From the NCBI GenBank assembly GCA_000004985.1, contig GG738861.1: a DNA stretch of 64,000 bases; one strand, 5' to 3'. Position numbers and translations under genes: made by a program. The notes under the pieces were generated by a model. That model was not told where the DNA came from. It worked only from the letters and a program-made list of their open reading frames with translations, and did no database searches. The stretch is from Naegleria gruberi. Taxonomy: Eukaryota. Below are positions 1 through 64,000 of this stretch, piece by piece; positions within the stretch are counted from its first letter, which is position 1; each line of letters begins with the position of its first letter.

Positions 1-239
1 AGTCGAATTGGTTCATCATCTTGTTGTATGTTATTCAAAATATCGGAGTAAATTACAAAGCCTTGTGATGAAAAGAGCCTATTTAATAAGTAGTTGGTTA
101 ATCCAAGAGCACCTTGTCCAGTTTTTTTTTGTTGTTATTTTTAAGTTGGTGAACATACAGGCTTGTTTCCACTCACCACTGGAATCCAGAGAAGGCTGGA
201 AATATTGAAAATACGCGGTAAAAAATAAAACAAACTGAT

Positions 240-1448
240 TTATAAAGTTTTTATTGGTGCAAAACGATAGTGAGCAGGTAATTTCGATCTATTGATAAAG
301 TCCACTGAACGATCATATTGTGGTAACAACTTGCAAACTTGCATGAGGATTTTACCTCTTGAATTTCTGGATTCGGCCATTGAAAATGCTGATTTGATAC
401 TCTCCAAAGACATTTCATTGAATGCTTCGGCAATTCGTGTTTGTATCTTTCCAGTGGTGTGATATTCTGCCAATTGTTCGAGTGTATCCGATTGATTTTT
501 AGTATTGATTGTGAAAAAGACATATTCAGGACCTAGACCTAAAGTTGAAATGACCCTTCTCCATGAATTGTAAGTTCCAATAGATATCATTTTGAGAAGT
601 GAAATTGGTTCATTAGCAAGACCAACTTGTATATATTTTGATTGTCTAGATCTGAGGAATTTCCAAGCTCTCTTCTTCAAATCCTTATCTCCAATAAGGT
701 CGATAATAACATCCACATCAGGTGTATTATATTCAAAATCTTTTACAGTTTCTCCTTCTTTAATTTCATTCTTATCCTCCACTTTGGCATCTCCATAAAT
801 TGAAAATGTTGAGAATGGTTTCAAATCCTTCACAATTTCCATACCAGCATCAGTTGTGCATCCTGCATAAACTTCTGCTTCTAAAACATTTCTAGCGTAT
901 TGAACACAATAAGATCCAACATTTCCAGAAGCTCCCAAAATTAAAACTCTTGACCCCTTCTTTACCTTTCCAATATTCACTAAACTTTGATGAGCAGTCA
1001 ATCCTACCATCGGAATTGTACTTGCTTCAGCGTGTGAAAGTTCCTTTGGTTTCAATGCAATAGATTCCTCATGAAAAATATTATATTCAGCCAAACATCC
1101 TCCTTCTCCATTAATTCCAAATACTTCATCTCCAACTTTAAATCTCGATGCTGATGATCCTGTCTGTACCACAATACCACTCATATCCGATGAAGGTATC
1201 AATGGAAATGATGGTTTTCCGAGGAGAATATTTTGAAAGAAACCACTCCTAATTTTATAATCAAAAGGATTAATACTCGAATAGACAATCTTAACTAGAA
1301 CACTCCTCTCCAATTCCTTTGATGATTTTTTACTCGACTCGAAGGAAGGAACAGGAGTAAATTGATCAGAATATTGCAACACGTCCAAGCCTCCATATTT
1401 TTGATAGTAAATGGCTCTCATGGTTGGAGGAAGTGATTGTGATGACAT
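240..1448 (-). CDS. Medium-chain dehydrogenase/reductase (zinc-type alcohol dehydrogenase / quinone oxidoreductase-like), about 402 aa with a short C-terminal extension
   Basis: Continuous ORF. It has the Rossmann NAD(P)-binding motif 'VLILGASGNVGSYCVQYA' and an N-terminal GroES-like region ('KVGDEVFG'). The core ends in the family-typical '...GKILMQV'. The start is a real ATG. Confidence 0.7.
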   Translation of the reverse strand: MSSQSLPPTMRAIYYQKYGGLDVLQYSDQFTPVPSFESSKKSSKELERSVLVKIVYSSINPFDYKIRSGFFQNILLGKPSFPLIPSSDMSGIVVQTGSSASRFKVGDEVFGINGEGGCLAEYNIFHEESIALKPKELSHAEASTIPMVGLTAHQSLVNIGKVKKGSRVLILGASGNVGSYCVQYARNVLEAEVYAGCTTDAGMEIVKDLKPFSTFSIYGDAKVEDKNEIKEGETVKDFEYNTPDVDVIIDLIGDKDLKKRAWKFLRSRQSKYIQVGLANEPISLLKMISIGTYNSWRRVISTLGLGPEYVFFTINTKNQSDTLEQLAEYHTTGKIQTRIAEAFNEMSLESIKSAFSMAESRNSRGKILMQVCKLLPQYDRSVDFINRSKLPAHYRFAPIKTL

Positions 1449-2159
1449 TTTTTTATATTTTTAATGGAATTTCTAATCTTCAACAAGAATATTTCAACTT
1501 CTTGCACTTTCGATAGATTGTAATGTACATCTTTCTAGTTTGAATCTTAAACTCATAGTTATCATCAAGAATAGTACTTTTGGGGATATGATAGAGTGGT
1601 GTGTAGTGGAGAGTGTGAGATCCATCCAGATCATGCGAAAATCAAAATCGTAGTAGATTCATTGATGATCTTCATCTCTCAGAATACTCAAAATTATTCA
1701 AATTTCATATTTCTCAAAGAAGATAATGCTTTGCAAGATATCCTAAATGAAAAGTTTATTTGAAACTATCCCAAGCAGCCTTCTTCTTGCAATTCTCTTT
1801 ACATCTTTCACCTTAGCTCTCTTGACTTCAAAAATCTTTCCTCCAACTTCAATTTCTTAATCATTGTGCAATAACACATTTATCAACACATTGATTTTGA
1901 AAATTGTGAATTTAGAATGAACAGTATTAAGAGAATTCTTGGATTGAAAACATTTCAATCCTACTTGAAACACTCTAAATTACCTCAATTAACCACCATC
2001 GTTACCACTCAATGTAGTCCATATAAGAACACAAGTGCCATCAAAATAATTATCAATCAAATCAAAATTTATATGAATCAATTCATTAATCATGAAAACA
2101 TCATCAAAATCCAAAATAAATAACCAAAGTTCACTTTAAATTTCCAATCTTCATACGAA

Positions 2160-3037
2160 ATGGTGAACTTTTCAAAGCAAAAAAACATGTCAGCAACTGA
2201 GATGCAACCAAAATCTTATCCCATCTTTGCATTCCTTCGTGACTTTTCCATCACAGGAGGAGTGTATTTTGCCTCGTGTACAATAACAAATCCCATTAGA
2301 GGGGCTGTATTCCACTTGGGAACACAAGACATTTTTTCTGATAAACCAAAATATACAGGAATAATCAATTATCTTGTAAATACTGTTAAGAATAATGGGA
2401 TTAGAGGCTTATGGGCTTTCAATGTTGGAATTTATTTGAGAGAAGTGTCAGGTGTCGCCTTTAACTTTGCTTTTCATGCATCATTCAAGAAAATTCTTCC
2501 ACAATTTTCTCCAGTCAATAATCAATTGGAATACATGTTGATGCAATTCATATCTGGTGGACTAGCAGTTCTTACCACAAGAAGTTTCCAACATCCTCTC
2601 GATTTTTTATCTACTTATGAATATCGTGATCTAAAACCAGGATTTAGAGCTTGCTTTAATGGACTTGGTGATGTAGTATGATTTATGGTGGTTTATATTT
2701 TGGATTATTTGATATTTGGAAAGAAATGAGAAGGAATCAACATTCCTTTGTGGAAAAACTTGGTGTGGCTCATGGAATTTCCCTTATTTCTACAATAGCA
2801 ATTTATCCAGTTGGAATGGCTAAAAGAGAAGCATTTGAAAAAGCACACAACCTTGTATCTCAAAGGAAATTCTATAATGGTACCTTAAAAGAATTATTTA
2901 ACATTGGAAAAGAACAAGGAGTGAAAGGTTTGTTTAGAGGGCTCTCTGGTGGATACCCTATTCTTTCAAGTATTAAACCAGCTTGTACTTTGGTGCTATT
3001 TGATGAAATACGTGGATGGTTATTGAAACAAGAATAG
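2160..3037 (+). CDS. Mitochondrial carrier family (SLC25-like) protein, with the reading frame interrupted near 2676-2681 (apparent +1 frameshift)
   Basis: Two overlapping ORFs (2160..2681 and 2678..3037) together give about 292 aa, the size of one carrier. The end of repeat 2 ('GFRACFNGLGDVV') continues in the other frame as 'IYGGLYFGLFDIWKE'. Repeat 3 follows with the 'PVGMAKRE' signature and '...GLFRG'. No GT-AG intron reconciles the frames without deleting the conserved 'F..YE..K' helix. Confidence 0.6.
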
Positions 3038-3048
3038 AAAATGTATTT

Positions 3049-4172
3049 TTATGGAGATAGTTCATTAATTGTTGTGATGATTTGAATGTCAGTCAGTAAT
3101 TTCCTCAGATAAATATTATACATAGTTGTTATCATTCTATTGGTGATTGGAAGTAAACATGGAGAAATAAAAGGAGTGGTGACATTATCAAAGATTAGTT
3201 CAGTAACTGATCTTACTTCTTCTTCTGAAGTTACATTAACAATATGATAAGAATCGAGATGAAATGAAACTCTTTCCAAATATTCTGTTATGATGGAATT
3301 AATAACTATTCTTTCATTGTAATCATTTGAAATTATTTCCAATTCTGGCCTCACAACTGAATTAATCTTCCTACTATATTCCATTCTTTTCTGCAATTTC
3401 TTTACCAGAATATCTGGCTTTGTAAAGAGAATTACTTTACGAGCATCAGAAAGAAGCCCATTTCCAAACAATTTTCCTATCATTTCCAAAGAATCATTCA
3501 TCACTTCTACATTATTATACTCCACTAAATTAAATTCTGAAAGGGAGACTGTGTAGATCAAAATTTTGATATTTTCAATACAGTAGATCCACTTTCTTCT
3601 TTCAGATCTTCTTCCAAATGCATCAAGAAATTCAACATTTGAATTATTCCAAATAGTTCTATAAGAAGTTATTCCACTGCTTCTCAATTTAATTAATGAG
3701 AAAGGATCAAATATTTTCTTTCTTTCAATTCTTGTGACAAACTCTTCCACATTTTCATATAACATTGCATTCTTAGCCCAGTTTGATTCATAATACTCTT
3801 TAAAGAATGGACAATTCCACAATTTTACCAATAGCCACATGCTGAATCATCTTGTATCCTTTGGATAAAACTTTCGTCAGTAGTTGATTCGAATATATTT
3901 CCCATATCTTCATCAAGATGTTCAACTATTTTTCTTAACTGCTGCTTTGCCTCCTCCTTATCCATCGAGTAATAAATTCGTTCAATAATCCAAAAACTAG
4001 CAAGTTGTAAATTATATTCGAATTTGTCATCATCAAAGTTTCTAATAGTGCATCTTTGAACGGATCGAAAAAAAGTTGATTTACCAGAATGAGATGATCC
4101 CAGTATTAGAACTTTTTGGAGGTTTTTGTCTTCTTTGTTAGCACGCTTGGATTTCGATTTGGATAAACCCAT
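3049..4172 (-). CDS. Heterotrimeric G-protein alpha subunit-like gene, frame-disrupted near 3826-3840 and carrying non-canonical catalytic residues (possible pseudogene)
   Basis: The N-terminal half, 'MGLSKSKSK...KVLILGSSHSGKSTFF', is a myristoylation-type start plus P-loop. The C-terminal half in another frame reads '...RSERRKWIYCIENIKILIYTVSLSEF...KVILFTKPDIL', corresponding to switch II and NKxD. The two halves are out of frame, and I tested for a GT-AG intron of compatible phase and found none. The switch-II motif 'DVGGQ' reads 'DAFGRR' and the NKxD motif reads 'TKPD'. Confidence 0.55.
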
Positions 4173-4272
4173 TTTTTTGAATTAAAACTATTTAAATATT
4201 AAATTGTTAAATACATAATATTAAATATTTCCATTAATTAATAGAAAATGCTATCATCACATTCAAATATTG

Positions 4273-4650
4273 ATGATGAGGAAATTTCTACTGGTACTGG
4301 AGAGAATGATACATGATTGTGAGCAAATGCTTTCTTTTTTACAAAAGATTTCTCTCGCTCTTAATGAGATCCACAAAGATGATTACGTTCATGGAGATAT
4401 TAAGCCAGAACACATCTGGATCTCTCCAGAGGGCACTAGAGTTGGCTCAAACTCAGCTGATATCTACTCATTAGGACTTTCCATCCTCCAAATATTGTAT
4501 GGAAGCAGTGATCCCAATTACATTCGAAACAACAAAGAAAAGCTTTTGGAAAATTTAACTTGTAATGAGCTTAGGTATTCTTGAAAAGATGTTGAAAGAC
4601 AATCCCTTAGAAAGATTTCAAAACGCTTCTCAATTAGTTTACTAGTCTCA
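4273..4650 (+). pseudogene. Protein kinase catalytic-domain relic (catalytic loop plus part of the C-lobe only, with an internal frameshift)
   Basis: 'HKDDYVHGDIKPEHIW' matches the HRDLKPEN catalytic loop and 'ADIYSLGLSILQIL' matches the DIWSLG motif. After a +1 shift near 4560-4583 the kinase-typical tail '...GILEKMLKDNPLERFQNASQLVY*' appears. There is no glycine loop, VAIK motif or alpha-C helix upstream. Only about 100 nt separate this fragment from the neighbouring gene's start, and the in-frame upstream sequence hits a stop without an ATG. Confidence 0.5.
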
Positions 4651-4729
4651 AATCACTAAAGATCAATAATTTCTCTTTTAATTGTTGTGAATTCTTTTAT
4701 GTTTATTAAGCAATTGAGGTGAACATGAA

Positions 4730-4802
4730 GCCGACATAGCTCAGTTGGGAGAGCGTAAGACTGAAGATCTTAAGGTCCCTGGTTCGATCCCTGGTGTCGG
4801 CA
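4730..4802 (+). tRNA. tRNA-Phe: tRNA-Phe (anticodon GAA), 73 nt, intronless
   Basis: The sequence is GCCGACATAGCTCAGTTGGGAGAGCGTAAGACTGAAGATCTTAAGGTCCCTGGTTCGATCCCTGGTGTCGGCA. The acceptor stem has 7 base pairs (GCCGACA/TGTCGGC) with discriminator A. The A-box TAGCTCAGTTGG and B-box GGTTCGATCC are present, and the anticodon loop CTGAAGA gives GAA. It is near-identical in arms to classic eukaryotic tRNA-Phe. A T-run follows (ggcaaatttta). Confidence 0.93.
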
Positions 4803-5560
4803 AATTTTAACTTTGAATCATTACTGCATTTTCAATATTTATTTAATCTTAGAATTTTGGTCTATTCGAAAGCAACAGAGTGAGTTTTTGTGTTGGATCT
4901 GTGTTGTGTTCAAGGAATTCTTTCGAATAACATAAACTAAACGAATACCACTTACCAAGAAGAGAACTATTTCAGTAGCAATAACGGAAAGGTATAATAC
5001 AAAGAGTGAAATATAAATTGGAGTGACGGCAAATCTAATTTCTTGAAATTTGAGCAACAAGTTGACCGTACCATTAGATACAGAAACAGTAACCATTACA
5101 ATCCAAAAATAACAGTTGATGTTCTTTTACCCATAACTGTTTGTAACTATTTCAATCCTAAATATTCGAAAGTAAAGAAAAACTTTCAAAATGGTCAAAA
5201 TGAAAGACATGATGAAACAACTGAAAGGAATCATTTGAAGGAAGGAATGACATTCTCCAAGAATGCAGTTGCCCACAGTAATTTCCATCACTGTCTCCTT
5301 ATCAATAGTTTATATTCACATGAAGTCCAGTCGAATTATAAATTAATCTAAAGAGCAAGGCAATAGCATGGTGAATACGAAACTGAGCATGACCCATGCA
5401 TTCTTTGATGAGTTTAGTTTGAAAATAAGAATCAAATAGATCCAATCATACACAAGAACAGGAAAATGAATTAAAAAAAAATTAATTTATCATTTTATTT
5501 TTAGAAAATTTAAAACCAAAAAGTTTTTGCCCCTTAAAAATAAAATTTAAATTAAAAATA

Positions 5561-5920
5561 ATGCCATCAAACTTCTCATCCGAACAATACAAACAACTTA
5601 ACAAACAAGTTACACCACCAGCTGCAACATTTGAAAGATTGCAACAAAAAACTCCATCTTCTAAAGCAGCTCCAGTCCTCAACAATCTTCCAACTACTCC
5701 ATCAAAGGCAACACAAAGCAAGACTGTGAACTCTTTATTAACCGGAATTAAAAACCTTCCATTGGAAGCTGCTCAATTTAAAAAGAAGAAGGGTGCCGGT
5801 CTTGTCGCTCTCGCTTTAGGTTCATTGATTGTTGGTTCTTATTCCTACACTATCAAGAGTATGAAACAAGAAAACTTTGCCGATGTTGTCATTCCAGATA
5901 CTTTGAAGCTCAAAGAATAA
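5561..5920 (+). CDS. Hypothetical small protein (119 aa) with a C-terminal transmembrane segment, i.e. a tail-anchored topology
   Basis: Real ATG in an A-rich context. It has an S/T/P-rich N-terminal region and one hydrophobic helix, 'GAGLVALALGSLIVGSYSYTI', near the C-terminus. I recognise no family. Confidence 0.35.
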   Translation: MPSNFSSEQYKQLNKQVTPPAATFERLQQKTPSSKAAPVLNNLPTTPSKATQSKTVNSLLTGIKNLPLEAAQFKKKKGAGLVALALGSLIVGSYSYTIKSMKQENFADVVIPDTLKLKE

Positions 5921-6103
5921 TTTAAAATTGTGGATACTTTTAAATCGGATCATATTGTCACTTGATGGTGGATACTCACATTTAGTAATAATGGATATCT
6001 AGCATCGGCTCATGCCACTTATTTAATAATAAAAGAAATTTGGAAATAATAATATTCTGTATTATTTAACATTAAACGCATTGAGAATATTAAATAGGCG
6101 AAA

Positions 6104-7699
6104 TTAATAAGAAGAAAGTCGTGATGATACCGAACCAACATGCTCCACTAGATCGGGTATCACCAAGTATGAATCGAGATCCTTGTGTCGTTTCTTGTAA
6201 ACGTAATTGTAAATTATTCTATCATTTGGATATTCTGATGAGGCTTGTGGTTGCCATTCTCTCAAATAATCAAGAAATGGATTTATGAGTTCAGGTTTGT
6301 TTGGATAAAGCATGGCTAGTAGTACATTAAATATTAATAACTAGAAAATATTAATACAAAACTTACCAACCGCACTACCATAATGAGGGAAATCTCTTTG
6401 CAAATGATATTTTCTTCCAGTTCCTTCATATTCATTGGAGAAGAATTTAGTGAGCTTGATGAATTTGGATTCCAAATAGTGGAATCGAACCAAGAGTAAG
6501 AATCCGAGTGTAATGGCAAACAGTAACACAAATATCCAATAGAATTTAAATCTATTGAGAATAATCTTGTCATTTCCACTATTGAATTGATTTGCTTGAA
6601 TTGTAAAGTAACCAATGGTCATGATGAAGGAAAAGAATAAAGCTACAAAAGAAATCAAGTGCAATCTCTTCTCATTGTAATCATTGTAGGAATGAGAAAA
6701 ATACAATTTCATCCACATAAATGATCTATTTTTGAATAGTCTCTCTCTGTCTTCATTCCTATTTGATGGGTCGTAGAAATCGTGATTCATATTTTTCAAT
6801 AGCTCTCTAATACTATCTAGCCATCCTTTTGGTACTACTGCATCATCCTCCAAAATGATAATATAATCCATATGAGGATAATGTTTCGTACAATATTCAA
6901 TTGCTGTTATATAGTCCAAAGCTTGTTTTTGATGATAGCTCATACTATAAACTTGATCAAAATTACTAGTGAAGAAATGTCTATCTCCCTTGATATCATC
7001 CCTGTGAAAAATGTTAAAAATTTGCTTTTCCTTAATAGCGTTCAAATGTCCAGTTGGGAACGAACTTGCATCAAATATATTGATTGCAATATTGGAGGTG
7101 GGTATCAAATCATTCATGGAGGTATTGGCCAAAATTGAATGAATCAAAACTTCTTGGTATTGTCTGTTTCTGGTAATCGAAGGTATCGAGATGCAAAATT
7201 TAGAATGCTCAACTGGTCCACTACTTGGTGTCTTGGCCTGTTCAAATGATTTCCTCAATAGAGAAACCAATTCTGTAGGCATATTATTAATATAATTCCG
7301 AGCTTTATCAATTCTATCCAATTCATTCCTTTGTATTTCCTCACCCGTAGTGTCGTGATGTTTTGCAAACATTGAAGATGGCAAAACCTTCCGCATCATT
7401 GAAAAGGCATATTGTGCTCTATCCTCCCGTGTGATACTAATCATTACAAATAAAAACAATATTGATAAGAGTATAATTTTGCATGAGGTTATTAAATTTG
7501 ATTTGATCGTCTCCGAGAATGAATGTTCTTCCAATAGAAAATTAGAAATCGGAGATGTTGTTGTTGTGGAAGATTTACTCGGTAATGTAGGTGAATCATC
7601 AGTGATGATATCCGATTCCTTGTGAGTGGTTACATTGGGTTGTTCTACTTCTATTCCTTCACCAAGTGGAGAGGATGCTGCATTGGTACGTAAAGACAT
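6104..7699 (-). CDS. Type-II membrane glycosyltransferase with a GT-A-like fold split by two transmembrane helices (PGAP4/TMEM246-like architecture); two exons
   Basis: Exon 1 is 7699..6367. The intron is 6366..6316 (51 nt, GTAAGT...TACTAG), in phase 1. Exon 2 is 6315..6104, and splicing joins ORF 6341..7699 to ORF 6104..6313 in frame via a split GCC codon. There is an N-terminal signal anchor ('CKIILLSILFLFVMISI'), a DxD-like 'IIILEDDAVVPKGW', and two C-proximal TM helices before the last about 90 aa. Confidence 0.5.
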
Positions 7700-7878
7700 T
7701 TTTTGTAATGTTGAAAACTTTAAATTTCGAATCCTAAGTATTATAATTTATAATATTATAAGTTAATATGAAGGTTTTATGTGTGAAGTTGGTGAATAAA
7801 AACCATCACAAATTAATTAATTAAAACAACAAAAGAAGGATGAAGTTTTTAAATTGAAAAATTAAACTATTAAAAAAA

Positions 7879-9279
7879 ATGAATAATCAACAACAGCAAT
7901 CAATAAAAAATCCATTCGCCAAGTCTGCCCTTCAACTCCAGAAGGAGCAACGAAGGAAGTTGATGTTACAAAGACAACAAGGTGGTAATGCAACACCATC
8001 GGCATCATCATCATCACCAACTCCCAAACCAATAATACAAAACCGATCAGCACCACCTACACATATACCAAGACAAGCACCACCACAAAATGTAAATTAT
8101 AATAGACCACCTCCTAATGTAAATGTTACTGAATTACGTCTTACCAAGGTTGCTACACCGAATGCATACTACATTTGTAAATTCCCAAAGGTTTTGGACT
8201 TTGAATCAATGCCTGGACAATTAAAAATCAGACTTAAAGGAAAGGAGGATGAAGAGGCTGATATGGAGGAAAAACCACAAGAAGAGGAACCAGAACCAGA
8301 AGAAGAAAATCCATTCCAAAAAAAGAAACAAGTAAGAAGAAATCAAAAACATGAATATATTTTCGAAAATGCTGAGCCACCAAAGAAAGCTTTTGAAGGT
8401 ATTCCAGAGGAAACTCAGGATGCCAAATATGCTCTCTTTATCATTAGAGAAAATCCTCAAACAGGACAACAAGAATTTGGAGTTTTACCTGTCGGATCAC
8501 AATGGTTGACTTTCAGGCCAAGAATTTTAAAAGCCAATGCTGTTCCTCTAACTTTGGAACAAGCTGAAAAAAAGATGAAACAAAAAGATTCCCTGATGAG
8601 CGATCAATGGAAGAGAATTAAACCTGAAATTGCTGAGGAATTAAAACATGATAGAAAGAGAAAGAAGGAAAAGGAAATCGATGATGAAATGGACTTTGAG
8701 GATGTTAATGATGATGATGAACAAGATGAATATTCAAAGAAAATTTCTAGGGAAGATAGAATGGAAGCAAAGAAAGTTTTCGGATCTGATGACGAAAATG
8801 GATCTGACTCGGATTCTGACTCTGACGACGAAGAAAAGATGCGTAAGGAAAAGGAAAAGACCTCAAGACGAGAATTGGATAAGCTCATCAAGAAAGAAAA
8901 TGGAGAGGAGGTCGATGAGGAAGATGATGAAAATGAACAATTGAAGGAAAAGATCAAAGAAGCCAAAAAGAGAAAGGTCGAAGAAAACTCTTCTGGTTCA
9001 TCTGAAGTCAAGACAGAAGAACCAGAGGCCAAGAAGGTCAAAACAGAGCCAGTGTCAGAGAATGACAAACTAAAGAACTCAATCCTAAAGTATTTGAAGA
9101 AGAAGGGTGAAGTCAAGACAAGTCGTTTCAAGAAGAAGTTCTTTAAAGATTGCTCTTCTGAACAGGAAAAAGATCAAAGAAAGAACCAAGTTCTCCAAAT
9201 CATGAAGGAAATTGGAGCTAAAACTTATGACCAAAATGGAACCAAAGTTATCAAATTAGATCCAACTGCTCAAGAATGA
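7879..9279 (+). CDS. GTF2F1: General transcription factor IIF large subunit (TFIIF-alpha / RAP74 / Tfg1-like), 466 aa
   Basis: The N-terminal dimerisation-domain segment 'KYALFIIRENPQTGQQEFGVLPVGSQWLTFRP' resembles RAP74 'YYIF...FEAFPV.NWYNFTP'. A long D/E/K/S charged linker follows. The C-terminal winged-helix segment 'LKNSILKYLKKKGEVKTSRFKKKFF...QVLQIMKEIGAKTYDQNGTKVIKLD' resembles the RAP74 C-terminus. Confidence 0.65.
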   Translation: MNNQQQQSIKNPFAKSALQLQKEQRRKLMLQRQQGGNATPSASSSSPTPKPIIQNRSAPPTHIPRQAPPQNVNYNRPPPNVNVTELRLTKVATPNAYYICKFPKVLDFESMPGQLKIRLKGKEDEEADMEEKPQEEEPEPEEENPFQKKKQVRRNQKHEYIFENAEPPKKAFEGIPEETQDAKYALFIIRENPQTGQQEFGVLPVGSQWLTFRPRILKANAVPLTLEQAEKKMKQKDSLMSDQWKRIKPEIAEELKHDRKRKKEKEIDDEMDFEDVNDDDEQDEYSKKISREDRMEAKKVFGSDDENGSDSDSDSDDEEKMRKEKEKTSRRELDKLIKKENGEEVDEEDDENEQLKEKIKEAKKRKVEENSSGSSEVKTEEPEAKKVKTEPVSENDKLKNSILKYLKKKGEVKTSRFKKKFFKDCSSEQEKDQRKNQVLQIMKEIGAKTYDQNGTKVIKLDPTAQE

Positions 9280-9471
9280 TACTCTTCAGAATAAAAATCC
9301 AAGTTTGCTCTTAGTGTCTCAGAAATCTTAATTAAATTAATTTTATTGAGAGAATTTCTTCCATTTTACGTATTCATATTTACATTTAAAATGCTCTATC
9401 TAATTTACTAGTTGAGTTTTCAAAAGTTTAAATTGGTTTCAAATATCCGTATCAATTTCTTTTGAAATATC

Positions 9472-10008
9472 TTAATCATTTCTATCCATATCCTTTTCAA
9501 CTCTTCCTCTTTGCATTTCCAAGAACTTTTTGACTCTTTCGTCATTCTTTGTTTTTTCTTGCCAATACAAATTATAGTTACTGGCATTACCAAGTTCAAC
9601 TTGTTGCATATTCTTGGCCAAATCAACTTCTTCTTGACTTTGTGAAGATTGCCAATTATCCATGTAGGATTTAGTTTCAGGCATTTTAGAAACAATCCAC
9701 TCCTTGATAGCTGGTTGGGAAATGGCAAAAACAACTCCGAAAGGATACAACAAATACCAACCAAACTTGAAAGCTTCACGGCCAAATCTATATTTAATAG
9801 GAGGAATGTGGGAAAGAAGTTTTTGGAAGGAATTTTGTTTTACAGCACGGGTCGGAATTTCACCTAATTTTTGTTTTTCGTCAATGGATTTTTGTATAGA
9901 TTGTTTGTGGAATGTACTATATAAAGTTGGAATATCACCATTTGCACTGTGTTCACGAAGAGGTGTAAATGAAGATGATGATGGTTTGCTGGATGATGAT
10001 TCAGTCAT
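9472..10008 (-). CDS. Hypothetical single-pass membrane protein (about 178 aa from the ATG at 10008)
   Basis: The first real ATG gives 'MTESSSSKPSSSS...'. There is one hydrophobic helix, 'FGWYLLYPFGVVFAISQPAI', and a charged C-terminal tail. The ORF-track start at 10062 is not an ATG. Confidence 0.35.
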   Translation of the reverse strand: MTESSSSKPSSSSFTPLREHSANGDIPTLYSTFHKQSIQKSIDEKQKLGEIPTRAVKQNSFQKLLSHIPPIKYRFGREAFKFGWYLLYPFGVVFAISQPAIKEWIVSKMPETKSYMDNWQSSQSQEEVDLAKNMQQVELGNASNYNLYWQEKTKNDERVKKFLEMQRGRVEKDMDRND

Positions 10009-10555
10009 TTTTTTAATTTGGATAAAATGTGTTTGGAGGACAATTTTGAAACAATTCGCCACCTTCTTAGACTTTTTTCAGCTTCTCAATAATATCAACC
10101 ATAAGAAATACAATTGATTTTCAATTCATAACTCAGTGATTACTTTTCATGGTCACATTGGCTCGGCCCGAAGCAACTGATACTCCGTTCAAAAATTTCA
10201 AAGATTCAAAATTTTATTATTTTTTCAAAAAATGTTCAACCCACAAACATAAGCAAGGAATATTCTCCAATGCTTTTCAGCATTGCATTCCTTCCAATAA
10301 ACTTAGACATTTACAATTATTCACACCTCTCTTGCTGCCCATCTCTGAAAAAGAAGGTCATGTCTTTGATAGTGTGACATAGTGTCGAGAGCAGGCTTTG
10401 CTACCCCTCACGTAATGAGAGGAACGCGTTATAATGCATCCAACATCTCACTTTTTTACAATCAACAAAGTAATTAATAAAATTCTATCGTTTTCAGATT
10501 GGAAGAACATCCACTTGTTGATGGAAGTTTTTAACCCGCCAATAAGCAGAAAAAA

Positions 10556-13500
10556 ATGTCTCAAAATCCTCTTCTTTCTGCTCCGATGAAGAAGGAAAAT
10601 CAAAGTGATTTAAATTCGTTGAAGAGTTGTAATTTAATATTGTTGATTGGGAGAAGATGTTCGAATAAGACACTTTGTTATCAGAGGAATTTTTCAGCGA
10701 GCCATGAGAGGATTTCTCTCGAGGAGTGGAAGAAGGATAATTTATCTATTCATGCTACATTTAAAAAGATTATTAAAAAGTTGGAAAAGGTATAGTATTT
10801 GTGGCGGAATTCTATTAGAAAGTTTAAAGAAAAACGTAGTTATTGATGACACTAATTTGGTGAAAGAAACTAGGAAATCTCTAATTGACAAAATCAAACA
10901 AAGTATTCCTTCATGCACAGTTGGGGCACTCTACTTTAATTGTGAAAATCCAAAATTATTAGAGTTTCAATTTTACATGAATCAAACAATGAGCTTTTTT
11001 GTGGATAGATATTGCTCAAATTCATCTTCTATTCCTCTAACTCTTACTACTGATGGACCATTTCAAACATCAAACATTTTGGATGATGAGAAGAAATCAA
11101 TAGTACCAACTAAGGATGAAGGGTTTGATACAATTATTGAACAACCTGTAAAATTAACTATACTGAACAGGGATAGAATTGAATTTAATCATCAGGGACT
11201 AATTGTGGATGGGTTAATATTTGTTCATTCAATGCTCGTCGATTCGGATACAGATTCTGGACCTCTGTCCCATGTTCATTGGATTTTTACTCAATGGATG
11301 AAAATCAAACCTAACGGTAGAATAATTGTAATTCTTATCGAGAAAGACTTTGATAGGCTGTGTGATTCCCTCAAATCTAAGAAAACATTCGAACAATTTC
11401 AAACCTGGTTATCAAAGACATGTTGTAAATACTTTCCATTCCCAATTTATACTGTACAGATTAGTAACTCTAATTTCTCTCAACTCAAAAGAGATGAAAC
11501 ACTATTATTTTCTACCTTATTTTACTATCAATCACTGGCTGCTTCGGAATCACTAGTTCTGACCTCTCCATTTATATCACAAAGTTTAGCCCAACTCAGT
11601 GGTGCCAATACAACTGCCTCCACAAGACACAAGAAATTTTTCAAGCAAGAATGTAACCTAGATGATTCGTGTATTTACTTTAACAGCGATTTGTACTTTA
11701 AAATGTCTAAAATAGGACTTTTGCTGTTGGATTTTTCAAGTATTTCAGAAATATCAATAGCAGAAATTAACAGCATTCAAATGGAACAAAAATTTGCACT
11801 TTGTCAATTAGATTATAGAACTAATCAGCCATCCTATTTTAAACAAATTGAATTTGTTCAACTTAACGATTGGAAACCAGATGGTAAATCTATTTCAAAA
11901 TTTATAGGAAGATTTCCACTTGTTCAAGAATTAACTGTAAATCACACAAATAATTTCAGTATTGGTATTTTTAAGGATATTCAAAAGAAGGAAATCAAAT
12001 CAATACTCTTTGGCGTCATATTAGACACTCACCATATCAAACAATTCTCTTCTCAAAATGATTTCAACAACTTTGTACAATACTATGAACGAATTAATGA
12101 GTATAGTGTATCTAATCAAATGAACAACGCAATAGAAACCATGAATAATGAAAGAAAGAGATTTTCACCAAAGCAAACTTCTAGGTTATCAAAGGGTCTT
12201 GAGGTTGGAACTAATAGCCCAAGCTCTTCGAAATCTCAAGCTTCTGCTCCTGTAACAACGTCTGATGGAAAAACCTCAGATATTTATCAATTTCCGGTAA
12301 CAGATATGAGTATTTCTTCAATTTGTGACTACTTTGGATTACTGACATTCCAGAAAGGAAGGGACATGGAAACCCAAATTTATGATGTAATGGTAAAACT
12401 CATTCCAGAAAAACCAAATCATTTTAAATTATATGCCAAGTGTTCCAGCGCAACTGAGAAGGATACTTTTTACAGAGAGGAGATCCTTATGAAACAAGGT
12501 AAAATTGTTAAAGGAATTTGTACATGCCCTATTGGAAGCCAAGGAAAATGTAAACATGTTTGTGCCAGTATATTATCCTATGTGTCCATTATTTCTAACA
12601 GGAATATGGGAAATGAGCAGAAAATTGAGGAAAAGGAAAAGATTCTAAAATCTGGATCACTTGGCTCTCAATCAGAAAGTCAACTCAGTGAATCCAAAGT
12701 CATATCCCAAGATCCTCCACCAGTCTCATTTGCTGTAAAGCCAGAATCATCTGTAGAGCCATCTCAAGAACCAAAAAAGAAGAAAACTCTACCAAGTTGG
12801 ATGGGTGGCTCAAAAGAAAAGCCACAAAAGTCTTCCTCCACCAAGTCTGATTCAAAATCGGATCTCAAAAAACCAAAAACTAGTTTCTTTTTGTATTGTG
12901 ATGAGTATAGAGATGCAGTTAAGGAAGAGTTGGGAGGAAAGGTTGCTGCTTCTGAAGTGGCAAAAGAATTAGGAGCCAGGTGGAAGCAATTATCAGAAGA
13001 GGAAAAACAAGTTTATGTTGACAAGCACAAGGAATTAGCCAATGAATACGCCGAGAAGAAGAAGGAAATTAAATCCAAAAACAAAACAGATTCAGAGTCT
13101 ACGAGCACGAATGAAAAACCAAAAACAAACAAAAAGAAAGTGAAAAAGGAATCTGTGGATAATGATCCAATAGAAGAGAGTGATGAAGAGGAAGACGAAT
13201 CATTTGGAAATATATTCTTCTCAAAACAAAAACAAAAATCCTCTGAAGCCAAGCAAGAATCCAAGGATAGCTCCATAAGGCCAATTCCAGAAATGTCACC
13301 AGAGAATGTCACCAAATCAAAACCACAACCTGCAACAATTGTGAAGAAGGAACAACGCAGTGATGACGAAGATGAAGCATTTGGAAATATTTTCTTTTCA
13401 AAACCGTCATCTAAACCTTCAGTTGTCACAACCAGTGAAAAACCAGTTCTCAATTCTGTACCTAGTGTCATCATAAAGCAAGAACCTCAGAGCCCTAAAA

Positions 13501-14264
13501 AGAGAAAGCTCCCCAGTCCTGTTAAGCCAACAGTTCAGAAACAAAATGAAGAGGATGAATCCTCTGATGAGGATGTTGGCAGTATATTCTTTGCAACATC
13601 AAAGAAAAAGAAACCAAATAACTTGGAAGAAACTAATGTAAAACCTGTTAAACCTGTTTTGCAAAGTAATACAGTTGAAGAGAGAAAACCTATCCATGAA
13701 ACAAAACAAGCAATGGATGAAAGCGATGATGAAGATGCAAGCAGCATTTTCTTTTCCTCCTCTAAAAAGAAACCAAATGTCGAAACGAAGAAAGAACAGT
13801 TAATTACGCCCATTAGCTCAACAACAGAAAAAAAAGATTCAAATCTGGGTAAAGATCGAATGGAAGAAAGTGATGATGACGAAGAAGGTGGTATTGCAAA
13901 TATCTTCTTCTCCAAGCAAACAAAGAAGAAACCATCCTCTCCAATTATTACAAAACAATCAACTGTTTCGAATACTAGTGCACTTTCGAGTAATATTTCT
14001 TCAACAAGTAAGCCAACACTAGCTCCAAACAATAAGAAAGATATGGATGAAACAGATGACGATGAGGAAGATGTTAGTTTTGCCAATATTTTCTTCTCCA
14101 AATCTACAAAGAAACAACCTCCTCCAGCTTCATCATCTACAAACTCATCTACTTCATCAGTTCCAAAACCTTCATCTTCCTCTCCATCCAAAACTAATAA
14201 TCAGGAGAAGAACACAAAGAAAGTGACATCCCTTAAAGCTATGATGGCAGAATTTGATTTTTAA
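10556..14264 (+). CDS. Multidomain nuclear protein with a polynucleotide-kinase-like P-loop kinase domain, a SWIM zinc finger, an HMG box, and six acidic 'SDDE-FGNIFFSK-K-rich' repeats; two exons
   Basis: Exon 1 is 10556..10789, with a real ATG. The intron is 10790..10829 (40 nt, GTATAG...AAAG), in phase 0. Exon 2 is 10830..14264. Splicing yields '...LILLIGRRCSNKTLCYQ...RISLEEWKK...ATFKKIIKKLEKKNVVIDDTNLVKETRKSLIDKIKQSIPSCTVGALYFNCENPKLLEF'. This is collinear with the PNKP kinase domain: Walker A 'GxxGSGKST', then '...VAIDNTN...AGVPCRCF'. The SWIM finger is 'CTCPIGSQGKCKHVCASI'. The HMG box is 'KKPKTSFFLYCDEYRDAV...ARWKQLSEEEKQVYVDKHKELANEY'. The repeats are spaced roughly 55-60 aa apart. Confidence 0.7.
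13180..14110 (+). repeat. Six tandem, degenerate coding repeats (about 165-180 nt each), each encoding [acidic S/D/E patch]-F/V/I-G/A-N/S-I-F-F-[S/A]-K-[K-rich]
   Basis: The protein-level copies are 'EESDEEEDESFGNIFFSKQKQK', 'RSDDEDEAFGNIFFSKPSSK', 'SSDEDVGSIFFATSKKKK', 'DESDDEDASSIFFSSSKKK', 'ESDDDEEGGIANIFFSKQTKKK' and 'ETDDDEEDVSFANIFFSKSTKK', all inside the 10556..14264 gene. Confidence 0.8.
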
Positions 14265-14365
14265 AAGATTTAAAAAAACAGCCTTAACAAGCCTTGTTGC
14301 GAATAACTTTTTCAAAAAAATAAACAGCTTCTACAGTGAGAGGGAATCCTTAGATTGACTAAAAG

Positions 14366-15217
14366 ATGATTGGTTGTAAGATTAATGATCCGAGTTTGAT
14401 TTCCAAAGTAATAGAATTGATGAGTCACTTTACAGATTTGGTCAACTTTGAAGTATCCTCCTCAAGTCTATTCATTCATGCTGTGGATAATTATAAGGTT
14501 GTTCTCTTTGAATTTAGATTATTGGAAAATCAAGCCTTCGTATTTGTTAATCAGGATCAAACTAGAAGAATTAAACTACCCAACTTTGAGAAGCACTATG
14601 GAATTAATTTGAAAATATTTTCCCAAGTAACAAAAGGCTTGAAATCCGATGATAGTTTGTATATTCAATTTCCATCCAATGACGAAGCCTCAGACATACT
14701 ACTCCACATCAAGAAGAAGAATCCACTCAGAAAGTTTACCTATCAACTCTCACAATTCGAAATATGTGATAATGAAAGTTATGAAATTAATGATTTTGAC
14801 CAACAAGCAAGAGTGGAAATATTAATGAATACTCAAAACTTTTCTCAAATGATTCAAGACTTGCACCACTTGAATGGTAATCGATTCAGATTAGAAGTAG
14901 AGAAGAGGGATGATTTTGTACTAACTCTCAAAACTTGGAATGAATTCATCAAGGCAAGTATTGATATTTCCAATGGTGAAGAAAATGTTTCCATTAGTAT
15001 AAGTGAGAGGGAAGAAGAATTTGTTAATATTGGTAATGAATATCCATTCAAAATACTATCAGTTATTTCTCGTGCAAGTAAGATTTCAGATCAGGTATTG
15101 TTTCAAGTTTGTGAGAATGGTCCTCTTGGAATATTATATGGATTAGAGGGAGGTAGTTTCCAATTCTTTGTGGCTCCATTCATTCCAAATGATGATTCCG
15201 AAGATGTTGATGATTAA
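14366..15217 (+). CDS. HUS1: HUS1-like checkpoint clamp subunit (PCNA-fold, 9-1-1 complex), 283 aa
   Basis: The start 'MIGCKINDPSLISKVIELMSHFTDLVNFEVSSSSLFI' parallels HUS1 'MKFRAKIVD..L.HF.RI...IAKL.K.C.LRISPDKLNFIL'. The C-terminus 'GGSFQFFVAPFIPNDDSEDVDD' matches the HUS1/PCNA ends '...LQYFIPAL' and 'YYLAPKIEDEEGS'. The length is right for a PCNA-fold clamp subunit. Confidence 0.6.
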   Translation: MIGCKINDPSLISKVIELMSHFTDLVNFEVSSSSLFIHAVDNYKVVLFEFRLLENQAFVFVNQDQTRRIKLPNFEKHYGINLKIFSQVTKGLKSDDSLYIQFPSNDEASDILLHIKKKNPLRKFTYQLSQFEICDNESYEINDFDQQARVEILMNTQNFSQMIQDLHHLNGNRFRLEVEKRDDFVLTLKTWNEFIKASIDISNGEENVSISISEREEEFVNIGNEYPFKILSVISRASKISDQVLFQVCENGPLGILYGLEGGSFQFFVAPFIPNDDSEDVDD

Positions 15218-15309
15218 AATAATTATTCCAATTTATAATAATAAAGAAATTTATCCAATAATTTATATTCTTATTCTTTTGTTCTTCTCCTTTTCTTCTT
15301 GAGCTTCCT

Positions 15310-16020
15310 TCAGTATTGATCTACCTCAGTATCAGGAAGGACTGTATAAACAACTTCTCCAGATTGGTCTTTGGTGAAAGTAATAAACTCTAGTTTTTCA
15401 CTTGATAAACTAGTACTATCCATTGTCTTTGTCATGACCTTGACAGCCAACTTTTTAGCAGCACCAATCTTCAAATCCTCCTTCCATTCTTGTTTCAAGA
15501 TTGATTGAGCAGCTTGATTATTAGCTCCGATTGCTGTAGCTTTCCATCCACCATAATTTCCTGAAGGATCAGAATGATACAATTGATATCCATATTGTTT
15601 ATCCCAACCAGCATACAAGAAACTGACGCCAAATGGTCTCATACCACCAAATTGTGTGTAACTTTGCTTTGAATCACAGAGAGTTTTTACAAGTTGTTCT
15701 ACTGGTATTGGTTCTTGATACATGAATTGATAACGTTGAGCGTGGAGACGAGCAGAGTTAATCAAAATGTTGGCATCAGCTGTAATACCAGCAACAGCAC
15801 ATCCAATATGTTTATCTAATTTGTACATCTTTTCTGTTTTCTTTTCATTATCGAGAAGCTTGGAAGTAATTTTCTTTTCAGCAGCTAATACAATACCATC
15901 GGTGGCAATAATACCGAGAGCAGCACCAGCATGGCTGATAGCTTCCATAGCATATTCGACTTGATACAATCGTCCTTCAGGTGAAAATGTTGTAGTTCTA
16001 TTGTCGTATCTTCTACTCAT
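15310..16020 (-). CDS. PSMA4: 20S proteasome subunit alpha type-4 (alpha3 / Pre9)
   Basis: The N-terminus '[32 protein letters not shown]' is near-identical to PSMA4 '[32 protein letters not shown]'. Further matches include '[10 protein letters not shown]', '[13 protein letters not shown]' and '[15 protein letters not shown]'. Confidence 0.93.
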
Positions 16021-16379
16021 TTTTTATAATGTTTATTACTTCCCTCAATCCAAAAATAACTTGAGAAATCCGCAGCATTTGGCTTGAAGTTTTTGATCAT
16101 CACAAAAATTTAATTTAAAATTATTGATGAAAATACAAAGCTGTGATCCGATGACAAGAAGAGGTTGTTAACAAACCAGATAATTGTTCTAGTTCTATTT
16201 GTTGAATAACAGGTGAATTCACAAAGATAATAACCTCTTTTTTAAGAGGATGATTAGAAAATGTAGAAAAGCTATTTTCAGAAAATTGCCTTACTTGAGT
16301 TGACTAAACAACGTGAGAAATTGTTTAAATATCAAATAGGCAAAAACAAGTTTAAATAACAAAAAAAACAATAATCAAG

Positions 16380-16586
16380 ATGGAAATCTCAAAGAAGGAA
16401 CGGAAAAAGTTTGGAACCACCATTAGTAAGCAACACAAGCCAAAAAAGACTAAAAAACAACAAGCAAATGTTTCAAATGTTTCCAATGTAAATCAAGATT
16501 TGGATCAGAATCAACAAAATGTATTCAGTGACAAACAAGCCAACTTTAATCCGTATGGTGTTGATAATTTGAGTCCAAACAAGTAG
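16380..16586 (+). CDS. Hypothetical small Lys-rich protein (68 aa)
   Basis: Real ATG after an A-rich leader in the spacer between the two proteasome genes. The composition is basic and low-complexity. It may be spurious. Confidence 0.2.
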   Translation: MEISKKERKKFGTTISKQHKPKKTKKQQANVSNVSNVNQDLDQNQQNVFSDKQANFNPYGVDNLSPNK

Positions 16587-16761
16587 ACATATTGTAAATA
16601 AATTCTCAGTTAGTGTTGAACAGCAAGGATTTGCTTTTTCTCTTTGATAATCCAAAATTCTTTAAAACCCAATTCATTAGATTGACATCTTTAAGAAGAA
16701 TTTGATATTTTTAAGATTGGGATAGTTACAATTTTTTTATATGATAATTTACAAAATGGAA

Positions 16762-17589
16762 TTATTCAGAGGTTTGCATTGCTGTGCTAATAGTTTCTTC
16801 AACAACCAACTTTGATTTCAATTCAAGAACCTTTTGGTTCAAAATAGCAGTCGTACCACGAGGAATAACATATTCACGACGATACTTTCTTCCAGAAGGT
16901 ACGTCATAACCACGAATATAGTTAGCTACACCTTCCTTATTAATGACACATAAATCTACATTTGAACCAGAACCCAAATCATTGTAAATACCAGCAGAAA
17001 TAGCCTTGTGAACAATAGCTTTAGCTTCTTCTTCAGACATATCATCCTTATATTCAGCTTCAAAAACTGACATGGCAGCCAATGATCCTGAACCCATAGT
17101 AACGAATGGTAATTTATCAGTAGAACCATGAGGATAGATTGTATAAAGAGAAGGTCCATTAACATCAACACCACCCAAAACCAAAGCAGCACTAACATGT
17201 CCTTGATATTTCCATAACATACGTTTAAACATTGTCATTGATGTATCAACACGTGATTGTTTACCTGTGGCATAACGATGGAGTTGTAATTTAGAACTGA
17301 TCAATGCAGTGGAATTTTCAGTATCGGCAGCAGTACCAGCACCACAACAATAAATGTTTGGAGCAATGTAGTGAATCTTTTCGCAATTCTTATCAGCGAC
17401 AATAGGACCTTCAGTAGCTCTTGTATCAGCTCCCAAAACAACACCATCCTTGTAAACTACACCACAAATTGTTGTACCAGTCTTGAGTACTTTTGGTGGT
17501 GTTACATTAAGATTTGATTGAAGATAAATGTTACGGGCAACATTATCAAATTCAAAGCCTCCAATTGTTGATGACATGTTTATATACAA
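16762..17589 (-). CDS. PSMB7: 20S proteasome subunit beta type-7 (beta2 / Pup1) with propeptide
   Basis: '[53 protein letters not shown]' matches PSMB7 '[53 protein letters not shown]'. The catalytic Thr follows an about 40-aa propeptide. Confidence 0.93.
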
Positions 17590-17920
17590 AATATGATGAA
17601 TATTAAATTCCTGTCCTACAATATTTGATGAAAATTTCCTAACACAAGCAGGGTGTTTTCAGGTATTGAATATTTTTTTGATTAATTTTTCTTCAGAACA
17701 AAGGTTTTCCAGCGTTGAGAATGGAATGGTGTTTTATTTTTAGCATGATAGAATTACTTGAAGAAAATTGGAAACAAAATTTAATTGTTTTTGCTTGTGG
17801 TTACATATAGTGGCAAGCCTCAAAGTTTTTTAAATAATAAAAATCAATCTTCTTGTAATTTATCAGAGTTCTTTACAAACTTTTTGAAATTTTCAATTAA
17901 GATTTCAGTTTCTTCTCAAT

Positions 17921-19384
17921 ATGAAAAAATTAGTAATTAAAAAAATGCCCAAACAGCAGCTGGATGAAGAATACCTTCGGGATGAATATTCAATTTCATC
18001 TCTGGCTATGATTTGTCACTCTACGGATCATGGTTATTATTTTTCTGATTATCAATTCTCGCAGGCTTGCCATTCAATTTCTCATATGATTTGTCTAGTT
18101 CAGAAATCAAGTGTTGCTAGATTGTATAATTCTCCAGAGGTTTCAACGAGACTTGGAATTATCAAAGTAAATTCAATATGGAATGAACCTTATAATATTG
18201 GTAAGATGGAAAAGTTTGGAAATGATTTTCAATTTAAAAAGATAAGGTATCAATATGCTTATTCAACACCATTCGTTGAGGCTCATCCATCGACAAATAA
18301 TGGAACGAGAAAGGTCATTGATTTCTATTGTTTGAAGGATAGCTTTAAATTCATTATTGATTTGAATCAGGAAAATATTTTTTATTCGAGTTTGAATGTT
18401 GAAAAGATACCAAAATTGTTGAGAAGTGAAATATTTTCAAATTGGAATAGCGTTATTCCTCAGCATATTTTCCTTCACAAACCGAATGAAAATGAATTTA
18501 ACAAAATGTGTATGATTGTTCATAACGAACAGGATACAGTACTGAAACCACTTATCATTAGAGATGAAGGGTCTTTGGACGAATTGAGGAAATACGATGT
18601 TAGAATACAACCTCTTCCATTGGATTCAAACAACTATCCATTATATTGGAGTTTTTTAACAAGACTAGACTGTATTGATGAAAATTATCTGACCTATAGT
18701 TATCAAGATGAAAAAAATAAGAAGATTTGTCACATTATTAGAAAAATATCTATCCAATACGATGAAGATACCAAATTATACAGCGGAAAATTATCAAAAT
18801 CTCCCTTACTGGACTTTTTTAAATTTTTCACAGACAATTCTAACATTTCTGGATCTTGCAGATTGACGGATAGTTGTTTCCTCTTTATGCTTTGTAAAAA
18901 TGGACCTTATTGGCACAGTGTTAAATATAAGGATTGGGGGACATTCACTCAAAATGTGAAATGGATTCTAGTTGACCTGAAAAACTCAACAATCAAAAAT
19001 ATTGAACCCTACTCTGGAAATTTGAAGAGCTCACAACCAATTACTAAAGTGGGTACTCTAGTTGATGATGATGGATTTGAAACTACCATCAAGAAAAAGC
19101 ATATCACTCTCAGAAAGAGTAGCACTGAAGTACGAACTGAGGGTGCCGATTTCCTGCATGTTGATTTGGTGGCTTATCAGCCTTTTAAGGGATATCCAGA
19201 GTTGGTAAATGTGATTTGTACTATCCCAGCCTGTGAAACAAGAACTGCACATAGTCAACCAAGGAAGGAAAGTCTCCACACAGTCATCCAAGTTCACTAT
19301 TGCTTTAAAATTCATGATGAATTTAGACAATTATTCAAGGAAACTCCTAAATCTTACAGCGATATTTATTTGAGATTTTGTTAA
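17921..19384 (+). CDS. Hypothetical protein, 487 aa, no family recognised
   Basis: Long uninterrupted ORF with a real ATG and balanced composition. It is transcribed divergently from the beta-7 gene. Confidence 0.4.
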   Translation: MKKLVIKKMPKQQLDEEYLRDEYSISSLAMICHSTDHGYYFSDYQFSQACHSISHMICLVQKSSVARLYNSPEVSTRLGIIKVNSIWNEPYNIGKMEKFGNDFQFKKIRYQYAYSTPFVEAHPSTNNGTRKVIDFYCLKDSFKFIIDLNQENIFYSSLNVEKIPKLLRSEIFSNWNSVIPQHIFLHKPNENEFNKMCMIVHNEQDTVLKPLIIRDEGSLDELRKYDVRIQPLPLDSNNYPLYWSFLTRLDCIDENYLTYSYQDEKNKKICHIIRKISIQYDEDTKLYSGKLSKSPLLDFFKFFTDNSNISGSCRLTDSCFLFMLCKNGPYWHSVKYKDWGTFTQNVKWILVDLKNSTIKNIEPYSGNLKSSQPITKVGTLVDDDGFETTIKKKHITLRKSSTEVRTEGADFLHVDLVAYQPFKGYPELVNVICTIPACETRTAHSQPRKESLHTVIQVHYCFKIHDEFRQLFKETPKSYSDIYLRFC

Positions 19385-19573
19385 TCCTGAGATGTTTGGC
19401 TATTCATTTTAGAATCTTTTACTCCCAATTCTTAAATCACCCAAAAACAGCCCTTGCTCGTTCCACTAGTGTAAGCAAAAGCAGGGAAAATTGAAATCGT
19501 TTTACCAGACTTTTCCTGAATCTTGATTTTAATAAAATATGCAGGAGATATTACAGAGAAATTATTTTACAAT

Positions 19574-20950
19574 TTATTGTCTAGCACCTTGGATCATGTA
19601 TTCCTTGTTAATAAGGTGGTTTGACTTTTCAACCAATTGAAGCAAATTCACAATATCGTGTGACCAAGAGTTCAAAACTTCATTATTGTCACCAGTTTGT
19701 AATTGTTTGAAAACAACAAGACCATCCAATCTGTCCATCTTGGCAAGAATTGTCTTGGAGGTAACCATTCTTGAAATGTATCCTTCAACTTCTTCTTCAC
19801 CCAAGTACAACAATGAGCACAAACGTTTAGTTGGAATTCTAGAATAAAATTGAGCAATGACACGAATATTCTTTTCAACAATTCTACTTCTGAGATCGGC
19901 ATAAGTTTCTGGAGAAGTCTTGAAAATTGGGTGATCCTTAATTAATGAACCAAATGTTGATTCGAATTGTGGCCAATTAATCAAACTACGATTTACAAAT
20001 TGCTTAAGCAAGTTTCTATATGGTTGTAATTGTGGTTCTTCTAATTTCTTTTCTTCAAAGGTTCTATGCATGAGATCGTTTTGTTCATTACCATATTCAG
20101 CCAAAACAATATATAAAACCATACGTTGTAAGATATTCATCCAATCCTTTTCATTTGCTTGAATGATAGGTGTAGTGAAAATTTGTTGGTATGAACGGAA
20201 AATATCTAAATATTGCTTCTTGTTATTATAGAAACGAATCATAAGTTCATGGAAACGAATCTTTAAATCTTGGTGAGATTCTTCAGAAATACTCTTCTTT
20301 GTAATTTTCTTTGATACAATGACAGCACGAACAAAATCTTGCTTTTCAATGCATAATCTAATAGATTCAAGAATAAATTCAATCTTTTCTCTAATTTCCA
20401 TACTTCCGATTGTTTCAACTTGAACATCTTGTAACAATGAAGCAGCTTCAGCAATATTTCCTTCTTCTTCTCTGATCTTTGCCAACATTCTAATAACTCT
20501 AGCACCTTCCAATTCAACAAATATTTTACCTTCAGTAATTTTACGAATATTATTGATTAATTCAATCTTTCTTTCCAAAGATGGAGTAGAATCAATATAT
20601 TTCATAGCTTCTTGAATCATCTTTTGAGTACCACCTCTTGATTGAGCACGTTTCTTACTAAGACTATTTAATTGATCATTCAATTCATCCCAAGCTTGAA
20701 CTTTAGCACAGAAAGCAATTATTTGGACAAGAATTTTAGAGAGATTTTCATAATCTTCAGCAAGACGAACAGTCTTTTCCAAAGCTAAAACAGGTTCAAG
20801 AACTTCCTTTAATTTGTTGATTCCTCCTTGATCCAAAGCAGTAGAAGCACTTTGAAGAGTGGCCTCGGTTTGTTCGGTATAATCAACATTCATCTTTTTA
20901 CTTTGTTGATCTTCAGAAGAATCTTCTGGATCGAATGTTGGAAGTGGCAT
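19574..20950 (-). CDS. PSMD12: 26S proteasome lid subunit Rpn5 / PSMD12 (PCI domain)
   Basis: It is collinear with human PSMD12. 'ITEGKIFVELEGARVIRMLAKIREEEGNIAEAASLLQDVQVETIGSMEIREKIEFILESIRLC' corresponds to '[63 protein letters not shown]'. The C-terminal PCI segment 'KTILAKMDRLDGLVVFKQ' corresponds to 'KTIFAKVDRLAGIINFQR'. Confidence 0.9.
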   Translation of the reverse strand: MPLPTFDPEDSSEDQQSKKMNVDYTEQTEATLQSASTALDQGGINKLKEVLEPVLALEKTVRLAEDYENLSKILVQIIAFCAKVQAWDELNDQLNSLSKKRAQSRGGTQKMIQEAMKYIDSTPSLERKIELINNIRKITEGKIFVELEGARVIRMLAKIREEEGNIAEAASLLQDVQVETIGSMEIREKIEFILESIRLCIEKQDFVRAVIVSKKITKKSISEESHQDLKIRFHELMIRFYNNKKQYLDIFRSYQQIFTTPIIQANEKDWMNILQRMVLYIVLAEYGNEQNDLMHRTFEEKKLEEPQLQPYRNLLKQFVNRSLINWPQFESTFGSLIKDHPIFKTSPETYADLRSRIVEKNIRVIAQFYSRIPTKRLCSLLYLGEEEVEGYISRMVTSKTILAKMDRLDGLVVFKQLQTGDNNEVLNSWSHDIVNLLQLVEKSNHLINKEYMIQGARQ

Positions 20951-21375
20951 TATGTTACTATTATTAAATTAGTATGGATTGGCTTGCAAATTGATGATGG
21001 ATATACAACACGAGTGTTAATGCAAAGCAATTACGCAACAATAGAACACTTGTATTTTTTTAATGTATTTTTGATTTTAAATTTTAAAAATAGAACTTTA
21101 CTTCCTCTTGCCATATGACAAAGCCAAATTTTTCATCTTCGTTTCTTACAACTGTAGAACTTTATTAAGAAAATTATTGAGCATCATCAATAGTTAATAA
21201 TTCTTAGAGTTGAAGTCACTTTACCATTAAGATTCGGTAATTTTTTGATTCAGTCAAGTCAAATAATTTTGAACATCCAGTTTTCGAAAGAATTGACTTT
21301 CCCGCTCTTCCATTGTTAACTAGAAAATTTAAAAAATATTCATATGAAAAAAAATAGTCGTTTTACTTCGATAAC

Positions 21376-24300
21376 ATGATGCAAAATAATTTGGGCCAAC
21401 TTTTGGCAGGCTTTAATAAGAAGCCCTCAAATTCAACTAACAACTCCGGATCTTCATCATCATCAACAACAGGAGGATTCACATTTAAAAGAAAGGCTGA
21501 AACATCACCAAATAATTTTACATCCACAACAACAACAAATAATAGGTATAATAGTTCATCAAGAAATGGTGGTGACACATCAGGTTATGGGTCAATTTTA
21601 AATCCAAAGCCATCATCCACCACAATAGAAGAGCCTACAATTAAAAAGAGAAAAATAGAAGAGGAGGATGAAGAATTAATTGTTGAAGATTTAGATTCCG
21701 ATTCAAATAGTAGCAAACCATCGTCGTTTGTGAGAGCCTCTTCATTACTAAAACCTCCAACAACGACAACAAGTACTAACATAGCCCAACAACAAAAATC
21801 TATGGTACGAATTAAAACAAAACAAGAACCTACTAATAACTCGAGCACTGTCACATTCAAGTCAAATCAAAAAAGGCTTTGGAAGGATAAAGATGAAGAG
21901 GATGCAGAAATGGATGAATTGATTTCATTGACAACCACATCCAATGTAAATAATATTGATGAAATTGATATTACATCCGATGATTTAAATTTTGATGAAT
22001 TAGATGAATCTAATAGTAGTACATCAGCATCAAAACCAAAATTGCCAACTTTTAAAAGTACTTCACTACTTCCTCCACGTAATAATAATAATATTGGCTC
22101 ATCTAATGGTTCAAAGAGCTCAAACAAAACTGAAACAAATATGGTGGATGATGATTTTGTTTTTGAAGAAAATTCAAATCATTCAACAACTAGAACTGAA
22201 ACAATGCCAAAAAAGAAATTTGTAATACCTTCAAAACCAGCAGATACAAATACTGCCAAGCCAAAGAGTTTATTACCAACAAATAGCACCAAGTCAACAA
22301 CAAATTTATTCACCTCACCTTCACTTTCAAAAAGCACACCAAAAAGTGCTTCTAGTAGTAGTAGCAGCAGTGATATTTCAAATTTGAAAAACCTTGTAGA
22401 AAGTTATCAACGATTGACTGCTCATTTTAGTGGACTTCTCAGTGATTGTCTTGATTTTGCTGAACATAATGGAAATTCAGATAATGAAACTCTCCAAGAT
22501 TTCAAAGAGCACAGGGAACAATTGGAAGATTTAAAGAAAACACTAGAAAGTCAAGCTTTGGACTTGCAGTCAGAAAATGTAAATAATCATGATATTTCAA
22601 CACCTTATACACCAGTTAATAATTATTCCAATAATAAGAATACTTCAAATAGCACACCTACCCTCACATCCAAATCTTATACAGAAAATAGTAACACAAG
22701 CCTAAAGTCTACACCCATCTTCTCCTCCAATACATTCACAAAAAGCACTCCAAATGTTTCACCTCCAAATGATGATTATTATGATGATTACAACGATTAC
22801 AACAATACACCACTTGGTGGTGATAACAATCTAGTCCAGATAGAAGATTTGGATGATGAAGATGTTGTTTTTACTGGAAGTCAGTCTAATCATTCAAATT
22901 ATCAAACTAGCACAAACAATAATTTTACAAAGAATAATTATAATAGTAACACTGTAAATATTAATGATGACGATGATGGTTATGGTGCTGTAACTTCAAA
23001 TTATGGTTCAAGCAATTATACATCATATAACGATAATTCATATTCTTCTAAAACAAGTAGTAGCAGGGCAATTGCTAGTAGCAGTAGTTCAAGCAATCAT
23101 GATGCTTCATTTTATGCTAAAGAATCTTTTGAATGGAGTAGTGTTTTAAGAAGTACTTTGAAAGATGTTTTTGGTATTCCATCATTTAGAACTCTACAAC
23201 TTGAAGCTATTAATGCAACATTATCGGGAAGAGATGTTTTTATTATTATGCCAACTGGTGGTGGTAAAAGTCTTTGTTATCAATTACCTGCAATTATTGA
23301 TGTAGGATCAAGTGGAGGTGTAACTATTGTCATTTCTCCTTTACTTTCCTTAATTCAAGATCAAGTTATGTCATTAATCAATTTAGATATTCCAGCAGTA
23401 TTTTTGACAAGTGAACAAGATTCAGAAACTACAAAGGATATTTATAGAGAATTAGGATCTAGAAATCCAAGTTTTAGATTACTTTATGTAACACCAGAAA
23501 AAATTTCTAGGAGTGAAACTTTCTTAAATATTTTGAGAAGATTACATGAAAGAGGATTATTTAAGAGAGTAGTTGTTGATGAAGCTCACTGTGTTAGTAA
23601 TTGGGGTCACGATTTTAGACCTGACTATAGAAAACTAGGTATTTTTAAAGATGAATTTCCAGATGTTCCTTTAATTGCACTTACAGCTACTGCTACAGGA
23701 ATTGTTCAAGAAGACATTATTCATCAACTTAAAATTAAGAATTGTGTATCATTGAAAGGTTCCTTCAATAGAACAAACTTGTATTATGAAGTTAGAAAGA
23801 AACAAACATTAGAAAAAACAGCAAAAGAAATTTCAGAATTTATTAATAAGAAATATCCAAATCAATCAGGAATTATTTATTGTTTGAGTAAGAAGGATTG
23901 TGAAAAAATGGCTGAAGAATTGACCACTCTTGGACATGATGTTGGTGTTTATAACTCTGATATTAAAGCAGCAGACAAACAAGAAGTACATGAAAAATGG
24001 AGCAGAGATGAACTTAAGATTATTGTTGCCACTATTGCTTTTGGTATGGGTATCAATAAGCCTGATGTTAGATTTGTTATTCACCACAGTTTACCAAAAT
24101 CTATTGAAGATTATTATCAAGAATCAGGAAGAGCTGGAAGAGATGGACTACCAAGTCATTGTATTCTTTTCTATTCATATGCAGACAAGGCAAGACAACA
24201 AAAGTTCTTAGAAAATGAAAACACCAACAAGAGTGGCTATGAAAATATTAACAAGATTGTATCATATTGTGAAAATGATTGTGAATGTAGAAGAGTTGTA

Positions 24301-25455
24301 CAATTGAGACACTTTGGTGAATCATTTGATCCAAAAGTCTGTTCAAAAATGTGCGATAATTGTTGTGATGAAACACCTGTTGAAAGAAAGGATTTCACAA
24401 AAGAAGCAGCATCCTTTGTTAAGCTTCTTAAGAGTATTGGTGCTTTTAGATGTACTCTGTCACATGTTGTATCAGTTTGGAGAGGTTCTAACACTCAAAA
24501 AATCAAAACTTTACAACATGATAAGCTTAGTGAGCATGGCTCTGGTAAATCAGTTTCTAAACAAGTTTCAGATTTCCTGGGTTCCAAACTTATTAGTGAG
24601 GGATATATTGAAGAAAAAGTACATGTTAATGATCAGTATGGTGGAAGTTATTCACAAATTGCTGCTTCAAAGAAGGCAGATCTTTTAATTACTGGTAAAG
24701 CTAAGTTTGAAATTCTGGCAAGAAGTAAGAATAAGAAGGCACCAAAGACCTCATTAGAAAAACATCTCAAGTCATCAAAATCAAACTCTTCGAAAGACTT
24801 TGAAAATGCTCTCAAGGAAGCTCTTACACAAAAGAGATCAGAATTGGCTACTGCTAGAGGACAAAGACCTTATGCAATTTTATCAACCAAAATTCTACAA
24901 GATCTCAGTGAAAAACAACCACTCGATATGGAATCTATTGCTTCCATTCCAGGTATGGGTAGACATGTTCTCTCTAACTTTGGTCTCATTTTCTTAGAGT
25001 TAATTCGTTCAATGAGACATAAGGCAATAGGAGATTGTGAACCAATGTCAGAAGCTGAAAAGAAAAAGTTTAGAGAAACCTATAGTAGTACTGGTAGTAG
25101 CAATACCTCAAAACTCAATTTTAAAACAAGTTTTACACGTCCTCAAACTGTCCATGATTCAGATGATGATATTGATGTGGAAAATATAGTTCTAGACGAT
25201 GATGAGCCAACAGCACCATCAAAAAAGGCTTCACTAGGTATTACAAAAGAGGAATGGGATGATATTGGTAATCTTGTGGAAGATTTGGATGACGACTTGT
25301 TGACTGAAAATATTTTCAATAGCACCTCTTCTTCTTCTACTACTCCTAGTGGTGGTTCAACCTCTAACTACCAGTCCACAACTACTAACAATAGTAACAA
25401 TGGCAACAGCTCTACTACGACAACTACTCCAAAGTTTAAATTCAAAAAACTTTAA
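21376..25455 (+). CDS. RecQ-family DNA helicase of the BLM/Sgs1 type (helicase core plus RQC zinc and winged-helix regions plus HRDC), 1359 aa
   Basis: The N-terminus is long and rich in N/S/T/D. The motif-I region is '[33 protein letters not shown]', and the DEAH box is '[19 protein letters not shown]'. The RecQ-Ct zinc cluster is 'CENDCECRR...CSKMCDNCC'. The HRDC-like segment is '[22 protein letters not shown]', followed by an acidic C-terminal tail. Confidence 0.9.
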
Positions 25456-25495
25456 AATTCTCTCCTTCAAGAAATTGCAAGAATTAATAAAAAAA

Positions 25496-27658
25496 ATGTC
25501 AACACAATTCAAGAGGATACATCTTTCTGGTGATAGTAGTAGTGATGAAGATGATAACTCATCGGATGATGATTCAATAATGTCAGATGATGAACCGGTA
25601 ACCTATGATTCCTCTCAATCATCAACCATATCCTTTAATTTTGAAAACATTAAAATTGAAAATATTAAATCGGAGAAGAAAACAACAGCAGATGTTATTG
25701 AAATGGGATTGGATTCGGAAAATGCAATTGATATTGATGAAGAGGATGACGTCATATTTGTAACATCATCACGAGGTCGTATCAAACAAGAAAATGACTT
25801 GTTCATAACTTCGGAATTGGAACTAAAAAGTGTGAGAGTGAAGAGAGCAGGTATTGAAAAATCGTGTTTTATCAGATTTTACTTTCGGGATTGCAAATAC
25901 TTTAAACATTCAAGGTCTGCTATCAGTTATTTTGTTCCGTGCGACCAGAAATTCCAAATATTCATCTACTCTCAACTATTAAAGAATAATTATTTGGATA
26001 GTGGTAGTAGTAGTAGTAAATCTGAATCTCCGATTATTGATTGGAACAATGAGGCTTTTGAAATTATTCCCATGTTTATGTATCCTAAACGAATGATTCC
26101 CTTATGTCCAAAATGTTTTGAAGAGTACAAGAAGGGTCAATCCACTCTAATGTTTGACCACATTTTGAGCACATATCACGGTGGTGGTGGTGCCTCTACA
26201 TCTTCAGAACAAGTGGAAAACATTGGAGTGAAAGTGGAAGTTAAAAAGGAGAATGCATCGGTAGGGAAGAATTCAAGAGAAGTACAATTGAAACCACCTC
26301 ATGATTTGATTGATAGATTAATTTACAATCGAAGAAGATTACAAAGAATATTGGAACATCATTGGTCAATACCCAAGCCAAGAAATAATGAAAATAGTAC
26401 GAGAGTTATTAGAATGATATCTTATATTGAGAGATTATATCTATATTTTAAACATTTAATAGCTGAGAAGGAATTTAGCAAAGCAGATACTATTGGTAAT
26501 TCTATTTTATTGATTATGGCCACTCATGGTCAATATTTCAGTAAGAAAATATCAGGACATTATCCATTATTATGGATGGAAAGAGAAGAGTTGTTAATTA
26601 CACATACTAAGGTAGCTATGGCAAATGCATTTCTGAAAGGAACGACAGCCATGCTTGAAAAATCTCACATCAACAAGACTGGTGTCAAGGCCTACATGAA
26701 CACTAAGATGTTTTCAGATCAGATTCATCTTACTTCATTATTGCAAGTTTCATTCTTCCTGTTCAGAATGACAAAGAAAGAGAAGGGTTTATTTTTGCTA
26801 AACAAATTTACTTTGAGTTGGGTATTCTCTTCATTTTGTAGAGGTTATTATGATATTTTGGTTACAAGACAAACTGGTGGTTATAATGCTGTTGATTTAT
26901 CTGCTTTGGAGAACCTCTTATTCAGATTACCAGGTTTTATTCATAATCATGACTTTTTGGATTTCTTGTCAGAGTGTGCTTTCAAACAGAACAAAAAACC
27001 TCTTGTGAAGGATTATCACGCTAGATTTTATGAAAATGCTCCAAATGATATTTATGCAAAGGTGAAATACATGAAAATACTAATGTCTCTATGTAAGGAG
27101 GAAAAACATTTAATTGTTTCTCTTGCTTTGGAAATATTACAGGTGGATCCACTCTCGACAATAGCAGAAAAGGTTTTGAATATTTATGCTTTTGAGAATT
27201 CTGTAACGAGCTTAAAAGTCAAGCTAAATGCTGGTCAAGTACTATCTCTGATGAAATCATTGTGGAAGTATATTGAAAGTGATTTTGAATTGGATTCACC
27301 ATGGAGAGTTCTATCTAAAACTATTATTTATGCTACAAAATCACTGACACCAGAAGAAACTGTAGCACTTATTAAGGAATTTCGTGAATTTTCCCAACCA
27401 ACATTTGATTTATTTGAAATTGGGGATGTCTTGTACGCATATCTTTTGAAAAGGATGGAAAATGCATCTCCAAAGGTATCTGAAAAAAAGAAAGATCAAA
27501 ATATTCTATTGGCAATGCATTTAATTTATCATAATAATACTGAAGTTGTTGGAGATTTTTCAAATGAAAAATTAATGGAATCTCTAAAGAATTCGATTTG
27601 GCAAAAAGCCCAAAACTTAATAACAGCAGCCAATGTTATTGTTGAGAGATTAAAGTAA
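25496..27658 (+). CDS. Hypothetical alpha-helical protein (about 720 aa) with an acidic Ser-rich N-terminus
   Basis: The ATG at 25496 is in frame with the track ORF 25349..27658, whose upstream part overlaps the RecQ 3' end and is unlikely to be coding. The ORF is long and clean. I recognise no domain. Confidence 0.45.
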   Translation: MSTQFKRIHLSGDSSSDEDDNSSDDDSIMSDDEPVTYDSSQSSTISFNFENIKIENIKSEKKTTADVIEMGLDSENAIDIDEEDDVIFVTSSRGRIKQENDLFITSELELKSVRVKRAGIEKSCFIRFYFRDCKYFKHSRSAISYFVPCDQKFQIFIYSQLLKNNYLDSGSSSSKSESPIIDWNNEAFEIIPMFMYPKRMIPLCPKCFEEYKKGQSTLMFDHILSTYHGGGGASTSSEQVENIGVKVEVKKENASVGKNSREVQLKPPHDLIDRLIYNRRRLQRILEHHWSIPKPRNNENSTRVIRMISYIERLYLYFKHLIAEKEFSKADTIGNSILLIMATHGQYFSKKISGHYPLLWMEREELLITHTKVAMANAFLKGTTAMLEKSHINKTGVKAYMNTKMFSDQIHLTSLLQVSFFLFRMTKKEKGLFLLNKFTLSWVFSSFCRGYYDILVTRQTGGYNAVDLSALENLLFRLPGFIHNHDFLDFLSECAFKQNKKPLVKDYHARFYENAPNDIYAKVKYMKILMSLCKEEKHLIVSLALEILQVDPLSTIAEKVLNIYAFENSVTSLKVKLNAGQVLSLMKSLWKYIESDFELDSPWRVLSKTIIYATKSLTPEETVALIKEFREFSQPTFDLFEIGDVLYAYLLKRMENASPKVSEKKKDQNILLAMHLIYHNNTEVVGDFSNEKLMESLKNSIWQKAQNLITAANVIVERLK

Positions 27659-27695
27659 TGATAATATAAATTATTTATTTTTCCAAGTTAACTTT

Positions 27696-30600
27696 TTACA
27701 AAAGGGAGGATTGAGGTTGACTATTCGCAACCAAATTATTGCTAGTGCTTGCACTGTTAGCTGTACTAGTGACATTACTATTTACATTATTTAGGAGAGT
27801 TTGCTTTCTTACACCTGCACTCATTGAACGACGACTCTGGAGTGGCATAGCTCCATATTTATCCTTGCCATATGTTGGTAGGACTGTTAAAGGGCGAGAC
27901 AAAGTTGTGGAAATAGAACCAATAGCTTGAGATGCCTTTTTGAATTGTTGTAATTGTTGCTGTGTGACACTGGAATTACTATTGGCCTTAGCTTGTGCTC
28001 TTGCAGCACCACTTGTGGCCGGTCTTTTCTTTGCAGCTGTTTGCTCAATCATGAAAATTCCGTTCATTCCATTTTGTGGAGATTCACTTTCGGTTATTGG
28101 TCTCAAAAGTGTTGAAGGTGAAGCAGTTTTTCTACCAGAACTTGGAGGAGAAGGAGTACCATTTATGCCATCCAACATTAGAGGAGCATTCATTAAAATA
28201 CTGGAAACATCTTCATTTTGGCCACTGGCATATCTTTCTAGAGCATTTTTAAGAATAGCGTTTTCCTTTGTTAATTGTTGGAAATCTTCTGTCAATAAAT
28301 GGTATTTTCCTTGCCAATCAACTTGTCCAGTTGAATCTCTGTAATCTTTTAAGGTTTCTAGTTGCTCCATTATCTTACTTTTAAGACTTTGCTCTTTAAC
28401 AAGTTTCTTTTTAAGAGTTTCTATAGTCTTTTGGTTCTTGAAATCGATGGCATTGGTCTTTTCTTTCATTCTTTCCTTCAATTTTTCATAGTGACCAGCC
28501 TCTCTCTTCTTTTCTTCCAATTCTAGTAAGAGCTTATCTACGTTGGTATGACTCCATCTTTCATACTTCTCAACCTTCTCTTCAAGTTCTTCTAATAATT
28601 GAGCATTTTTAACTTTCCAATTGACAAGTTTTTGTTTGTTCTTGATTTGAAGTTGCAAGTCCTTTCTCAATTGTTCAACTTCCATTTCTGCATTACTGAG
28701 TTGTTGTTGAGTCTTGAGTAACTCTTGTCTGAGCTGATTTTCTCTAAGTCCAACCTCATATTTGCTTGCATAAAATTCTTTGAGGGCTTCATCACGTTTA
28801 AGCTCTGCATCTTTGATCAACTTTTCATATTTTGATCGGAGAGAAACTGTTCTGATTTTGTGTAAGGCTAGGAGTTGAGTGTGTTGTACTTTCAAATCTT
28901 CATTTTCTCTTCTAAGCTTATTCAACTCACTGTCTTCCATTGCCACATCTATAGCTTTCTTCTTGAAAGAGGCGTCACCAAAATCTTTTTGGGTAGCAAT
29001 TTCAAAGAAGGTGTTTTCTCTAACTTCGTAAAACTTTTGATCCAAGTTTTGCAAGAAATCCTTTTTGAATTTAGCTACTTTACCGTTGGTGGAAACAAGT
29101 TCTTTGTAAAGACTTCGTACAAGATCCTCATATTCACCAACAAGCTCTTTCCTTACTTCTGATTTGACTTCTTTGAGTCTGTGATCGAGTTCTTTGTTTT
29201 TCCAGAGAATGTTATTAACCAAAAATACTAGATCATAATTCTTATCATCAACTTCGGCGTCAATTCTTCGCTTGAGAGATTTTCTATCTACATCACGTTT
29301 GTAAAGTAAAAACTTTACTTTTTGCTCAGAAGAAAACAAGTTTCGTTTGAGGTGATCGACTATTTCTGATGTCTTGCTTTCTACAATTTGTACATAATCA
29401 TTTTTCCAGTCTCTAATTTTTTGTCCTACTTCTTCCAATGATTTTTCTAATTCTTTCTCATAAATAGTAATTATTGTTTCACCATTTTTCGAAGTACTTT
29501 TACCTCCTCTGGTGGTCAATGTTTCTAAAAAGTTGTGGAAAATATCTAACTTGCTGTCCAAAGTAGTATCATCGAAATCTTTTTCTTCCATAGCGAATAA
29601 CTCCTTTTTCAAGGCAGAAGTATTCTCTTTCATTGTTTGAATATGTTTGGAGATTAGTAGTTTTGAAATTTCCTGCGATAAAATTTGAACTTGCTTATCT
29701 CTGAGCTCCTTTTCTCTCTTTCTTTTGGCTTTTTGCTGAGTAGCTACATCAAAAATGTCATTTGTTGTCTTTTGCTCTAAGGTAGCAATGAGACCTTTGA
29801 GCTGCTTTTCATAAATCCTCTTGGCTTTTCTAAATACAGTAAAATTGTATAAATCTTCCATCTTTGCTTCATCCATAAGCATCAACTTGGAATTTTCACA
29901 ACTCAATTCTAAGAAAATATCTCTTAGTCTGTACATTAGAACTGATGCTTTCACAAATTCTACTTGAATCTTAATTGCTTGTTCGGGCATACTGTTTGCA
30001 TAGACTTTCTCCTCTGTTAGTAACTCTTCCATACAAAGTGAAACATTCGCATCTTCAGCTGAGAAATAGTTTCTCTCAGAGTCAGGGAAATCCAGAAGGA
30101 AAGACTTTAAACATGAAAGAGGAAGGATATGAGCATTTTGGTAATCGATTCCTTTGTACTTGATTCTTATTTCTTCATCCATGTAGCAAGGAGAAAAGGT
30201 GAAGAATTGAGAGTCTATTATCGCCTCTTCTGTTTTTTCATTACAAAGCTGTAAAAAGTATTTCTCAGGAATAGTGTACGAGTTCATATTTTCTTTCCTT
30301 AACTTGTGTTTTAAATTATCCAATACAAGTAGGTATTTGTGGAATAAGAGATCACATTTAGAACTCAAGTAAATTATAACAGACAAAGGATTTTCAGGTT
30401 GACGTAAATGTTCTAATTCAGAAATTAATGCTTTGCAGAAGTCGCCTAGTGGCTTTGACAATCCATTTCCTTCATTCAAAGTTACATCGTATAGTCTTTG
30501 AGTTGCCTGAATACTCACAGTCCAGAATCGCAAAATCAAATAAATTCTTTGTAAAATTTGAAGTAGATTGGAGAAGTTTTCGATAGAAGGATCTACCTCT

Positions 30601-33600
30601 TCATTGACTTGAATGAATGTTGTTCGCATCACTTGAACATAATGAGGAACATAAGTTATATTTACAACCTCACCATCCTTAGCAAGAACACACTTGTTGG
30701 AGTGATCATCCTTATTCTTTGAAACAACACCATGAGATGCAACTTGCACGTTGTGCTCAGGTCTTCCCAATGAAAATCCACTCTCTTCTGGAATAGTTGA
30801 AACCAGATTTCTGTATTCCTTTACCACTTCAATAACTTCACATTTGAGAATATATGGTTGAATAGCAGCCATCATGGAACTACAAAAACTAGCTGATAAT
30901 CGAAATTTAAGTTCTCTCAAGTATCTTCTAACAGTGTTGGCCCTTTTGCTTTTGATGATACTGTCAGACAATTTTTGATATTCTTTAAGTATTCTTTGTC
31001 TGATTGGAACTTTCATATTATTGAAGGATAGGAACAATTCTTGTAAAACTTCCTTTGTAAAGAATAATGAGGTGTCGTTATTAGTATTCATGGAAGTCAA
31101 AAAGAATTCCTTCTTTTCTTGATTGACAAAGTATTCATCCATTGGTGTTTGATTATACTTTACAGCAGTTTCATAAAGTATCTTTTGGAGTAATTGGTAT
31201 TGATATACGTGGCGAAGTTCAAACAATCCAACTGAAGTAGCCAACCTTTTGATTCCATCAAATGTTGTAAAATTAACTTCAGCCATAGAACTATCAAACT
31301 CAACTATTGCAAGGTTTGTAAGATATTGAGCTCTTATTTCACTGGTATCCATTCTTGATTCATTAAATAGATCCTTATTATCAAAATTGATAGGAGCTAA
31401 TGTTGGATTGGTGACTTGTTGGGTTGAACCAATCATGTTTGATTGAGAAATAAAAACTGAAGATAAAATCTCTGTTTCGTGTAATTCTTTTGAGAGTTGT
31501 TTCCACAGAGTAATCATTTCAATTGTGTTAGAAAAACATTGTAGAGCAGTTGACTCCTTTTCACTCATGTGGTATCCTCCTTCTGTCTCTCTTTGTACAA
31601 CATTTTCCTGATCATCGTTATGCTTACTGGCCCTTTCGTTTTCAATTACACCCTCAAGCATGTAAATTAATTCGTTTGGATCCTCCAATAAGTTTGCATC
31701 GTCAATTTCGTCGGAGAGCTTATTTTTGAGTGCTCTTTGAATCTTTTCCTCCTTAGAAATAAGCTTCCATTCCACTATTAACTGCTGCAAAACAGCTCTC
31801 TTAACAGCATTCAGAGAAAGTACATTTTTAAACTTGAAAGAACCATTAATATTGTTAACTACTTTTTCTAGATGTTCATGTATTCTGCCAATAGTAACAA
31901 TAGAAGGGAAAAAGTCTAAAAATGCTATCTTTGAGGAGCCAGGGAATAGTTCGGTCTGTGCATAATTTTCTGTATTAATATTGTCTGGAAAACCTGACCG
32001 TTCTGAGGTTGGTTCCAGTGCTTCATAAATGAATGAGAGGTAATCTCTCTCATCTTTGATTTGTTCTTTGATAATATCCTTCAGTAAAGAGTGATAAAGC
32101 TCATGACAAATAATTTCAGATGCATAGCTTTCAGAAAAATATTGACTCTCGAGATTCAATTTTGGTGTTTGTCTCATAACTTTCATAATAGCAGTTGCCA
32201 AACGTTCTTGTTCTTTTGGTTCATAACAATGTTCATAGGCTTCCATATAACAATCAATAACCTTTCTCTTTGAATCTTGATACCAAGTCTCGCTTTCTAA
32301 TAAACTTTCAAGAACCATAAATCTGTCAACTTGCAGTTTGGGATGGGTAGCTTGGTTTCTTTCAATAAAGTAAGATCCAATCTTTAGTAACCGTTCCTCC
32401 AGTTCTTCATAATCGCTTAAGGCACTATCATACATTACTTTGAGACCGTTCGCATCTCTAACTACCACATCCCTCTTTAAATGTAGAGAATACTTATCAT
32501 CCCTATATGTTACATCCAATGGAAGAGAGTCTGATATTGTTGCTTTTTCCAGATCGTCGGCTGCAACAAAGAATTTTCTAATAAATGTAGAACTATTCCC
32601 TCCTTGCTTAATAGAATACCCAGTAGAATCAAAGTATAATCTTTTTTCGACAGATCTAAAATAATTGAGCAAATCAAGAAGCTTTCTCTTGAATTCCCTT
32701 ATTCTAATAAATCTCAATAAATACAAAGCTGAAATTTTGTTATATAAAGACTTGTTCTCATTGCTTGACTGTTCTTCCTCTCCACTTTCTGCAGTTTTTC
32801 TTTCTGCTACATATCCTTCATTCAAATAATTTTGCACTTCATCTTCCACTCTTGCTCTCTTAAAATGAGTGTCTGATTGTTCCTTCAGCCTTTTACGAGC
32901 ATATTGTAATTCTGTTGTATGTAAAAATCCACATTCAATTTGTAATTGAGGATCCACCCGAAGATCGTTTGTTAGTAAAATCCTTTGTTTTTGATCTAAA
33001 TAAGAGGATTCAGGGAAAAAGACTTGAGATGATTTAAACTCCTCATCTCTATTCCAGCTAGACTCCTTGAGATATGTGAAAGTGTCTGATGCCAATTCTG
33101 CTTTTTTCTCGTCTATATCCTTATAAGGATAAGGCAATACTTTCAGTTTCGCTGATTGGGCTTTGAAAATAGCATCAAACTTATTTCTTACCAAATATAA
33201 AAACTCTTGACCTGTTTCATCAGCAGGAAGCTTTTTCATTTCAACACATTCTTTCAGCATTTCCAACTGATCCTCAATTTCTGTTTTTACAACTGAAAGG
33301 GCTGGTGCTCTACAATCTGTCTGCATTCCAGGGAGGTCAAATGCTTTTTTAAATAAATTAAACCTTTCAGAATACGGTAACCAATTCATCTTTACGAGAA
33401 ATTGATCTACTTTTCGTCTTGATCTTATATCATACAATTGTTTTCTAATTATCGTCTGTAGGTCAGAAGGTTGAATGATGTTTTTAGAAAGTGATTTCCC
33501 AAGTTGTGCTTGGATGTCCTTTTCCCTTATGGAAGCTGTTTCAAATTCTCGTTGAATTCTTATTGTTCTTGCTTGATACATAGGTTGTGCTCTTTCAATA

Positions 33601-34703
33601 ATATCTGACCTATCTGCAAATTTTTGCCATCTTGTATTAACTTTGTAGTATTGTAATCTTAGTATTTCTCTCCAGTAGTTATAGAAATTACAAACAAATC
33701 CCTCCATATATGTTTTGGAATTCTTCTTCTCAATAGAAAAATCCAATTTTTTTTCCAATAACTTGTGTGTTGGTTCCTTGTACGAAATTGATGGCAGCGT
33801 CTGCATTTGTTCTAAAAGTTCATTCCTCTCCTTTCTATAATCCAAATAAGTTTTTCGTTGCTCACTGAAAGGCACTGAACTGAATTTAACTTTATCGGAA
33901 GCAGCTGTTGTCATTATCGACGATTTACCATCAACAATTTCATCCCTTTTCTTTTGTACTTTTTCCAACTCCAATTCCAATAATATTTCTGCTAGAGTAA
34001 CATTTCCCATCACGGTTCTCTCCACAACTGGTTCAGGAGCTTGTACCTTTGGTGTTTGTTTTTCTTCATCTGTTTCATCCTCTTCTTCCTCACCATCTTC
34101 CTGTGTTGTTTGGATTGGAAGTTGACTTGGCAAAGTTGGTTCCGAAATGTAGGAAAGAAAAAGGGGTTGATCCTTTAGCGAGTTAAAGAGAGGGTATTTT
34201 TTTTGCAGATCCTTTAGCACTACTAATTTCTTTTTTTCCAATTCATATTCTTCATCAATTAGTGTATCTGTATTATCATCAACAATTTCTCCTAGTTCTT
34301 GTACTACTTGTGATGCCAATTTGTTTCCATTAATTGCTTTCTCAACATTTGAGACTTTGATATCTAGAGAGGCATCATAGTAAGGGACTCTATCCTCTGG
34401 TGATATTTCTTCAATCTCGTGCTCCGTTGATGATGAAAAAGCTGAGGCTGTATCTACAAGTTCAACTGCACCATATGCTCTTGTTTGCCAATCATTATCG
34501 TTTGATGCAGTTAAATCGGATGGTGTTTCCTTAGCAGCAGCTTGTATGAGATTTTTTGCAGAGAGGCTGGCCTTAGTTTTTAATAATGGTTGTTGTTGTT
34601 GCTGTTGAGTTGTTGATGATACTTGTTGTTGATTACTAGAACTCCTAGATACAATGGGTTTCAATTTACGTTGTTGAGTTCCACCTCCAACAACTTGCTT
34701 CAT
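27696..34703 (-). CDS. Very large hypothetical protein (2335 aa): about 1400 aa helical/globular N-terminal part plus about 800 aa coiled-coil C-terminal part and an S/T/N/Q-rich tail
   Basis: A single uninterrupted 7-kb ORF. The C-terminal third shows heptad-like K/E/L/Q periodicity ('LEELEEKVEKYERW...LKERMKEKTNAID...'). I could not assign a family from sequence alone. Confidence 0.6.
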   Translation of the reverse strand: MKQVVGGGTQQRKLKPIVSRSSSNQQQVSSTTQQQQQQPLLKTKASLSAKNLIQAAAKETPSDLTASNDNDWQTRAYGAVELVDTASAFSSSTEHEIEEISPEDRVPYYDASLDIKVSNVEKAINGNKLASQVVQELGEIVDDNTDTLIDEEYELEKKKLVVLKDLQKKYPLFNSLKDQPLFLSYISEPTLPSQLPIQTTQEDGEEEEDETDEEKQTPKVQAPEPVVERTVMGNVTLAEILLELELEKVQKKRDEIVDGKSSIMTTAASDKVKFSSVPFSEQRKTYLDYRKERNELLEQMQTLPSISYKEPTHKLLEKKLDFSIEKKNSKTYMEGFVCNFYNYWREILRLQYYKVNTRWQKFADRSDIIERAQPMYQARTIRIQREFETASIREKDIQAQLGKSLSKNIIQPSDLQTIIRKQLYDIRSRRKVDQFLVKMNWLPYSERFNLFKKAFDLPGMQTDCRAPALSVVKTEIEDQLEMLKECVEMKKLPADETGQEFLYLVRNKFDAIFKAQSAKLKVLPYPYKDIDEKKAELASDTFTYLKESSWNRDEEFKSSQVFFPESSYLDQKQRILLTNDLRVDPQLQIECGFLHTTELQYARKRLKEQSDTHFKRARVEDEVQNYLNEGYVAERKTAESGEEEQSSNENKSLYNKISALYLLRFIRIREFKRKLLDLLNYFRSVEKRLYFDSTGYSIKQGGNSSTFIRKFFVAADDLEKATISDSLPLDVTYRDDKYSLHLKRDVVVRDANGLKVMYDSALSDYEELEERLLKIGSYFIERNQATHPKLQVDRFMVLESLLESETWYQDSKRKVIDCYMEAYEHCYEPKEQERLATAIMKVMRQTPKLNLESQYFSESYASEIICHELYHSLLKDIIKEQIKDERDYLSFIYEALEPTSERSGFPDNINTENYAQTELFPGSSKIAFLDFFPSIVTIGRIHEHLEKVVNNINGSFKFKNVLSLNAVKRAVLQQLIVEWKLISKEEKIQRALKNKLSDEIDDANLLEDPNELIYMLEGVIENERASKHNDDQENVVQRETEGGYHMSEKESTALQCFSNTIEMITLWKQLSKELHETEILSSVFISQSNMIGSTQQVTNPTLAPINFDNKDLFNESRMDTSEIRAQYLTNLAIVEFDSSMAEVNFTTFDGIKRLATSVGLFELRHVYQYQLLQKILYETAVKYNQTPMDEYFVNQEKKEFFLTSMNTNNDTSLFFTKEVLQELFLSFNNMKVPIRQRILKEYQKLSDSIIKSKRANTVRRYLRELKFRLSASFCSSMMAAIQPYILKCEVIEVVKEYRNLVSTIPEESGFSLGRPEHNVQVASHGVVSKNKDDHSNKCVLAKDGEVVNITYVPHYVQVMRTTFIQVNEEVDPSIENFSNLLQILQRIYLILRFWTVSIQATQRLYDVTLNEGNGLSKPLGDFCKALISELEHLRQPENPLSVIIYLSSKCDLLFHKYLLVLDNLKHKLRKENMNSYTIPEKYFLQLCNEKTEEAIIDSQFFTFSPCYMDEEIRIKYKGIDYQNAHILPLSCLKSFLLDFPDSERNYFSAEDANVSLCMEELLTEEKVYANSMPEQAIKIQVEFVKASVLMYRLRDIFLELSCENSKLMLMDEAKMEDLYNFTVFRKAKRIYEKQLKGLIATLEQKTTNDIFDVATQQKAKRKREKELRDKQVQILSQEISKLLISKHIQTMKENTSALKKELFAMEEKDFDDTTLDSKLDIFHNFLETLTTRGGKSTSKNGETIITIYEKELEKSLEEVGQKIRDWKNDYVQIVESKTSEIVDHLKRNLFSSEQKVKFLLYKRDVDRKSLKRRIDAEVDDKNYDLVFLVNNILWKNKELDHRLKEVKSEVRKELVGEYEDLVRSLYKELVSTNGKVAKFKKDFLQNLDQKFYEVRENTFFEIATQKDFGDASFKKKAIDVAMEDSELNKLRRENEDLKVQHTQLLALHKIRTVSLRSKYEKLIKDAELKRDEALKEFYASKYEVGLRENQLRQELLKTQQQLSNAEMEVEQLRKDLQLQIKNKQKLVNWKVKNAQLLEELEEKVEKYERWSHTNVDKLLLELEEKKREAGHYEKLKERMKEKTNAIDFKNQKTIETLKKKLVKEQSLKSKIMEQLETLKDYRDSTGQVDWQGKYHLLTEDFQQLTKENAILKNALERYASGQNEDVSSILMNAPLMLDGINGTPSPPSSGRKTASPSTLLRPITESESPQNGMNGIFMIEQTAAKKRPATSGAARAQAKANSNSSVTQQQLQQFKKASQAIGSISTTLSRPLTVLPTYGKDKYGAMPLQSRRSMSAGVRKQTLLNNVNSNVTSTANSASTSNNLVANSQPQSSLL

Positions 34704-34778
34704 TTTTTTGTATTGTCTTTGGCGGGAAAACTACAATTTCCAAATAAAAAGTTTGGTGGTATTTTTAAATGGATTTTA

Positions 34779-35708
34779 TTATCCCAACAACTTTGGCAAT
34801 TCTCTGTCAAGTTCACTATAAAGTAGAAAGTGATATCCTGTAATTTTATCCATCTCTTCAAAAGTTTGTTCAGGTAGGGCATTGTGAGCTTGGTCAAACC
34901 AATATTTCAGTGCATCATCCAAAGGTTCTTTTCCTAAAATTTCAAATTTACCTTGTTGTCTTGTGTGAATGAGGCCAATTTTATAAAAACACATGGCTTG
35001 CATTACTTTTAATTGCCATATTTCTTCTGGTGTGCTATAGAATTTTCCTTCCACTTCTCTCGATTCTTGAATACATCTCTGATAGGCTACAAGACATGAC
35101 TTGTACACTCCCTCTTGATATAATGTCTCACAATATCTGAAATAAAGATCAAATAAATTAATTCCCTTAAAATACGATGATAAGATTGTATCCTTGAATA
35201 ATGGGTCAATGCTCGATGAAAATTCCTTGTTTTTTTCCATAATTATTGAGATATCATCGGAATAATTTCCTAATAATTCAAATCTATAAAAAGTTTGATT
35301 TTGTAAAAACATGTTAATCATTTGATTTTGTAGTAATAATGCCTGATGAACTGGTATCGAAGCATTAAACTTTTTTCTAGCCTCCTTAGGTGGATTCATA
35401 CAAGAAAGTTTCATCAACTCTGTTGTGTACAATCCCAATTGATAACTAAATAAACTCATCCTATAAAAATTAATCTTCGGAAATAATTGGTCCTCCATTT
35501 TCACAGTTTGTTTTTGATGTTTAAATCGTTGATTATATTCCGCCAGTGTTGCATTAAATCTTTGCAATTCATTCAATAGCACAGGAACCTTATTATGTGG
35601 TCCATTAGTTTGTTCAATCAATTTCGACACGTTAAAATATGTTTGTCGGAAAGCCTCTTGTACATTGGAGGCAAAATGTGAAACCACTCCCTTCTTCATT
35701 TTTTTCAT
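34779..35708 (-). CDS. Hypothetical protein, 309 aa
   Basis: Real ATG and a clean ORF ending in TAA, 76 nt upstream of the 2335-aa gene's ATG. It is a separate gene with its own stop. No family recognised. Confidence 0.4.
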   Translation of the reverse strand: MKKMKKGVVSHFASNVQEAFRQTYFNVSKLIEQTNGPHNKVPVLLNELQRFNATLAEYNQRFKHQKQTVKMEDQLFPKINFYRMSLFSYQLGLYTTELMKLSCMNPPKEARKKFNASIPVHQALLLQNQMINMFLQNQTFYRFELLGNYSDDISIIMEKNKEFSSSIDPLFKDTILSSYFKGINLFDLYFRYCETLYQEGVYKSCLVAYQRCIQESREVEGKFYSTPEEIWQLKVMQAMCFYKIGLIHTRQQGKFEILGKEPLDDALKYWFDQAHNALPEQTFEEMDKITGYHFLLYSELDRELPKLLG

Positions 35709-35953
35709 CTTTGCATTAAATATTATAATAAATTTGAATTTATTGAATGTAAATAAATTATTGTTTCCTTTGTAAAAATTGTTAATATTTCAATCATAAC
35801 ACGTTTTTTCTCAAGAACTTTAAAATGTAATTTTTTGGAGGGAAATTTGAATTGTATTTGCGGAAATCAAAACAATTATCAAAAAATAGAACAAACTTGA
35901 AAAAGGAAGGGTTTTGTTTTTTCTCTCTCGGAATAAGAAGAATTGAATACAAT

Positions 35954-36955
35954 ATGATAGCAAGCCAGCCACCATCTGGAGAACATAAGAAAGAATGTGT
36001 TTGTGATACATGCAAGGAAATGGATGAAAAGGAAGGAGTTGTAGAGGAAGCCATTGTGGAAGAAAATAATGAAAATACAACAGCAAACACTACATCTTCC
36101 GATCCTTCTAAGGAATCAACCCTTACTGAGAAGGATATTAGCTTGGAAGAATTTGATCATTTACCTAAATCTCTTCAAAATAGACTGGGAGCTTTGAAAT
36201 TATTGAAAGAAAAGGGAAATGATTTGTATCGTCGTAATTTATTTGAGGAAGCAGTTGAGGAATATGCCAAAGTGGATCGTTTTATGGGTGTGCTCTTCAA
36301 AAAGACTGAAACTTCTCCTGAGGAGATGACCTATGTAATTCCTTTTCAAACAGCTTGTCAGCTCAACATTGCTCAATGTCTTATGAAAGTTGGAAAATAC
36401 TCAAAAGCATTAGATCACTTAGATACTGCAGAGGAATACAATAAGGAATACAAGGACAAGCCATCTGAAAAGAAAATACTTTTCAGACGTGCCAAATGTT
36501 ATCTGGACGGAATTGAAGTTGAAAAGGGCAAAGATTTAATGAAACAAGTGAAAGAAAAATATCCAGAAGATCCAGCTCTGATAAAACTTGTCGATGCTGA
36601 ATTGAAGAAGTATAAGGAGCAATTTAAGAGTGATCTTCAAAACTCTTCATTTAAGGGAATGTTCAATAAGAAGGAGCTGTATGATGATATGCCTGAACCC
36701 GTCATTAGTGTCACCCCAAGCCCAGAAACAAACTCTGAAACAATCAATGCAGAAAATGATCAAACAGACACAAACGAACCATTAACTGAACCAACTAACA
36801 ATAGACTCTCCACTAACGAAGTAAGCAATGAAACGTATGCTGCACTTGCTCAATTGATAGGAAATAATTCAACAAGTTATAATTTCCAACTCATTGTCAT
36901 ATTCCTTTTCTTGGCTATTGTTGTAGCAACAATACTCACTTATATACTTAATTAA
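35954..36955 (+). CDS. TPR-repeat protein with a C-terminal transmembrane tail anchor (about 334 aa from the ATG at 35954)
   Basis: TPR-like helices span 'LGALKLLKEKGNDLYRRNLFEEAVEEYAKV...QCLMKVGKYSKALDHLDTA...FRRAKCYLDGIEVEKGKDLMKQV'. The terminal hydrophobic helix is 'FQLIVIFLFLAIVVATILTYILN*'. The architecture resembles FKBP8 or plant-type Tom20 (TPR plus tail anchor). The ORF-track start at 35852 precedes the first good ATG. Confidence 0.5.
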   Translation: MIASQPPSGEHKKECVCDTCKEMDEKEGVVEEAIVEENNENTTANTTSSDPSKESTLTEKDISLEEFDHLPKSLQNRLGALKLLKEKGNDLYRRNLFEEAVEEYAKVDRFMGVLFKKTETSPEEMTYVIPFQTACQLNIAQCLMKVGKYSKALDHLDTAEEYNKEYKDKPSEKKILFRRAKCYLDGIEVEKGKDLMKQVKEKYPEDPALIKLVDAELKKYKEQFKSDLQNSSFKGMFNKKELYDDMPEPVISVTPSPETNSETINAENDQTDTNEPLTEPTNNRLSTNEVSNETYAALAQLIGNNSTSYNFQLIVIFLFLAIVVATILTYILN

Positions 36956-36999
36956 ACTATTCAGCTTTTATTTGTACTTATATTTGGTCAACCAACAAG

Positions 37000-37212
37000 C
37001 TATTTCTTTTCAGATACTTTCTTTTCATCTTCATTCAAATTTTCATCCTTTTCTCTGTTTTCTACATGAAACATGGAAAGGTTTTCCTTGATGAAAGTTG
37101 GACTATCAGAATAGTTAACATAAGCCAAAGATCTTGAAAGAGGGGATCTTGGTTCGTTTTGGAATGCTGTATCTTTTGATTGTTGCTTATTTTCCTGCTT
37201 ATTGTCTGACAT
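37000..37212 (-). CDS. Hypothetical small acidic protein (70 aa)
   Basis: Real ATG (caaaaaATGtca). The product is hydrophilic and K/E/N-rich. Confidence 0.25.
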   Translation of the reverse strand: MSDNKQENKQQSKDTAFQNEPRSPLSRSLAYVNYSDSPTFIKENLSMFHVENREKDENLNEDEKKVSEKK

Positions 37213-37318
37213 TTTTTAGTGTACTCAAATAACCTAACAGGTTCTCATTAAATAAATGAATTGAGAATATTTCCAAATTCAAATAAAATCCAAATTAGTT
37301 TAAATTTTAGTTTAAGAT

Positions 37319-39144
37319 TTATTCCATATCGACTGATGGATAACCCCAGTGTTTGAGTGGCATAAATGTTTCCTTAACAGCACGAACACTAGTCCATCTC
37401 AAAAGCATATACTCAGAACCAGCCTTATCATTTGTACCAGAAGTACGACTACCACCGAAAGGTTGTTGACCAACAATTGCACCTGTACTCTTATCGTTAA
37501 TATAAAAGTTACCAGCACTATGTCTTAATCTTTCAACACATTTGGAAATATCAGCACGATCACGAGCAAAGATGGCACCAGTCAAACCATAAGCTGAAGT
37601 TGAGTCAATTAACTTGAGAGTTTGATCGAGGTATGTTTGTTGAGAATCGTCATAAGCATAAATAGTTAAAACTGGACCAAAGACTTCTTGTTCCATAGTT
37701 TCAGAGTTAGGATCAGTTGTTTCAATAATTGTTGGTTCAACAAAGTAACCAACTTCCTTACTACAATTTCCTCCAGCAATAATCTTACATGATGGATTCT
37801 TTCTGGCTCTTTCGATAAATCCAGAAATTCTATCAAATGATCTTTCATCAATAACAGCACTAGTAAATGAGGTAGGATCATTTGGTTGACCAATCTTAAG
37901 CTTCTTAGTTTCTTCAACTAATCTATCTCTGATGGTAGCATATTTAGATTTTGGAATATAACATCTTGAGGTAGCACTACACTTTTGACCACTGTATTCA
38001 AAAGCACCACGAATAGTTTGATTAATAAAGTTATCGACATCACAGTTTGGATGCATCAAGTGGAAATTCTTACCACCAGTTTCACCAACAATTCTAGGAA
38101 TACTCTTATATTTTGGAAGATTAGTAGAAATTTCATTGTACAAGTATTGGAATGTCTTGGTACTTCCTGTAAAGTGAAGACCAGCAAAATTAGTATCATT
38201 CAAAACAACATCACCAAAATGAGATGGAACCTTGGTTGGAACAAATTGAATAACACCCTTTGGTAAACCAGCTTCTTCCAAAGCCAAATATAATAAATAA
38301 TTACTCAACAAGGCAGTTTCACTTGGTTTCCACAAAATAACATTACCCATTTGAGCAGGAGCACAAGCCAAATTACCACCAATAGCAGTAAAATTGAATG
38401 GTGAAACTGCAGCAACAAAACCTTCAAGTGCACGATATTCAACACGATTCCATGTTCCTGCACTGTGATGGTCAATTTGCTTTCCGAAAAGTTGTGATGC
38501 ATAATAAGCATTAAATCTCAAAAAATCTATCAACTCTGCACTGCTATCAATTTCAGATTGGTACATGGTTTTACCTTGACCCATCATGGTTGCAGCATTA
38601 ATCTTGTATCTATAAAAATCTGGGCTTGAAAGTAAATCGGCTGCCTTTAAGAAAATTGCACACTTGTATTCAAGAGGCATATCTTCCCATTCCTTTTTAG
38701 CAGAAAGAGAACCTTCAATAGCATGTTGGATAACTTGCTTATCAGCTCCGTGCATATGATAGAGGGTATGACTACGGAGGGAAGGCATTTCTCTGCTAAA
38801 TATTAAATCTTGATTAGATTGGTAAATACGTTCTCCATTAACAATGCAAGGAATTTCAAGTGGCTGACTCTTTAAAATCTTATCACATTCAGCCAATAAT
38901 CCAACTCTCTCGGATGATCCTTTAGCATAGGTTTTCTATTAAAATTGATCCCAAGTTTACAATAAGCACCAGATAACAATCCAAAAAAACATACCATTGG
39001 TTCATTAGTAATAGTTGGTAATTTAATTGTACCATGACTTGTTAATCTACTTGATGAAGTCATTGAAAAACCTCTCGTAGAACAAGTGGTCTTCATGCAT
39101 GTAGAGGAGACACTTCTAACTGTTGTTTGGACGGACTTATGCAT
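37319..39144 (-). CDS. ALDH4A1: Delta-1-pyrroline-5-carboxylate dehydrogenase (ALDH4A1/Put2-type, mitochondrial); two exons, with the presequence on exon 1
   Basis: Exon 1 is 39144..38995 and encodes 'MHKSVQTTVRSVSSTCMKTTCSTRGFSMTSSSRLTSHGTIKLPTITNEPM', which is basic, hydroxylated and non-acidic like a mitochondrial targeting presequence. The intron is 38994..38936 (59 nt, GTATGT...AATAG), in phase 0. Exon 2 is 38935..37319 and reads 'KTYAKGSSERVGLLAECDKILKSQPLEIPCIVNGERI...', collinear with ALDH4A1 '...ANEPVLAFTQGSPERDALQKALKDLKGRMEAIPCVVGDEEV'. The aldehyde dehydrogenase catalytic region is present (e.g. 'FEYSGQKCSA'). Confidence 0.85.
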
Positions 39145-39356
39145 TTTTTTTGGCTTTAAATGCGTTCGTGTTTTGTTTTGGTGGTGTTTGCTGGCTCCGA
39201 AAACATGAACTTTTTTGCTTGCTAGTCCCAATTTGTTGCCCTTCTTTTTTTCACAAGGCCCACACAAACGAAAATCTATCTACAATTTTGCCATGCATTC
39301 TTGAAAAATTGATAATGTTGTGAATTATGAGAATTATCCTCTCTATTGTGACTATC

Positions 39357-41129
39357 TTATTCCTCATCAGATGGTTCTTCCGTGTCTTCAATGAATGAAT
39401 TATCTTCTTCTGTCAAGCTGTTACTACAACTATTTGAGCTAGGAAGGAAATGATAAAAGGATTTCCAATTAATTATATTTCTGCGATTTTCATTTCTCAG
39501 TGCTTCACATGGGATAATTCCTTCAAGGGTTCGGAGAAGTTTATAATAGACATCCTCTTGACCCTCCTCTTTGAGTTGTGGTAGATAATTAAGGAGATTC
39601 GAATCTCCTTTAAAAATATTTTGGTACAAATGGTTTTTGAGCATTAATTGTTGAACCTCAAATCTTTTGAGATAGATATTCTCTAGTTCTTTCTTATTTT
39701 TAAAGTTGAACAATCGACAGGGGAATCTAGCCCTTCTCTTGTCAAATTTCTTGGCAAGATCTCGATGAGGAACAATAGTTTGAGTTGTTTGCTTATTCAC
39801 TCTCTTTGGTAACCATCTACAAATGTAACTATTTGGAATGTCTGAATAAATAATACTAGTTGATGTGATTTCTGGTTTTCTCTTATCCTTAGTGTTGAGC
39901 AGTAATTCTTTCTCCAATTGTTTCATTTCTTCCTCATTAAAACAAAATCTATTTTTGAAATCCTCAATATCATTAAATGATTCCTTTGCTTTCGAGCATT
40001 TAGTAATAATGGAGTTGTATCTATTTTGCATAGATATTTTAGGAGGTTGAGTAGCAGCTGTTTTCTTAGAATGAATATGTTTTGGAGGAATGAGGTGCCA
40101 TCCACTCTTTTTTGATAATTTGGAAGATAATTCCTCAACTCTTTCATTCACATCGTTGAAAGATTGTAAAACAGAAACAAAGTGTTGGAACCTCTCATCA
40201 ATTGTTACAAAGCTTAGTTTAGGTTCTTCCTCAGATTGTTGAATAGAGTTTTGTGGCTCTTCCTCAGGTTCCGTTTCCTCATTCAAAATTTGTTTTTGTA
40301 CAGGTTCAATATTTACATATTTTTCCTCATTCTCAACTACAGTTCTAGTTGCTGGCTCCTCCTCTCTAGTTCTAATTTTTCTTGCCATTGCAAGAATATC
40401 CTCAAGCTTTTTCTTCTGATTGCTTACTGGTTTTGGTTTTTCTGGAATGTTTGACTCAACTGGAGGAGTTTTGTTTTTTTCATTTACAGTTTTCGAAACA
40501 GTTCCTTTCTTTGCAGGTGTTGAGTTCTGGGCAATGGTTGCCTTCTTTTGAGGAATTGATTTTCTATTTGGTTGAGGTGTTGGTTCTGGCAGAATTTCCA
40601 CTTGCTTAGGTTTTGGTGTTTCTATTTGAGGGGGTTCAAATTTTACAGAGTTTTGCTCTTGTTTAAGTGGAATTGAGTTTGGAACCTTCCTTCTCCTATT
40701 CTTCTTGTCAATCAGTAATTGAGCATTTCTTTCTTCCAACATCTTTTTAATTTGAGCCCTCTCAATCTGTTCCTTTTGTTTTAAAAACACAAATTCTTTC
40801 AATGCCTTTTTAGTGGAAGCATTCACAGATGAAAATACCAAATTAGCAATTTCCAAATCCTTCAATATTGGCTCCAATATTTTCCTATTCAATTTTAATA
40901 ATTTAACTCCCAATTCATTTGTAATCACCCCACTGCCATTTGTATTTCTCCTCTCCGAATTAAAACTATTTGAAACATTTTCATAAATATTTGGCGATGA
41001 TTCATCTCCAGTTGTTGGTGTTGTATTTTTGATTGGTGTCATTGCTTCAAAGTTGTTTGTTATTTCCGAAGTTCTTGCCTCTCTAGATTGTATGATGGTG
41101 TATTGAGGGAGCAAGGTATTTGGTAGCAT
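39357..41129 (-). CDS. Hypothetical protein (590 aa) with a K/E/P-rich central region
   Basis: Long clean ORF. The low-complexity charged middle is flanked by more ordered N- and C-terminal regions. No family recognised. Confidence 0.45.
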   Translation of the reverse strand: MLPNTLLPQYTIIQSREARTSEITNNFEAMTPIKNTTPTTGDESSPNIYENVSNSFNSERRNTNGSGVITNELGVKLLKLNRKILEPILKDLEIANLVFSSVNASTKKALKEFVFLKQKEQIERAQIKKMLEERNAQLLIDKKNRRRKVPNSIPLKQEQNSVKFEPPQIETPKPKQVEILPEPTPQPNRKSIPQKKATIAQNSTPAKKGTVSKTVNEKNKTPPVESNIPEKPKPVSNQKKKLEDILAMARKIRTREEEPATRTVVENEEKYVNIEPVQKQILNEETEPEEEPQNSIQQSEEEPKLSFVTIDERFQHFVSVLQSFNDVNERVEELSSKLSKKSGWHLIPPKHIHSKKTAATQPPKISMQNRYNSIITKCSKAKESFNDIEDFKNRFCFNEEEMKQLEKELLLNTKDKRKPEITSTSIIYSDIPNSYICRWLPKRVNKQTTQTIVPHRDLAKKFDKRRARFPCRLFNFKNKKELENIYLKRFEVQQLMLKNHLYQNIFKGDSNLLNYLPQLKEEGQEDVYYKLLRTLEGIIPCEALRNENRRNIINWKSFYHFLPSSNSCSNSLTEEDNSFIEDTEEPSDEE

Positions 41130-41202
41130 TTTTTGTATGATTTTAGGAGATCAGCAGTTAATTCTGATAATTGAGATAATTTGTTGAGTATTAATAGATT
41201 TA

Positions 41203-43959
41203 TTAATCAACCATTCGCATATGTTCACTTTGAATATTTGTCCAAGCATTTTTGGCTACCTTTTCCACAAATTCCGATTTCTGGGTTGGCTTGATGAGAT
41301 TGAAGAAATTAGTGAAATTGTACATCTGCTTGTGGAAAGTTTGATTATGCTTGTCAGATAACTGTTTCAAGTGTTGCCATGTGTCACTTGAGAGAGATTG
41401 ACCGTAATTTGTTTGCATTATTTTCTTTAACAATCTTTGAGCACGAACACCATCTTCCATATTTCTCAAATAACTTTCACCACATTCACGAAGTAATTCA
41501 CACATGAATTCCAATTCAGTTCTGGCTGCTTTTGCTTCGAACTCTGGATCGTCTGAATAGCCGCTGAAATGATATTTAAATGGAGCGTCTGATGATTGTT
41601 TCAGATATCCTGTTATCGTTTCCTTCAATTTTGGACATTCTGCTGCTTTAGCACCGGTGAGCATTGCTGGGATACTTTGCTTTGAATCCATGTGGAAAAA
41701 GTCTGGATAAATTGTCACATGTTTTTCAAGTGGTTTGCCTTCACATACATTGATAGCAAATTTAGCCCAAAGTGCAGATGGATCCCAAATCTTCAAATAT
41801 TTCAAAACTGAAATGACATAATGTCCAGTATTGCTGTTCTTTTCATCATAGAATTGAGAACAGTTCCATGCACAGTTGAATTCAGCCAATCTATAAAGGA
41901 AGCTATCAATTTCTTCATTCTTTCTAACTTTGTAAATGTTACAATCATAGAAGGTTTGATAGAGGAAATTTTCTTTCTTTTCTTGATCTTCAATAACTAT
42001 CAAGTGAGTTTTGTCATCAAAAGAAATAACAAACTTGGCAAAGAAAAGAGCCACTTTCAATTTTGGAATATTGTTTTGTGCATCTTGGGAAGGAAGTGCA
42101 TTAGCATCGTATATAACAAATTTGAGATTGAGATATGGAACTTTGTCATTTCTGGCGTGACGTTTTCCTGGATTGTAATTAGCTTCTAAGTGTTTTGGAA
42201 CAACAGTGTTGATGACAATATACTCTTCAGCTTGTTTTGTATCAAGGTCACTGCTCTTTTTGTGTGCCAATGTTTGCACAGAGTTTTCAATCATCTTCTC
42301 ATCTTCTAAAGGAATTCTATTTTGAATAGATTTTACAATCATATCAGTTGCCTCTTCTGCGCCAAATACCTTTTCTTCTTTTCGGACCTCAGCTGGTTTA
42401 ATTGTTACTAATTGTTCACTGGAACTAGCAGGATAAATCACTTCTTCAAATGTGACACCTTCTACCTCAAATCCATTGGATTTGAGGAATCCAGCAAAGT
42501 TGTATCCAAATATGTCAATTATTTTACCGAATTGCATTTGGAAATTTTCAATGAAATGACCTAAATTCTCAAATTTATCCTTAGATTGTTGGTATTGTTG
42601 TTTTGCAAATTGTCCAATGTTCAATATGGTGACAACTGGGGAGTATTTACTAAGAACCGAGTTGTCCCACTGGTAACCAAAGCTTGAATAGTTTGAAGTT
42701 GTTTGGGTATTACCTCCTTGTTGGGTAGTGTACTGAACCCCTCTCATGCTTTGTCCATTATCTTCCGGATTGTAACTAGTTATTGGTTGAATATTATTTG
42801 ATTGAGCTGCCTTGGAAGTGTCAAAAAATGTATAGTCAACTAGTCCATCTATTATTTCATTATTAATTACCAAGAAAATACAAGTCTCTAAATCACTCTC
42901 AAAATGAGTAAGAACTGGCGAAGTAACAAAATGGAGGCCAGCATAATTTCCAATTTCACTGATATGAAGTAATTGTGGAAGAGCAACTTGTACTTCTGGG
43001 TGATCCTTTGGTACAAACCACATACTGATACTTTGCATTGAATGATTTTTTAGCATTTCATACAATCCAGTTCTTGAGCTTTCTTTGAATGATAAATAAA
43101 GAGTGTTTGGCTGTCCACCCATTTTAGGCCCATTTTCAAAATGGATTTTTGTGTATGTGACGGTATTGTAAAAATCAGTAAGTGGATTTGGATAATCAAT
43201 TTCATCATCATCTTTGTCAGATTGTTCAACAGCAATAATGTTAGGAGTAAGGCTGTCAAGAGAATCTGTTTTGCCTTCCATAAAATTTTCCAATATTTGT
43301 TGTACAATGACACTTCCAAAGTTTGCCTTCCTGTTTGGTGTTCTCCTCCTGTTGGTTGGACTTGAACAATTACTTAAAGAAGAGCCTAAAGAGTTAAACC
43401 TTAAAAAAGCCTGAATGAATTCATCCTCCTCATTTTGAACAGCATCTGAAATGAAACATGATTCTTTGGTTGTGCAACCTCTTTCTCCAACGCCACTTCC
43501 TCTTTGAGTTTTCATAGTGATGTAAGCCTGATAGTATTGGTTCTGATACTGGATCTCGAATACCAGGGCTACGAACTTGATTTGTGTTCTTCCTGGATTC
43601 TTTCCATAGTTTCCCACTTTAATAAAAAGTGATTTACCATCATCAGATTGTGTCACCTCTTTCGGTGTAATAGAAGTTTGAAATGTGACAATTCTTGTCA
43701 AGGGGTCAATGTGCATATCACTCAAATTTCCACTACCACCAAGACTGCTATTTCTCGTACTTATTACACTACTTGGTTCACACAAGCAAGCAGCCGAATA
43801 CAACAACCTAATGTTCCCATCTCCATAGGGATTATCAATAAAAACGTTGAATTTTCTGTTTTTCAAGTTATGGAAGGGACTCCACAACTTCAAGGAAAGA
43901 TACAACCCATCTCCAGCCAATAACTTCTTAGATAGAGTTTGCTCCGGCATCACATCCAC
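41203..43959 (-). CDS. Hypothetical protein, 918 aa
   Basis: A 2.7-kb uninterrupted ORF with a real ATG and balanced composition. No family recognised. Confidence 0.5.
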   Translation of the reverse strand: MDVMPEQTLSKKLLAGDGLYLSLKLWSPFHNLKNRKFNVFIDNPYGDGNIRLLYSAACLCEPSSVISTRNSSLGGSGNLSDMHIDPLTRIVTFQTSITPKEVTQSDDGKSLFIKVGNYGKNPGRTQIKFVALVFEIQYQNQYYQAYITMKTQRGSGVGERGCTTKESCFISDAVQNEEDEFIQAFLRFNSLGSSLSNCSSPTNRRRTPNRKANFGSVIVQQILENFMEGKTDSLDSLTPNIIAVEQSDKDDDEIDYPNPLTDFYNTVTYTKIHFENGPKMGGQPNTLYLSFKESSRTGLYEMLKNHSMQSISMWFVPKDHPEVQVALPQLLHISEIGNYAGLHFVTSPVLTHFESDLETCIFLVINNEIIDGLVDYTFFDTSKAAQSNNIQPITSYNPEDNGQSMRGVQYTTQQGGNTQTTSNYSSFGYQWDNSVLSKYSPVVTILNIGQFAKQQYQQSKDKFENLGHFIENFQMQFGKIIDIFGYNFAGFLKSNGFEVEGVTFEEVIYPASSSEQLVTIKPAEVRKEEKVFGAEEATDMIVKSIQNRIPLEDEKMIENSVQTLAHKKSSDLDTKQAEEYIVINTVVPKHLEANYNPGKRHARNDKVPYLNLKFVIYDANALPSQDAQNNIPKLKVALFFAKFVISFDDKTHLIVIEDQEKKENFLYQTFYDCNIYKVRKNEEIDSFLYRLAEFNCAWNCSQFYDEKNSNTGHYVISVLKYLKIWDPSALWAKFAINVCEGKPLEKHVTIYPDFFHMDSKQSIPAMLTGAKAAECPKLKETITGYLKQSSDAPFKYHFSGYSDDPEFEAKAARTELEFMCELLRECGESYLRNMEDGVRAQRLLKKIMQTNYGQSLSSDTWQHLKQLSDKHNQTFHKQMYNFTNFFNLIKPTQKSEFVEKVAKNAWTNIQSEHMRMVD

Positions 43960-44553
43960 TAAATTTTTCGTATTTTTTTTAAATTAATCTTTGCATCACG
44001 TTGGTGATGTTTTTTTTATAGTTGTTTTTGAAACGTGATCGTGCTTTCTTTACAACGTGATGGAAACGCATTTATTAAATAATGTAATTCCAAGTTGGAC
44101 ATTTAACTTGTTGCAAGTTAAAAAAAACAGCTAAAAAGAGTGGTGACTTTGCCGATTTAAATTGGCTCAAAGAAAGCACTTCCCTTCAGTCAACTGGCTC
44201 ATTTCCTACTCTAAATACATTAACTCTTTTAACCTTTCATTTTGTTCTTGTGGAATTGTATCTAGTTGGTTTTTAAAAACTATTGCGTTTGTTTTTTGAT
44301 AGTCCACACATGGAATTTCTTGCTCTAATCATATATTGATAGTGCTTGTGGGAACAACGTTATTATTTGATGAGTTGCGCTAATAGCCAATCATCGGCAG
44401 TTATTGTTGGACTCTTACTATCGATCACATGTTCAAGACGAAGGATGTTCTTTCATCTGCACATTTAGATTTTACAAACCTTCTCCAGTGTTTAACGTTC
44501 TTCATTTTTTTAATTTTTTTTAGAAATTTAATTTATTACAATTTACAGCACGT

Positions 44554-45306
44554 TTACTTCAAGTGCTCTTCAACAGCCGCTCTTGCAGTATTCATCAGCT
44601 TACGGAAATTGTTAATTGGATTACCAACATGGAAATCATCAGGTCCAGGAAACTTTTGCTCGGATTGGAGTTGTTTGACACGTTCTCTTTCGTTCCTTTC
44701 ATCTGCAATTTTCTTCTTTTTTGCCTCTCTTTCTTCTTGTTTGGCTTGTTTTTCTAATGCTTTCTTTTCTTGTTCAGCTTCTCTTGTTCTTTTCTTTTCT
44801 TCGCGTTTCTTTTCCTTCTCCAACTCCTCGGCTTGCTTTTCCTGTTTCTTCTTTTCCCTTTCTTGCTCCTTCTCTTCCTTTTTCTTCTTTTTTTGCCAAA
44901 AGGGACATTCTTCTCCTTCTGGGCAGTCGCCATCACCTGTGCAGCTCTTTTCTGTACAAGTCCCTCTTCTGTGACCACGACCATGACACTTACTACACAG
45001 TTGACTTGAGACTTTACAATGTTTGAAATAATAATAAAAAATTAAATATAATAATTATAACTTACCTTTAAAACTTGATGTTGCACTTGAGGCTACACTT
45101 GATGCTCTAGTGATACTGCTGATTGTGGACAGTTGGTCCTGTGCCAATTCTTGTGCATCATCTTTCCAAACAGGGAAGGTTGAATTCATCTGAGAATTGG
45201 AAAATGTATTTGTTGAAAAGGTATCTTGGGACCCACTTTGTACATTTTGAAAATCGAGTCCAACGAAAGGATTGAAAATTGGAGGAGATGTTTCAGATTT
45301 ATGCAT
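44554..45306 (-). CDS. CCHC zinc-knuckle protein with a K/E-rich coiled region; two exons
   Basis: Exon 1 is 45306..45066, an S/T-rich N-terminal part ending '...SSFK'. The intron is 45065..45012 (54 nt, GTAAGT...TGTAAAG), in phase 1. Exon 2 is 45011..44554 and reads 'VSSQLCSKCHGRGHRRGTC...' (C-X2-C-X4-H-X4-C), then an E/K-rich region, then '...KFPGPDDFHVGNPINNFRKLMNTARAAVEEHLK*'. An alternative acceptor 7 nt downstream (..TCAAG) would instead give a short, purely basic KR-rich ORF. Confidence 0.55.
44690..44900. repeat. About 200-nt near-perfect polypyrimidine(+)/polypurine(-) mirror-like tract (AAG/GAA-type), coding for the K/E-rich region of the CCHC protein
   Basis: The + strand reads 'cttcttttttgcctctctttcttcttgtttggcttgtttttctaatgctttcttttcttgttcagcttctcttgttcttttcttttcttcgcgtttcttttccttctccaactcctcggcttgcttttcctgtttcttcttttccctttcttgctccttctcttcctttttcttc'. 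All three frames on both strands stay open, which explains the spurious ORFs 44429..44974(+), 44721..45026(+) and 44754..44984(-). Confidence 0.7.
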
Positions 45307-45615
45307 AGATGAGCTTCCAATATTAACATCAATACTTCAAATAATCATTATCTGAAATATAATAATAAAAAACAAACCTTGAGGGATGATTCATATAAGA
45401 ATGAATATTCCATTGTGGAATAGTGTTTGGTTGGTTATTTGGTAACCAATTCCATTGGTGTGGATGTAATTGTTTATTATTTGCATTCTTTATATTTGGA
45501 ATTGACCAAACAATTTTGCTTTCCATTGACCATCTAGGGAATTCAATAATAGAAAGAAAGTTCCCAATACACTTGGTCTTCTCGGCATGAATGAAATACA
45601 ACAATATAAAAAAAT

Positions 45616-46857
45616 ATGGAGACAAGAAGTAGGATATTCACAAGTTCTGGCAGCACCAGTAACTTGTCAAATGCAGAGGAAAATACATTACCTGCTAATA
45701 TCCACCATCATCAAGTGAATGTAGAGAAGGAAACAGATCCAATACCTAATTTTAAAAGAACAGTCGATTCGAATAAGAAGATTTCTAATATCTTTAGGCG
45801 AATTGTGAGAAGTTGTTGCAATAAGATTCCATTTTTTGGTAGTTTTACTTCATCAAATGATGAAAGTATTGTTGGAAGAAAAGTTGTGGAACAAACTTCC
45901 GAAACCAATTTTCCATATTGTAAAATATTAATGCTAGTAATACTTGGTTTTCTAATTGCCTCCTTTATATTGGGAGTTGTACTTTACATGATTGTTTCCC
46001 GATGGGTAAGAGATCAAGCAGGTGATTTTATTGTTCATGAAATTGTTCGTAAAGGAAATTTAAAACACATTTTACAACAAGTGGTTGATCGTGTTTATTT
46101 GTATGATGTTGAGGGAGATTTCAAAAATCCAAGATATCAACTTGCAGTGGATACTTCTCATGATGGTGAATTCTCGGTTCTCGTTCAACACATGTTAAAT
46201 AATCCAGAGTTTGAGAATTATGAAGAACAAATCCATAGAAATGAGAAGAGATATACCATTGTTGATATTGGAGCTCATGATTGTGTTAGTGGTTCAAATA
46301 GTTTCAATTTTATCAAGATGGGATTCGATGCAATTGTTGTTGAGCCATCTCCAGTTAATATGAAATTGTGTAAGAGTAATTTGGAGAGAGCTAGAAGAAC
46401 ATTTAAATTTGATCAACATCATCCTCGTCAACGTATTGAATTTGTGGAGGCTGCCATTACTGATGCTGATGGAACAGCAACTTTGGGCAATAGAGATGAG
46501 AAGGATAGTTGGGGAATGCAATTCTTTGTGGATAAGGAGAATCCAAATGCTGGAAATCTTGGTAATGCTCCAGTTGTTAAAACTCTCAAATTTGGAACAT
46601 TTGCTGCGGAAAGTGAGCTTCCAAAGAAGTTTTCAGTCTTGTCTATCGATGCTGAAGGTCAAGATGTTAAGATTTTATTGAACTTCTTGAGAGAGGGCTA
46701 TAAACCATTATATTTGATTTATGAAGGACTTCATGGCACTGGTTTAAAGGTAGAAGTGATGAGTACCTATGGTTATCAATTGATTGGTGAGAGAGGATGG
46801 AATCAAATCTATGTTTACAGAGTTGAAACTGATACTATTTTAAAGAAAAAGAAATAG
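45616..46857 (+). CDS. FkbM-family SAM-dependent methyltransferase with an N-terminal signal anchor (type-II membrane topology)
   Basis: The TM helix is 'ILMLVILGFLIASFILGVVLYMIV'. The FkbM-type core is 'YTIVDIGAHDCVSGSNSFNFIKMGFDAIVVEPSPVNMKLCKSNLE...IEFVEAAITDADGTATLG'. Confidence 0.6.
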   Translation: METRSRIFTSSGSTSNLSNAEENTLPANIHHHQVNVEKETDPIPNFKRTVDSNKKISNIFRRIVRSCCNKIPFFGSFTSSNDESIVGRKVVEQTSETNFPYCKILMLVILGFLIASFILGVVLYMIVSRWVRDQAGDFIVHEIVRKGNLKHILQQVVDRVYLYDVEGDFKNPRYQLAVDTSHDGEFSVLVQHMLNNPEFENYEEQIHRNEKRYTIVDIGAHDCVSGSNSFNFIKMGFDAIVVEPSPVNMKLCKSNLERARRTFKFDQHHPRQRIEFVEAAITDADGTATLGNRDEKDSWGMQFFVDKENPNAGNLGNAPVVKTLKFGTFAAESELPKKFSVLSIDAEGQDVKILLNFLREGYKPLYLIYEGLHGTGLKVEVMSTYGYQLIGERGWNQIYVYRVETDTILKKKK

Positions 46858-46880
46858 ATGTATAATAAATAATATGTAAA

Positions 46881-48426
46881 TTATTTATTGCAACTATCTT
46901 TCATTTCAATATCGTCAGTTTCATTGGCCTTTTCTACAGCATCCTTATATTCCTCTTCAGAGAGGTATGGTCGAATGAGATCGAGTTTACCAATTCTTTG
47001 CAATCCTCTTCTCAATAATTTGGCCATACGAGGGCTTCTCTTAACAAGATCAGAATAAACCAAATGGACATTGGAGCTGTCACAAAAGTTTTGAGTGACT
47101 GCAAAGGTATCATCCAAATTCAAGACCATATGCCACCAAGTACTTGGTACAAAGATTAAATCACCAGGATATTGAACACATTCCCAAGGTCTTCTTCCTT
47201 GATTAAGGGCTTCATAATATTCATTGGTCAACCATTGAATTGGTTCAGAACAAGGTACATAGCTTGGAACTGGTTGAGCATTGTCCTTAATTTCAAATTC
47301 ATCTTCATAAATCTTGTTAATTTTACCTTCGTGTAATAATTTAGTCTTGATTTGCTTTTCGAATTGCAACTTTTCTTGAATCATTTCTTGTTCTGCACTC
47401 TTCATTTCTTCAATTGCTTCCTCCAAATCTTCACTCACATGACTCATTGGATAGAAGAGCCATCTCTTACGACCACTCAATAAGGCATTCCAAGCACTTG
47501 TCAAGTATGGATCCATGTGGAACTAATTACTCTGTTTAGTATAATTTAACACAAATAATACTTACTTGAGTACCACTTCTTGCAGGTCCAACAACCAGCC
47601 ATCTAAAGAGTGGTCTTTCATCAAGTGATAGACATTGCTCGAAAAAGTCTTCCTTGAATAATTGTGGAATTTCATATTCATCCAAAAGTCTTACATCTCT
47701 TTCTGCAAACTTTGAATCAAAAACATAGATTGGATTTTCATCTTGATTATGTTTCATATAATTGGCATAATTTTGAAACTTGATTTTGATATTGCCTTCC
47801 TTTCTGTGTTCATCGTATTTACTCAAATCCTTTCCTTCCTTTTTATCTTGAAGATATTCTCTGTACAATTCTGAATAATGAGGACCCAAGTGTGAAACTT
47901 GTTGATCTGTTTTAAATTCAACTTCACCATACTTTTCCAAGAATGAATCCAATTTCCAATTAGTCATGGCTTTCCAGCTTGAAAGAGCTCCTGTAATAAT
48001 TACAGGAATTTGAAACTTGTTATACTTTTCAGTAAATTGTTCATAAGTAATACTCTCGGCAGGTATTCTTTCAATGTGTGAAAATGGAATATCAAAAAGT
48101 GACATGTCAAATTGAGATCTACTCCATCTACTGTACAAGGTACCTGAAAATCCAGTAAATGGACATGGTTTCTCAATCTTTTTACTCAACCACCATGCAT
48201 GGATATAGGTATATTTCCATGATTTTTCATACCAAAAGTTTCCTTGAAATTCATTCAATGTAAATTGTCTCCACATACTATGATCTTCACTCAATACGAG
48301 TAGAGTTTTAGAAACCAATGAAAGATTACAAAGCTCACTCTTTGATAGGTATGGAATGATAATTTCAACAATACCATCATCAGGAATTTCCTGGAGTAAA
48401 CCCAATCCTTTTCTAATTATCATCAT
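46881..48426 (-). CDS. F-box / JmjC-domain protein (2-oxoglutarate/Fe(II)-oxygenase fold); two exons
   Basis: Exon 1 is 48426..47566. It carries the F-box 'IIPYLSKSELCNLSLVSKTLLVLSEDHSMWRQF' and the JmjC N-terminal part up to '...LVVGPARSGTQ'. The intron is 47565..47523 (43 nt, GTAAGT..TACTAAAC..TAG), in phase 0. Exon 2 is 47522..46881 and begins 'FHMDPYLTSAWNALLSGRKRWLFYP', which carries the HxD. The second His is in '...DLIFVPSTWWHMVLNLDDTFAVTQNF'. Confidence 0.8.
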
Positions 48427-48929
48427 TTGTTAATATCATTGTCATCATCATGAGACAATTCAACCATCATCATTATCAATATGATCACTTGTTTAATTTA
48501 AAGAACAACTTACTCTCTAATAATTGGCTTGAAATTTTCTTGTGCTTGTGCTGGTTCCTTGTTGATCGGATCAACAACAGATACTCCTGGAGCAGTGATT
48601 GTTGTCATGTGTTAATGGTGTGGAGTATGCAATGAGGTTTACCGGTATTTTTTTCTTATGTTCTAAAAAGAACAATTTGGTGTATTGTTCGATTTTGGAT
48701 AATTGGATGGCAATTCGAAATAATGTACATGAGGATGAACATTTGGTTTTTGGGTGCTCTTAGTAGATGGGGTTACATCCATGATTGATTTGCATTACAA
48801 TCATGGATGGAGAAAAGATAAGGCATTAAGTTTAGAATAAATCATTCGAAAAAAAGATTAATTGGTAACAGTGAATTTATTTGATACAAACTATACATTA
48901 CATTTTCATCTGAGAGAGATGAAGAGAGT

Positions 48930-49832
48930 TTAATTGCCATCGAGCAATGGAACATTGTCCAAAATACCCTTTTCAGGAGCATATTTACCATAGTGCAATT
49001 CATTCATGTCAGTGCTGGAAATCTTTGTCCAACCATCAGAACGAATCAAATATACATTGATAATACCACCAGAGTAAGCATCACGGTGAGTAGCGTGATA
49101 AATAGCACGACGACCTAATTCACAAGCTTCTTCTTCTGTCAAATCAGCACGATAACCTTGATCCAAAACACCATAGGCATATAATGATCCTGAACCAACT
49201 GAGAATCTTGTTCCCTTCAAACGAGTACCATCGTTATCAACCATGAACAAGTTTGGACCTGTGTGATCCCAACCAGCAATCATAGTACCCATAGAGAGTC
49301 CATGATCCTTATATTGATATACAATATTGCTGAGCAACTTTGATGCAGCAGCAACAGAAATACGACGCTTATTTCTCAATTCATACAATCTACATTGCAT
49401 ACCCAAATAACGTTCCCAAAATTGACAATCAGCAGCACCACCAGCCATAGTTCCCAAAAGGTATGGATTGATTTCAATGACCTTCTTAACATTTTGTGAT
49501 GAAATGTAATTACCCATAGAAGCACGGGAATCGACTGCAATCACAATACCCTTATTAAATACAAAACCTAATGTTGTAGTACCCTTGGCATAAGTCTTTT
49601 CCAATTTTTCCTTTTGATGTATAAAACCAGAATTATTGAGTGATGGTGGAAGAGCAAATCCTTGTTGTCCATCCAATCCGTATGAAATATCTAAACAAGG
49701 ATCTTGAAGAATAACATTATCTTCATCTTGAGGTCCAATAGAAAGTGAAGTAAAATCACTCGATAATACACTCGACAAGTTTGCTCCTTGCTTGAATGAT
49801 TTTGTTGTCTTTGTTGATGGGAATGAGAGCAT
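48930..49832 (-). CDS. PSMB5: 20S proteasome subunit beta type-5 (Pre2; chymotrypsin-like site) with propeptide
   Basis: '[91 protein letters not shown]' matches PSMB5 '[91 protein letters not shown]'. Confidence 0.95.
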
Positions 49833-50197
49833 TTTTTTATATTAATAATTTTCAATAATGATCTAAAAATAAAATATTTTTTCCTCTTTCCCATCACTTA
49901 TTAAATTCCTTTCCTCTTGAAGACAATTTCAAGCTTGTTTTTCATCCAACAAAGTAATATCGACAGCAATGAAATCAATTGAGATCTATGATGGTCAAAG
50001 AGGACATGGTCAGCGGATTTGTTATTCAATAAGTTTGGCTTTGATCAATTAATGAAAAATTAATAATTTATTTTTAAAATTTAAAAAAAAATTGATCGGA
50101 TCACAGTTCATAATTTTAAAACGAATTTTTTTTCTAAAATCATCATTGGATCGTAATCTTTTAATCAAAATAGTCCTAGAATAATAATAATTTGAAA

Positions 50198-51784
50198 ATG
50201 GAATATCTTGTGGATGCATTAACGAGAGCACCAACACAAGTTTTGGTAAAAAGTGCTACTCAATTCGGTGAAGATGCTGCAAGAGTTTTGGGAGCAGCCA
50301 TTGAAGAATCACTTAAAAATTGTACAGAGGAAATTACAACTAGTATTAAAGAAAATTTGAGAGTATCCGGAAAGGGAATATCAAAAGAATTAGATAAATT
50401 TTCCCAGGTTTTTAAAGAGACTGCAGTTGAAGGATTTACAGAGTGGGGTATTGGTATTGAAAGAGCATTCTATCATTTAGGTCATAAATTGGAAAATGGT
50501 TTAAATAATACAGCTAATAGATTGGCTGTTCAATTGGATACAAGTATTGAAAATAATTTATCAAAAATTGATTTGACAGTTAGAGATAGTGTCGATGTTT
50601 TTTCGAAAGGTTTTTTAAAAGAACAAGTTCCACATTGGAGAAATAGTTTTATGAGAGAATTGAATATTGTGATGATATGTTTACTACTTGTTAGTATTGG
50701 AATATTTATTTTGTGTATGAGTTGGGCTCTTGGAGGATATCAAATCATTACCCACATTTTGACAAAAGAGTTCAGTACATTGTGCTTTTTAATTTTTGCT
50801 GTTATTAATGGAATCTCCCTGTATATATGGAGCAAGTCACTGAAAGAAGGTGAAAGCTCAAACGCTTCTGTACAACAGCAATCTGAAGAAGCTGCAACTC
50901 CAAACACCAAATGGGTTAGAAATATCATAACAGAACAACACTTTTATTACAAGAAGAATCCCCAATTAATGCTGATATTTGTGGGGTGTTTGAGTTTCTT
51001 AATGGGTCATTTGGGAAGAGATGTTTTTTCATTCTCCTCGTTTTTAACTCCTTCATCTGGAATTGTTTTTCAAGCACTAACTCACTTGACTTCATGGTTC
51101 CATATTTTGATAATTCTCATACTTATGATTGCCATCACTCTGATTATTAATAAGATACTCTTATTCCAAGTAACCTTAAAGGTTTACACTTTATGGAAAG
51201 ATTGGATGAAATTCAGAGAATTGATGAGAAATGATTCTCGTATTGTTACCTCTAGTCCTATTCAAGAAGACTCGGTAAAGCAAGAAGTAGTTATTGAAAG
51301 AGTTGAATCAGTCAAGTCTCATACTAATATTGGTGTTGGAGATGAAGTTCAACAACCAACACTTCCTCCTGTACGTACATCTTTGACTAACATTCCAAGA
51401 ATTTCTCCAAAGAGCTATTCATCTGGAAACATACCTGTCAGACAACAGAGTAGTGCAGAACCACTGTCAAAGAGAGCTCATAGTGGTGATCATTTAGAAT
51501 CTTTCAATGATGATTCCAGTAGTGACAGTAGTGAGGAATCAAGCAGTAGCGATAGCAGTACTGAAGAAGAGGAACCAAAAATCACTCGTGTTGGGGACAT
51601 CCCAATCTCTGGTGCACCTTTCCTCTTGTTCTGCAAACAGAATAGACCTAAGCTCACTCAACAAAATCCAAACGCATCCTTCTTTGAAGTAAGGAAAAAG
51701 CTAGATGAAATGTGGATGAACCTGAGTGAGGATGAGAAACATGTCTATGAAGAACAAGTGGAGAAGTTAAAGGAAGAGCTGTAA
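50198..51784 (+). CDS. Multi-pass membrane protein (about 4 predicted TM helices) with a canonical C-terminal HMG box
   Basis: The real ATG is at 50198; the track start at 50192 is TTG. Hydrophobic helices include 'IVMICLLLVSIGIFILCMSW', 'FSTLCFLIFAVINGISLYIW', 'LMLIFVGCLSFLMGHL' and 'WFHILIILILMIAITLII'. A Ser/acidic linker follows. The C-terminal segment 'PFLLFCKQNRPKLTQQNPNASFFEVRKKLDEMWMNLSEDEKHVYEEQVEKLKEE' aligns residue-for-residue with HMGB box '[57 protein letters not shown]'. Confidence 0.7.
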   Translation: MEYLVDALTRAPTQVLVKSATQFGEDAARVLGAAIEESLKNCTEEITTSIKENLRVSGKGISKELDKFSQVFKETAVEGFTEWGIGIERAFYHLGHKLENGLNNTANRLAVQLDTSIENNLSKIDLTVRDSVDVFSKGFLKEQVPHWRNSFMRELNIVMICLLLVSIGIFILCMSWALGGYQIITHILTKEFSTLCFLIFAVINGISLYIWSKSLKEGESSNASVQQQSEEAATPNTKWVRNIITEQHFYYKKNPQLMLIFVGCLSFLMGHLGRDVFSFSSFLTPSSGIVFQALTHLTSWFHILIILILMIAITLIINKILLFQVTLKVYTLWKDWMKFRELMRNDSRIVTSSPIQEDSVKQEVVIERVESVKSHTNIGVGDEVQQPTLPPVRTSLTNIPRISPKSYSSGNIPVRQQSSAEPLSKRAHSGDHLESFNDDSSSDSSEESSSSDSSTEEEEPKITRVGDIPISGAPFLLFCKQNRPKLTQQNPNASFFEVRKKLDEMWMNLSEDEKHVYEEQVEKLKEEL

Positions 51785-51957
51785 ATAAAATTAGTTCACT
51801 AAAGATGTTCCTCTTGTTGTAAAATTCAAAGAGATCTTTAGAAATTATAAAAAAGATTAGGACATAAGTTTTTGCAAAGTAATAATTTATGTATGTTGGT
51901 TTTTAGTACAGTTTAGAAAAATATAAGGAGGTATAAGTGAGAAAATCATAAGTCAGA

Positions 51958-53321
51958 TTATTGGGATTTCAAAGTAGAAATTTCCTTTTCCAAAACTTCC
52001 ATTCTCTTCTTGAGTTGTTCCATTTCACGTTCTCTGGCAGCAATCTTGTCACCTTCCTTGAAACCACGTTGAATCATCCAGTCATCGTTCAAGAACTTTG
52101 ACAAATAGTTTCTAATAGAATCTGGCAACAAGACAACAATTCTCTTGTCAGCACTGAGATTGAGCTTCTTAGCAGCAGCAATAGCAGCATACATAGCAGT
52201 ACCAGAGGAACCACCACACAAAAGACCTTCTTCCTTAATCAATTCTCTAGCAATAGTGAATGATGGTTCATCTTCAGTCTTAATCCAAACATCAATCAAG
52301 CTTCTATCCAAAACATCAGGAACAAAGTCATAACCAATACCTTCAACTTGATAAGTTCCGACCTTATCATTTTCAGGATCAGCCAAAAGTGAACCAACTG
52401 GGTCAGCACCAACAACAATGATACCAGGAACCTTTTCCTTGAGCTTCTTTGCAATACCAGAAGCAGTACCACCAGTACCAACACCCATGACAATAACATC
52501 AATTTTACCACCAGTTTGCTTGAGAATTTCTTCAGCAGTACCTTCGTAGTGAGCCATTGGGTTGTCAATATTCTTGTATTGATCCAAAATGTGAGCAGTT
52601 TCACCAATTTCTTCCTTCATACGAGCAGCAACACCAATATGTGAATCAGGTGAGTTCCAGTCAGCTTCAGTTGGAGTTCTGATAATATCAGCACCCAAAC
52701 CCTTCAAGACAGAAACCTTTTCTTGAGACATCTTTTCTGGCAAGGTAATAATCATCTTGTATCCCTTAACAGCAGCAGTCAAAGCCAAACCAATACCAGT
52801 ATTACCAGAGGTTGGTTCAATGAGAGTGTCACCTGGTTTAATACGGCCACTCTTTTCAGCTTCCAAGAGCATACGTTTACCAATTCTATCCTTGACTGAA
52901 CCACCAGCGTTGAAATATTCACATTTAACCAAGACTTCACATTCAACTCCGTGCATCTTTGGAACACGATGCAAACGAACCATTGGGGTGTTACCAATAG
53001 CATCAAGTACGGTATCAAAAATTTGTCTACATTTACAACATCATGGGTTAGAATTTTGTGGGTAACATGCGAGATTGAATTTTGGTAGAATTTTAGTTGA
53101 ATGCATATAACAAAGCACATATATATTCATCAAAGTGGATTTTATGAATTGGATCAAAATTATTGAATTATTATTAATATAAATAATAATTGGATAATTC
53201 AATAACAAAAAACCAAAAGCAACAAACACCACACAAGATGGATTTTTAAAAATAAAAACAACATCGGTTGTTATTCTACGATAGTAATACAATACAATAC
53301 TTACTCTCTGTTGGCAGACAT
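51958..53321 (-). CDS. Cysteine synthase / O-acetylserine sulfhydrylase-type PLP enzyme (about 361 aa); exon 2 is certain, and the 17-nt exon 1 plus 278-nt intron are tentative
   Basis: Exon 2 is 53026..51958 and reads '(E)[24 protein letters not shown]...[19 protein letters not shown]...[10 protein letters not shown]...'. That is the canonical cysK/CBS N-terminus, followed by a short C-terminal coiled tail. The in-frame sequence upstream of 'MVRL' is open but lacks an ATG. The proposed exon 1 is 53321..53305 ('ATG TCT GCC AAC AGA GA'), followed by GTAAGT and ending ...TTCTAACCCATGATGTTGTAAATGTAG at 53027. The phase fits, giving '[22 protein letters not shown]...'. Confidence 0.7.
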
Positions 53322-54099
53322 ATTGTTTATGTAGTGTGCGTTGATTGCTTTCTAAAAGACTCTTTTAAGTGTGTGGGTAAAGAGAAAAAAAATGTATTTT
53401 TTTCTAAAGAATTTTAAATTGTCGCCGCGCAAGCATTAACCAAGTCCTAACTGGGTTCAACACAATATTGGAGGAGTTTTTGCAATGAACCACCAGCTAG
53501 GAGTTAAAAATCTCTATTGTAAACTTGGTTTCCAGCGTCGCTCCTTTTAAATAATCGTCGTTTTGTAAGATGTGGATTCTTTTTGGTGCATAATAAAATA
53601 ATATGGATATGAATTTACAGTTGTTTCAAATCAGATTATTTCATGTTGTTTTTCATTGTGGTTGTTGAAATTTGTGAACGTTCTGGATTTGGGTTGTTGT
53701 AAAGGATCAGCGGAGTTTATTATTTTCTCATGAATTAAAAATATCTAATATAGTTGCTTAAAATTGTGGTGTTTCAACTCTGATCTCATTCCCCTCAATA
53801 TCATTTCACATTTAATAAATATTAAAATTTAACATGACTTGAATTCATTGCTGCCAAAATTGAGCGTCCTGTTAATACTAAAAAATCACAATTTTTCAAT
53901 CCTTCATATTCCAATTTGCAGATTTTAATTTGCAGCTATTAAATTAATCTAATGCACATTGAATAATACTCTTAAAATACATCCAGGATAAAAAAGCTGA
54001 TCAATATGATGTAGATTTATGAATTTCCTCAATTCAAAATCATTATTATGGCTCCAAACCAAAAACATCATCAGCAAGTGGAAACAAACAAAATGAAAG

Positions 54100-54785
54100 T
54101 GTTGATGTGAAGAAGATTGAAAACTACTCTGAGTGGTACTCTACCAAGAGTGATTTCCTTGATTATTATGAAGTGGGGAAACCATTTGGAACAATTGCAC
54201 AAATGAACTTATGAAGAAATTCTTGCGGTTCCAGTTATTGAGGGTAGGAAGACTGAAACTGAAAAGTTTTCTGCCGCAGATTTCACAACAACCATTGAGG
54301 CTTTCATTCCAACAAACGGAAGAGCTGATCAAGCTGCCATAAGTTGGGTGTTATGATCATGGTGATGACAAGGATATGGTCTTGCCACCAAGTTGCCTTC
54401 ACTCTAGTTGTTCTTATTCCTTTTTCTGTAAGAATAAGGATAATAGTCAACGGAAATTTTCACTCTCCTAGACCAAAATGGGATTCGTATTAAGATTGAT
54501 TATCGTTTGGAAAAGACTCAAATTGGGAAATTCAAATATTGGGAACTTTATGGTATTCCATTGAGAATTGAAATTGGTCTAAAGGAAACTGGCCAAGCCA
54601 AGCTCTGTAGAAGAGACAATGGAGAAATGGACAGTCTCTCTTGATCAACCCACTGCTCAATATATCAATGGCACTTTGGATATGATTCACAATTCCATGT
54701 TGGAAAAAGCTTCACTGGGTGGTTGTAAAGTTTTCTGTACAGAATTGACTGACAGAAAACCAAACAAGAGGGCTATTTGGTAAAT
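54100..54785 (+). pseudogene. Decayed fragments of a class-II prolyl-tRNA synthetase (eukaryote/archaeal type)
   Basis: Out-of-frame, stop-interrupted segments align to ProRS. 'ENYSEWYSTKSDFLDYYEV' matches '[22 protein letters not shown]'. '[28 protein letters not shown]' matches '[28 protein letters not shown]'. '[10 protein letters not shown]...' matches 'VMTMVHGDNMG'. 'KYWELYGIPLRIEIGLKETGQAKLCRRDNGEM' matches '[34 protein letters not shown]'. The whole catalytic core (motifs 2 and 3) between the first two fragments is missing. Confidence 0.7.
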
Positions 54786-55391
54786 TGAATAAACAAATTA
54801 GATTTAAAGTGTGTAAGTAAACAAGGGACAATTTTCTAATGCTCATAGTTTTTCATTAAGGGATTCAAGGAGATTAAGTTTCTCTAGGTTCTTCTGAATA
54901 TAAGTAGACCTTAAAAAATAGCTGAAAGCTCAACATTTTTTCTCATGAAGTCCCTTTCCTCAAATCCATTCACTATGTTGTTTAGTATTAGAGAAATTGA
55001 TAGGACTTCAATTTTAGCAATCATGCAAGCATATTGAACAAGAAAGAAGCAAGATAGTGGAGAAGAAAAACCAGGGGTAACATCATTTACTCAGGAATAA
55101 ACTTCTTCTTGATAAATTTTCATTAAGAGAGTAGAATCTATCACGATGTTGCAAAGACATAAAAGGATCGGAACCTAAGACAGTGTTTTGTAATTGCCAT
55201 TTTCTATACCAAATCAAATCTCTAAAATACTGTAACATTGGTTCTGTACAGGAAACGTCTGATGCTTTTATTGACCAAAAAAGTTCACTTTAATAATCAC
55301 AAACATCAACAACAAGATGTGTAACCAACCTAAAATAAATGAATCCAACTACCTAGCGCACAGACACTGGAAACTAAACGAAAAAAATTCA

Positions 55392-56597
55392 ATGAGAACA
55401 ATCCTTGTTTTATTGGCTTTGTGTGTTTTAGCACTCGCTGTGAATGGTGCTGACATTAGTTTTATCAGCTCATTTGATGATTATAAACTTTCTTGCAACT
55501 TAAAGACAAAGAATAATACAGTGAATCCAATCTCATCTGGTTATTTGGTTGGGTTATATGCTGAGGGTGGCTCTAGCTATCGTTTGGCCATGATTGACTT
55601 GGACAGTAATGCCATTACTTACATTGGTAATGATGTCTTTAATTCTTATTCATTGGGTGGTGTCGCCATCGACCCAATTAACCACAGATTATTCATCATG
55701 GTTGTTCCATCTCAAACTCCAACAATGAGAACATACAGTCTATTAACTGGTAAAATGTTGTATCAAGTGAATACTTCTGAAATTTCCAACTTGGTTTTTG
55801 AACCAGCATTGGGTAATCTCTATGGATTAGGTTACAATGATTCAATGGTCACAATTTTGGATATTGATTGGGAAACTGGTGAGGATACAATTGTTGCAAC
55901 TACTCCACTCAAAGGATCTACCAATATGATTCGTAATATTAATCCAGCAACATCTGTGATGTATATTTATGGATATGATAGTACCTATTTCAATACTATG
56001 ATTGCTGTCAATTTAACAAGTGGAAGTTGGAAATATTTCAATCCTCCTTCTATTACTTCCTATGTTGCTTTGTTTTCAAATGGTTATCAAGGTAAATCCA
56101 ATGTCCTTGCAATTGCTGAATACGAAGGAAAATATGCTCCTGTTTCCATTGATAGCAATACAAATGTCACTGTAATTGGTTCAACAAGGTTTAATTCATT
56201 GGTCCTGTCTGACAAGGCTTATGACGTTAAGGAAAATGTCATTATTGGAACATTGGAAGATACAAGCAAGATTGTAGTTCTTAATATGACTAGTGGATTG
56301 ATTGTAAAACAAATTCCATTGAATAGTGGTGCTTCTCTTGGACCTGTCTCATACCAACAAATTTGTGTCTGTTGTATTGCTTCTCAAAACACAAGAAGTA
56401 TCTATGGTGGTTCATTGGACAAGTCAATTGTTCTTCCATGTCAAACCAATACTGCATCATCCACCAAAGTAATTGGTACTACTAGTAGTAATGGTACTAT
56501 CAAACCATCTCAGAGCAGAGTTAGTTCTTCCAATTCAAATTTCAATATTTCACTTGTATTCATTGTGATTGTAGGATTTTTGATGGGTCTGTTCTAA
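55392..56597 (+). CDS. Secreted or GPI-anchored Ser/Thr-rich surface protein (about 401 aa from the ATG at 55392)
   Basis: It has a cleavable signal peptide 'MRTILVLLALCVLALAVNGADI', many N-glycosylation sequons, and a Ser/Thr-rich stalk 'TNTASSTKVIGTTSSNGTIKPSQSRVSSSNSN'. The hydrophobic C-terminus 'ISLVFIVIVGFLMGLF*' is consistent with a GPI-attachment signal. The upstream ATG at 55317 would add 25 hydrophilic residues. Confidence 0.55.
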   Translation: MRTILVLLALCVLALAVNGADISFISSFDDYKLSCNLKTKNNTVNPISSGYLVGLYAEGGSSYRLAMIDLDSNAITYIGNDVFNSYSLGGVAIDPINHRLFIMVVPSQTPTMRTYSLLTGKMLYQVNTSEISNLVFEPALGNLYGLGYNDSMVTILDIDWETGEDTIVATTPLKGSTNMIRNINPATSVMYIYGYDSTYFNTMIAVNLTSGSWKYFNPPSITSYVALFSNGYQGKSNVLAIAEYEGKYAPVSIDSNTNVTVIGSTRFNSLVLSDKAYDVKENVIIGTLEDTSKIVVLNMTSGLIVKQIPLNSGASLGPVSYQQICVCCIASQNTRSIYGGSLDKSIVLPCQTNTASSTKVIGTTSSNGTIKPSQSRVSSSNSNFNISLVFIVIVGFLMGLF

Positions 56598-56617
56598 ATA
56601 GATCATGTAGAATAAAA

Positions 56618-58241
56618 TTACTTTCCAAATATTTTTAATCTTTGAATTTCCAATTGTGATTGAATATGATTTAAATCAGTGTTTTGATCCAAAAGCACTT
56701 TGGTTTGAGTTGAATCATTCATTAGAGTGAAGTGCTCAAATAAAGGTTGTTTTAAAAGGATGGAATCATCCATCTCCGTGTTAAAGGTGTCTGAATTTTC
56801 TTGTGAAATTTTCATAGTATCTGAGAGCACCACAAAAGGAATATTGTAAAATCTGGAAATCGAATAGAGTACGCTTGTGCCAGTCTTGTTAGAAATTACA
56901 ATGTCTCCATGACTATAATGGATTGAATCTGATCCTACACACATAAGATCAACCTTTCCAGAACGTGAGAGTAAAGCAACTGCTGCTTCAGTGCAAACTT
57001 GAACTCTTAGATTTTTGATACCCTGATCTAAGGCAAAGTCCTTCAGAGATTTAGCTGTTTTGTACCCTTCCTTTTCTGGCTGAGACTCTGTACAATAGAT
57101 GGTTAAATCAATGGATGCATGTTTTGCATGTAAGTCTAACATTAAATCTTTCAATGATTTAATAACAACACTGCTCCAACTGTGGGTCAATATTGAGATT
57201 TTCTGGGTGTTATCTTTTAAAAATTCTGATTTCACATAATTTTGAAACTTATTTGATAGTAACTGAGTATTGTTTGATATCTTAATGCCAAATTTGTTCA
57301 ATCTGTCTTTCATTTTCTGTACCATATTTTCAAAAGTTTGTTCAGAAATTTGTTTGACAATACTATCCTGATCAAATTGTAATTCACCATTCATTATTTC
57401 TACAAGAGATTGAACAGCCACATTCCTAATCATTGGCATTTCAATTCTACATTGATCTAAAATCCAAACAATGTCTCTCAGTTTCGAAGTTAAAAAAACA
57501 GCTCTCATGCTATCCATATCTATTGAAGAATTCATCAATTTGAAATAATCTGGTATATCTTCAGATGAAAATAAGTTCAAGGCCTTTTTCATAATATCTA
57601 TCGTTTTCAAAGCAATGGTAGTTGCACCATCTGTAAAATTATTAACAATGGTATTGTCTATTTCTACCAATAATTCAGTCTCCAATCCATAGAAAAAGTA
57701 TAATCTGTGAAGAGTGTCTCTTAGATTGGGAACTGTTTCATGTAGGGTGGGAGTGGTGCTGTCATTCATACCCTTCCTCAGAAATTGCTCAGTATCAAAA
57801 ACATTGAATGAATCGTGTTCCCAATCAATCTTGAATCCTAAATTATCAAGTTGGCTAGGGATATCTTTTGAATTTTCTACTGACAATCTAAATAGAAAAG
57901 GATAAACAATAAATCCCTTTCCATTATTTAAAGGCAAATATTGTGGACGACCACTTCGGATGAAGTTCAAATGTTTTCCAACTTGTAATTGTGTTTCTTC
58001 TTGGATTTCTCTGAAGGCACTCCATCGGGCTTTCCACAAAATAATCACCAACCCTATAATCAAACCGATCATTTGAAGAATAATCCACAGGTGGATTGTT
58101 AACCAAGTCAATAGAACCAGAAATTGAAGCCCACATTTTCGGATAAGAATTAACCTTCTCCGATCTTTTAAATAGTAGAATATGTGATTTTTCTTCCTTT
58201 ATCACTTCAATAAAGCCAGTGGCTACTCTTCTCCATTTCAT
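56618..58241 (-). CDS. Nudix hydrolase domain fused to an eIF-2B / methylthioribose-1-phosphate-isomerase-like (IF-2B family) domain; the reading frame switches once near 58060-58115 (unannotated intron or frameshift)
   Basis: The upstream ORF (58241..57924) reads 'MKWRRVATGFIEVIKEEKSHILLFKRSEKVNSYPKMWASISGSID', which looks like Nudix beta-strands and the 'W.lPGG' region. The Nudix box continues in the other frame as '...AFREIQEETQLQVG'. Downstream, '...ILTHSWSSVV...IYCTESQPEKEGYKTAKSL...MCVGSDSIHYSHGDIVISNKTGTSVLYSISRFYNIPFVVLSDTMKI' aligns to the IF-2B-family core 'VLTHCNTG...ETRP.lQG.RLTa.EL...GADRv.aNGDtaNKIGTy.lA..A....IPFyV'. A candidate 46- or 55-nt intron with a GTTTGA donor would join the frames. 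Confidence 0.55.
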
Positions 58242-58312
58242 TTTTTTAAGTTTTGATTTAACTTGAATCTACATATTAAATAAATTAATTTGAATATTTC
58301 CTGATTATAATA

Positions 58313-58540
58313 TTATTTAAATTTCATATTCAAAACAGCATTCATATTATCACTTTCCAATAATGAATCCAAATTAATCCACTTTTTTGAATCGGATTTA
58401 TTTTTCAATTTTGTTTTTTGTTTTTCAACAAGATTATACAATATTCTAGTTCTTTCCTGTTTTTCCAACTCATACTTGGCTTTAATTTGCATCAAGTGAT
58501 TGAAAAAAGCTTGAAGTAACACTTCCGAATCATTTCCCAT
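58313..58540 (-). CDS. Hypothetical small protein (75 aa)
   Basis: Real ATG after an A-rich leader. It starts 'MGN' and has a K/E-rich helical composition. No family recognised. Confidence 0.25.
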   Translation of the reverse strand: MGNDSEVLLQAFFNHLMQIKAKYELEKQERTRILYNLVEKQKTKLKNKSDSKKWINLDSLLESDNMNAVLNMKFK

Positions 58541-58810
58541 TTTTTTAAAGTTAAAAAAACAAAATTTTATGAAAACAATGAAAAAATTGAAATGACCCTT
58601 AGAAATAGAGGCTTATTGTCATGTTGTTAGAAGCTTTTAAGAATATCATGGAAACAATTTAATATCTACTATTTACTGTTATCATTGCTACTCCTTCGCT
58701 TCATTTTCATTTCTAATCTGGAGTTTATAAAACAGTACACCAGGCTCCGTTCTAATTCGCTCACAAAGAAAAAAAGCCTCAAAAGCCTCTTACTGTAAAC
58801 AACAAACAAA

Positions 58811-59293
58811 ATGGAATACCAACCTTTGAATCAACAAACCAAATACGATCCAAATCAAGTCTACCAACAACCACAACAAGTACCACCTCAAAATGTAGTC
58901 TACTCCCAGCAACCAATTTATACTCAAGAACAACAATATTATGCTTCAACACAACCTATTTATCAACAATCCCATGTTGTGACAACCACCACACAAGGAG
59001 ATGTTGATTATTTGGAAAAGCAAAAGCAAGATCAAACTTCCATGATGTTGTTTATTATTGGTTTCTTTGTTGGTATTGTGTGGATTGTTAACTTTATTCT
59101 CGTAAGTTATTATTATTTGCTTTTTAATTTAACATGTATTATTATTAAATAGCATCGTAATTCACCAAGTGAATCCGCAAGAAAGTTTGCCAAGGCTTCA
59201 ATTATTTGTTTTGCTTTGAGCTTTGTTTTTGCTGCTGTTGCTGTTGGTATTTATTTGATTGTCTTTTTCTCCATCTTCCAATCTGCTTATTAA
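58811..59293 (+). CDS. CD225/dispanin-like two-TM protein with a Q/Y/P-rich N-terminus; two exons
   Basis: Exon 1 is 58811..59101. The intron is 59102..59152 (51 nt, GTAAGT...AAATAG), in phase 0. Exon 2 is 59153..59293. The spliced product is Q/Y/P-rich, then TM1 'MMLFIIGFFVGIVWIVNFIL', then the loop 'HRNSPSESARKFAKAS', then TM2 'IICFALSFVFAAVAVGIYLIVFF', ending SIFQSAY*. This is the dispanin topology and loop signature. Confidence 0.55.
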
Positions 59294-59547
59294 TTATTGT
59301 TATTAATATTATTCCAACTCCATCCTTCTCTCACTCCCACTTTCTAACATTTTAAACCAATTCTCCCAATATATTTATTTTAATTATTCTGTTACATTAA
59401 TTTTCATTCTTATGTTCGTGCAAAGATGAACCTAGTTTCATTGAACCGGGGAAGTCAATTTTGAATTTGTTCAATTTCACACTTTACACTCAAAACGAAT
59501 GTTAAGACTTGTGAAGTCCATCAGTACTCTAATAACATTACAAAAAA

Positions 59548-61332
59548 ATGCCATCACAAGATAATACAGAACAAACAAGCTTTTCCTTCAGAGTGCGGGT
59601 TGCTGACAATGCCAAAGTTAAAGAAGAAAAGTTCATCGTGGTTGATTCTCAGAAATTACCAAAGAGCATTGATGAATTATTCAAATTGGGAAAAGCCAAA
59701 TTAAATTTAAAGAAGAAGGTGCTTGCACTTTATAATGGAAAATCAGGACAAGTCATTGAATCGGATAGTATTATTCAAAAGTTATTCAATGATTTTACAA
59801 CAGCTAAGAGAAAACAATTACAGGAAGAACAATTAATTGGATCAACAGGATTAGGATCAAAGCCTTCCGATGATTTATTCTTTGTTTTTTCGACCAATTT
59901 AAAACAAACTTTCCAAGGAAAGATTACGCAACCAGTTGAATCGAGTGACAATAATACAACAACATCTTCATCATCAGTTGAAAAGACACCAGAAGTAGTT
60001 GTCTTGATAAAGGACAGTTGGTTGGATGATGGAGCTATTAAACAATTGCAAGATACTGCTCGTACATTGAAATGTGTAAGAAGAGCCACTGGTCAACCTG
60101 ACCTTCATCCAGGTAAAACATTCCCAGTAGGAGCTGCCATTTCAACTGTAGATTACATCTACCCACCACTCGTTGGTAATGATATTGGGTGTGGTATGAG
60201 TTTGTATCAAACTAATTTAACATCAGATAGAGGATTGAAACAATTAGAAAAATGGGTGAAACAACTCAACGGATTAGAAAGAGGAGGAATTAGCGGCGAT
60301 GAAAGTAGACCTGTATTGGATGTTGAAAGAAAATTCTTTGGATTGGATTCTAGTGAGGATTTGCTTTCAGCCACATCTACTAACTCTGAAAATGTAGATT
60401 TTGAATTACATGAAGCCACAACTGAATTTATTGAAAAATATTTAACCTATTTTGATGTAGATTTGGGTCAACTCCAAGAAGTTACTCCAAATCTTGAATC
60501 GGAAGAGGGTGTTACCTCTCCGCCAAAGAGTGAAAATAAGGCCTTGGAATTTGCCATTCGTCAACTTGGTACTGTCGGAGGTGGAAATCACTTTGCAGAG
60601 CTTCAAATCGTCGAAAAGATTTGTAATGAAAAGATTTTTGAAGAAGAATTGAAACTTTCAAAGGATGCTTGCTTTTTGATGGTTCATAGTGGATCAAGAT
60701 CCCTTGGTGATCATATTCTTGGAGAACATGAGGATAAATTTGGAAATAGTGGCTTGCTTTTTGACTCGGATGATGCAAAGCACTATATGAAATGTCACGA
60801 CAATGCTTGTAGATGGGCAAAGGCCAACAGAGCTCTCATTGCCAGAAAGTTCCTTACTTGCATTAACGGAAATGGTAAAATGATTCTTGACATTTGCCAC
60901 AACAATGTTGTAGAAAAACAAGTTGAAAATGAAAGAGTTTTCATTCACAGAAAGGGTGCTGCACCAACAGATGCTGGTTACTTCTGCATTCCTGGTTCGA
61001 GAGGATCATTCTCCTATCTTGTTCGTGGACGTGAAGAAGATATTGAAAGCCAAATTCGTTGTAATTTTTCAGCTGCACACGGTGCTGGCAGAAAATGGAA
61101 GCGTTCCAAATCAGTTGGTATGGCCGCAAAGGAAAATGTTCAATCCTTCACAGTTACTGACCTCGGATCTCATGTCATTTGTGAAGATAAGAATTTACTT
61201 TTTGAAGAACAACCTGCTGCTTACAAGGATATCGATGCAGTCATTTCAGATTTAGTTCATTTTGGGGTTGTTGAAGTTGTTGCCATTATGAGACCACTCA
61301 TTACCTACAAGATGAGAAACTGTTGCCATTAA
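59548..61332 (+). CDS. RtcB-family RNA 3'-phosphate ligase-like protein with an about 170-aa N-terminal extension (divergent from the canonical eukaryotic HSPC117-type RtcB)
   Basis: RtcB signatures are present: 'QPDLHPGKTFPVGAAIS...VGNDIGCGMSLY', 'GTVGGGNHFAELQ', 'IHRKGAAPT', 'IPGSRGSFSYLVRG' and 'SAAHGAGRKWKRS'. The N-terminal about 170 aa ('FRVRVADNAKVKEEKFIVVDSQKLPKSIDELFKLGKAKLNL...') is extra. Confidence 0.65.
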   Translation: MPSQDNTEQTSFSFRVRVADNAKVKEEKFIVVDSQKLPKSIDELFKLGKAKLNLKKKVLALYNGKSGQVIESDSIIQKLFNDFTTAKRKQLQEEQLIGSTGLGSKPSDDLFFVFSTNLKQTFQGKITQPVESSDNNTTTSSSSVEKTPEVVVLIKDSWLDDGAIKQLQDTARTLKCVRRATGQPDLHPGKTFPVGAAISTVDYIYPPLVGNDIGCGMSLYQTNLTSDRGLKQLEKWVKQLNGLERGGISGDESRPVLDVERKFFGLDSSEDLLSATSTNSENVDFELHEATTEFIEKYLTYFDVDLGQLQEVTPNLESEEGVTSPPKSENKALEFAIRQLGTVGGGNHFAELQIVEKICNEKIFEEELKLSKDACFLMVHSGSRSLGDHILGEHEDKFGNSGLLFDSDDAKHYMKCHDNACRWAKANRALIARKFLTCINGNGKMILDICHNNVVEKQVENERVFIHRKGAAPTDAGYFCIPGSRGSFSYLVRGREEDIESQIRCNFSAAHGAGRKWKRSKSVGMAAKENVQSFTVTDLGSHVICEDKNLLFEEQPAAYKDIDAVISDLVHFGVVEVVAIMRPLITYKMRNCCH

Positions 61333-61550
61333 TCCTAGTTAACAATGACTGGAAAACACATTGAAGCATCATTTAAGAGTAGACATTGCACTCTTTTATC
61401 CAATGATTCAAACCCTTCCTTCCAGCTTCGCCCAGGACTCAACTTTACAATGGAGGTGAATCTTCAACTCGAAATAATATCATTGCACACGCTGGGTTGA
61501 GTTTGGAAAATTTCAATTAAAATTAAAATTTTTTAAAAAAATATTTGAAA

Positions 61551-62891
61551 ATGCTCGCCTCCAAGATCGTCCAAAGAACAACCAGCAAGATTTCTTGTTC
61601 CGCAATCAAGAAGAATGACTCTGTTCGTTGTTTCTCATCATCATCTATCATGAATGCCGAAGCTAAAAAGACACTCTTGTATGATTTCCATGCTAAACAT
61701 GAGGCTACTTTTGTTGATTTTGCCGGATACAAGATGCCTGTGATGTATCAATTAAGTAAATTTAAAGATGCCTTGAAGAGAGAACATATGCAATGCAGAA
61801 ATTCTGCAGCTTTGTTTGATGTTTCTCACATGGGTCAAGTTAAAGTTTCTGGTGCTGATGCTCAAGAATTCCTTGAAAAGGTCACACCTGCAAATATTAT
61901 TCAATTGAAGATTAATCAAGCTCGTCTTACACAATTCACCAATGAAAATGGTGGTATTTTGGATGATTTGATGATCACAAAGAAATCCGAATCTAATGGA
62001 GTTTTTGATTTTTATGTTGTTATCAATGCTGCTTGTGTTGATAGTGACATGGCTCATTTGGCTACTCAAGTTTCCACTTTGAAGTGTGATAGAACTGGAA
62101 AGTCATTCAAGGAATCTGATTTAAAGATTGAAATGATTAATGGTAAGAGTTTAATTGCTCTCCAAGGTCCAAAGGCAGTTGAAGCCTTGTTGCCACTTTT
62201 GGAAAATGATACTGCCAGAGAAAGAGTTAAATCATTGAAATTCATGACTTGCTCTGATGAAGTTATTGTTTTACCAGGTGGTGAAAAGACCTCTGTTCAA
62301 GTTTCTAGATGTGGTTATACTGGTGAAGACGGTTTTGAAATTTCAGTTCCAGATCAATCAGTTGTTGCCATGTCAGGTGCCTTGTTGCAAGTTGGTGGTG
62401 CTGAACCATTGGTTGGTTTGGCTGGTTTGGGTTGCAGAGATACTTTGCGTCTTGAAGCTGGTTTGTGTTTGATGGGTCACGATATGACTCCAAAGATTAC
62501 ACCAATTGAAGCTGCTTTGAATTTCACAATTGCTAAGCGTCGTCGTGAAGAAGGTGGTTTCCCAGGTCATCATGTTGTCAAGAAGAATTTGGAAGAAGGT
62601 GTTCAACAATTGAGAGTTGGTTTCTCATATGGTCAAGAATTAGTTGGTTCTGGTAAGCCAGCTGTTATTGCTCGTGAAGGTTATAAATTCAAGGATTTGA
62701 AGACTGGTGAAGAAATTGGTTATGTGACCAGTGGTACTTTGTCACCATGTTTGGGTCATCCAATTGGTATGGGTTATATTAAGAGTGAATTTGCTAAGGA
62801 AGGTACTGAATTTGGTATTCAAATCAGAAACACTTTGCAAGTTGCCAAGATTACCAAGATGCCATTCGTTCCAACCAGATATGCTAAATAA
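61551..62891 (+). CDS. AMT: Aminomethyltransferase (glycine cleavage system T protein), mitochondrial
   Basis: 'LLYDFHAKHEATFVDFAGYKMPVMY', 'LFDVSHMGQVKVSG', 'SRCGYTGEDGFEIS' and 'GLGCRDTLRLEAGLCLMGHDM' are GcvT hallmarks. The N-terminal 35 aa are presequence-like. The real ATG is at 61551; the track start at 61545 is TTG. Confidence 0.88.
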   Translation: MLASKIVQRTTSKISCSAIKKNDSVRCFSSSSIMNAEAKKTLLYDFHAKHEATFVDFAGYKMPVMYQLSKFKDALKREHMQCRNSAALFDVSHMGQVKVSGADAQEFLEKVTPANIIQLKINQARLTQFTNENGGILDDLMITKKSESNGVFDFYVVINAACVDSDMAHLATQVSTLKCDRTGKSFKESDLKIEMINGKSLIALQGPKAVEALLPLLENDTARERVKSLKFMTCSDEVIVLPGGEKTSVQVSRCGYTGEDGFEISVPDQSVVAMSGALLQVGGAEPLVGLAGLGCRDTLRLEAGLCLMGHDMTPKITPIEAALNFTIAKRRREEGGFPGHHVVKKNLEEGVQQLRVGFSYGQELVGSGKPAVIAREGYKFKDLKTGEEIGYVTSGTLSPCLGHPIGMGYIKSEFAKEGTEFGIQIRNTLQVAKITKMPFVPTRYAK

Positions 62892-62956
62892 ATTTACAAT
62901 CCAATTTTGAATCTTGTTCTAAAATTCAACACTTTCTAAAACTCATTACAAAAAAA

Positions 62957-63898
62957 ATGGAAACATTACAAGATGAGTGGATTATTATTTGTTCTTTTAT
63001 GAATGTTAGAAGTTTATTAAATTTTCAATTGGCATGCAGGGATTTCTATCGGATTGGATCTTGTGATATCATATGGAAGAGTATTTATCAATATTATTGG
63101 AAAAGTTGGTCATCAGATTTGCATCCGAATCAAAATATAAAGTTTGGATTGTGTGGTCATCTCTCCATCATTAACAAGGAAATGCCAACAGAAAATTACA
63201 AATATCATGTGATGGGAGTGTATGAATTGCAACATTTAAGAACGGATGGGAAGATTAAATTTCAAAAATATGAGTCAATACTGAAAAAACCACTTGATGA
63301 AATGCATTCGAAAGTGACTCACATGAAGATATCAATTTTAGGAGAAGGAAATGGAGTCACATCTCTGTTGATGAGATTGAAATTAGGAGCATTCCCACAA
63401 ACAGCATTAAATATTGGAAGTCTGCCGGCTATGGAAACCTTTAGGCATGAAACTGTAAAAGAAGGAAGAAAATTCTCAATTGATTTCATTGACCTTTCAG
63501 ATATTGGATATTCACGATTAATGCCATTGCTTTTGTATGGTTGTGATCTTTTCGTTCCAACATTTTCTCTCAATAATGCGCATTCTTCATTTGAAAGAGT
63601 TGAGATCAAGTGGATCCCAACAATTGAACATTACATGTGCAATGCACCAATTATAATATTGGGAACGAAACTAGATGAAAAAAGTAATACACACGTTATT
63701 ACAGAGAAGAAGTTATCACAACAGTCTAATTGTATCACTTATTATGAAATATCAGCACTCACAGCAGATGATGACCAAATGAATCAATTTGTTGAGCTAT
63801 GTGTCAAATCTGTTCTCATGACTCACAAACCAATAATAACAAGTGAGAACAGCTTTGCAACAACTTTTGGAAAACCAAAAAAATGTTTCCTTCAATAG
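62957..63898 (+). CDS. F-box-like N-terminus fused to a degenerate Ras-superfamily small-GTPase-like domain (313 aa)
   Basis: The F-box-like segment is 'WIIICSFMNVRSLLNFQLACRDFYRIGSCDIIWKSI'. The G1-like 'KISILGEGNGVTSLLM' lacks the P-loop Lys/Ser. The G4 motif 'ILGTKLDE' (N/TKxD) is retained. The later part resembles a Rho/Ras fold ('ISALTADDDQMNQFVELCVKSVL'). Confidence 0.45.
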   Translation: METLQDEWIIICSFMNVRSLLNFQLACRDFYRIGSCDIIWKSIYQYYWKSWSSDLHPNQNIKFGLCGHLSIINKEMPTENYKYHVMGVYELQHLRTDGKIKFQKYESILKKPLDEMHSKVTHMKISILGEGNGVTSLLMRLKLGAFPQTALNIGSLPAMETFRHETVKEGRKFSIDFIDLSDIGYSRLMPLLLYGCDLFVPTFSLNNAHSSFERVEIKWIPTIEHYMCNAPIIILGTKLDEKSNTHVITEKKLSQQSNCITYYEISALTADDDQMNQFVELCVKSVLMTHKPIITSENSFATTFGKPKKCFLQ

Positions 63899-64000
63899 AA
63901 ACTCGGTAATGTTTATTTGACAAAGTATTTGCTGTAAAAGGATTTGAGTGGCTGTAGGGTCTCTTGACTTTCAGTCATGCTATTGGACTGTGAAACATGA

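What the first reader, a model, noticed from the sequence alone, without database searches (positions are those of the whole stretch)
56618..58241. Rosetta-stone fusion of a Nudix hydrolase with an eIF2B/MtnA-family sugar-phosphate isomerase-like domain, with an unresolved frame break inside the Nudix box
The N-terminal about 60 codons and the 'REIQEETQLQV' Nudix signature lie in different frames of one continuous coding region. The C-terminal 330 residues match the IF-2B family (methylthioribose-1-P or ribose-1,5-bisP isomerase, eIF2B alpha/beta/delta). Nudix enzymes release ribose-5-P derivatives from ADP-ribose or nucleotide sugars, and IF-2B-family isomerases act on ribose-1-phosphates. 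So the fusion implies a coupled nucleotide-sugar salvage step. Between the 'GSID' and 'REIQEE' elements there are about 35 codons where a Nudix box allows about 13. That argues for a short non-canonical intron (GTTTGA donor) or a frameshift. A TM-like hydrophobic stretch exists in one frame only.
Basis: partly seen in the sequence, partly recalled or inferred. Interest (0 to 1): 0.7.

Follow-up and report, generated by a model that had tools for sequence, protein, structure and literature searches.

The report
Nudix plus isomerase-like fusion gene, frameshifted
This is the Naegleria gruberi copy of a widespread but uncharacterised gene that joins a Nudix pyrophosphatase to a sugar-phosphate-isomerase-like domain, and its odd frame break is a 2-base deletion in this reference sequence, not an intron.

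Summary
On the minus strand at 58241-56618, two overlapping ORFs in different frames together encode a Nudix domain followed by an IF-2B-family domain. The window is Naegleria gruberi NEG-M. An independent N. gruberi-like assembly (ERR1078381) carries the same gene as one 541-codon ORF. The only difference near the break is one extra GT (GAGTGTGCC against GAGTGCC). So the break is a 2-nt deletion in codon 75, either an assembly error or a strain-specific null allele. No intron is needed.

The long gap inside the Nudix box is a real Naegleria-specific loop insertion: 22 aa here, 42 and 49 aa in N. lovaniensis and N. fowleri. The "TM-like" stretch is an out-of-frame artefact.

The fusion is conserved in Naegleria, many fungi, archaea and bacteria. 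Among 75 prokaryotic loci with the IF-2B-like gene, 16 are fused and 40 have the matching Nudix gene adjacent. That supports functional coupling.

The IF-2B half is closest to ribose-1,5-bisphosphate isomerase. All 79 members examined have Ser where that enzyme has its catalytic Cys, and a C-to-S change inactivates the enzyme while leaving substrate binding. The domain is therefore more likely a ribose-phosphate-binding partner than an isomerase.

The architecture is already annotated (Haloferax HVO_1934), but its function is unknown.

The parts
56618..58241 (-). Whole disrupted coding region of the Nudix/IF-2B-like gene. It is a single exon of 541 codons plus stop once 2 nt are restored.
   Evidence: ORFs. 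It is collinear with the intact 541-aa P0001 on L001 and with the Naegleria and fungal homologues.
58020..58241 (-). Frame-1 segment, codons 1-74 (MKWRR...VESPME). This is the true N-terminus.
   Evidence: The DNA is identical to L001 over this stretch. The N-terminus aligns with N. fowleri and N. lovaniensis (MASQRWRRVTTSFIE).
58018..58020 (-). Site of the 2-nt deletion. One GT unit of GAGTGTGCC is missing and the window reads GAGTGCC. Codon 75 is left with a single base. Placement within the GTGTG run is ambiguous.
   Evidence: Global DNA alignment of the window against L001. Codon arithmetic.
56618..58018 (-). Frame-3 segment, codons 76-541 plus the TAA stop (AFREIQEETQL...KIFGK).
58019..58111 (-). 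Out-of-frame 5' extension of the 497-aa ORF. This is the 'TM-like' hydrophobic peptide and is not part of the protein.
   Evidence: It is frame 3 upstream of the deletion. It is absent from P0001 and from all homologues.
57776..58232 (-). Nudix domain, residues 4-156 of the restored protein.
58041..58106 (-). Naegleria-specific 22-aa loop insertion inside the G-x5-E part of the Nudix box (about residues 46-67).
   Evidence: Spacing counts and alignment A1. AlphaFold pLDDT is below 50 at residues 51-63.
57986..58036 (-). Nudix-box helix, E70-x7-R78-E-I-Q-E-E-T-Q-L86. The deletion splits it.
   Evidence: P0001 sequence. E79, E82 and E83 are invariant in the family.
56768..57628 (-). IF-2B-family (ribose-1,5-bisphosphate-isomerase-like) domain, residues 206-492.
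57173..57187 (-). T353-H-S355-W-S357 motif. S355 sits where MtnA and R15Pi have the catalytic Cys. S357 corresponds to the 5-phosphate-binding Ser137 of R15Pi.
   Evidence: Residue roles from PMC5789824.
56927..56935 (-). G437-S-D439. D439 corresponds to the catalytic and sugar-binding Asp202/204 of R15Pi and is kept.

Best explanation
The locus is the Naegleria gruberi orthologue of a widespread, uncharacterised two-domain protein. It has an N-terminal Nudix pyrophosphohydrolase joined by a conserved linker (DWEH ... VPxL) to a C-terminal IF-2B-family domain. That domain is most like ribose-1,5-bisphosphate isomerase (R15Pi).

Shown:
- The gene is a single exon.
- In this reference sequence, one GT of a GTGT repeat is missing in codon 75. 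That splits the ORF into two frames.
- The over-long Nudix box is a Naegleria-specific coding loop insertion.
- The hydrophobic peptide is an out-of-frame artefact.

Inferred mechanism:
- The Nudix half keeps the catalytic REUxEE glutamates. It should cleave a pyrophosphate bond in a phosphoribosyl-containing substrate. ADP-ribose, PRPP or a related compound are candidates, not results.
- The IF-2B-like half keeps the sugar and 5-phosphate binding residues and the Asp of R15Pi, but it always has Ser in place of the catalytic Cys. It also lacks, or has changed, two 1-phosphate ligands (Arg22 is not kept; Gln166 is replaced by Glu).
- It therefore most likely binds a ribose-5-phosphate moiety, for substrate recognition, product capture or regulation. 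It probably does not perform the Cys-dependent aldose-ketose isomerisation.

Whether the 2-nt deletion is a sequencing or assembly error or a true null allele of strain NEG-M is open. I rate the two as roughly even, with a slight lean to a real allele.
For: **Organism.** Ten window ORFs were looked up, and seven are exact N. gruberi proteins.

**Frame break.** P0001 is an intact 541-aa ORF on an independent contig. The DNA alignment shows a single 2-nt gap and no other difference in the first about 1.29 kb of the gene region.

**No intron.** The N. fowleri orthologue is one uninterrupted 1932-nt ORF in two assemblies.

**Family size and spread.**
- 894 representative proteins score E<1e-30.
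- Members occur in fungi of five phyla.
- Members occur in archaea and bacteria.

**Linkage.** 16 loci are fused, 29 have the Nudix gene adjacent on the same strand, 11 have it convergent within 500 nt, and 19 have the IF-2B-like gene alone.

**Active-site pattern.** Ser355, Ser357, Asp439 and Lys478 are each present in all 79 aligned members. The mapping onto R15Pi Cys133/135, Ser137, Asp202/204 and Lys240 comes from the residue-level alignment.

**Published support.** R15Pi C135S is inactive but still binds the substrate (PMC5789824).

**Hints that the NEG-M copy is decaying.** All three substitutions between the window and L001 in the CDS are nonsynonymous. Two of them replace residues conserved in the other Naegleria species.
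Against: - No biochemical data exist for any member. Deletion of the Haloferax volcanii protein of the same architecture (HVO_1934) gave no phenotype under 12 conditions (PMC3828320), so function cannot be read from genetics.
- The substrate is not identified. The Nudix half resembles MutT-like, Ap4A, CoA and NudI enzymes about equally.
- An invariant Ser with a conserved neighbouring His and Asp could support some other catalysis, so 'binding only' is an inference.
- 19 of 75 prokaryotic loci have the IF-2B-like gene without a nearby family Nudix gene.
- I could not read the coordinates of the model, so the relative position of the two active sites is unknown.
- The error-versus-allele question cannot be settled without reads. 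Three substitutions are too few for a firm dN/dS argument.
Confidence: 0.75

Rival explanations
1. The frame break is bridged by a short non-canonical intron, and the extra about 22 codons in the Nudix box are intronic.
For: Two frames are needed to read the gene in the window. N. gruberi does have spliceosomal introns (general knowledge).
Against: - An independent assembly has the same DNA as one continuous ORF with 2 extra nt.
- By my own reading of the sequence, no GT...AG interval in 58130-58010 has a length of 3n+1 that keeps a Nudix-like reading. The 64-nt candidate would replace ESPMEC by a hydrophobic LVIILW stretch that has no counterpart in homologues.
- N. fowleri and N. lovaniensis keep still longer inserts as coding sequence. 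The N. fowleri gene is a single ORF in two assemblies.
Confidence: 0.02
2. The fusion is a true bifunctional salvage enzyme. The Nudix half releases a ribose phosphate, for example ribose-1,5-bisphosphate from PRPP or ADP-ribose-1''-phosphate. The IF-2B half then isomerises it.
For: - Fusion and adjacency are conserved across three domains of life.
- Prokaryotic members are closest to R15Pi (TIGR00511 is the best NCBIfam hit; 3vm6 and 3a11 are the best PDB hits).
- Asp439, Asn452, Lys453, Ser357, Lys478 and Arg266 of the R15Pi pocket are kept.
- Some Nudix enzymes make ribose-1,5-bisphosphate from PRPP (Fisher et al. 2002, J Biol Chem 277:47313, seen as reference 140 in PMC5389931).
Against: - The catalytic Cys is Ser in all 79 members. 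R15Pi C135S is inactive (PMC5789824).
- The 1-phosphate ligand Arg22 is not conserved, and Gln166 is replaced by an acidic Glu.
- No member reaches the MtnA or R15Pi equivalog cut-offs. P0001 scores 35.6 against 279 and 33.5 against 314.
- I know of no use for ribulose-1,5-bisphosphate in fungi or Naegleria (general knowledge).
Confidence: 0.2
3. The IF-2B half acts as an eIF2B/aIF2B-like regulator of translation initiation, and the Nudix half acts as a nucleotide sensor.
For: - The best solved-structure sequence match of the Naegleria protein is human eIF2B alpha (E=2.6e-8).
- eIF2B alpha binds sugar phosphates (PMC8187479, title and abstract).
- In three Nitrososphaeria loci, an aIF2-alpha gene lies two genes away.
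- HVO_1934 was studied as a putative aIF2B subunit (PMC8576121).
Against: - The family is common in bacteria, which have no e/aIF2.
- HVO_1934 had few interactions with initiation factors, and its deletion had no phenotype, alone or combined with deletion of HVO_2706.
- The aIF2-alpha neighbour is on the other side of an oppositely oriented gene and is seen in one archaeal class only.
Confidence: 0.05
4. The 2-nt deletion is only an error of the NEG-M reference assembly, and the gene is intact and functional in the organism.
For: - The indel is the only difference in about 1.29 kb of otherwise identical sequence.
- It lies in a short dinucleotide repeat (GTGT).
- The rest of the ORF is open and conserved.
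Against: - The three other differences in the CDS are all nonsynonymous. Two remove residues conserved in other Naegleria (TEASVG to TEAAVA). That fits relaxed constraint on the NEG-M copy.
- The Haloferax protein of the same architecture is dispensable, so loss is plausible.
- No independent record of either broken ORF was found, which is uninformative.
Confidence: 0.45

Closest known systems
[quoted passage not shown]
   Same: It has the same two-domain architecture. Haloferax loci L015, L024, L027 and L030 match the fusion family over both domains (query residues 5-440, about 30% identity). They carry T-x-S-x-S, ESRPxxEG and GAD...NKxG.
   Different: It is archaeal and about 430 aa, with no insertion in the Nudix box. 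I did not have the HVO_1934 sequence itself, so orthology is inferred from other Haloferax species. No function is known, and deletion gave no phenotype (PMC3828320, PMC8576121).
Ribose-1,5-bisphosphate isomerase (R15Pi; T. kodakarensis TK0185, P. horikoshii PH0208; TIGR00511)
   Different: The catalytic Cys133/135 is Ser in every member. Arg22 is not kept and Gln166 is Glu. Scores are far below the equivalog cut-off. The family is fused or linked to a Nudix gene, and it coexists with a genuine R15Pi in H. volcanii (HVO_0966, PMC8576121).
Methylthioribose-1-phosphate isomerase MtnA/Mri1 (TIGR00512)
   Different: Cys is replaced by Ser. The TIGR00512 score is 35.6 against a cut-off of 279. At least one member (Neolecta OLL25997.1) is named MtnA in databases, which is probably over-annotation.
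eIF2B regulatory subunits alpha/beta/delta
   Same: This is the best sequence match of the Naegleria protein in the PDB (eIF2B alpha, E=2.6e-8). It shares loss of the catalytic Cys and of 1-phosphate ligands, as described for eIF2B alpha in PMC5789824.
   Different: eIF2B alpha has Glu, not Asp, in the G-A-(D/E) motif (alignment). The family occurs in bacteria, carries a Nudix domain, and has no evidence of eIF2 binding.
Generic Nudix hydrolases (MutT-related 3grn, Ap4A hydrolases 1kt9/5cfi, CoA pyrophosphatase 1nqz, NudI)
   Same: It has the Nudix fold and the REUxEE catalytic helix. Fungal and prokaryotic members have the canonical G-x5-E-x7-REUxEE spacing.
   Different: No specific subfamily is matched. 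The family has its own downstream motifs (YPFLF, DWEH, VPxL). Naegleria members carry a 22-49 aa insertion inside the box.

Membership tests
Nudix hydrolase superfamily (PF00293) | Profile match above Pfam's gathering score | tested here: met
   The restored protein P0001 scores 26.1 bits against 21.1. The two window ORFs taken separately give no NUDIX hit at E<=1.
Nudix hydrolase superfamily (PF00293) | Nudix box G-x5-E-x7-R-E-U-x-E-E-x-G-U with canonical spacing | tested here: inconclusive
   E70-x7-R78-E-I-Q-E-E is present in the restored frame. G42 to E70 has 27 intervening residues instead of 5 (a 22-aa insertion), and the final G is Gln. Fungal and prokaryotic family members have canonical spacing.
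Nudix hydrolase superfamily (PF00293) | Nudix alpha/beta/alpha fold | tested here: met
IF-2B family (PF01008) | Profile match above the gathering score, and the fold | tested here: met
Ribose-1,5-bisphosphate isomerase (TIGR00511 equivalog) | Score at or above the curated equivalog cut-off | tested here: not met
   P0001 scores 33.5 against 314.1. The prokaryotic sequences tested score 68-199 bits, also below the cut-off.
Ribose-1,5-bisphosphate isomerase (TIGR00511 equivalog) | Catalytic Cys133/135 | tested here: not met
   Ser in 79 of 79 aligned members, including P0001 S355. The position is fixed by alignment to 3a11 and 5yfj.
Ribose-1,5-bisphosphate isomerase (TIGR00511 equivalog) | Catalytic Asp202/204 and the sugar and 5-phosphate ligands (Asn214, Lys215, Ser137, Lys240) | tested here: met
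   D439, N452, K453, S357 and K478 are conserved. Ligand roles are from PMC5789824.
Ribose-1,5-bisphosphate isomerase (TIGR00511 equivalog) | 1-phosphate ligands Arg22, Arg65 and Gln166 | tested here: not met
   The Arg22 position is variable (Asp205 in P0001). Gln166 is Glu in 68 of 79 members. Only Arg65 (R266) is kept.
Methylthioribose-1-phosphate isomerase MtnA (TIGR00512) | Equivalog cut-off and catalytic Cys | tested here: not met
   35.6 bits against 279. Ser is at the Cys position. The Cys160/Asp240 numbering of B. subtilis MtnA is from my own recollection and was not checked here.
eIF2B regulatory subunits | Assembly into eIF2B and binding of eIF2 | not testable with these tools
   Only sequence and fold similarity is available. 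The family's presence in bacteria argues against this role.
Nudix/IF-2B-like fusion family (HVO_1934 type) | N-terminal Nudix, then DWEH and VPxL linker motifs, then an IF-2B-like domain with T-H-S-x-S, ESRPxxEG and GAD...NKxG...K | tested here: met
   All are present in the restored N. gruberi protein. It matches the family profile over its full length at E=1.1e-132. As it stands, the window copy is interrupted by the 2-nt deletion.

The most novel reading that the evidence does not exclude
The Nudix/IF-2B-like pair, fused or encoded side by side, is an undescribed two-component enzyme system present in all three domains of life. In this reading, an R15Pi-derived module with a natural Cys-to-Ser change serves as the ribose-5-phosphate-recognising or regulatory subunit of a dedicated Nudix pyrophosphatase. 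Alternatively, it catalyses a new Ser/Asp-dependent reaction. Either way it would define a new step in ADP-ribose, PRPP or pentose-bisphosphate turnover.
Probability: 0.3. Interest if true: 0.6.

Novelty: new member of a known kind. Interest (0 to 1): 0.4.

Why it matters
**For the genome.** The N. gruberi reference lacks a usable gene model here. No N. gruberi protein appeared among the homologues. The reason is a 2-nt indel, so the locus should be re-checked and annotated either as an intact gene or as a pseudogene.

**For biology.** The locus points to a large family: 894 representative clusters below E=1e-30. In this family, a Nudix enzyme is persistently tied to a ribose-1,5-bisphosphate-isomerase-like protein that has lost the catalytic cysteine. 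Members are currently named "eIF-2B subunit", "MtnA" or "Nudix domain protein" with no experimental basis. The family is a tractable target for enzymology. It also bears on how sugar-phosphate isomerases were recruited as ligand-binding modules, the same transition that produced the eIF2B regulatory subunits.

Tried and rejected
- **Intron models.** I enumerated GT...AG intervals by hand between 58130 and 58010. The 50-nt and 35-nt candidates give the wrong phase or a stop. The 64-nt candidate restores the phase but yields a non-homologous hydrophobic box. All became unnecessary once the intact allele was found.
- **Euplotes-type +1 frameshift.** The frame-1 ORF ends in AAA-TAA, which suggested this. 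I rejected it because the Nudix helix lies upstream of that stop, in the other frame.
- **Exact-product look-ups.** Look-ups of the window's broken ORFs (105 aa, 484 aa, 497 aa) found nothing on record. There is therefore no independent confirmation of the deleted allele.
- **Metagenome DNA scan.** A scan for either allele across the deletion site gave 0 hits.
- **First search for related loci attempt.** I repeated it with 6 sequences.
- **PADLOC.** Only a weak generic Nudix match appeared (PDC-S07, E=1e-8 to 5e-7, on the three sequences that contain a Nudix domain; none on P0001). There is no defence-system assignment.
- **Neighbourhood analysis beyond the Nudix link.** Neighbours are lineage-specific housekeeping genes: Tex, GluQ-tRNA synthetase, acetyl-CoA synthetase, RNase PH, KDPG aldolase and CinA. 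None is conserved across phyla.
- **RtcB adjacency.** The adjacency seen in N. gruberi is not conserved in N. fowleri.
- **Literature searches.** Searches for the fusion found only the Haloferax initiation-factor papers. The large Nudix-clan review does not mention it.
Full report
**What is in the sequence.** On the minus strand there are two overlapping ORFs in different frames. One is 58241-57924 (105 aa, MKWRRVATGFIE...). The other is 58111-56618 (497 aa), which contains REIQEETQLQV and a long C-terminal domain. The 497-aa ORF matches Pfam IF-2B (PF01008) at E=4.6e-18. Neither ORF alone matches Pfam NUDIX.

**Where the window comes from.** Seven of ten long window ORFs are exact matches to Naegleria gruberi proteins on a 507-kb scaffold. 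Examples are XP_002678557 at 55317-56597 and an RtcB-like ligase, XP_002678559, at 59548-61332. G+C content is about 33% throughout. No N. gruberi protein for the locus under study appeared among the homologues of a hand-joined query. The reference annotation in that collection seems to have no model here.

**The frame break.**
- The best hit of the joined query is P0001, a 541-aa protein encoded as one uninterrupted ORF. It lies on a 4.87-kb contig of an independent assembly (ENA ERZ929261 / run ERR1078381, locus L001).
- The contig is at least 99.3% identical to the window in coding parts, with many indels in intergenic DNA. It is another N. gruberi strain or haplotype.
- Across the gene, the alignment shows one 2-nt gap. 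L001 reads GGAGTGTGCC and the window reads GGAGTGCC, at window 58020-58018.
- There are also three substitutions, all far downstream. The deletion removes one GT of a GTGT run in codon 75.
- With the two bases restored, the protein reads ...VESPMECAFREIQEETQLQVG, which is E-x7-R-E-I-Q-E-E. It then passes Pfam NUDIX (26.1 bits against 21.1, residues 4-156) as well as IF-2B.
- No intron is needed. The N. fowleri orthologue is likewise a single 1932-nt ORF in two assemblies.
- The hydrophobic "TM-like" peptide is frame 3 read upstream of the deletion and is not part of the protein.

**The over-long Nudix box.** G42 to R78 spans 36 residues instead of 14. This is a 22-residue insertion in the loop between the G and the first E of the box. 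N. lovaniensis and N. fowleri have 42 and 49 extra residues at the same place, counted from the sequences. Fungal and prokaryotic relatives have 0-1 extra. In the AlphaFold model, the insertion is the only low-confidence part of the Nudix domain: pLDDT is below 50 at residues 51-63, against an overall pLDDT of 85.2 and pTM of 0.84. It is a lineage-specific surface loop. It is not intron sequence.

**Error or real allele?** I cannot decide this without reads.
- For an error: the indel is the only difference in about 1.29 kb of otherwise identical sequence, and it sits in a dinucleotide repeat.
- For a real, decaying allele: the three other CDS differences are all nonsynonymous. Two of them change TEASVG, which is conserved in the other Naegleria species, to TEAAVA in the window. 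The Haloferax protein of the same architecture is dispensable.
- Look-ups for the broken ORFs and a metagenome scan found nothing either way.

**The fusion is conserved and old.**
- Full-length homologues with both Pfam domains occur in N. lovaniensis and N. fowleri (37-38% identity) and in many fungi. The fungi include Ascomycota, Basidiomycota, Glomeromycota, Mucoromycota and Zoopagomycota.
- A profile search of 1.84 billion representative proteins gave 894 hits below E=1e-30. The best 150 are all below 1e-78 and mostly span both domains.
- One member (P0013) lies on an archaeal contig.
- A scan of one genome per prokaryotic species found 212 relatives. Full-length fusions occur in Nitrososphaeria, Hecatella, Bathyarchaeia, Haloferax, Poribacteria and several other phyla.
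- In a rough neighbour-joining tree, the eukaryotic sequences form one cluster with 80% bootstrap support (Naegleria 100%, fungi 91%). This fits a single origin in eukaryotes, but the method is crude.

**Rosetta-stone test.** I classified the 80 prokaryotic loci by tblastn with family Nudix domains.
- 16 loci are fused.
- 29 have the family-type Nudix gene immediately upstream on the same strand but as a separate ORF. These include Ktedonobacterales, Spirochaetota, Chromatiaceae and Competibacter.
- 11 (Dehalococcoidia) have it convergent within 500 nt.
- 19 have the IF-2B-like gene alone.
- 5 have the Nudix gene alone.

So 56 of 75 loci with the IF-2B-like gene keep the two parts physically linked, in three different arrangements. 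This is good evidence that the two parts work together. Some "split" cases in metagenome bins could be frameshift errors, but the pattern recurs in many independent bins. Other neighbours are lineage-specific housekeeping genes.

**What the IF-2B half is.**
- Prokaryotic members match R15Pi best, through TIGR00511 and PDB entries 3vm6 and 3a11. No member reaches any curated equivalog cut-off for R15Pi, MtnA or archaeal IF-2B subunits.
- A residue-level alignment to T. kodakarensis and P. horikoshii R15Pi, carried over to 79 family members, gives the pattern in the table below.

| R15Pi residue | Role in R15Pi | In this family |
|---|---|---|
| Cys133/135 | catalytic | Ser in all 79 (S355; motif T-H-S-x-S) |
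| Asp202/204 | catalytic | kept (D439) |
| Asn214-Lys215 | sugar ligands | kept (N452, K453) |
| Ser137, Lys240 | 5-phosphate ligands | kept (S357, K478) |
| Arg65 | 1-phosphate ligand | kept (R266) |
| Arg22 | 1-phosphate ligand | not conserved |
| Gln166 | 1-phosphate ligand | Glu in most members (E392; motif ESRPxxEG) |

- In P. horikoshii R15Pi, the C135S mutant is inactive but still binds the substrate. eIF2B alpha has likewise lost the Cys and the 1-phosphate ligands (PMC5789824).
- The best PDB match of a Dehalococcoidia member is the C133S mutant structure 3vm6, ahead of the wild type.
- I infer that the domain keeps a ribose-5-phosphate-type pocket but is not a Cys-dependent isomerase.

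**Comparison with what is known.** The architecture is already annotated. [quoted passage not shown] It was studied as a putative aIF2B subunit. It showed few interactions, and its deletion gave no phenotype under 12 conditions, alone or combined with deletion of HVO_2706 (PMC8576121, PMC3828320). H. volcanii also has a separate R15Pi (HVO_0966), so the fusion is a paralogue and not a replacement. I found no paper that characterises the family or notes the invariant Ser or the Nudix linkage. The searchable library is incomplete.

**Verdict.** The finding is real but largely ordinary at the level of this window. It is a member of an annotated, uncharacterised family, interrupted by a 2-nt deletion, with no intron. 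The family itself is a worthwhile lead: a conserved Nudix partner for a cysteine-less R15Pi-like module across three domains of life.

Noticed in passing
window 59548-61332 (+): An RtcB-like 3'-phosphate/5'-hydroxy RNA ligase gene (XP_002678559) lies about 1.3 kb from the 5' end of the Nudix/IF-2B gene and is divergently oriented. The adjacency is not conserved in N. fowleri, so it is probably a coincidence.
   Followed up: yes
window 4730-4802 (+): A tRNA-Phe (GAA) gene. It is the only Rfam or ARAGORN hit in the window.
   Followed up: no
window 53400-55300 against L001 3000-4870: The intergenic DNA next to the neighbouring gene differs between the window and the ERR1078381 contig by many indels (over 150 gap columns). 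Coding parts are at least 99.3% identical. This indicates strain-level or haplotype-level variation in N. gruberi.
   Followed up: partly
window 55317-56597 (+): The convergent neighbour encodes a 426-aa N. gruberi 'predicted protein' with hydrophobic N- and C-termini and no Pfam match. Its gene and the Nudix/IF-2B gene end about 20 nt apart. It differs at 6 residues between the two N. gruberi sequences.
   Followed up: no
L005, L006, L007 (Nitrososphaeria): An aIF2-alpha gene (PF07541) lies two genes downstream of the fusion gene, separated by an oppositely oriented conserved gene of unknown function. It is seen in this class only.
   Followed up: partly
L020-L023, L025, L031, L036, L043, L051 (Dehalococcoidia): There is a conserved local cluster: the IF-2B-like gene convergent with the family Nudix gene, followed by a CinA/PncC-like gene (PF02464), then in most of these loci a radical-SAM gene and a metallo-beta-lactamase-fold gene. 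The CinA link hints at NAD or ADP-ribose metabolism, but it is confined to one order.
   Followed up: partly
P0113 (Neolecta irregularis OLL25997.1): A family member is named 'Methylthioribose-1-phosphate isomerase' in NCBI and UniProt, although the family has Ser at the catalytic Cys position. This is probably over-annotation.
   Followed up: no
L021:223-1152 against PDB 3vm6: The best solved-structure match of a natural family member is the engineered C133S mutant of T. kodakarensis R15Pi, scoring slightly above the wild type (171.5 against 169.2 bits).
   Followed up: yes

Follow-up and report, generated by a model that had tools for sequence, protein, structure and literature searches.

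A predicted RtcB2-type RNA ligase of Naegleria gruberi with an N-terminal beta-grasp module shared by eukaryotic RtcB2s

We found in a 64-kb stretch of Naegleria gruberi DNA (contig GG738861.1; hereafter the window) a gene whose product is, on balance, predicted from its sequence to be a catalytically competent RNA ligase of the RtcB2 class with an intact active site. The gene itself is no discovery: It is already annotated, it stands in the list of a 2015 paper, and its class was noted in 2022. What appears to be undescribed so far is a conserved putative docking domain, including its presence on other RNA-repair enzymes. The explanation that we favor, and hold to be slightly more probable than not, is that the protein is a cytosolic, GTP- and manganese-dependent ligase that repairs breaks with 3′-phosphate and 5′-hydroxyl ends and that uses a beta-grasp adaptor in place of the bacterial PrfH; as part of this explanation, the RtcB2 class would have come into eukaryotes from bacteria.

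The gene is one uninterrupted open reading frame of 594 aa plus stop on the plus strand (59548–61332), beginning at the first ATG past an in-frame stop in the list of open reading frames. It is a complete single-exon coding sequence, identical over its full length (100%) to N. gruberi EFC45815.1 (NAEGRDRAFT_66252, XP_002678559.1, D2VBK9). The nearest non-eukaryotic relatives of the protein are bacterial, as a bacterial contaminant, a recent nonfunctional insertion, or a pseudogene would have it, but this reading is effectively refuted: The 594-aa frame is intact with every catalytic residue kept, the G+C content at the gene (31–38%) resembles that of the remaining window, the neighboring genes are all eukaryotic (IF-2B family, GcvT, and F-box plus Ras), and orthologs occur across five heterolobosean genera, those of N. 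fowleri, N. lovaniensis, Willaertia, and Acrasis having the same architecture at 44 to 64% identity. A scan of the 64-kb window for a PrfH homolog, another RtcB, or an extra copy of the N-terminal module returned none. A C-terminal prenylation signal at the Cys-Cys end of the protein was considered and rejected; there is no CaaX box, and the Cys-Cys is confined to Naegleria species.

The RtcB2-type (PrfH-coupled type) 3′-phosphate/5′-hydroxyl RNA ligase core occupies residues 147 to 594 (59986–61329, plus strand), as delimited with Pfam, NF007153, TIGR03073, and Foldseek. The Pfam RtcB model PF01139 matches residues 166 to 588 over model positions 1 to 425 of 426 (263.8 bits against a cut-off of 27, E 4.5e-78), so that the RtcB assignment is far above chance, and by Foldseek (E 1e-28, 20–24% identity) the core shares its fold and catalytic residues with canonical RTCB/HSPC117 and archaeal RtcB (PDB 7p3b, 8odo, and 4dwq). 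We assigned the metal- and GMP-binding residues by alignment to Pyrococcus RtcB and judged the invariance of the motifs in a 16-sequence alignment; all six motifs, each on the plus strand, were invariant. DIGCGM (residues 212–217, 60181–60198) holds the metal ligands Asp212 and Cys215 (Pyrococcus D95 and C98), and GGGNHF (residues 344–349, 60577–60594) holds the active-site residues Asn347 and His348 for GTP and metal (N202 and H203). Further metal ligands are His380 in HSGSR (residues 380–384, 60685–60699; H234) and His451 in CHNN (residues 450–453, 60895–60906; H329). HRKGA (residues 467–471, 60946–60960), the guanine-nucleotide-binding motif, aligns with that of solved RtcBs, and covalent guanylylation is predicted to fall on His511 in HGAGR (residues 511–515, 61078–61092; H404). 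The metal, GTP, and guanylylation set (D212, C215, N347, H348, H380, H451, H467–A471, and H511) is therefore complete; the four motifs named in the earlier note on this DNA (DIGCGM, GGGNHF, HRKGA, and HGAGR) were all found, with HSGSR and CHNN besides. The core also contains an acidic (pI 4.1), partly disordered expansion at residues 245 to 335 (60280–60552, plus strand; pLDDT 53–65 in places), which is a gap in bacterial and most eukaryotic homologs and largest in Naegleria species.

Profile scores and identities place this core in RtcB2 and outside canonical RTCB. The protein clears the curated thresholds of NF007153 (415.9 bits against 407) and of TIGR03073 release_rtcB (367.1 bits against 271.8), and its core is 45.9% identical to the RtcB2 set, compared with 31.8% for other bacterial RtcBs. 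Outside eukaryotes, the closest relatives are "release factor H-coupled" RtcBs of about 375 aa (330–360 bits), and bacterial RtcB2 as a group, to which the enzyme of E. coli ATCC 25922 belongs (NF007153/TIGR03073), shares the compact subfamily core of about 375 aa at about 46% identity with all active-site motifs. In contrast, solved canonical RtcBs score 79 to 108 bits at 20 to 24% identity and human and zebrafish RTCB, of the strongly conserved HSPC117 clade of about 505 aa, 79 to 80 bits at 20 to 22%, no canonical RTCB stands among the best 120 homologs, and the Naegleria core is about 100 aa shorter than canonical and archaeal RtcBs, which belong to another subfamily. The proposal in the earlier note of a bacterial-type RtcB is thus borne out (about 350 bits to RtcB2 versus 79–108 to canonical proteins), while its description of the protein as only loosely similar outside the motifs holds against canonical HSPC117 and not against RtcB2, of which the protein is a typical member at about 46% core identity. 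Nor is it the only RtcB of the organism: Unciuleac and Shuman (2015) give EFC45815.1 and EFC42397.1 as the N. gruberi RtcBs (PMC4408790). With a second RtcB in the organism and the present protein grouping with RtcB2, the case raised in the note, a sole RtcB in the HSPC117 clade, does not apply. A study of diplonemids places a Naegleria RtcB in the EcRtcB1/kinetoplastid clade (PMC12699882); our tentative assignment of EFC42397.1 to that clade rests on this statement.

Membership in the sequence family does not bring membership in the bacterial system. Bacterial loci separated cleanly by score and by linkage: prfH adjoins rtcB in 32 of the 35 closest loci, which score at least 301 bits, and in one of 45 scoring 156 to 216 bits. 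The Naegleria gene is eukaryotic and monocistronic, no PrfH homolog lies in the window to form a two-gene operon, and the neighbors are unrelated eukaryotic genes. We conclude that the protein belongs to the RtcB2 sequence family and, with no prfH partner in the window, is not part of an RtcB2–PrfH system. No core column separated eukaryotic from bacterial RtcB2s at a threshold of 80%/80%, and identity was 44 to 45% in both comparisons; consequently, no eukaryote-specific change in substrate recognition can be proposed from the core.

The Naegleria protein does differ from bacterial RtcB2 in its acidic insertions at residues 245 to 335, which are Naegleria-specific, and at its N terminus. The alignment of bacterial homologs begins at about residue 147, giving an extension of about 146 aa that consists of a 12-aa tail, a beta-grasp module (residues 13–124), and a linker (residues 125–146), where the earlier note had correctly seen an extension and put it at about 170 residues. 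The tail (residues 1–12; 59548–59583, plus strand) is short, acidic (pI 4.1, no Lys or Arg), and disordered (pLDDT <50 for residues 1–8), and in composition it is unlike a mitochondrial presequence. The module (59584–59919, plus strand) is basic (pI 9.7) and was modeled with confidence as a beta-grasp of b-b-a-b-b topology, in agreement with the ubiquitin-like or beta-grasp start that the note had suspected from a quoted peptide, which is present. An insertion within the beta-grasp, found only in three Naegleria species (residues 73–110; 59764–59877, plus strand; alignments A1 and A2), forms a long helix (residues 73–96) and a disordered loop (pLDDT <50 at 99–107). The linker (59920–59985, plus strand) is rich in Ser, Thr, and Asn and disordered (pLDDT <50 at 127–144), and it varies in length and sequence among orthologs.

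In structure, the closest counterparts of the module are CIDE-N, PB1, and doublecortin/KHA domains, which belong to the Pfam ubiquitin-like clan. CIDE-N and PB1 outscore DCX in these comparisons. Profile matches were to DCX2_DCDC1 (best E 1.2e-4, in 5 of 12 members), CIDE-N (best E 0.008, in 4 of 12), and KHA (14.2–16.9 bits versus a gathering cut-off of 29.6). Because members of the module family reach no Pfam gathering cut-off for CIDE-N, PB1, DCX, or KHA, it is most sensible to regard the module as a separate subfamily within this class. Unlike the known domains, it has a signature of its own (R..L..N ... A[KR]NKL[RK]LKK ... G.E ... S.GE.F.G; R15, N21, K51–L52, K55, G67, S115, and F122 in the Naegleria protein) and its own partner domains, namely RNA ligases and end-healing enzymes.

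The module is present in 43 of 43 full-length eukaryotic-type RtcB2s examined and absent, together with the linker, from all 107 short bacterial-type proteins compared (107/107). It is therefore not peculiar to the Naegleria protein, as the term "novel N-terminal domain" had implied, but a hallmark of eukaryotic RtcB2s that falls in the CIDE-N/PB1/DCX/KHA class. Fungi account for many of the fusion proteins. Beyond RtcB2, the same module is joined to Rnl1-type ligases that have kinase domains (polynucleotide-kinase-like AAA_33), to a 2H phosphoesterase, to NADAR, and to phosphatases; the Rnl1, 2H, and NADAR proteins that bear it were drawn from metagenomic or Logan contigs. Word-indexed profile searches with the module at E up to 10 returned two and eight short fragments and no named multidomain partners, and one fragment match, P0293 (Linnemannia), is another truncated RtcB2 fusion. 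In a neighbor-joining tree of the core, 42 of the 43 fusion proteins formed one pure clade with a bootstrap of just 21%; the case that the fusion arose once in eukaryotes is therefore made mainly by the shared domain architecture.

In bacteria, RtcB2 is encoded beside PrfH and rejoins 16S rRNA cut in the decoding center by colicin-E3-type toxins (PMC9304027). In the work of Tian et al. (2022), 98 eukaryotic RtcB2s were counted, mostly in fungi and plants, PrfH is reported in bacteria only, and the eukaryotic RtcB2s are predicted to repair the 40S subunit without PrfH. The Naegleria protein belongs to that class, and our proposal follows the same hypothesis; the account of eukaryotic RtcB2s in that paper, so far as we draw on it, mentions neither Naegleria or Heterolobosea nor a conserved N-terminal domain. 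The chemistry is presumably that of bacterial RtcB2. His511 would first be guanylylated in a reaction dependent on GTP and Mn2+, GMP would then be moved from His511 onto the RNA 3′-phosphate, and attack of the 5′-hydroxyl on the activated 3′ end would seal the break. Family membership suggests RNA repair rather than tRNA splicing. The substrate class would probably be small-subunit rRNA cut in the decoding center, by extrapolation from one characterized enzyme, that of E. coli, with about 45% identity, and the enzyme is likely to be cytosolic. Naegleria and other eukaryotes would have, instead of an operon partner, the basic beta-grasp module on its flexible linker at the extreme N terminus, to which we ascribe a putative adaptor role by analogy with what related beta-grasp domains do. 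More tentatively, the module may be a eukaryotic "RNA-repair adaptor" that gathers its carriers (RtcB2, Rnl1-type ligases bearing kinase domains, 2H phosphoesterases, NADAR, and phosphatases) into a damage-response complex through head-to-tail contacts like those of CIDE-N and PB1, or that docks them on stalled, toxin-damaged 80S ribosomes; either way, it would take the place of the bacterial coupling by PrfH.

Other functions have to be weighed against this proposal. The partners of the module (Rnl1-type, AAA_33, 2H, and NADAR) are typical of tRNA or general RNA healing pathways, as would suit a general cytosolic repair ligase for cleaved tRNAs, mRNAs, and other RNAs that is not specific for small-subunit rRNA. 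Such an enzyme would act on ends with a 3′-phosphate or 2′,3′-cyclic phosphate and a 5′-hydroxyl, and the beta-grasp would link it to end-healing enzymes. The protein belongs to an unusually large putative repair repertoire in N. gruberi that includes NgrRnl/Rnl5, seven Rnl1-type, and five Rnl2-type ligases (PMC4408790). A set of this size suggests specialization over many damage types; those ligases are ATP-dependent and act on 3′-OH/5′-PO4 ends, whereas the RtcB2 would be GTP-dependent and act on 3′-PO4/5′-OH ends. Against so broad a range, the substrates of EcRtcB2 and EcRtcB1 exclude each other, tRNA not being repaired by RtcB2 (PMC9304027), and eukaryotic and bacterial RtcB2 cores do not diverge in any systematic way. 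We regard general repair, and with it a link to end-healing enzymes, as a serious but rather unlikely alternative. It is improbable that the protein is the ligase for tRNA splicing and unconventional mRNA splicing in Naegleria, a functional equivalent of HSPC117/RTCB. The complete RtcB active site and the name "tRNA-splicing ligase" given to homologs in some database records would allow this role, but the protein belongs to the PrfH-coupled subfamily outside the archaeal/metazoan clade, N. gruberi has EFC42397.1 as a second RtcB, a Naegleria RtcB clusters with kinetoplastid and EcRtcB1 proteins, and the organisms with the fusion include many fungi, whose tRNA splicing uses Trl1 in the account of Tian et al. 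(2022). Nothing in the data points to Archease or DDX1-complex partners for the Naegleria protein.

Two further readings concern the site of action, and we hold both to be quite unlikely. The module could be a genuine doublecortin-type domain that binds tubulin and so anchors the ligase on microtubules, but CIDE-N and PB1 give the higher structural scores, and the A[KR]NKL[RK]LKK ... S.GE.F.G signature is common to RNA-repair enzymes and not to cytoskeletal proteins. Slightly less probable still is a mitochondrial enzyme that has kept the ancestral 16S-type substrate and repairs bacterial-type small-subunit rRNA: Mitochondrial ribosomes are of bacterial descent and the enzyme class originally acts on 16S rRNA within the bacterial 30S subunit (PMC9304027), but a presequence would not fit because the folded module begins at about residue 13 and the tail is acidic without Lys or Arg. 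In most orthologs, the first strand begins two to five residues past Met1.

Ribosome repair by RtcB2 and PrfH is a recent discovery in bacteria. According to Tian et al. (2022), no ribotoxin is known to cut the eukaryotic decoding center in vivo, and the authors ask how eukaryotic RtcB2s could work when eukaryotes have no PrfH and no such toxin is known. Since the module occurs on every full-length eukaryotic RtcB2 examined and on enzymes of RNA end healing and sealing, it is a candidate for the device that would couple or target these ligases in place of PrfH. An adaptor role, if true, would answer that question by showing how RtcB2 reaches a damaged decoding center without PrfH. Naegleria feeds on bacteria, has an exceptionally large set of RNA ligases, and is increasingly tractable to genetics; it would be a reasonable system in which to ask whether eukaryotes mend toxin-cut ribosomes.

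The ligase gene (window 59548-61332, + strand; locus tag NAEGRDRAFT_66252) is a single uninterrupted ORF that starts at the first ATG past an in-frame stop, and its 594-aa product is identical over its full length (100% identity) to an N. gruberi predicted protein (EFC45815.1/XP_002678559.1/UniProt D2VBK9). Residues 166-588 match the Pfam RtcB family (PF01139) end to end (E 4.5e-78), and all four signature motifs quoted in an earlier note made from the sequence alone are present (DIGCGM, residues 212-217; GGGNHF, 344-349; HRKGA, 467-471; HGAGR, 511-515), which confirms its identification of an RtcB. Two additional motifs, HSGSR (380-384) and CHNN (450-453), are present as well. In HMMER alignments to solved RtcBs, the motifs coincide with the metal ligands, GTP site, and guanylylated histidine of Pyrococcus RtcB, and the catalytic motifs are invariant across 16 aligned sequences from eukaryotic and bacterial relatives. 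The core (residues 147-594) is an intact ligase of the RtcB2 type. The core is acidic (pI 5.5) and carries an acidic, partly disordered expansion at residues 245-335 (window 60280-60552; pI 4.1) that is largest in three Naegleria species. We additionally observed a C-terminal Cys-Cys in the three Naegleria orthologues (NCCH here, residues 591-594, window 61318-61329; SCCYE in P0002 and SCCHE in P0003); no homologue outside Naegleria has this ending, and its sequence does not fit a CaaX box.

To place the core within the family, we compared it with NCBI curated models, solved structures, and bacterial loci. It scores above the cut-offs of NF007153 (415.9 versus 407 bits) and of TIGR03073, "release_rtcB" (367.1 versus 271.8 bits). 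When 5.8 billion proteins were searched, the matches listed outside a small eukaryotic group were bacterial proteins of ~375 aa scoring 330-360 bits, many of them carrying the name "release factor H-coupled RctB family protein," whereas solved canonical RtcBs (human, zebrafish, Pyrococcus, and Thermus) scored just 79-108 bits and shared 20-24% identity with the Naegleria core in structural superposition. The model scores and the low scores to canonical RtcBs rule out a drifted canonical HSPC117. Among 80 bacterial loci with rtcB relatives scored against an HMM of the core, a same-strand PrfH homologue was found at 32 of the 35 high-scoring loci (301-552 bits), abutting or overlapping the rtcB stop at 29 of these 32, versus 1 of the 45 low-scoring loci (156-216 bits); three downstream ORFs tested were PrfH by TIGR03072 (196-317 bits; cut-off 166.65). 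Because the Naegleria core is closer to the high-scoring, prfH-linked group (45.9% identity) than to representatives of the low-scoring group (31.8%), we assign the protein to RtcB2 as Tian et al. 2022 use the term. The top two bacterial RtcB2-type loci by the eukaryote-weighted HMM, L005 (Pyxidicoccus sp., rtcB at ~1914-3068, 503 bits) and L006 (an uncultured proteobacterium MAG, rtcB at ~2938-4098, 552 bits, best segment 50% identical), both have no prfH next to rtcB; they may lie close to the lineage that donated the eukaryotic genes or represent a PrfH-independent bacterial variant.

Bacterial RtcB2s begin aligning at approximately residue 147, so the N-terminal extension is ~146 aa, shorter than the ~170 residues of the earlier note. 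AlphaFold2 (mean pLDDT 83.2 for the full protein, 86.8 for the isolated module) predicts a disordered acidic tail (residues 1-12), a domain of b-b-a-b-(a)-b topology (13-124), and a disordered Ser/Thr/Asn-rich linker (125-146). The 16 best PDB matches of the module in Foldseek are all CIDE-N, doublecortin, or PB1 domains, and sub-threshold Pfam matches among 12 module members were to DCX2_DCDC1 (five members, best E 1.2e-4), KHA (five), and CIDE-N (four). The suggestion of a ubiquitin-like or beta-grasp N terminus was correct: the predicted structure has a module of the CIDE-N/PB1/DCX class joined to the core through a flexible linker. The module is basic (pI 9.7), and its most conserved positions are R15, N21, K51, L52, K55, G67, S115, and F122. 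An extra long helix and disordered loop (residues 73-110, window 59764-59877) occurs within it in three Naegleria species; this insertion and that of the core are smaller in Willaertia and absent from bacteria.

The fusion is kept across distant eukaryotes. Module and RtcB2 core occur together in other Heterolobosea (N. fowleri, N. lovaniensis, Willaertia magna, and Acrasis kona, recorded without the module's first strands), among other protists, a rotifer, and an alga (Nuclearia, the rotifer Didymodactylos, Aplanochytrium, and Bryopsis), and in the fungi Chytriomyces, Siphonaria, Phlyctochytrium, Hyaloraphidium, Actinomortierella, Linnemannia, and Discina. Among 150 full-length cores, 43 carry the module and the other 107 are short bacterial-type proteins without it; none of the 150 has a long N terminus of a different kind. 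Neighbour joining on the core places 42 of the 43 fusions in a single clade free of bacterial members, with a bootstrap of just 21%. Mean core identity is 45.1% between fusions and 44.3% between eukaryotic and bacterial proteins, and no columns separating the two were found in the core alignment, so that it is the shared fusion itself that speaks most strongly for a single origin. To judge from the alignment, the catalytic core appears functionally unchanged in the eukaryotic fusions. The module may not be N-terminal in two of them: P0236 (Phlyctochytrium bullatum, 946 aa) has ~430 uncharacterised residues ahead of it, and P0264 (671 aa, an EukProt transcript) matches the module profile at residues 1-74 and the RtcB core from ~276, with ~200 uncharacterised residues between.

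The module is also common to other RNA-repair enzymes. An exhaustive HMMER search of 1.84 billion cluster representatives with the module profile returned 162 proteins (E <= 1e-3); the 150 listed plus two from prior searches comprised 52 with an RtcB core, 78 short proteins or fragments, and 22 longer proteins without RtcB. A Pfam scan of 20 of these 22 separated two groups. One, DCDC1-type doublecortin-repeat proteins and a RasGAP, is the wider family of the module; residues 24-86 of the hit P0127 score 59.9 bits to Pfam KHA, and this region connects the module to the KHA family (profile E 5.7e-13). The other, from metagenomic or Logan contigs rather than from genomes known to encode the RtcB2 fusion, bears the signature vRv.L..N ... 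A[KR]NKL[RK]LKK ... G.E ... S.GE.F.G on different enzymes. P0230 (1739 aa) and P0246 (1466 aa), giant proteins from Logan contigs, combine an N-terminal module with a T4 Rnl1-type RNA ligase, a 3'-5' exonuclease, and R3H, P0230 adding an AAA_33 kinase and Prim-Pol, and look like single-chain RNA-repair machines of eukaryotes. The remainder have an Rnl1-type ligase with or without an AAA_33 kinase (P0250 and P0257), a 2H phosphoesterase and an EEP nuclease/phosphatase (P0169), NADAR (P0235), dual-specificity phosphatase-like domains (P0219 and P0238), or an N-terminal methyltransferase-like part (P0229). Most partners in this group belong to the classic repertoire for healing or sealing RNA ends.

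According to Tian et al. (PMC9304027), E. coli RtcB2 mends 30S subunits whose 16S rRNA was cut between A1493 and G1494 by colicin E3 or CdiA-CT and does not repair tRNA, with PrfH acting beforehand to free the damaged 70S ribosome of its peptide. A 2026 study (PMC13166195) reports that RtcB2 on its own can mend 30S subunits as well as 70S ribosomes that have been cut and, when overexpressed, can rescue growth, with repair faster in the presence of PrfH. Tian et al. 2022 also count 98 eukaryotic RtcB2s, mainly in fungi and plants, predict that they mend the 40S subunit, and describe PrfH as restricted to bacteria and an equivalent eukaryotic ribotoxin as not known. By family chemistry, the Naegleria enzyme would seal breaks bearing a 3'-phosphate (or 2',3'-cyclic phosphate) and a 5'-OH via a His511-GMP intermediate, and by analogy with E. 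coli RtcB2 and the prediction of Tian et al., its preferred substrate would be small-subunit rRNA cleaved within the decoding centre, which is universally conserved. We consider it very probable that the protein is an active RtcB2-family ligase and not a splicing enzyme, and give decoding-centre repair, which rests on that analogy, about an even chance. A ligase for RNA repair in general, which the varied end-healing partners of the module could also accommodate, is unlikely. A tRNA-splicing ligase is more improbable again: this is the task of canonical HSPC117, from which the core is remote.

Cytosolic action is suggested by the acidic tail and by a module fold that starts ~12 residues past Met1. 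The module would be an adaptor, absent in bacteria, which use PrfH coupling instead, and would dock the ligase onto damaged ribosomes or partner repair enzymes. Homotypic or heterotypic head-to-tail contacts are the mode of action of CIDE-N and PB1 domains. By this structural analogy we propose the adaptor role tentatively, as somewhat doubtful. Tethering to microtubules, which would draw on the doublecortin likeness of the module, is very improbable; a mitochondrial enzyme, with that short acidic tail, is marginally less probable still. The chance that the gene is an artefact, given an intact ORF and orthologues of the same architecture in other Heterolobosea, is negligible.

No prfH lies within the window, and the genes flanking the ligase are of ordinary eukaryotic kinds (IF-2B family, GcvT, and an F-box/Ras pairing). 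The 497-aa ORF at 56618-58241 (-) has an IF-2B-family domain (eIF2B/methylthioribose-1-P isomerase type) and starts with a Nudix-box-like REIQEETQL; a 105-aa ORF overlapping it in another frame (57924-58241) resembles the first half of a Nudix domain, and the two ORFs probably belong to a single gene, interrupted by a small intron, that fuses Nudix to IF-2B. The 313-aa ORF at 62957-63898 (+) pairs a Ras-family GTPase domain (residues 125-281) with an F-box-like motif (residues 11-45, E 3.8e-4, under the Pfam cut-off), an unusual combination on one chain. Directly upstream of the ligase gene lies a 113-aa ORF (58811-59152, +) without a Pfam match; its N-terminal half is rich in Gln, Pro, and Tyr, and its C-terminal segment is hydrophobic.

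Two RtcB-family proteins of N. gruberi, EFC45815.1 (the window protein) and EFC42397.1, were reported by Unciuleac & Shuman 2015 (PMC4408790), and in a 2025 phylogeny (PMC12699882) one Naegleria RtcB groups with kinetoplastid RtcB and E. coli RtcB1. The RtcB2 model scores and the listing of EFC42397.1 beside EFC45815.1 support the proposal that a second RtcB, bacterial in type, serves repair; the window protein is neither the sole RtcB listed for N. gruberi nor a member of the HSPC117 clade. The idea is already published: the gene is annotated and in the 2015 paper, and the class in eukaryotes and its likely function were stated in 2022. Our literature search, which excluded Burroughs & Aravind 2016, found no published description of the conserved module or its recurrence on other RNA-repair enzymes. 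Nothing is overturned by these findings; the module is a testable candidate for coupling RtcB2 to damaged ribosomes in eukaryotes that lack PrfH.

What the first reader, a model, noticed from the sequence alone, without database searches (positions are those of the whole stretch)
62957..63898. F-box-like module fused to a pseudo-GTPase
The Ras/Rho-like fold has lost the P-loop lysine and serine (GEGNGVTS) but keeps a TKxD guanine-specificity motif. It is preceded by an F-box-like helix-rich segment. This could be an SCF substrate adaptor built on a nucleotide-free GTPase scaffold. That combination is unusual.
Basis: seen in the sequence. Interest (0 to 1): 0.5.

Follow-up and report, generated by a model that had tools for sequence, protein, structure and literature searches.

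The report
Naegleria F-box protein with dead Rho domain
This is a real gene of the amoeba Naegleria gruberi that joins an F-box (a ubiquitin-ligase docking module) to a Rho-type GTPase domain lacking the key nucleotide-binding lysine; the F-box+Rac architecture of this exact protein was already listed in a 2021 survey, so only the "dead switch" detail is new.

Summary
The ORF at 62957..63898 (+), 313 aa, is real. The window is Naegleria gruberi NEG-M: both upstream neighbours match its proteins exactly.

Both domain calls hold.
- **GTPase domain (residues ~122-290):** Pfam Ras E=5e-11, Rac1 E=3e-13, AF2 pLDDT >90, TM ~0.8 to Rac structures.
- **F-box plus helical linker (residues ~3-48 and onward):** Pfam F-box-like scores 20.6 bits, just under the 24.3 cutoff. 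A family profile hits solved F-boxes (beta-TrCP1 E=1.3e-9). The modelled fold overlays Skp2 and Fbw7 F-boxes at 0.6-0.8 A.

The G domain is degenerate.
- The P-loop is GEGN-GVT.
- Switch-I Thr, the G3 Gly/Gln and the Rho insert are lost.
- TKLD, SAL and a basic CaaX tail (KPKKCFLQ) remain.

The Lys-to-Val change is shared with a 43% paralogue. dN/dS against a 97% orthologue is 0.19, so this is not a pseudogene.

It is not new. Herman et al. 2021 (BMC Biol 19:142, Table S8) list this exact sequence as "Rac", "F-box", a newly created gene model, and call F-box the commonest extra domain on Naegleria GTPases.

Most likely it is a membrane-anchored SCF substrate receptor that works independently of nucleotide, analogous to RhoBTB. 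This function is inferred, not shown. Interest is low to moderate.

The parts
62957..63898 (+). Complete single-exon gene, 313 codons plus TAG, encoding F-box + helical linker + Rho-like degenerate G domain + CaaX tail
   Evidence: ORF list and sequence. The protein is identical to the sequence in Herman et al. 2021 Table S8, 'Rac / ACER01000199.1** / F-box'. dN/dS is 0.19 against the orthologue on L001.
62963..63100 (+). F-box (residues 3-48): TLQDEWIIICSFMNVRSLLNFQLACRDFYRIGSCDIIWKSIYQYYW. The canonical Leu-Pro is Leu-Gln.
   Evidence: Pfam F-box-like residues 11-45, 20.6 bits, E=3.8e-4, below the 24.3 cutoff. Family N-terminal profile hits beta-TrCP1 F-box at E=1.3e-9 plus about 30 other F-box proteins. 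The single sequence hits only F-box proteins, E=0.08-0.8. In the AF2 N-terminal model, 10-residue block means over residues 1-50 are pLDDT 78-90. Foldseek gives rmsd 0.6-0.8 A to Skp2/Fbw7 F-boxes.
63101..63319 (+). Helical linker (residues 49-121) between the F-box and the G domain. It is partly conserved with the paralogue (ENY..H, Y..IL.K..E).
   Evidence: Alignment A1. AF2 helices, with lower confidence. Foldseek alignments of 86-97 columns to the F-box + linker region of FBXW11, beta-TrCP, Fbw7 and FBXO3/4.
63320..63826 (+). Rho/Rac-like G domain (residues 122-290)
   Evidence: Pfam Ras E=5.3e-11. Rac1 E=3e-13. AF2 pLDDT mostly >90. Foldseek gives RACB, Rac3, Cdc42, RhoA, EhRho1 and N. 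fowleri Rac1 at TM (target) 0.73-0.85.
63341..63364 (+). Degenerate G1/P-loop GEGNGVTS: Lys replaced by Val134, Thr135 kept, loop one residue short
   Evidence: Alignment to Rac1. 123 of 139 aligned relatives have GxxxxGK[ST]. The paralogue P0004 has GDHHSGVT, so the same Lys-to-Val change.
63491..63508 (+). Degenerate G3/switch II start DLSDIG, in place of DTAGQE. The DxxG glycine and the catalytic Gln are lost.
   Evidence: Alignment to Rac1. Motif tally across relatives.
63665..63676 (+). Retained G4 motif TKLD
   Evidence: The paralogue has TQKD, so the Lys is not conserved within the subfamily.
63752..63760 (+). Retained G5 motif SAL (EISALT, compare Rac1 ECSALT)
63872..63895 (+). Basic patch plus CaaX box (KPKK-CFLQ), a predicted prenylation (farnesyl-type, X=Gln) membrane anchor
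   Evidence: Sequence. K306, K308, C310, L312 and Q313 are invariant in the orthologue and paralogue. Relatives end in CSLQ, CSIQ, CLIQ, CVIC. That X=Gln favours farnesylation is established knowledge and was not tested here.

Best explanation
What it is. This is an expressed-type (selectively maintained) Naegleria gruberi gene for a three-part protein. The parts are an N-terminal F-box with a helical linker, a Rho/Rac-derived G domain, and a basic CaaX tail. The G domain has lost the Walker-A lysine, the switch-I Thr, the G3 Gly/Gln and the Rho insert. The protein belongs to the lineage-specific expansion of F-box-GTPase fusions already catalogued in Naegleria.

How it most likely works. None of these steps was tested.
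1. The CaaX tail is prenylated and, together with the KPKK patch, holds the protein on a membrane.
2. The F-box docks onto Skp1-Cul1-Rbx1.
3. The Rho-like domain can no longer cycle between GTP and GDP. It acts as a constitutive protein-binding module that presents partners for ubiquitination. Plausible partners are Rho regulators or effectors that recognise the retained switch-II/alpha2 surface YSRLMPLLL.

In effect this would be an SCF counterpart of the Cul3 adaptor RhoBTB.
For: Identity of the locus: the neighbours are exact matches to N. gruberi EFC45815.1 and EFC45816.1.

Rho-like domain.

F-box:
- sub-threshold in the window protein;
- above threshold in paralogue P0004 (25.1 bits) and in relatives P0018, P0037, P0062, P0085, P0104;
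- family profile gives beta-TrCP1 F-box at E=1.3e-9, and nearly all of 36 hits are F-box proteins;
- the modelled fold superposes on Skp1-bound F-boxes at 0.6-0.8 A.

Degenerate G motifs.

Maintained by selection:
- the ORF is intact in two isolates;
- there are 9 synonymous and 7 non-synonymous differences, dN/dS 0.19, binomial p=0.0014;
- the Lys-to-Val change is shared with a 43%-identical paralogue, so it predates the duplication;
- the CaaX box and basic residues are invariant.

Published context: Herman et al. 2021 list this sequence as Rac + F-box, do not flag it as a pseudogene, and propose GTPase-linked ubiquitination in Naegleria.
Against: - No experiment or complex prediction shows Skp1 binding.
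- The canonical F-box Leu-Pro is Leu-Gln, and the window protein alone falls below Pfam's F-box-like cutoff.
- Foldseek E-values for the small F-box model are weak (0.07-5), although its probabilities are high.
- The N-terminus has low confidence in the full-length model.
- G4 and G5 are intact and Thr135 is kept, so residual guanine-nucleotide binding cannot be excluded.
- No substrate is known.
- Switch I is not conserved between the paralogues; P0004 has a 12-residue deletion there. This argues against a shared effector-type interface at that surface.
- dN/dS rests on only 16 substitutions.
Confidence: 0.5

Rival explanations
1. It is still a nucleotide-regulated switch. The G domain binds GTP or GDP (or another nucleotide) non-canonically through G4, G5 and Thr135, so that ligase recruitment or substrate binding depends on nucleotide. 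This is the 'GTPase-dependent ubiquitination' proposed for the family as a whole.
For: TKLD and SAL are retained and Thr135 aligns with Rac1 Thr17. Family members P0009, P0018, P0037 and P0039 have intact GxxxxGKT, so the ancestral F-box-Rho was probably a real switch. This is the hypothesis of Herman et al.. From my own knowledge, RhoBTB3 binds ATP, which shows that atypical Rho domains can change ligand.
Against: The Walker-A Lys is gone and the loop is a residue short. Switch-I Thr, G3 Gly and the catalytic Gln are all lost. The paralogue has additionally lost the G4 Lys (TQKD) and 12 residues of switch I, which suggests relaxed constraint on the nucleotide pocket in this subfamily.
Confidence: 0.2
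2. The F-box does not recruit substrates. Instead it controls the protein's own fate, through auto-ubiquitination and rapid turnover, or it forms a non-SCF Skp1 complex. The Rho-like domain would then be the functional scaffold at the membrane.
For: This role was suggested for the F-box of the trypanosome FYVE-F-box-GTPase TbFRP, which is rapidly processed (PMC3593210). Non-SCF Skp1-F-box complexes exist (established knowledge). No classical substrate-binding domain such as WD40, LRR or Kelch is present, unlike relatives P0085 and P0104, which add Kelch repeats.
Against: Nothing here distinguishes this from the substrate-receptor model. F-box proteins with non-canonical C-terminal domains (the FBXO class) commonly act as receptors.
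Confidence: 0.17
3. It is a decaying member of a birth-and-death gene family, with an intact ORF but no function. The degenerate G motifs would simply reflect ongoing pseudogenisation.
For: Herman et al. note recent birth-and-death dynamics and disrupted copies in the Naegleria F-box-Rab-like clades. The gene is missing from the reference annotation. It evolves faster than its neighbours: 97% amino-acid identity against 99.8-100%. No orthologue was found in N. fowleri or N. lovaniensis.
Against: dN/dS is 0.19, p=0.0014. A 313-codon ORF is intact in two isolates. The same Lys-to-Val change is preserved in a 43% paralogue that also keeps an intact F-box, G-domain core and CaaX. The G-domain core folds with pLDDT >90. 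The curators did not flag it as a pseudogene.
Confidence: 0.08
4. The N-terminal segment is not an F-box. It is a lineage-specific helical extension that resembles one by chance.
For: The window protein is below the Pfam cutoff (20.6 against 24.3 bits). Leu-Pro is replaced by Leu-Gln. The single-sequence PDB E-value is only 0.08.
Against: All five single-sequence PDB hits are F-box proteins. The family profile reaches E=1.3e-9 and returns almost exclusively F-box proteins. The paralogue and relatives pass Pfam thresholds. The modelled fold matches Skp1-bound F-boxes at sub-angstrom rmsd. The published curation is independent of this work.
Confidence: 0.05

Closest known systems
Naegleria F-box-Rac/Rho fusion proteins (Herman et al. 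2021, BMC Biol 19:142, Additional files 4 and 10)
   Same: This exact 313-aa sequence is listed there as 'Rac', additional domain 'F-box', newly created gene model on ACER01000199.1. Its paralogue XP_002674152.1 is listed next to it. The architecture is the same: N-terminal F-box, Rho-like domain, CaaX.
   Different: The paper does not comment on the lost P-loop lysine or the missing Rho insert in this pair. Most other family members retain GxxxxGKT. No member has been characterised experimentally.
RhoBTB (Rho domain + two BTB domains; Cul3 substrate adaptor in metazoa, Dictyostelium RacA, and also Naegleria)
   Same: An atypical Rho-type domain is fused to a cullin-RING-ligase docking module. 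The Rho domain is non-cycling or atypical and serves protein interaction or autoregulation (established knowledge). This is the same functional logic.
   Different: The docking module here is an F-box (Skp1-Cul1), not BTB (Cul3). The order is reversed, with the dock N-terminal. The protein is much smaller at 313 aa. It has a CaaX anchor, which RhoBTB lacks. No BTB hit was found, so this is an analogue and not a member.
TbFRP (FYVE-F-box-GTPase of Euglenozoa; PMC3593210)
   Same: An F-box lies immediately upstream of a Ras-superfamily G domain in an excavate protist. The membrane-targeting element plus F-box plus G domain logic is the same.
   Different: TbFRP has a FYVE domain for PI3P binding instead of CaaX, and its G domain is Rab18-like rather than Rho-like. 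The authors found no Naegleria orthologue. It is an independent fusion.
PseudoGTPases (G-domain proteins that have lost nucleotide binding and/or hydrolysis, such as the p190RhoGAP pG1/pG2 domains and CENP-M; GTPase-deficient Rnd/RhoH)
   Same: A G-domain fold with missing catalytic and phosphate-binding residues (Lys16, Thr35, Gly60 and Gln61 equivalents).
   Different: Classification here is by sequence only. G4, G5 and the P-loop Thr persist, so the class (no binding, or binding without hydrolysis) is undetermined. The comparison rests on my own knowledge of that literature and not on a tool result.

Membership tests
F-box (Pfam PF12937 / PF00646) | Sequence match to the ~45-residue F-box profile above the curated threshold | tested here: inconclusive
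   Window protein: F-box-like 20.6 bits against a cutoff of 24.3, E=3.8e-4. Paralogue P0004 scores 25.1 bits and passes. Relatives P0018, P0037, P0062, P0085 and P0104 pass both F-box models. The family profile hits solved F-boxes at E=1.3e-9.
F-box (Pfam PF12937 / PF00646) | Three-helix F-box fold | tested here: met
   AF2 N-terminal model: 10-residue block means over residues 1-50 are pLDDT 78-90, helices 2-13, 17-26, 28-34, 37-53. Foldseek top hits are almost all Skp1-bound F-box proteins, with rmsd 0.6-0.8 A over 36-42 columns to Skp2/Fbw7 and probability 0.9-1.0. E-values are weak at 0.07-5.
F-box (Pfam PF12937 / PF00646) | Conserved Leu-Pro at the start of helix 1 | tested here: not met
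   The sequence is Leu-Gln (TLQDEW). The Pro is also absent in P0004, P0009, P0018, P0037 and P0039 (alignment). This feature is common in F-boxes but not universal.
F-box (Pfam PF12937 / PF00646) | Binds Skp1 and assembles into SCF | not testable with these tools
Rho family of the Ras superfamily | Ras-like G-domain profile and fold, most similar to Rac/Rho/Cdc42 | tested here: met
   Pfam Ras E=5.3e-11. The best PDB hits are all Rac1, EhRho1, ROP, RhoB and Cdc42. Foldseek TM (target) is 0.73-0.85 to Rac/Rho/Cdc42.
Rho family of the Ras superfamily | Rho insert helix (~13 residues between G4 and G5) | tested here: not met
   G4-Asp to G5-Ser spacing is 26 residues, against 40 in 35 canonical relatives. 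AF2 shows only a short helix at 250-254 in this region.
Rho family of the Ras superfamily | G1 P-loop GxxxxGK[ST] | tested here: not met
   GEGN-GVT: Lys replaced by Val, one residue short, Thr retained.
Rho family of the Ras superfamily | G2 switch-I Thr and G3 DxxG(Q) | tested here: not met
   In the Rac1 alignment the Thr35 equivalent is Pro, and DTAGQ becomes DLSDI.
Rho family of the Ras superfamily | G4 [NT]KxD and G5 SAx | tested here: met
   TKLD at residues 237-240 and SAL at residues 266-268.
Rho family of the Ras superfamily | C-terminal CaaX prenylation box | tested here: met
   CFLQ preceded by KPKK, with Cys, Leu and Gln invariant in the orthologue and paralogue. Actual prenylation was not tested.
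PseudoGTPase | G-domain fold lacking residues required for nucleotide binding or hydrolysis | tested here: met
   Fold. Missing Lys16, Thr35, Gly60 and Gln61 equivalents.
PseudoGTPase | Demonstrated absence of nucleotide binding and/or hydrolysis | not testable with these tools
   This needs biochemistry on the purified domain.
RhoBTB | Tandem BTB domains C-terminal to the Rho domain | tested here: not met
   No BTB hit at E<=1. The protein ends 23 residues after the G domain.
TbFRP (FYVE-F-box-GTPase) | N-terminal FYVE domain and a Rab-like G domain | tested here: not met
   No FYVE hit, and the G domain is Rho-like. The authors found no Naegleria orthologue.

The most novel reading that the evidence does not exclude
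The pair formed by this gene and XP_002674152.1 would be the first described F-box pseudoGTPases. They would be farnesyl-anchored SCF receptors whose substrate-binding module is a nucleotide-free Rho 'decoy'. The decoy would constitutively capture Rho regulators or effectors (GEFs, GAPs, GDI, kinases) at a membrane and send them for degradation. This would be an independent SCF-based reinvention of the RhoBTB-Cul3 principle.
Probability: 0.25. Interest if true: 0.55.

Novelty: already known. Interest (0 to 1): 0.28.

Why it matters
The architecture links small-GTPase scaffolds to ubiquitin ligases. [quoted passage not shown]

This gene pair is a natural "switch-dead" version. If the predicted SCF assembly holds, it would show whether the Rho fold in these fusions works as a regulated switch or simply as a binding platform. 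It would also give a second, independent example, after RhoBTB, of a Rho-derived cullin-RING adaptor.

As a discovery it adds little. The gene, its Rac classification and its F-box are already in the literature. What is added here:
- the detailed G-motif decay;
- the loss of the Rho insert;
- the shared ancestral Lys-to-Val change;
- evidence of purifying selection.

Tried and rejected
- **Word-indexed homologue searches.** Searches with the protein and with a three-sequence profile returned only the 97% metagenomic orthologue and the 43% N. gruberi paralogue. No orthologue with an intact G1 was found.
- **Motif strings in Table S8.** Searching for subfamily motifs (TYYEIS, QFVELC, GVTSLL, GVTDLL) to find an N. 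fowleri orthologue found only this gene. Sequences are printed there only for corrected or newly created gene models, so this is a weak negative.
- **Full-length AF2.** With a Rho-dominated alignment the N-terminus came out at pLDDT ~40, which is uninformative. A separate N-terminal model with 11 F-box-Rho sequences was needed.
- **Literature.** No paper contains both 'pseudoGTPase' and 'F-box'. 'Naegleria' + 'Skp1' gave nothing useful about SCF components in Naegleria. The presence of Skp1, Cul1 and Rbx1 is therefore assumed from general knowledge.
- **Rfam.** Only one tRNA in the whole window and nothing near the gene.
- **Prokaryotic, viral or contaminant origin.** Rejected, because both upstream neighbours are exact matches to N. 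gruberi NEG-M proteins on a 507-kb scaffold.
- **Sequencing error in the P-loop.** Rejected, because the independent contig L001 has the same GEGNGVTS.
- **Functional link to neighbours.** The neighbours are an RtcB-like ligase and the mitochondrial aminomethyltransferase. There is no evidence of a link, and this is a eukaryote without operons.
Full report
**1. What is at the coordinates**

A single uninterrupted ORF runs from ATG at 62957 to TAG at 63896-63898 on the + strand, 313 codons. An A-rich leader and an in-frame stop lie upstream.

The window is AT-rich (about 33% GC) and densely packed with long ORFs on both strands. The two upstream genes are exact matches to Naegleria gruberi NEG-M proteins on a 507-kb scaffold:
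- 59548..61332, an RtcB-type ligase with an N-terminal extension, matches EFC45815.1.
- 61551..62891, aminomethyltransferase (glycine-cleavage T protein), matches EFC45816.1.

So the window is N. gruberi nuclear DNA. The 313-aa protein itself is not in the 15-billion-protein collection, which means it is absent from the reference annotation.

**2. The Rho-like domain**

Pfam Ras matches residues 125-281 at E=5.3e-11, 42.8 bits against a cutoff of 21.6. The best solved relatives are all Rho-family: Rac1 (E~3e-13), Entamoeba Rho1, plant ROPs, RhoB and Cdc42.

An AlphaFold2 model built on 149 relatives gives pLDDT mostly above 90 from residue ~101 to ~290. Foldseek places it on Rac, Rho and Cdc42 structures with target-normalised TM of 0.73-0.85. 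These include the N. fowleri Rac1 crystal structure.

**3. How degenerate is it**

| Motif | Rac1 | This protein | Source |
|---|---|---|---|
| G1 P-loop | GDGAVGKT | GEGN-GVT: Lys16 to Val134, Thr17 kept as Thr135, one residue deleted | |
| Switch I | Thr35 | Pro | |
| G3 | DTAGQ | DLSDI: Gly60 and Gln61 lost | |
| G4 | TKLD | TKLD, intact | |
| G5 | SAL | SAL, intact | |

Among the 139 best relatives that cover the P-loop, 123 have GxxxxGK[ST].

The spacing from the G4 Asp to the G5 Ser is 26 residues, against 40 in canonical Rho proteins. The Rho insert helix is therefore missing.

**4. The F-box**

For the window protein alone, Pfam F-box-like matches residues 11-45 at 20.6 bits, E=3.8e-4, just below the 24.3-bit cutoff. 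A single-sequence search of the N-terminal 122 residues against PDB sequences returns only five hits. All five are F-box proteins: beta-TrCP1, FBXW11 and FBXO3, at E=0.08-0.8.

The exhaustive representative search found full-length relatives with the same N-terminal module:

| Protein | Source | Pfam result |
|---|---|---|
| P0004 | N. gruberi XP_002674152.1, 43% identity | passes F-box-like (25.1 bits) |
| P0009 | N. lovaniensis | both F-box models below cutoff (18.3 and 17.5 bits) |
| P0039 | Willaertia magna | F-box-like below cutoff (20.4 bits) |
| P0018 | sequencing-run assembly | passes both F-box models |
| P0037 | sequencing-run assembly | passes both F-box models |
| P0062 | JGI/IMG | passes both F-box models |
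| P0085 | Stenamoeba | passes both F-box models |
| P0104 | Pelomyxa | passes both F-box models |

A profile of seven N-terminal regions hits the beta-TrCP1 F-box at E=1.3e-9, then FBXW11, FBXO3, Fbw7, FBXL5, Skp2, KDM2A/B, GID2 and FBXO4. Only one clearly unrelated protein appears among the 36 hits, a ribosomal protein at E=0.55.

An AF2 model of residues 1-122 from an 11-sequence alignment gives 10-residue block-mean pLDDT of 78-90 across residues 1-50, with the expected helices. Foldseek returns almost exclusively Skp1-bound F-box proteins. Superposition is 0.6-0.8 A over 36-42 columns on Skp2 and Fbw7. Alignments of 86-97 columns to FBXW11, beta-TrCP, Fbw7 and FBXO3/4 extend into the helical linker. 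E-values are weak (0.07-5) because the domain is small, but probabilities are 0.9-1.0.

One defining feature is not met. The Leu-Pro at the start is Leu-Gln, and the Pro is missing in the whole family.

**5. The tail**

The protein ends in KPKK-CFLQ. Cys, Leu, Gln and two lysines are invariant in the orthologue and paralogue. Relatives end in CSLQ, CSIQ, CLIQ or CVIC. This is a CaaX box with a basic patch, which predicts a prenylated membrane anchor. That prediction rests on established knowledge and was not tested.

**6. Is it a live gene**

A metagenome contig (L001, ENA ERZ929261) carries the same three genes in the same order, with a 312-aa orthologue at 97% identity.

The two genes differ by 9 synonymous and 7 non-synonymous substitutions, giving dN/dS = 0.19. 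Under neutrality about 80% of changes should be non-synonymous, and the binomial p is 0.0014. The counts are small but the direction is clear.

The N. gruberi paralogue P0004 has GDHHSGVT. That is a P-loop of canonical length with the same Lys-to-Val change. The substitution therefore predates the duplication and has been kept in two lineages that also conserve the F-box, the G-domain core and the CaaX.

The paralogue has also lost the G4 lysine (TQKD) and 12 residues of switch I. This points to relaxed constraint on the nucleotide pocket while the rest stays constrained.

No orthologue of this subfamily was found in N. fowleri or N. lovaniensis.

**7. What is already known**

Herman et al. 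2021 (BMC Biol 19:142, PMC8296547) curated Ras-superfamily GTPases of N. gruberi and N. fowleri.

Their Table S8 contains this exact 313-aa sequence. It is annotated 'Rac', ID 'ACER01000199.1**' (newly created gene model), additional domain 'F-box'. It is not flagged as a pseudogene and no orthologue outside Heterolobosea is recorded. XP_002674152.1 is listed on the line above with the same annotation.

Their supplementary text makes three relevant statements:
- Naegleria also has RhoBTB.

At least eleven Rac entries carry an F-box in the part of the table I read, some with Kelch and/or BTB domains as well.

An independent precedent is TbFRP, a FYVE-F-box-Rab-like GTPase of Euglenozoa. Its authors found no Naegleria orthologue.

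I found no paper that combines 'pseudoGTPase' and 'F-box'. The degenerate P-loop of this pair is not commented on in the passages I read.

**8. Mechanism**

Shown here:
- domain identities;
- motif decay;
- purifying selection;
- a conserved CaaX.

Inferred:
- prenyl and basic-patch anchoring to a membrane;
- F-box docking on Skp1-Cul1-Rbx1;
- the Rho-like domain acting as a constitutive, nucleotide-independent binding module, or as an intramolecular regulator as in RhoBTB.

The alpha2/switch-II segment YSRLMPLLL still resembles Rac YDRLRPLSY. Rho regulators commonly contact that surface, so they are plausible partners. This is speculation.

The rivals are residual nucleotide regulation, an F-box used for self-turnover or a non-SCF Skp1 complex, a decaying family member, and a spurious F-box. 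Each is weighed in the rival explanations.

**9. Verdict**

The architecture, and this very gene model, are already published. The incremental content is that this N. gruberi-lineage pair is a switch-dead, insert-less variant that is maintained by selection. Interest is low to moderate.

Noticed in passing
window 62957-63898: The gene is missing from the reference N. gruberi protein set. Its exact sequence is not in the 15-billion-protein collection, although both neighbours are. It exists only as a 'newly created gene model' in a 2021 supplementary table.
   Followed up: yes
window 59548-61332 (+): The RtcB-type RNA ligase homologue (EFC45815.1, 'predicted protein') has a ~165-residue N-terminal extension before the RtcB domain (residues 166-588). 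The extension has a weak KHA-like hit (E=0.044, below threshold), and no extra domain is confidently assigned.
   Followed up: no
window 59548-63898 vs L001 1-4196: Between the window and the metagenomic relative, synonymous divergence of the F-box-Rho gene (dS 0.050, 9 changes) is 3-5 times that of the adjacent aminomethyltransferase (0.010, 3 changes) and RtcB (0.015, 5 changes). Counts are small, and this could be noise or locally different constraint or mutation.
   Followed up: partly
P0085 (Stenamoeba stenopodia), P0104 (Pelomyxa schiedti KAH3742681.1), P0062 (JGI/IMG metagenome): F-box + Rho fusions also occur outside Heterolobosea, in Amoebozoa, with extra modules. The architectures are Kelch-F-box-Rho, Rho-Kelch-F-box-Vint(Hint), and 2OG-Fe(II) oxygenase-F-box-Rho. 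All three have intact GDGAVGKT. The 2021 table records no orthologues outside Heterolobosea for the Naegleria genes, so these may be independent fusions.
   Followed up: partly
window 4730-4802 (+): A single tRNA gene is the only Rfam match in the 64-kb window (67.9 bits).
   Followed up: no
L001 4208-5881 (-), beyond the window's 3' end: The gene downstream of the F-box-Rho gene in the relative is a 557-aa Ser/Thr/Lys-rich low-complexity protein on the opposite strand, with no Pfam hit on record. In the window it would start beyond position 64000.
   Followed up: no
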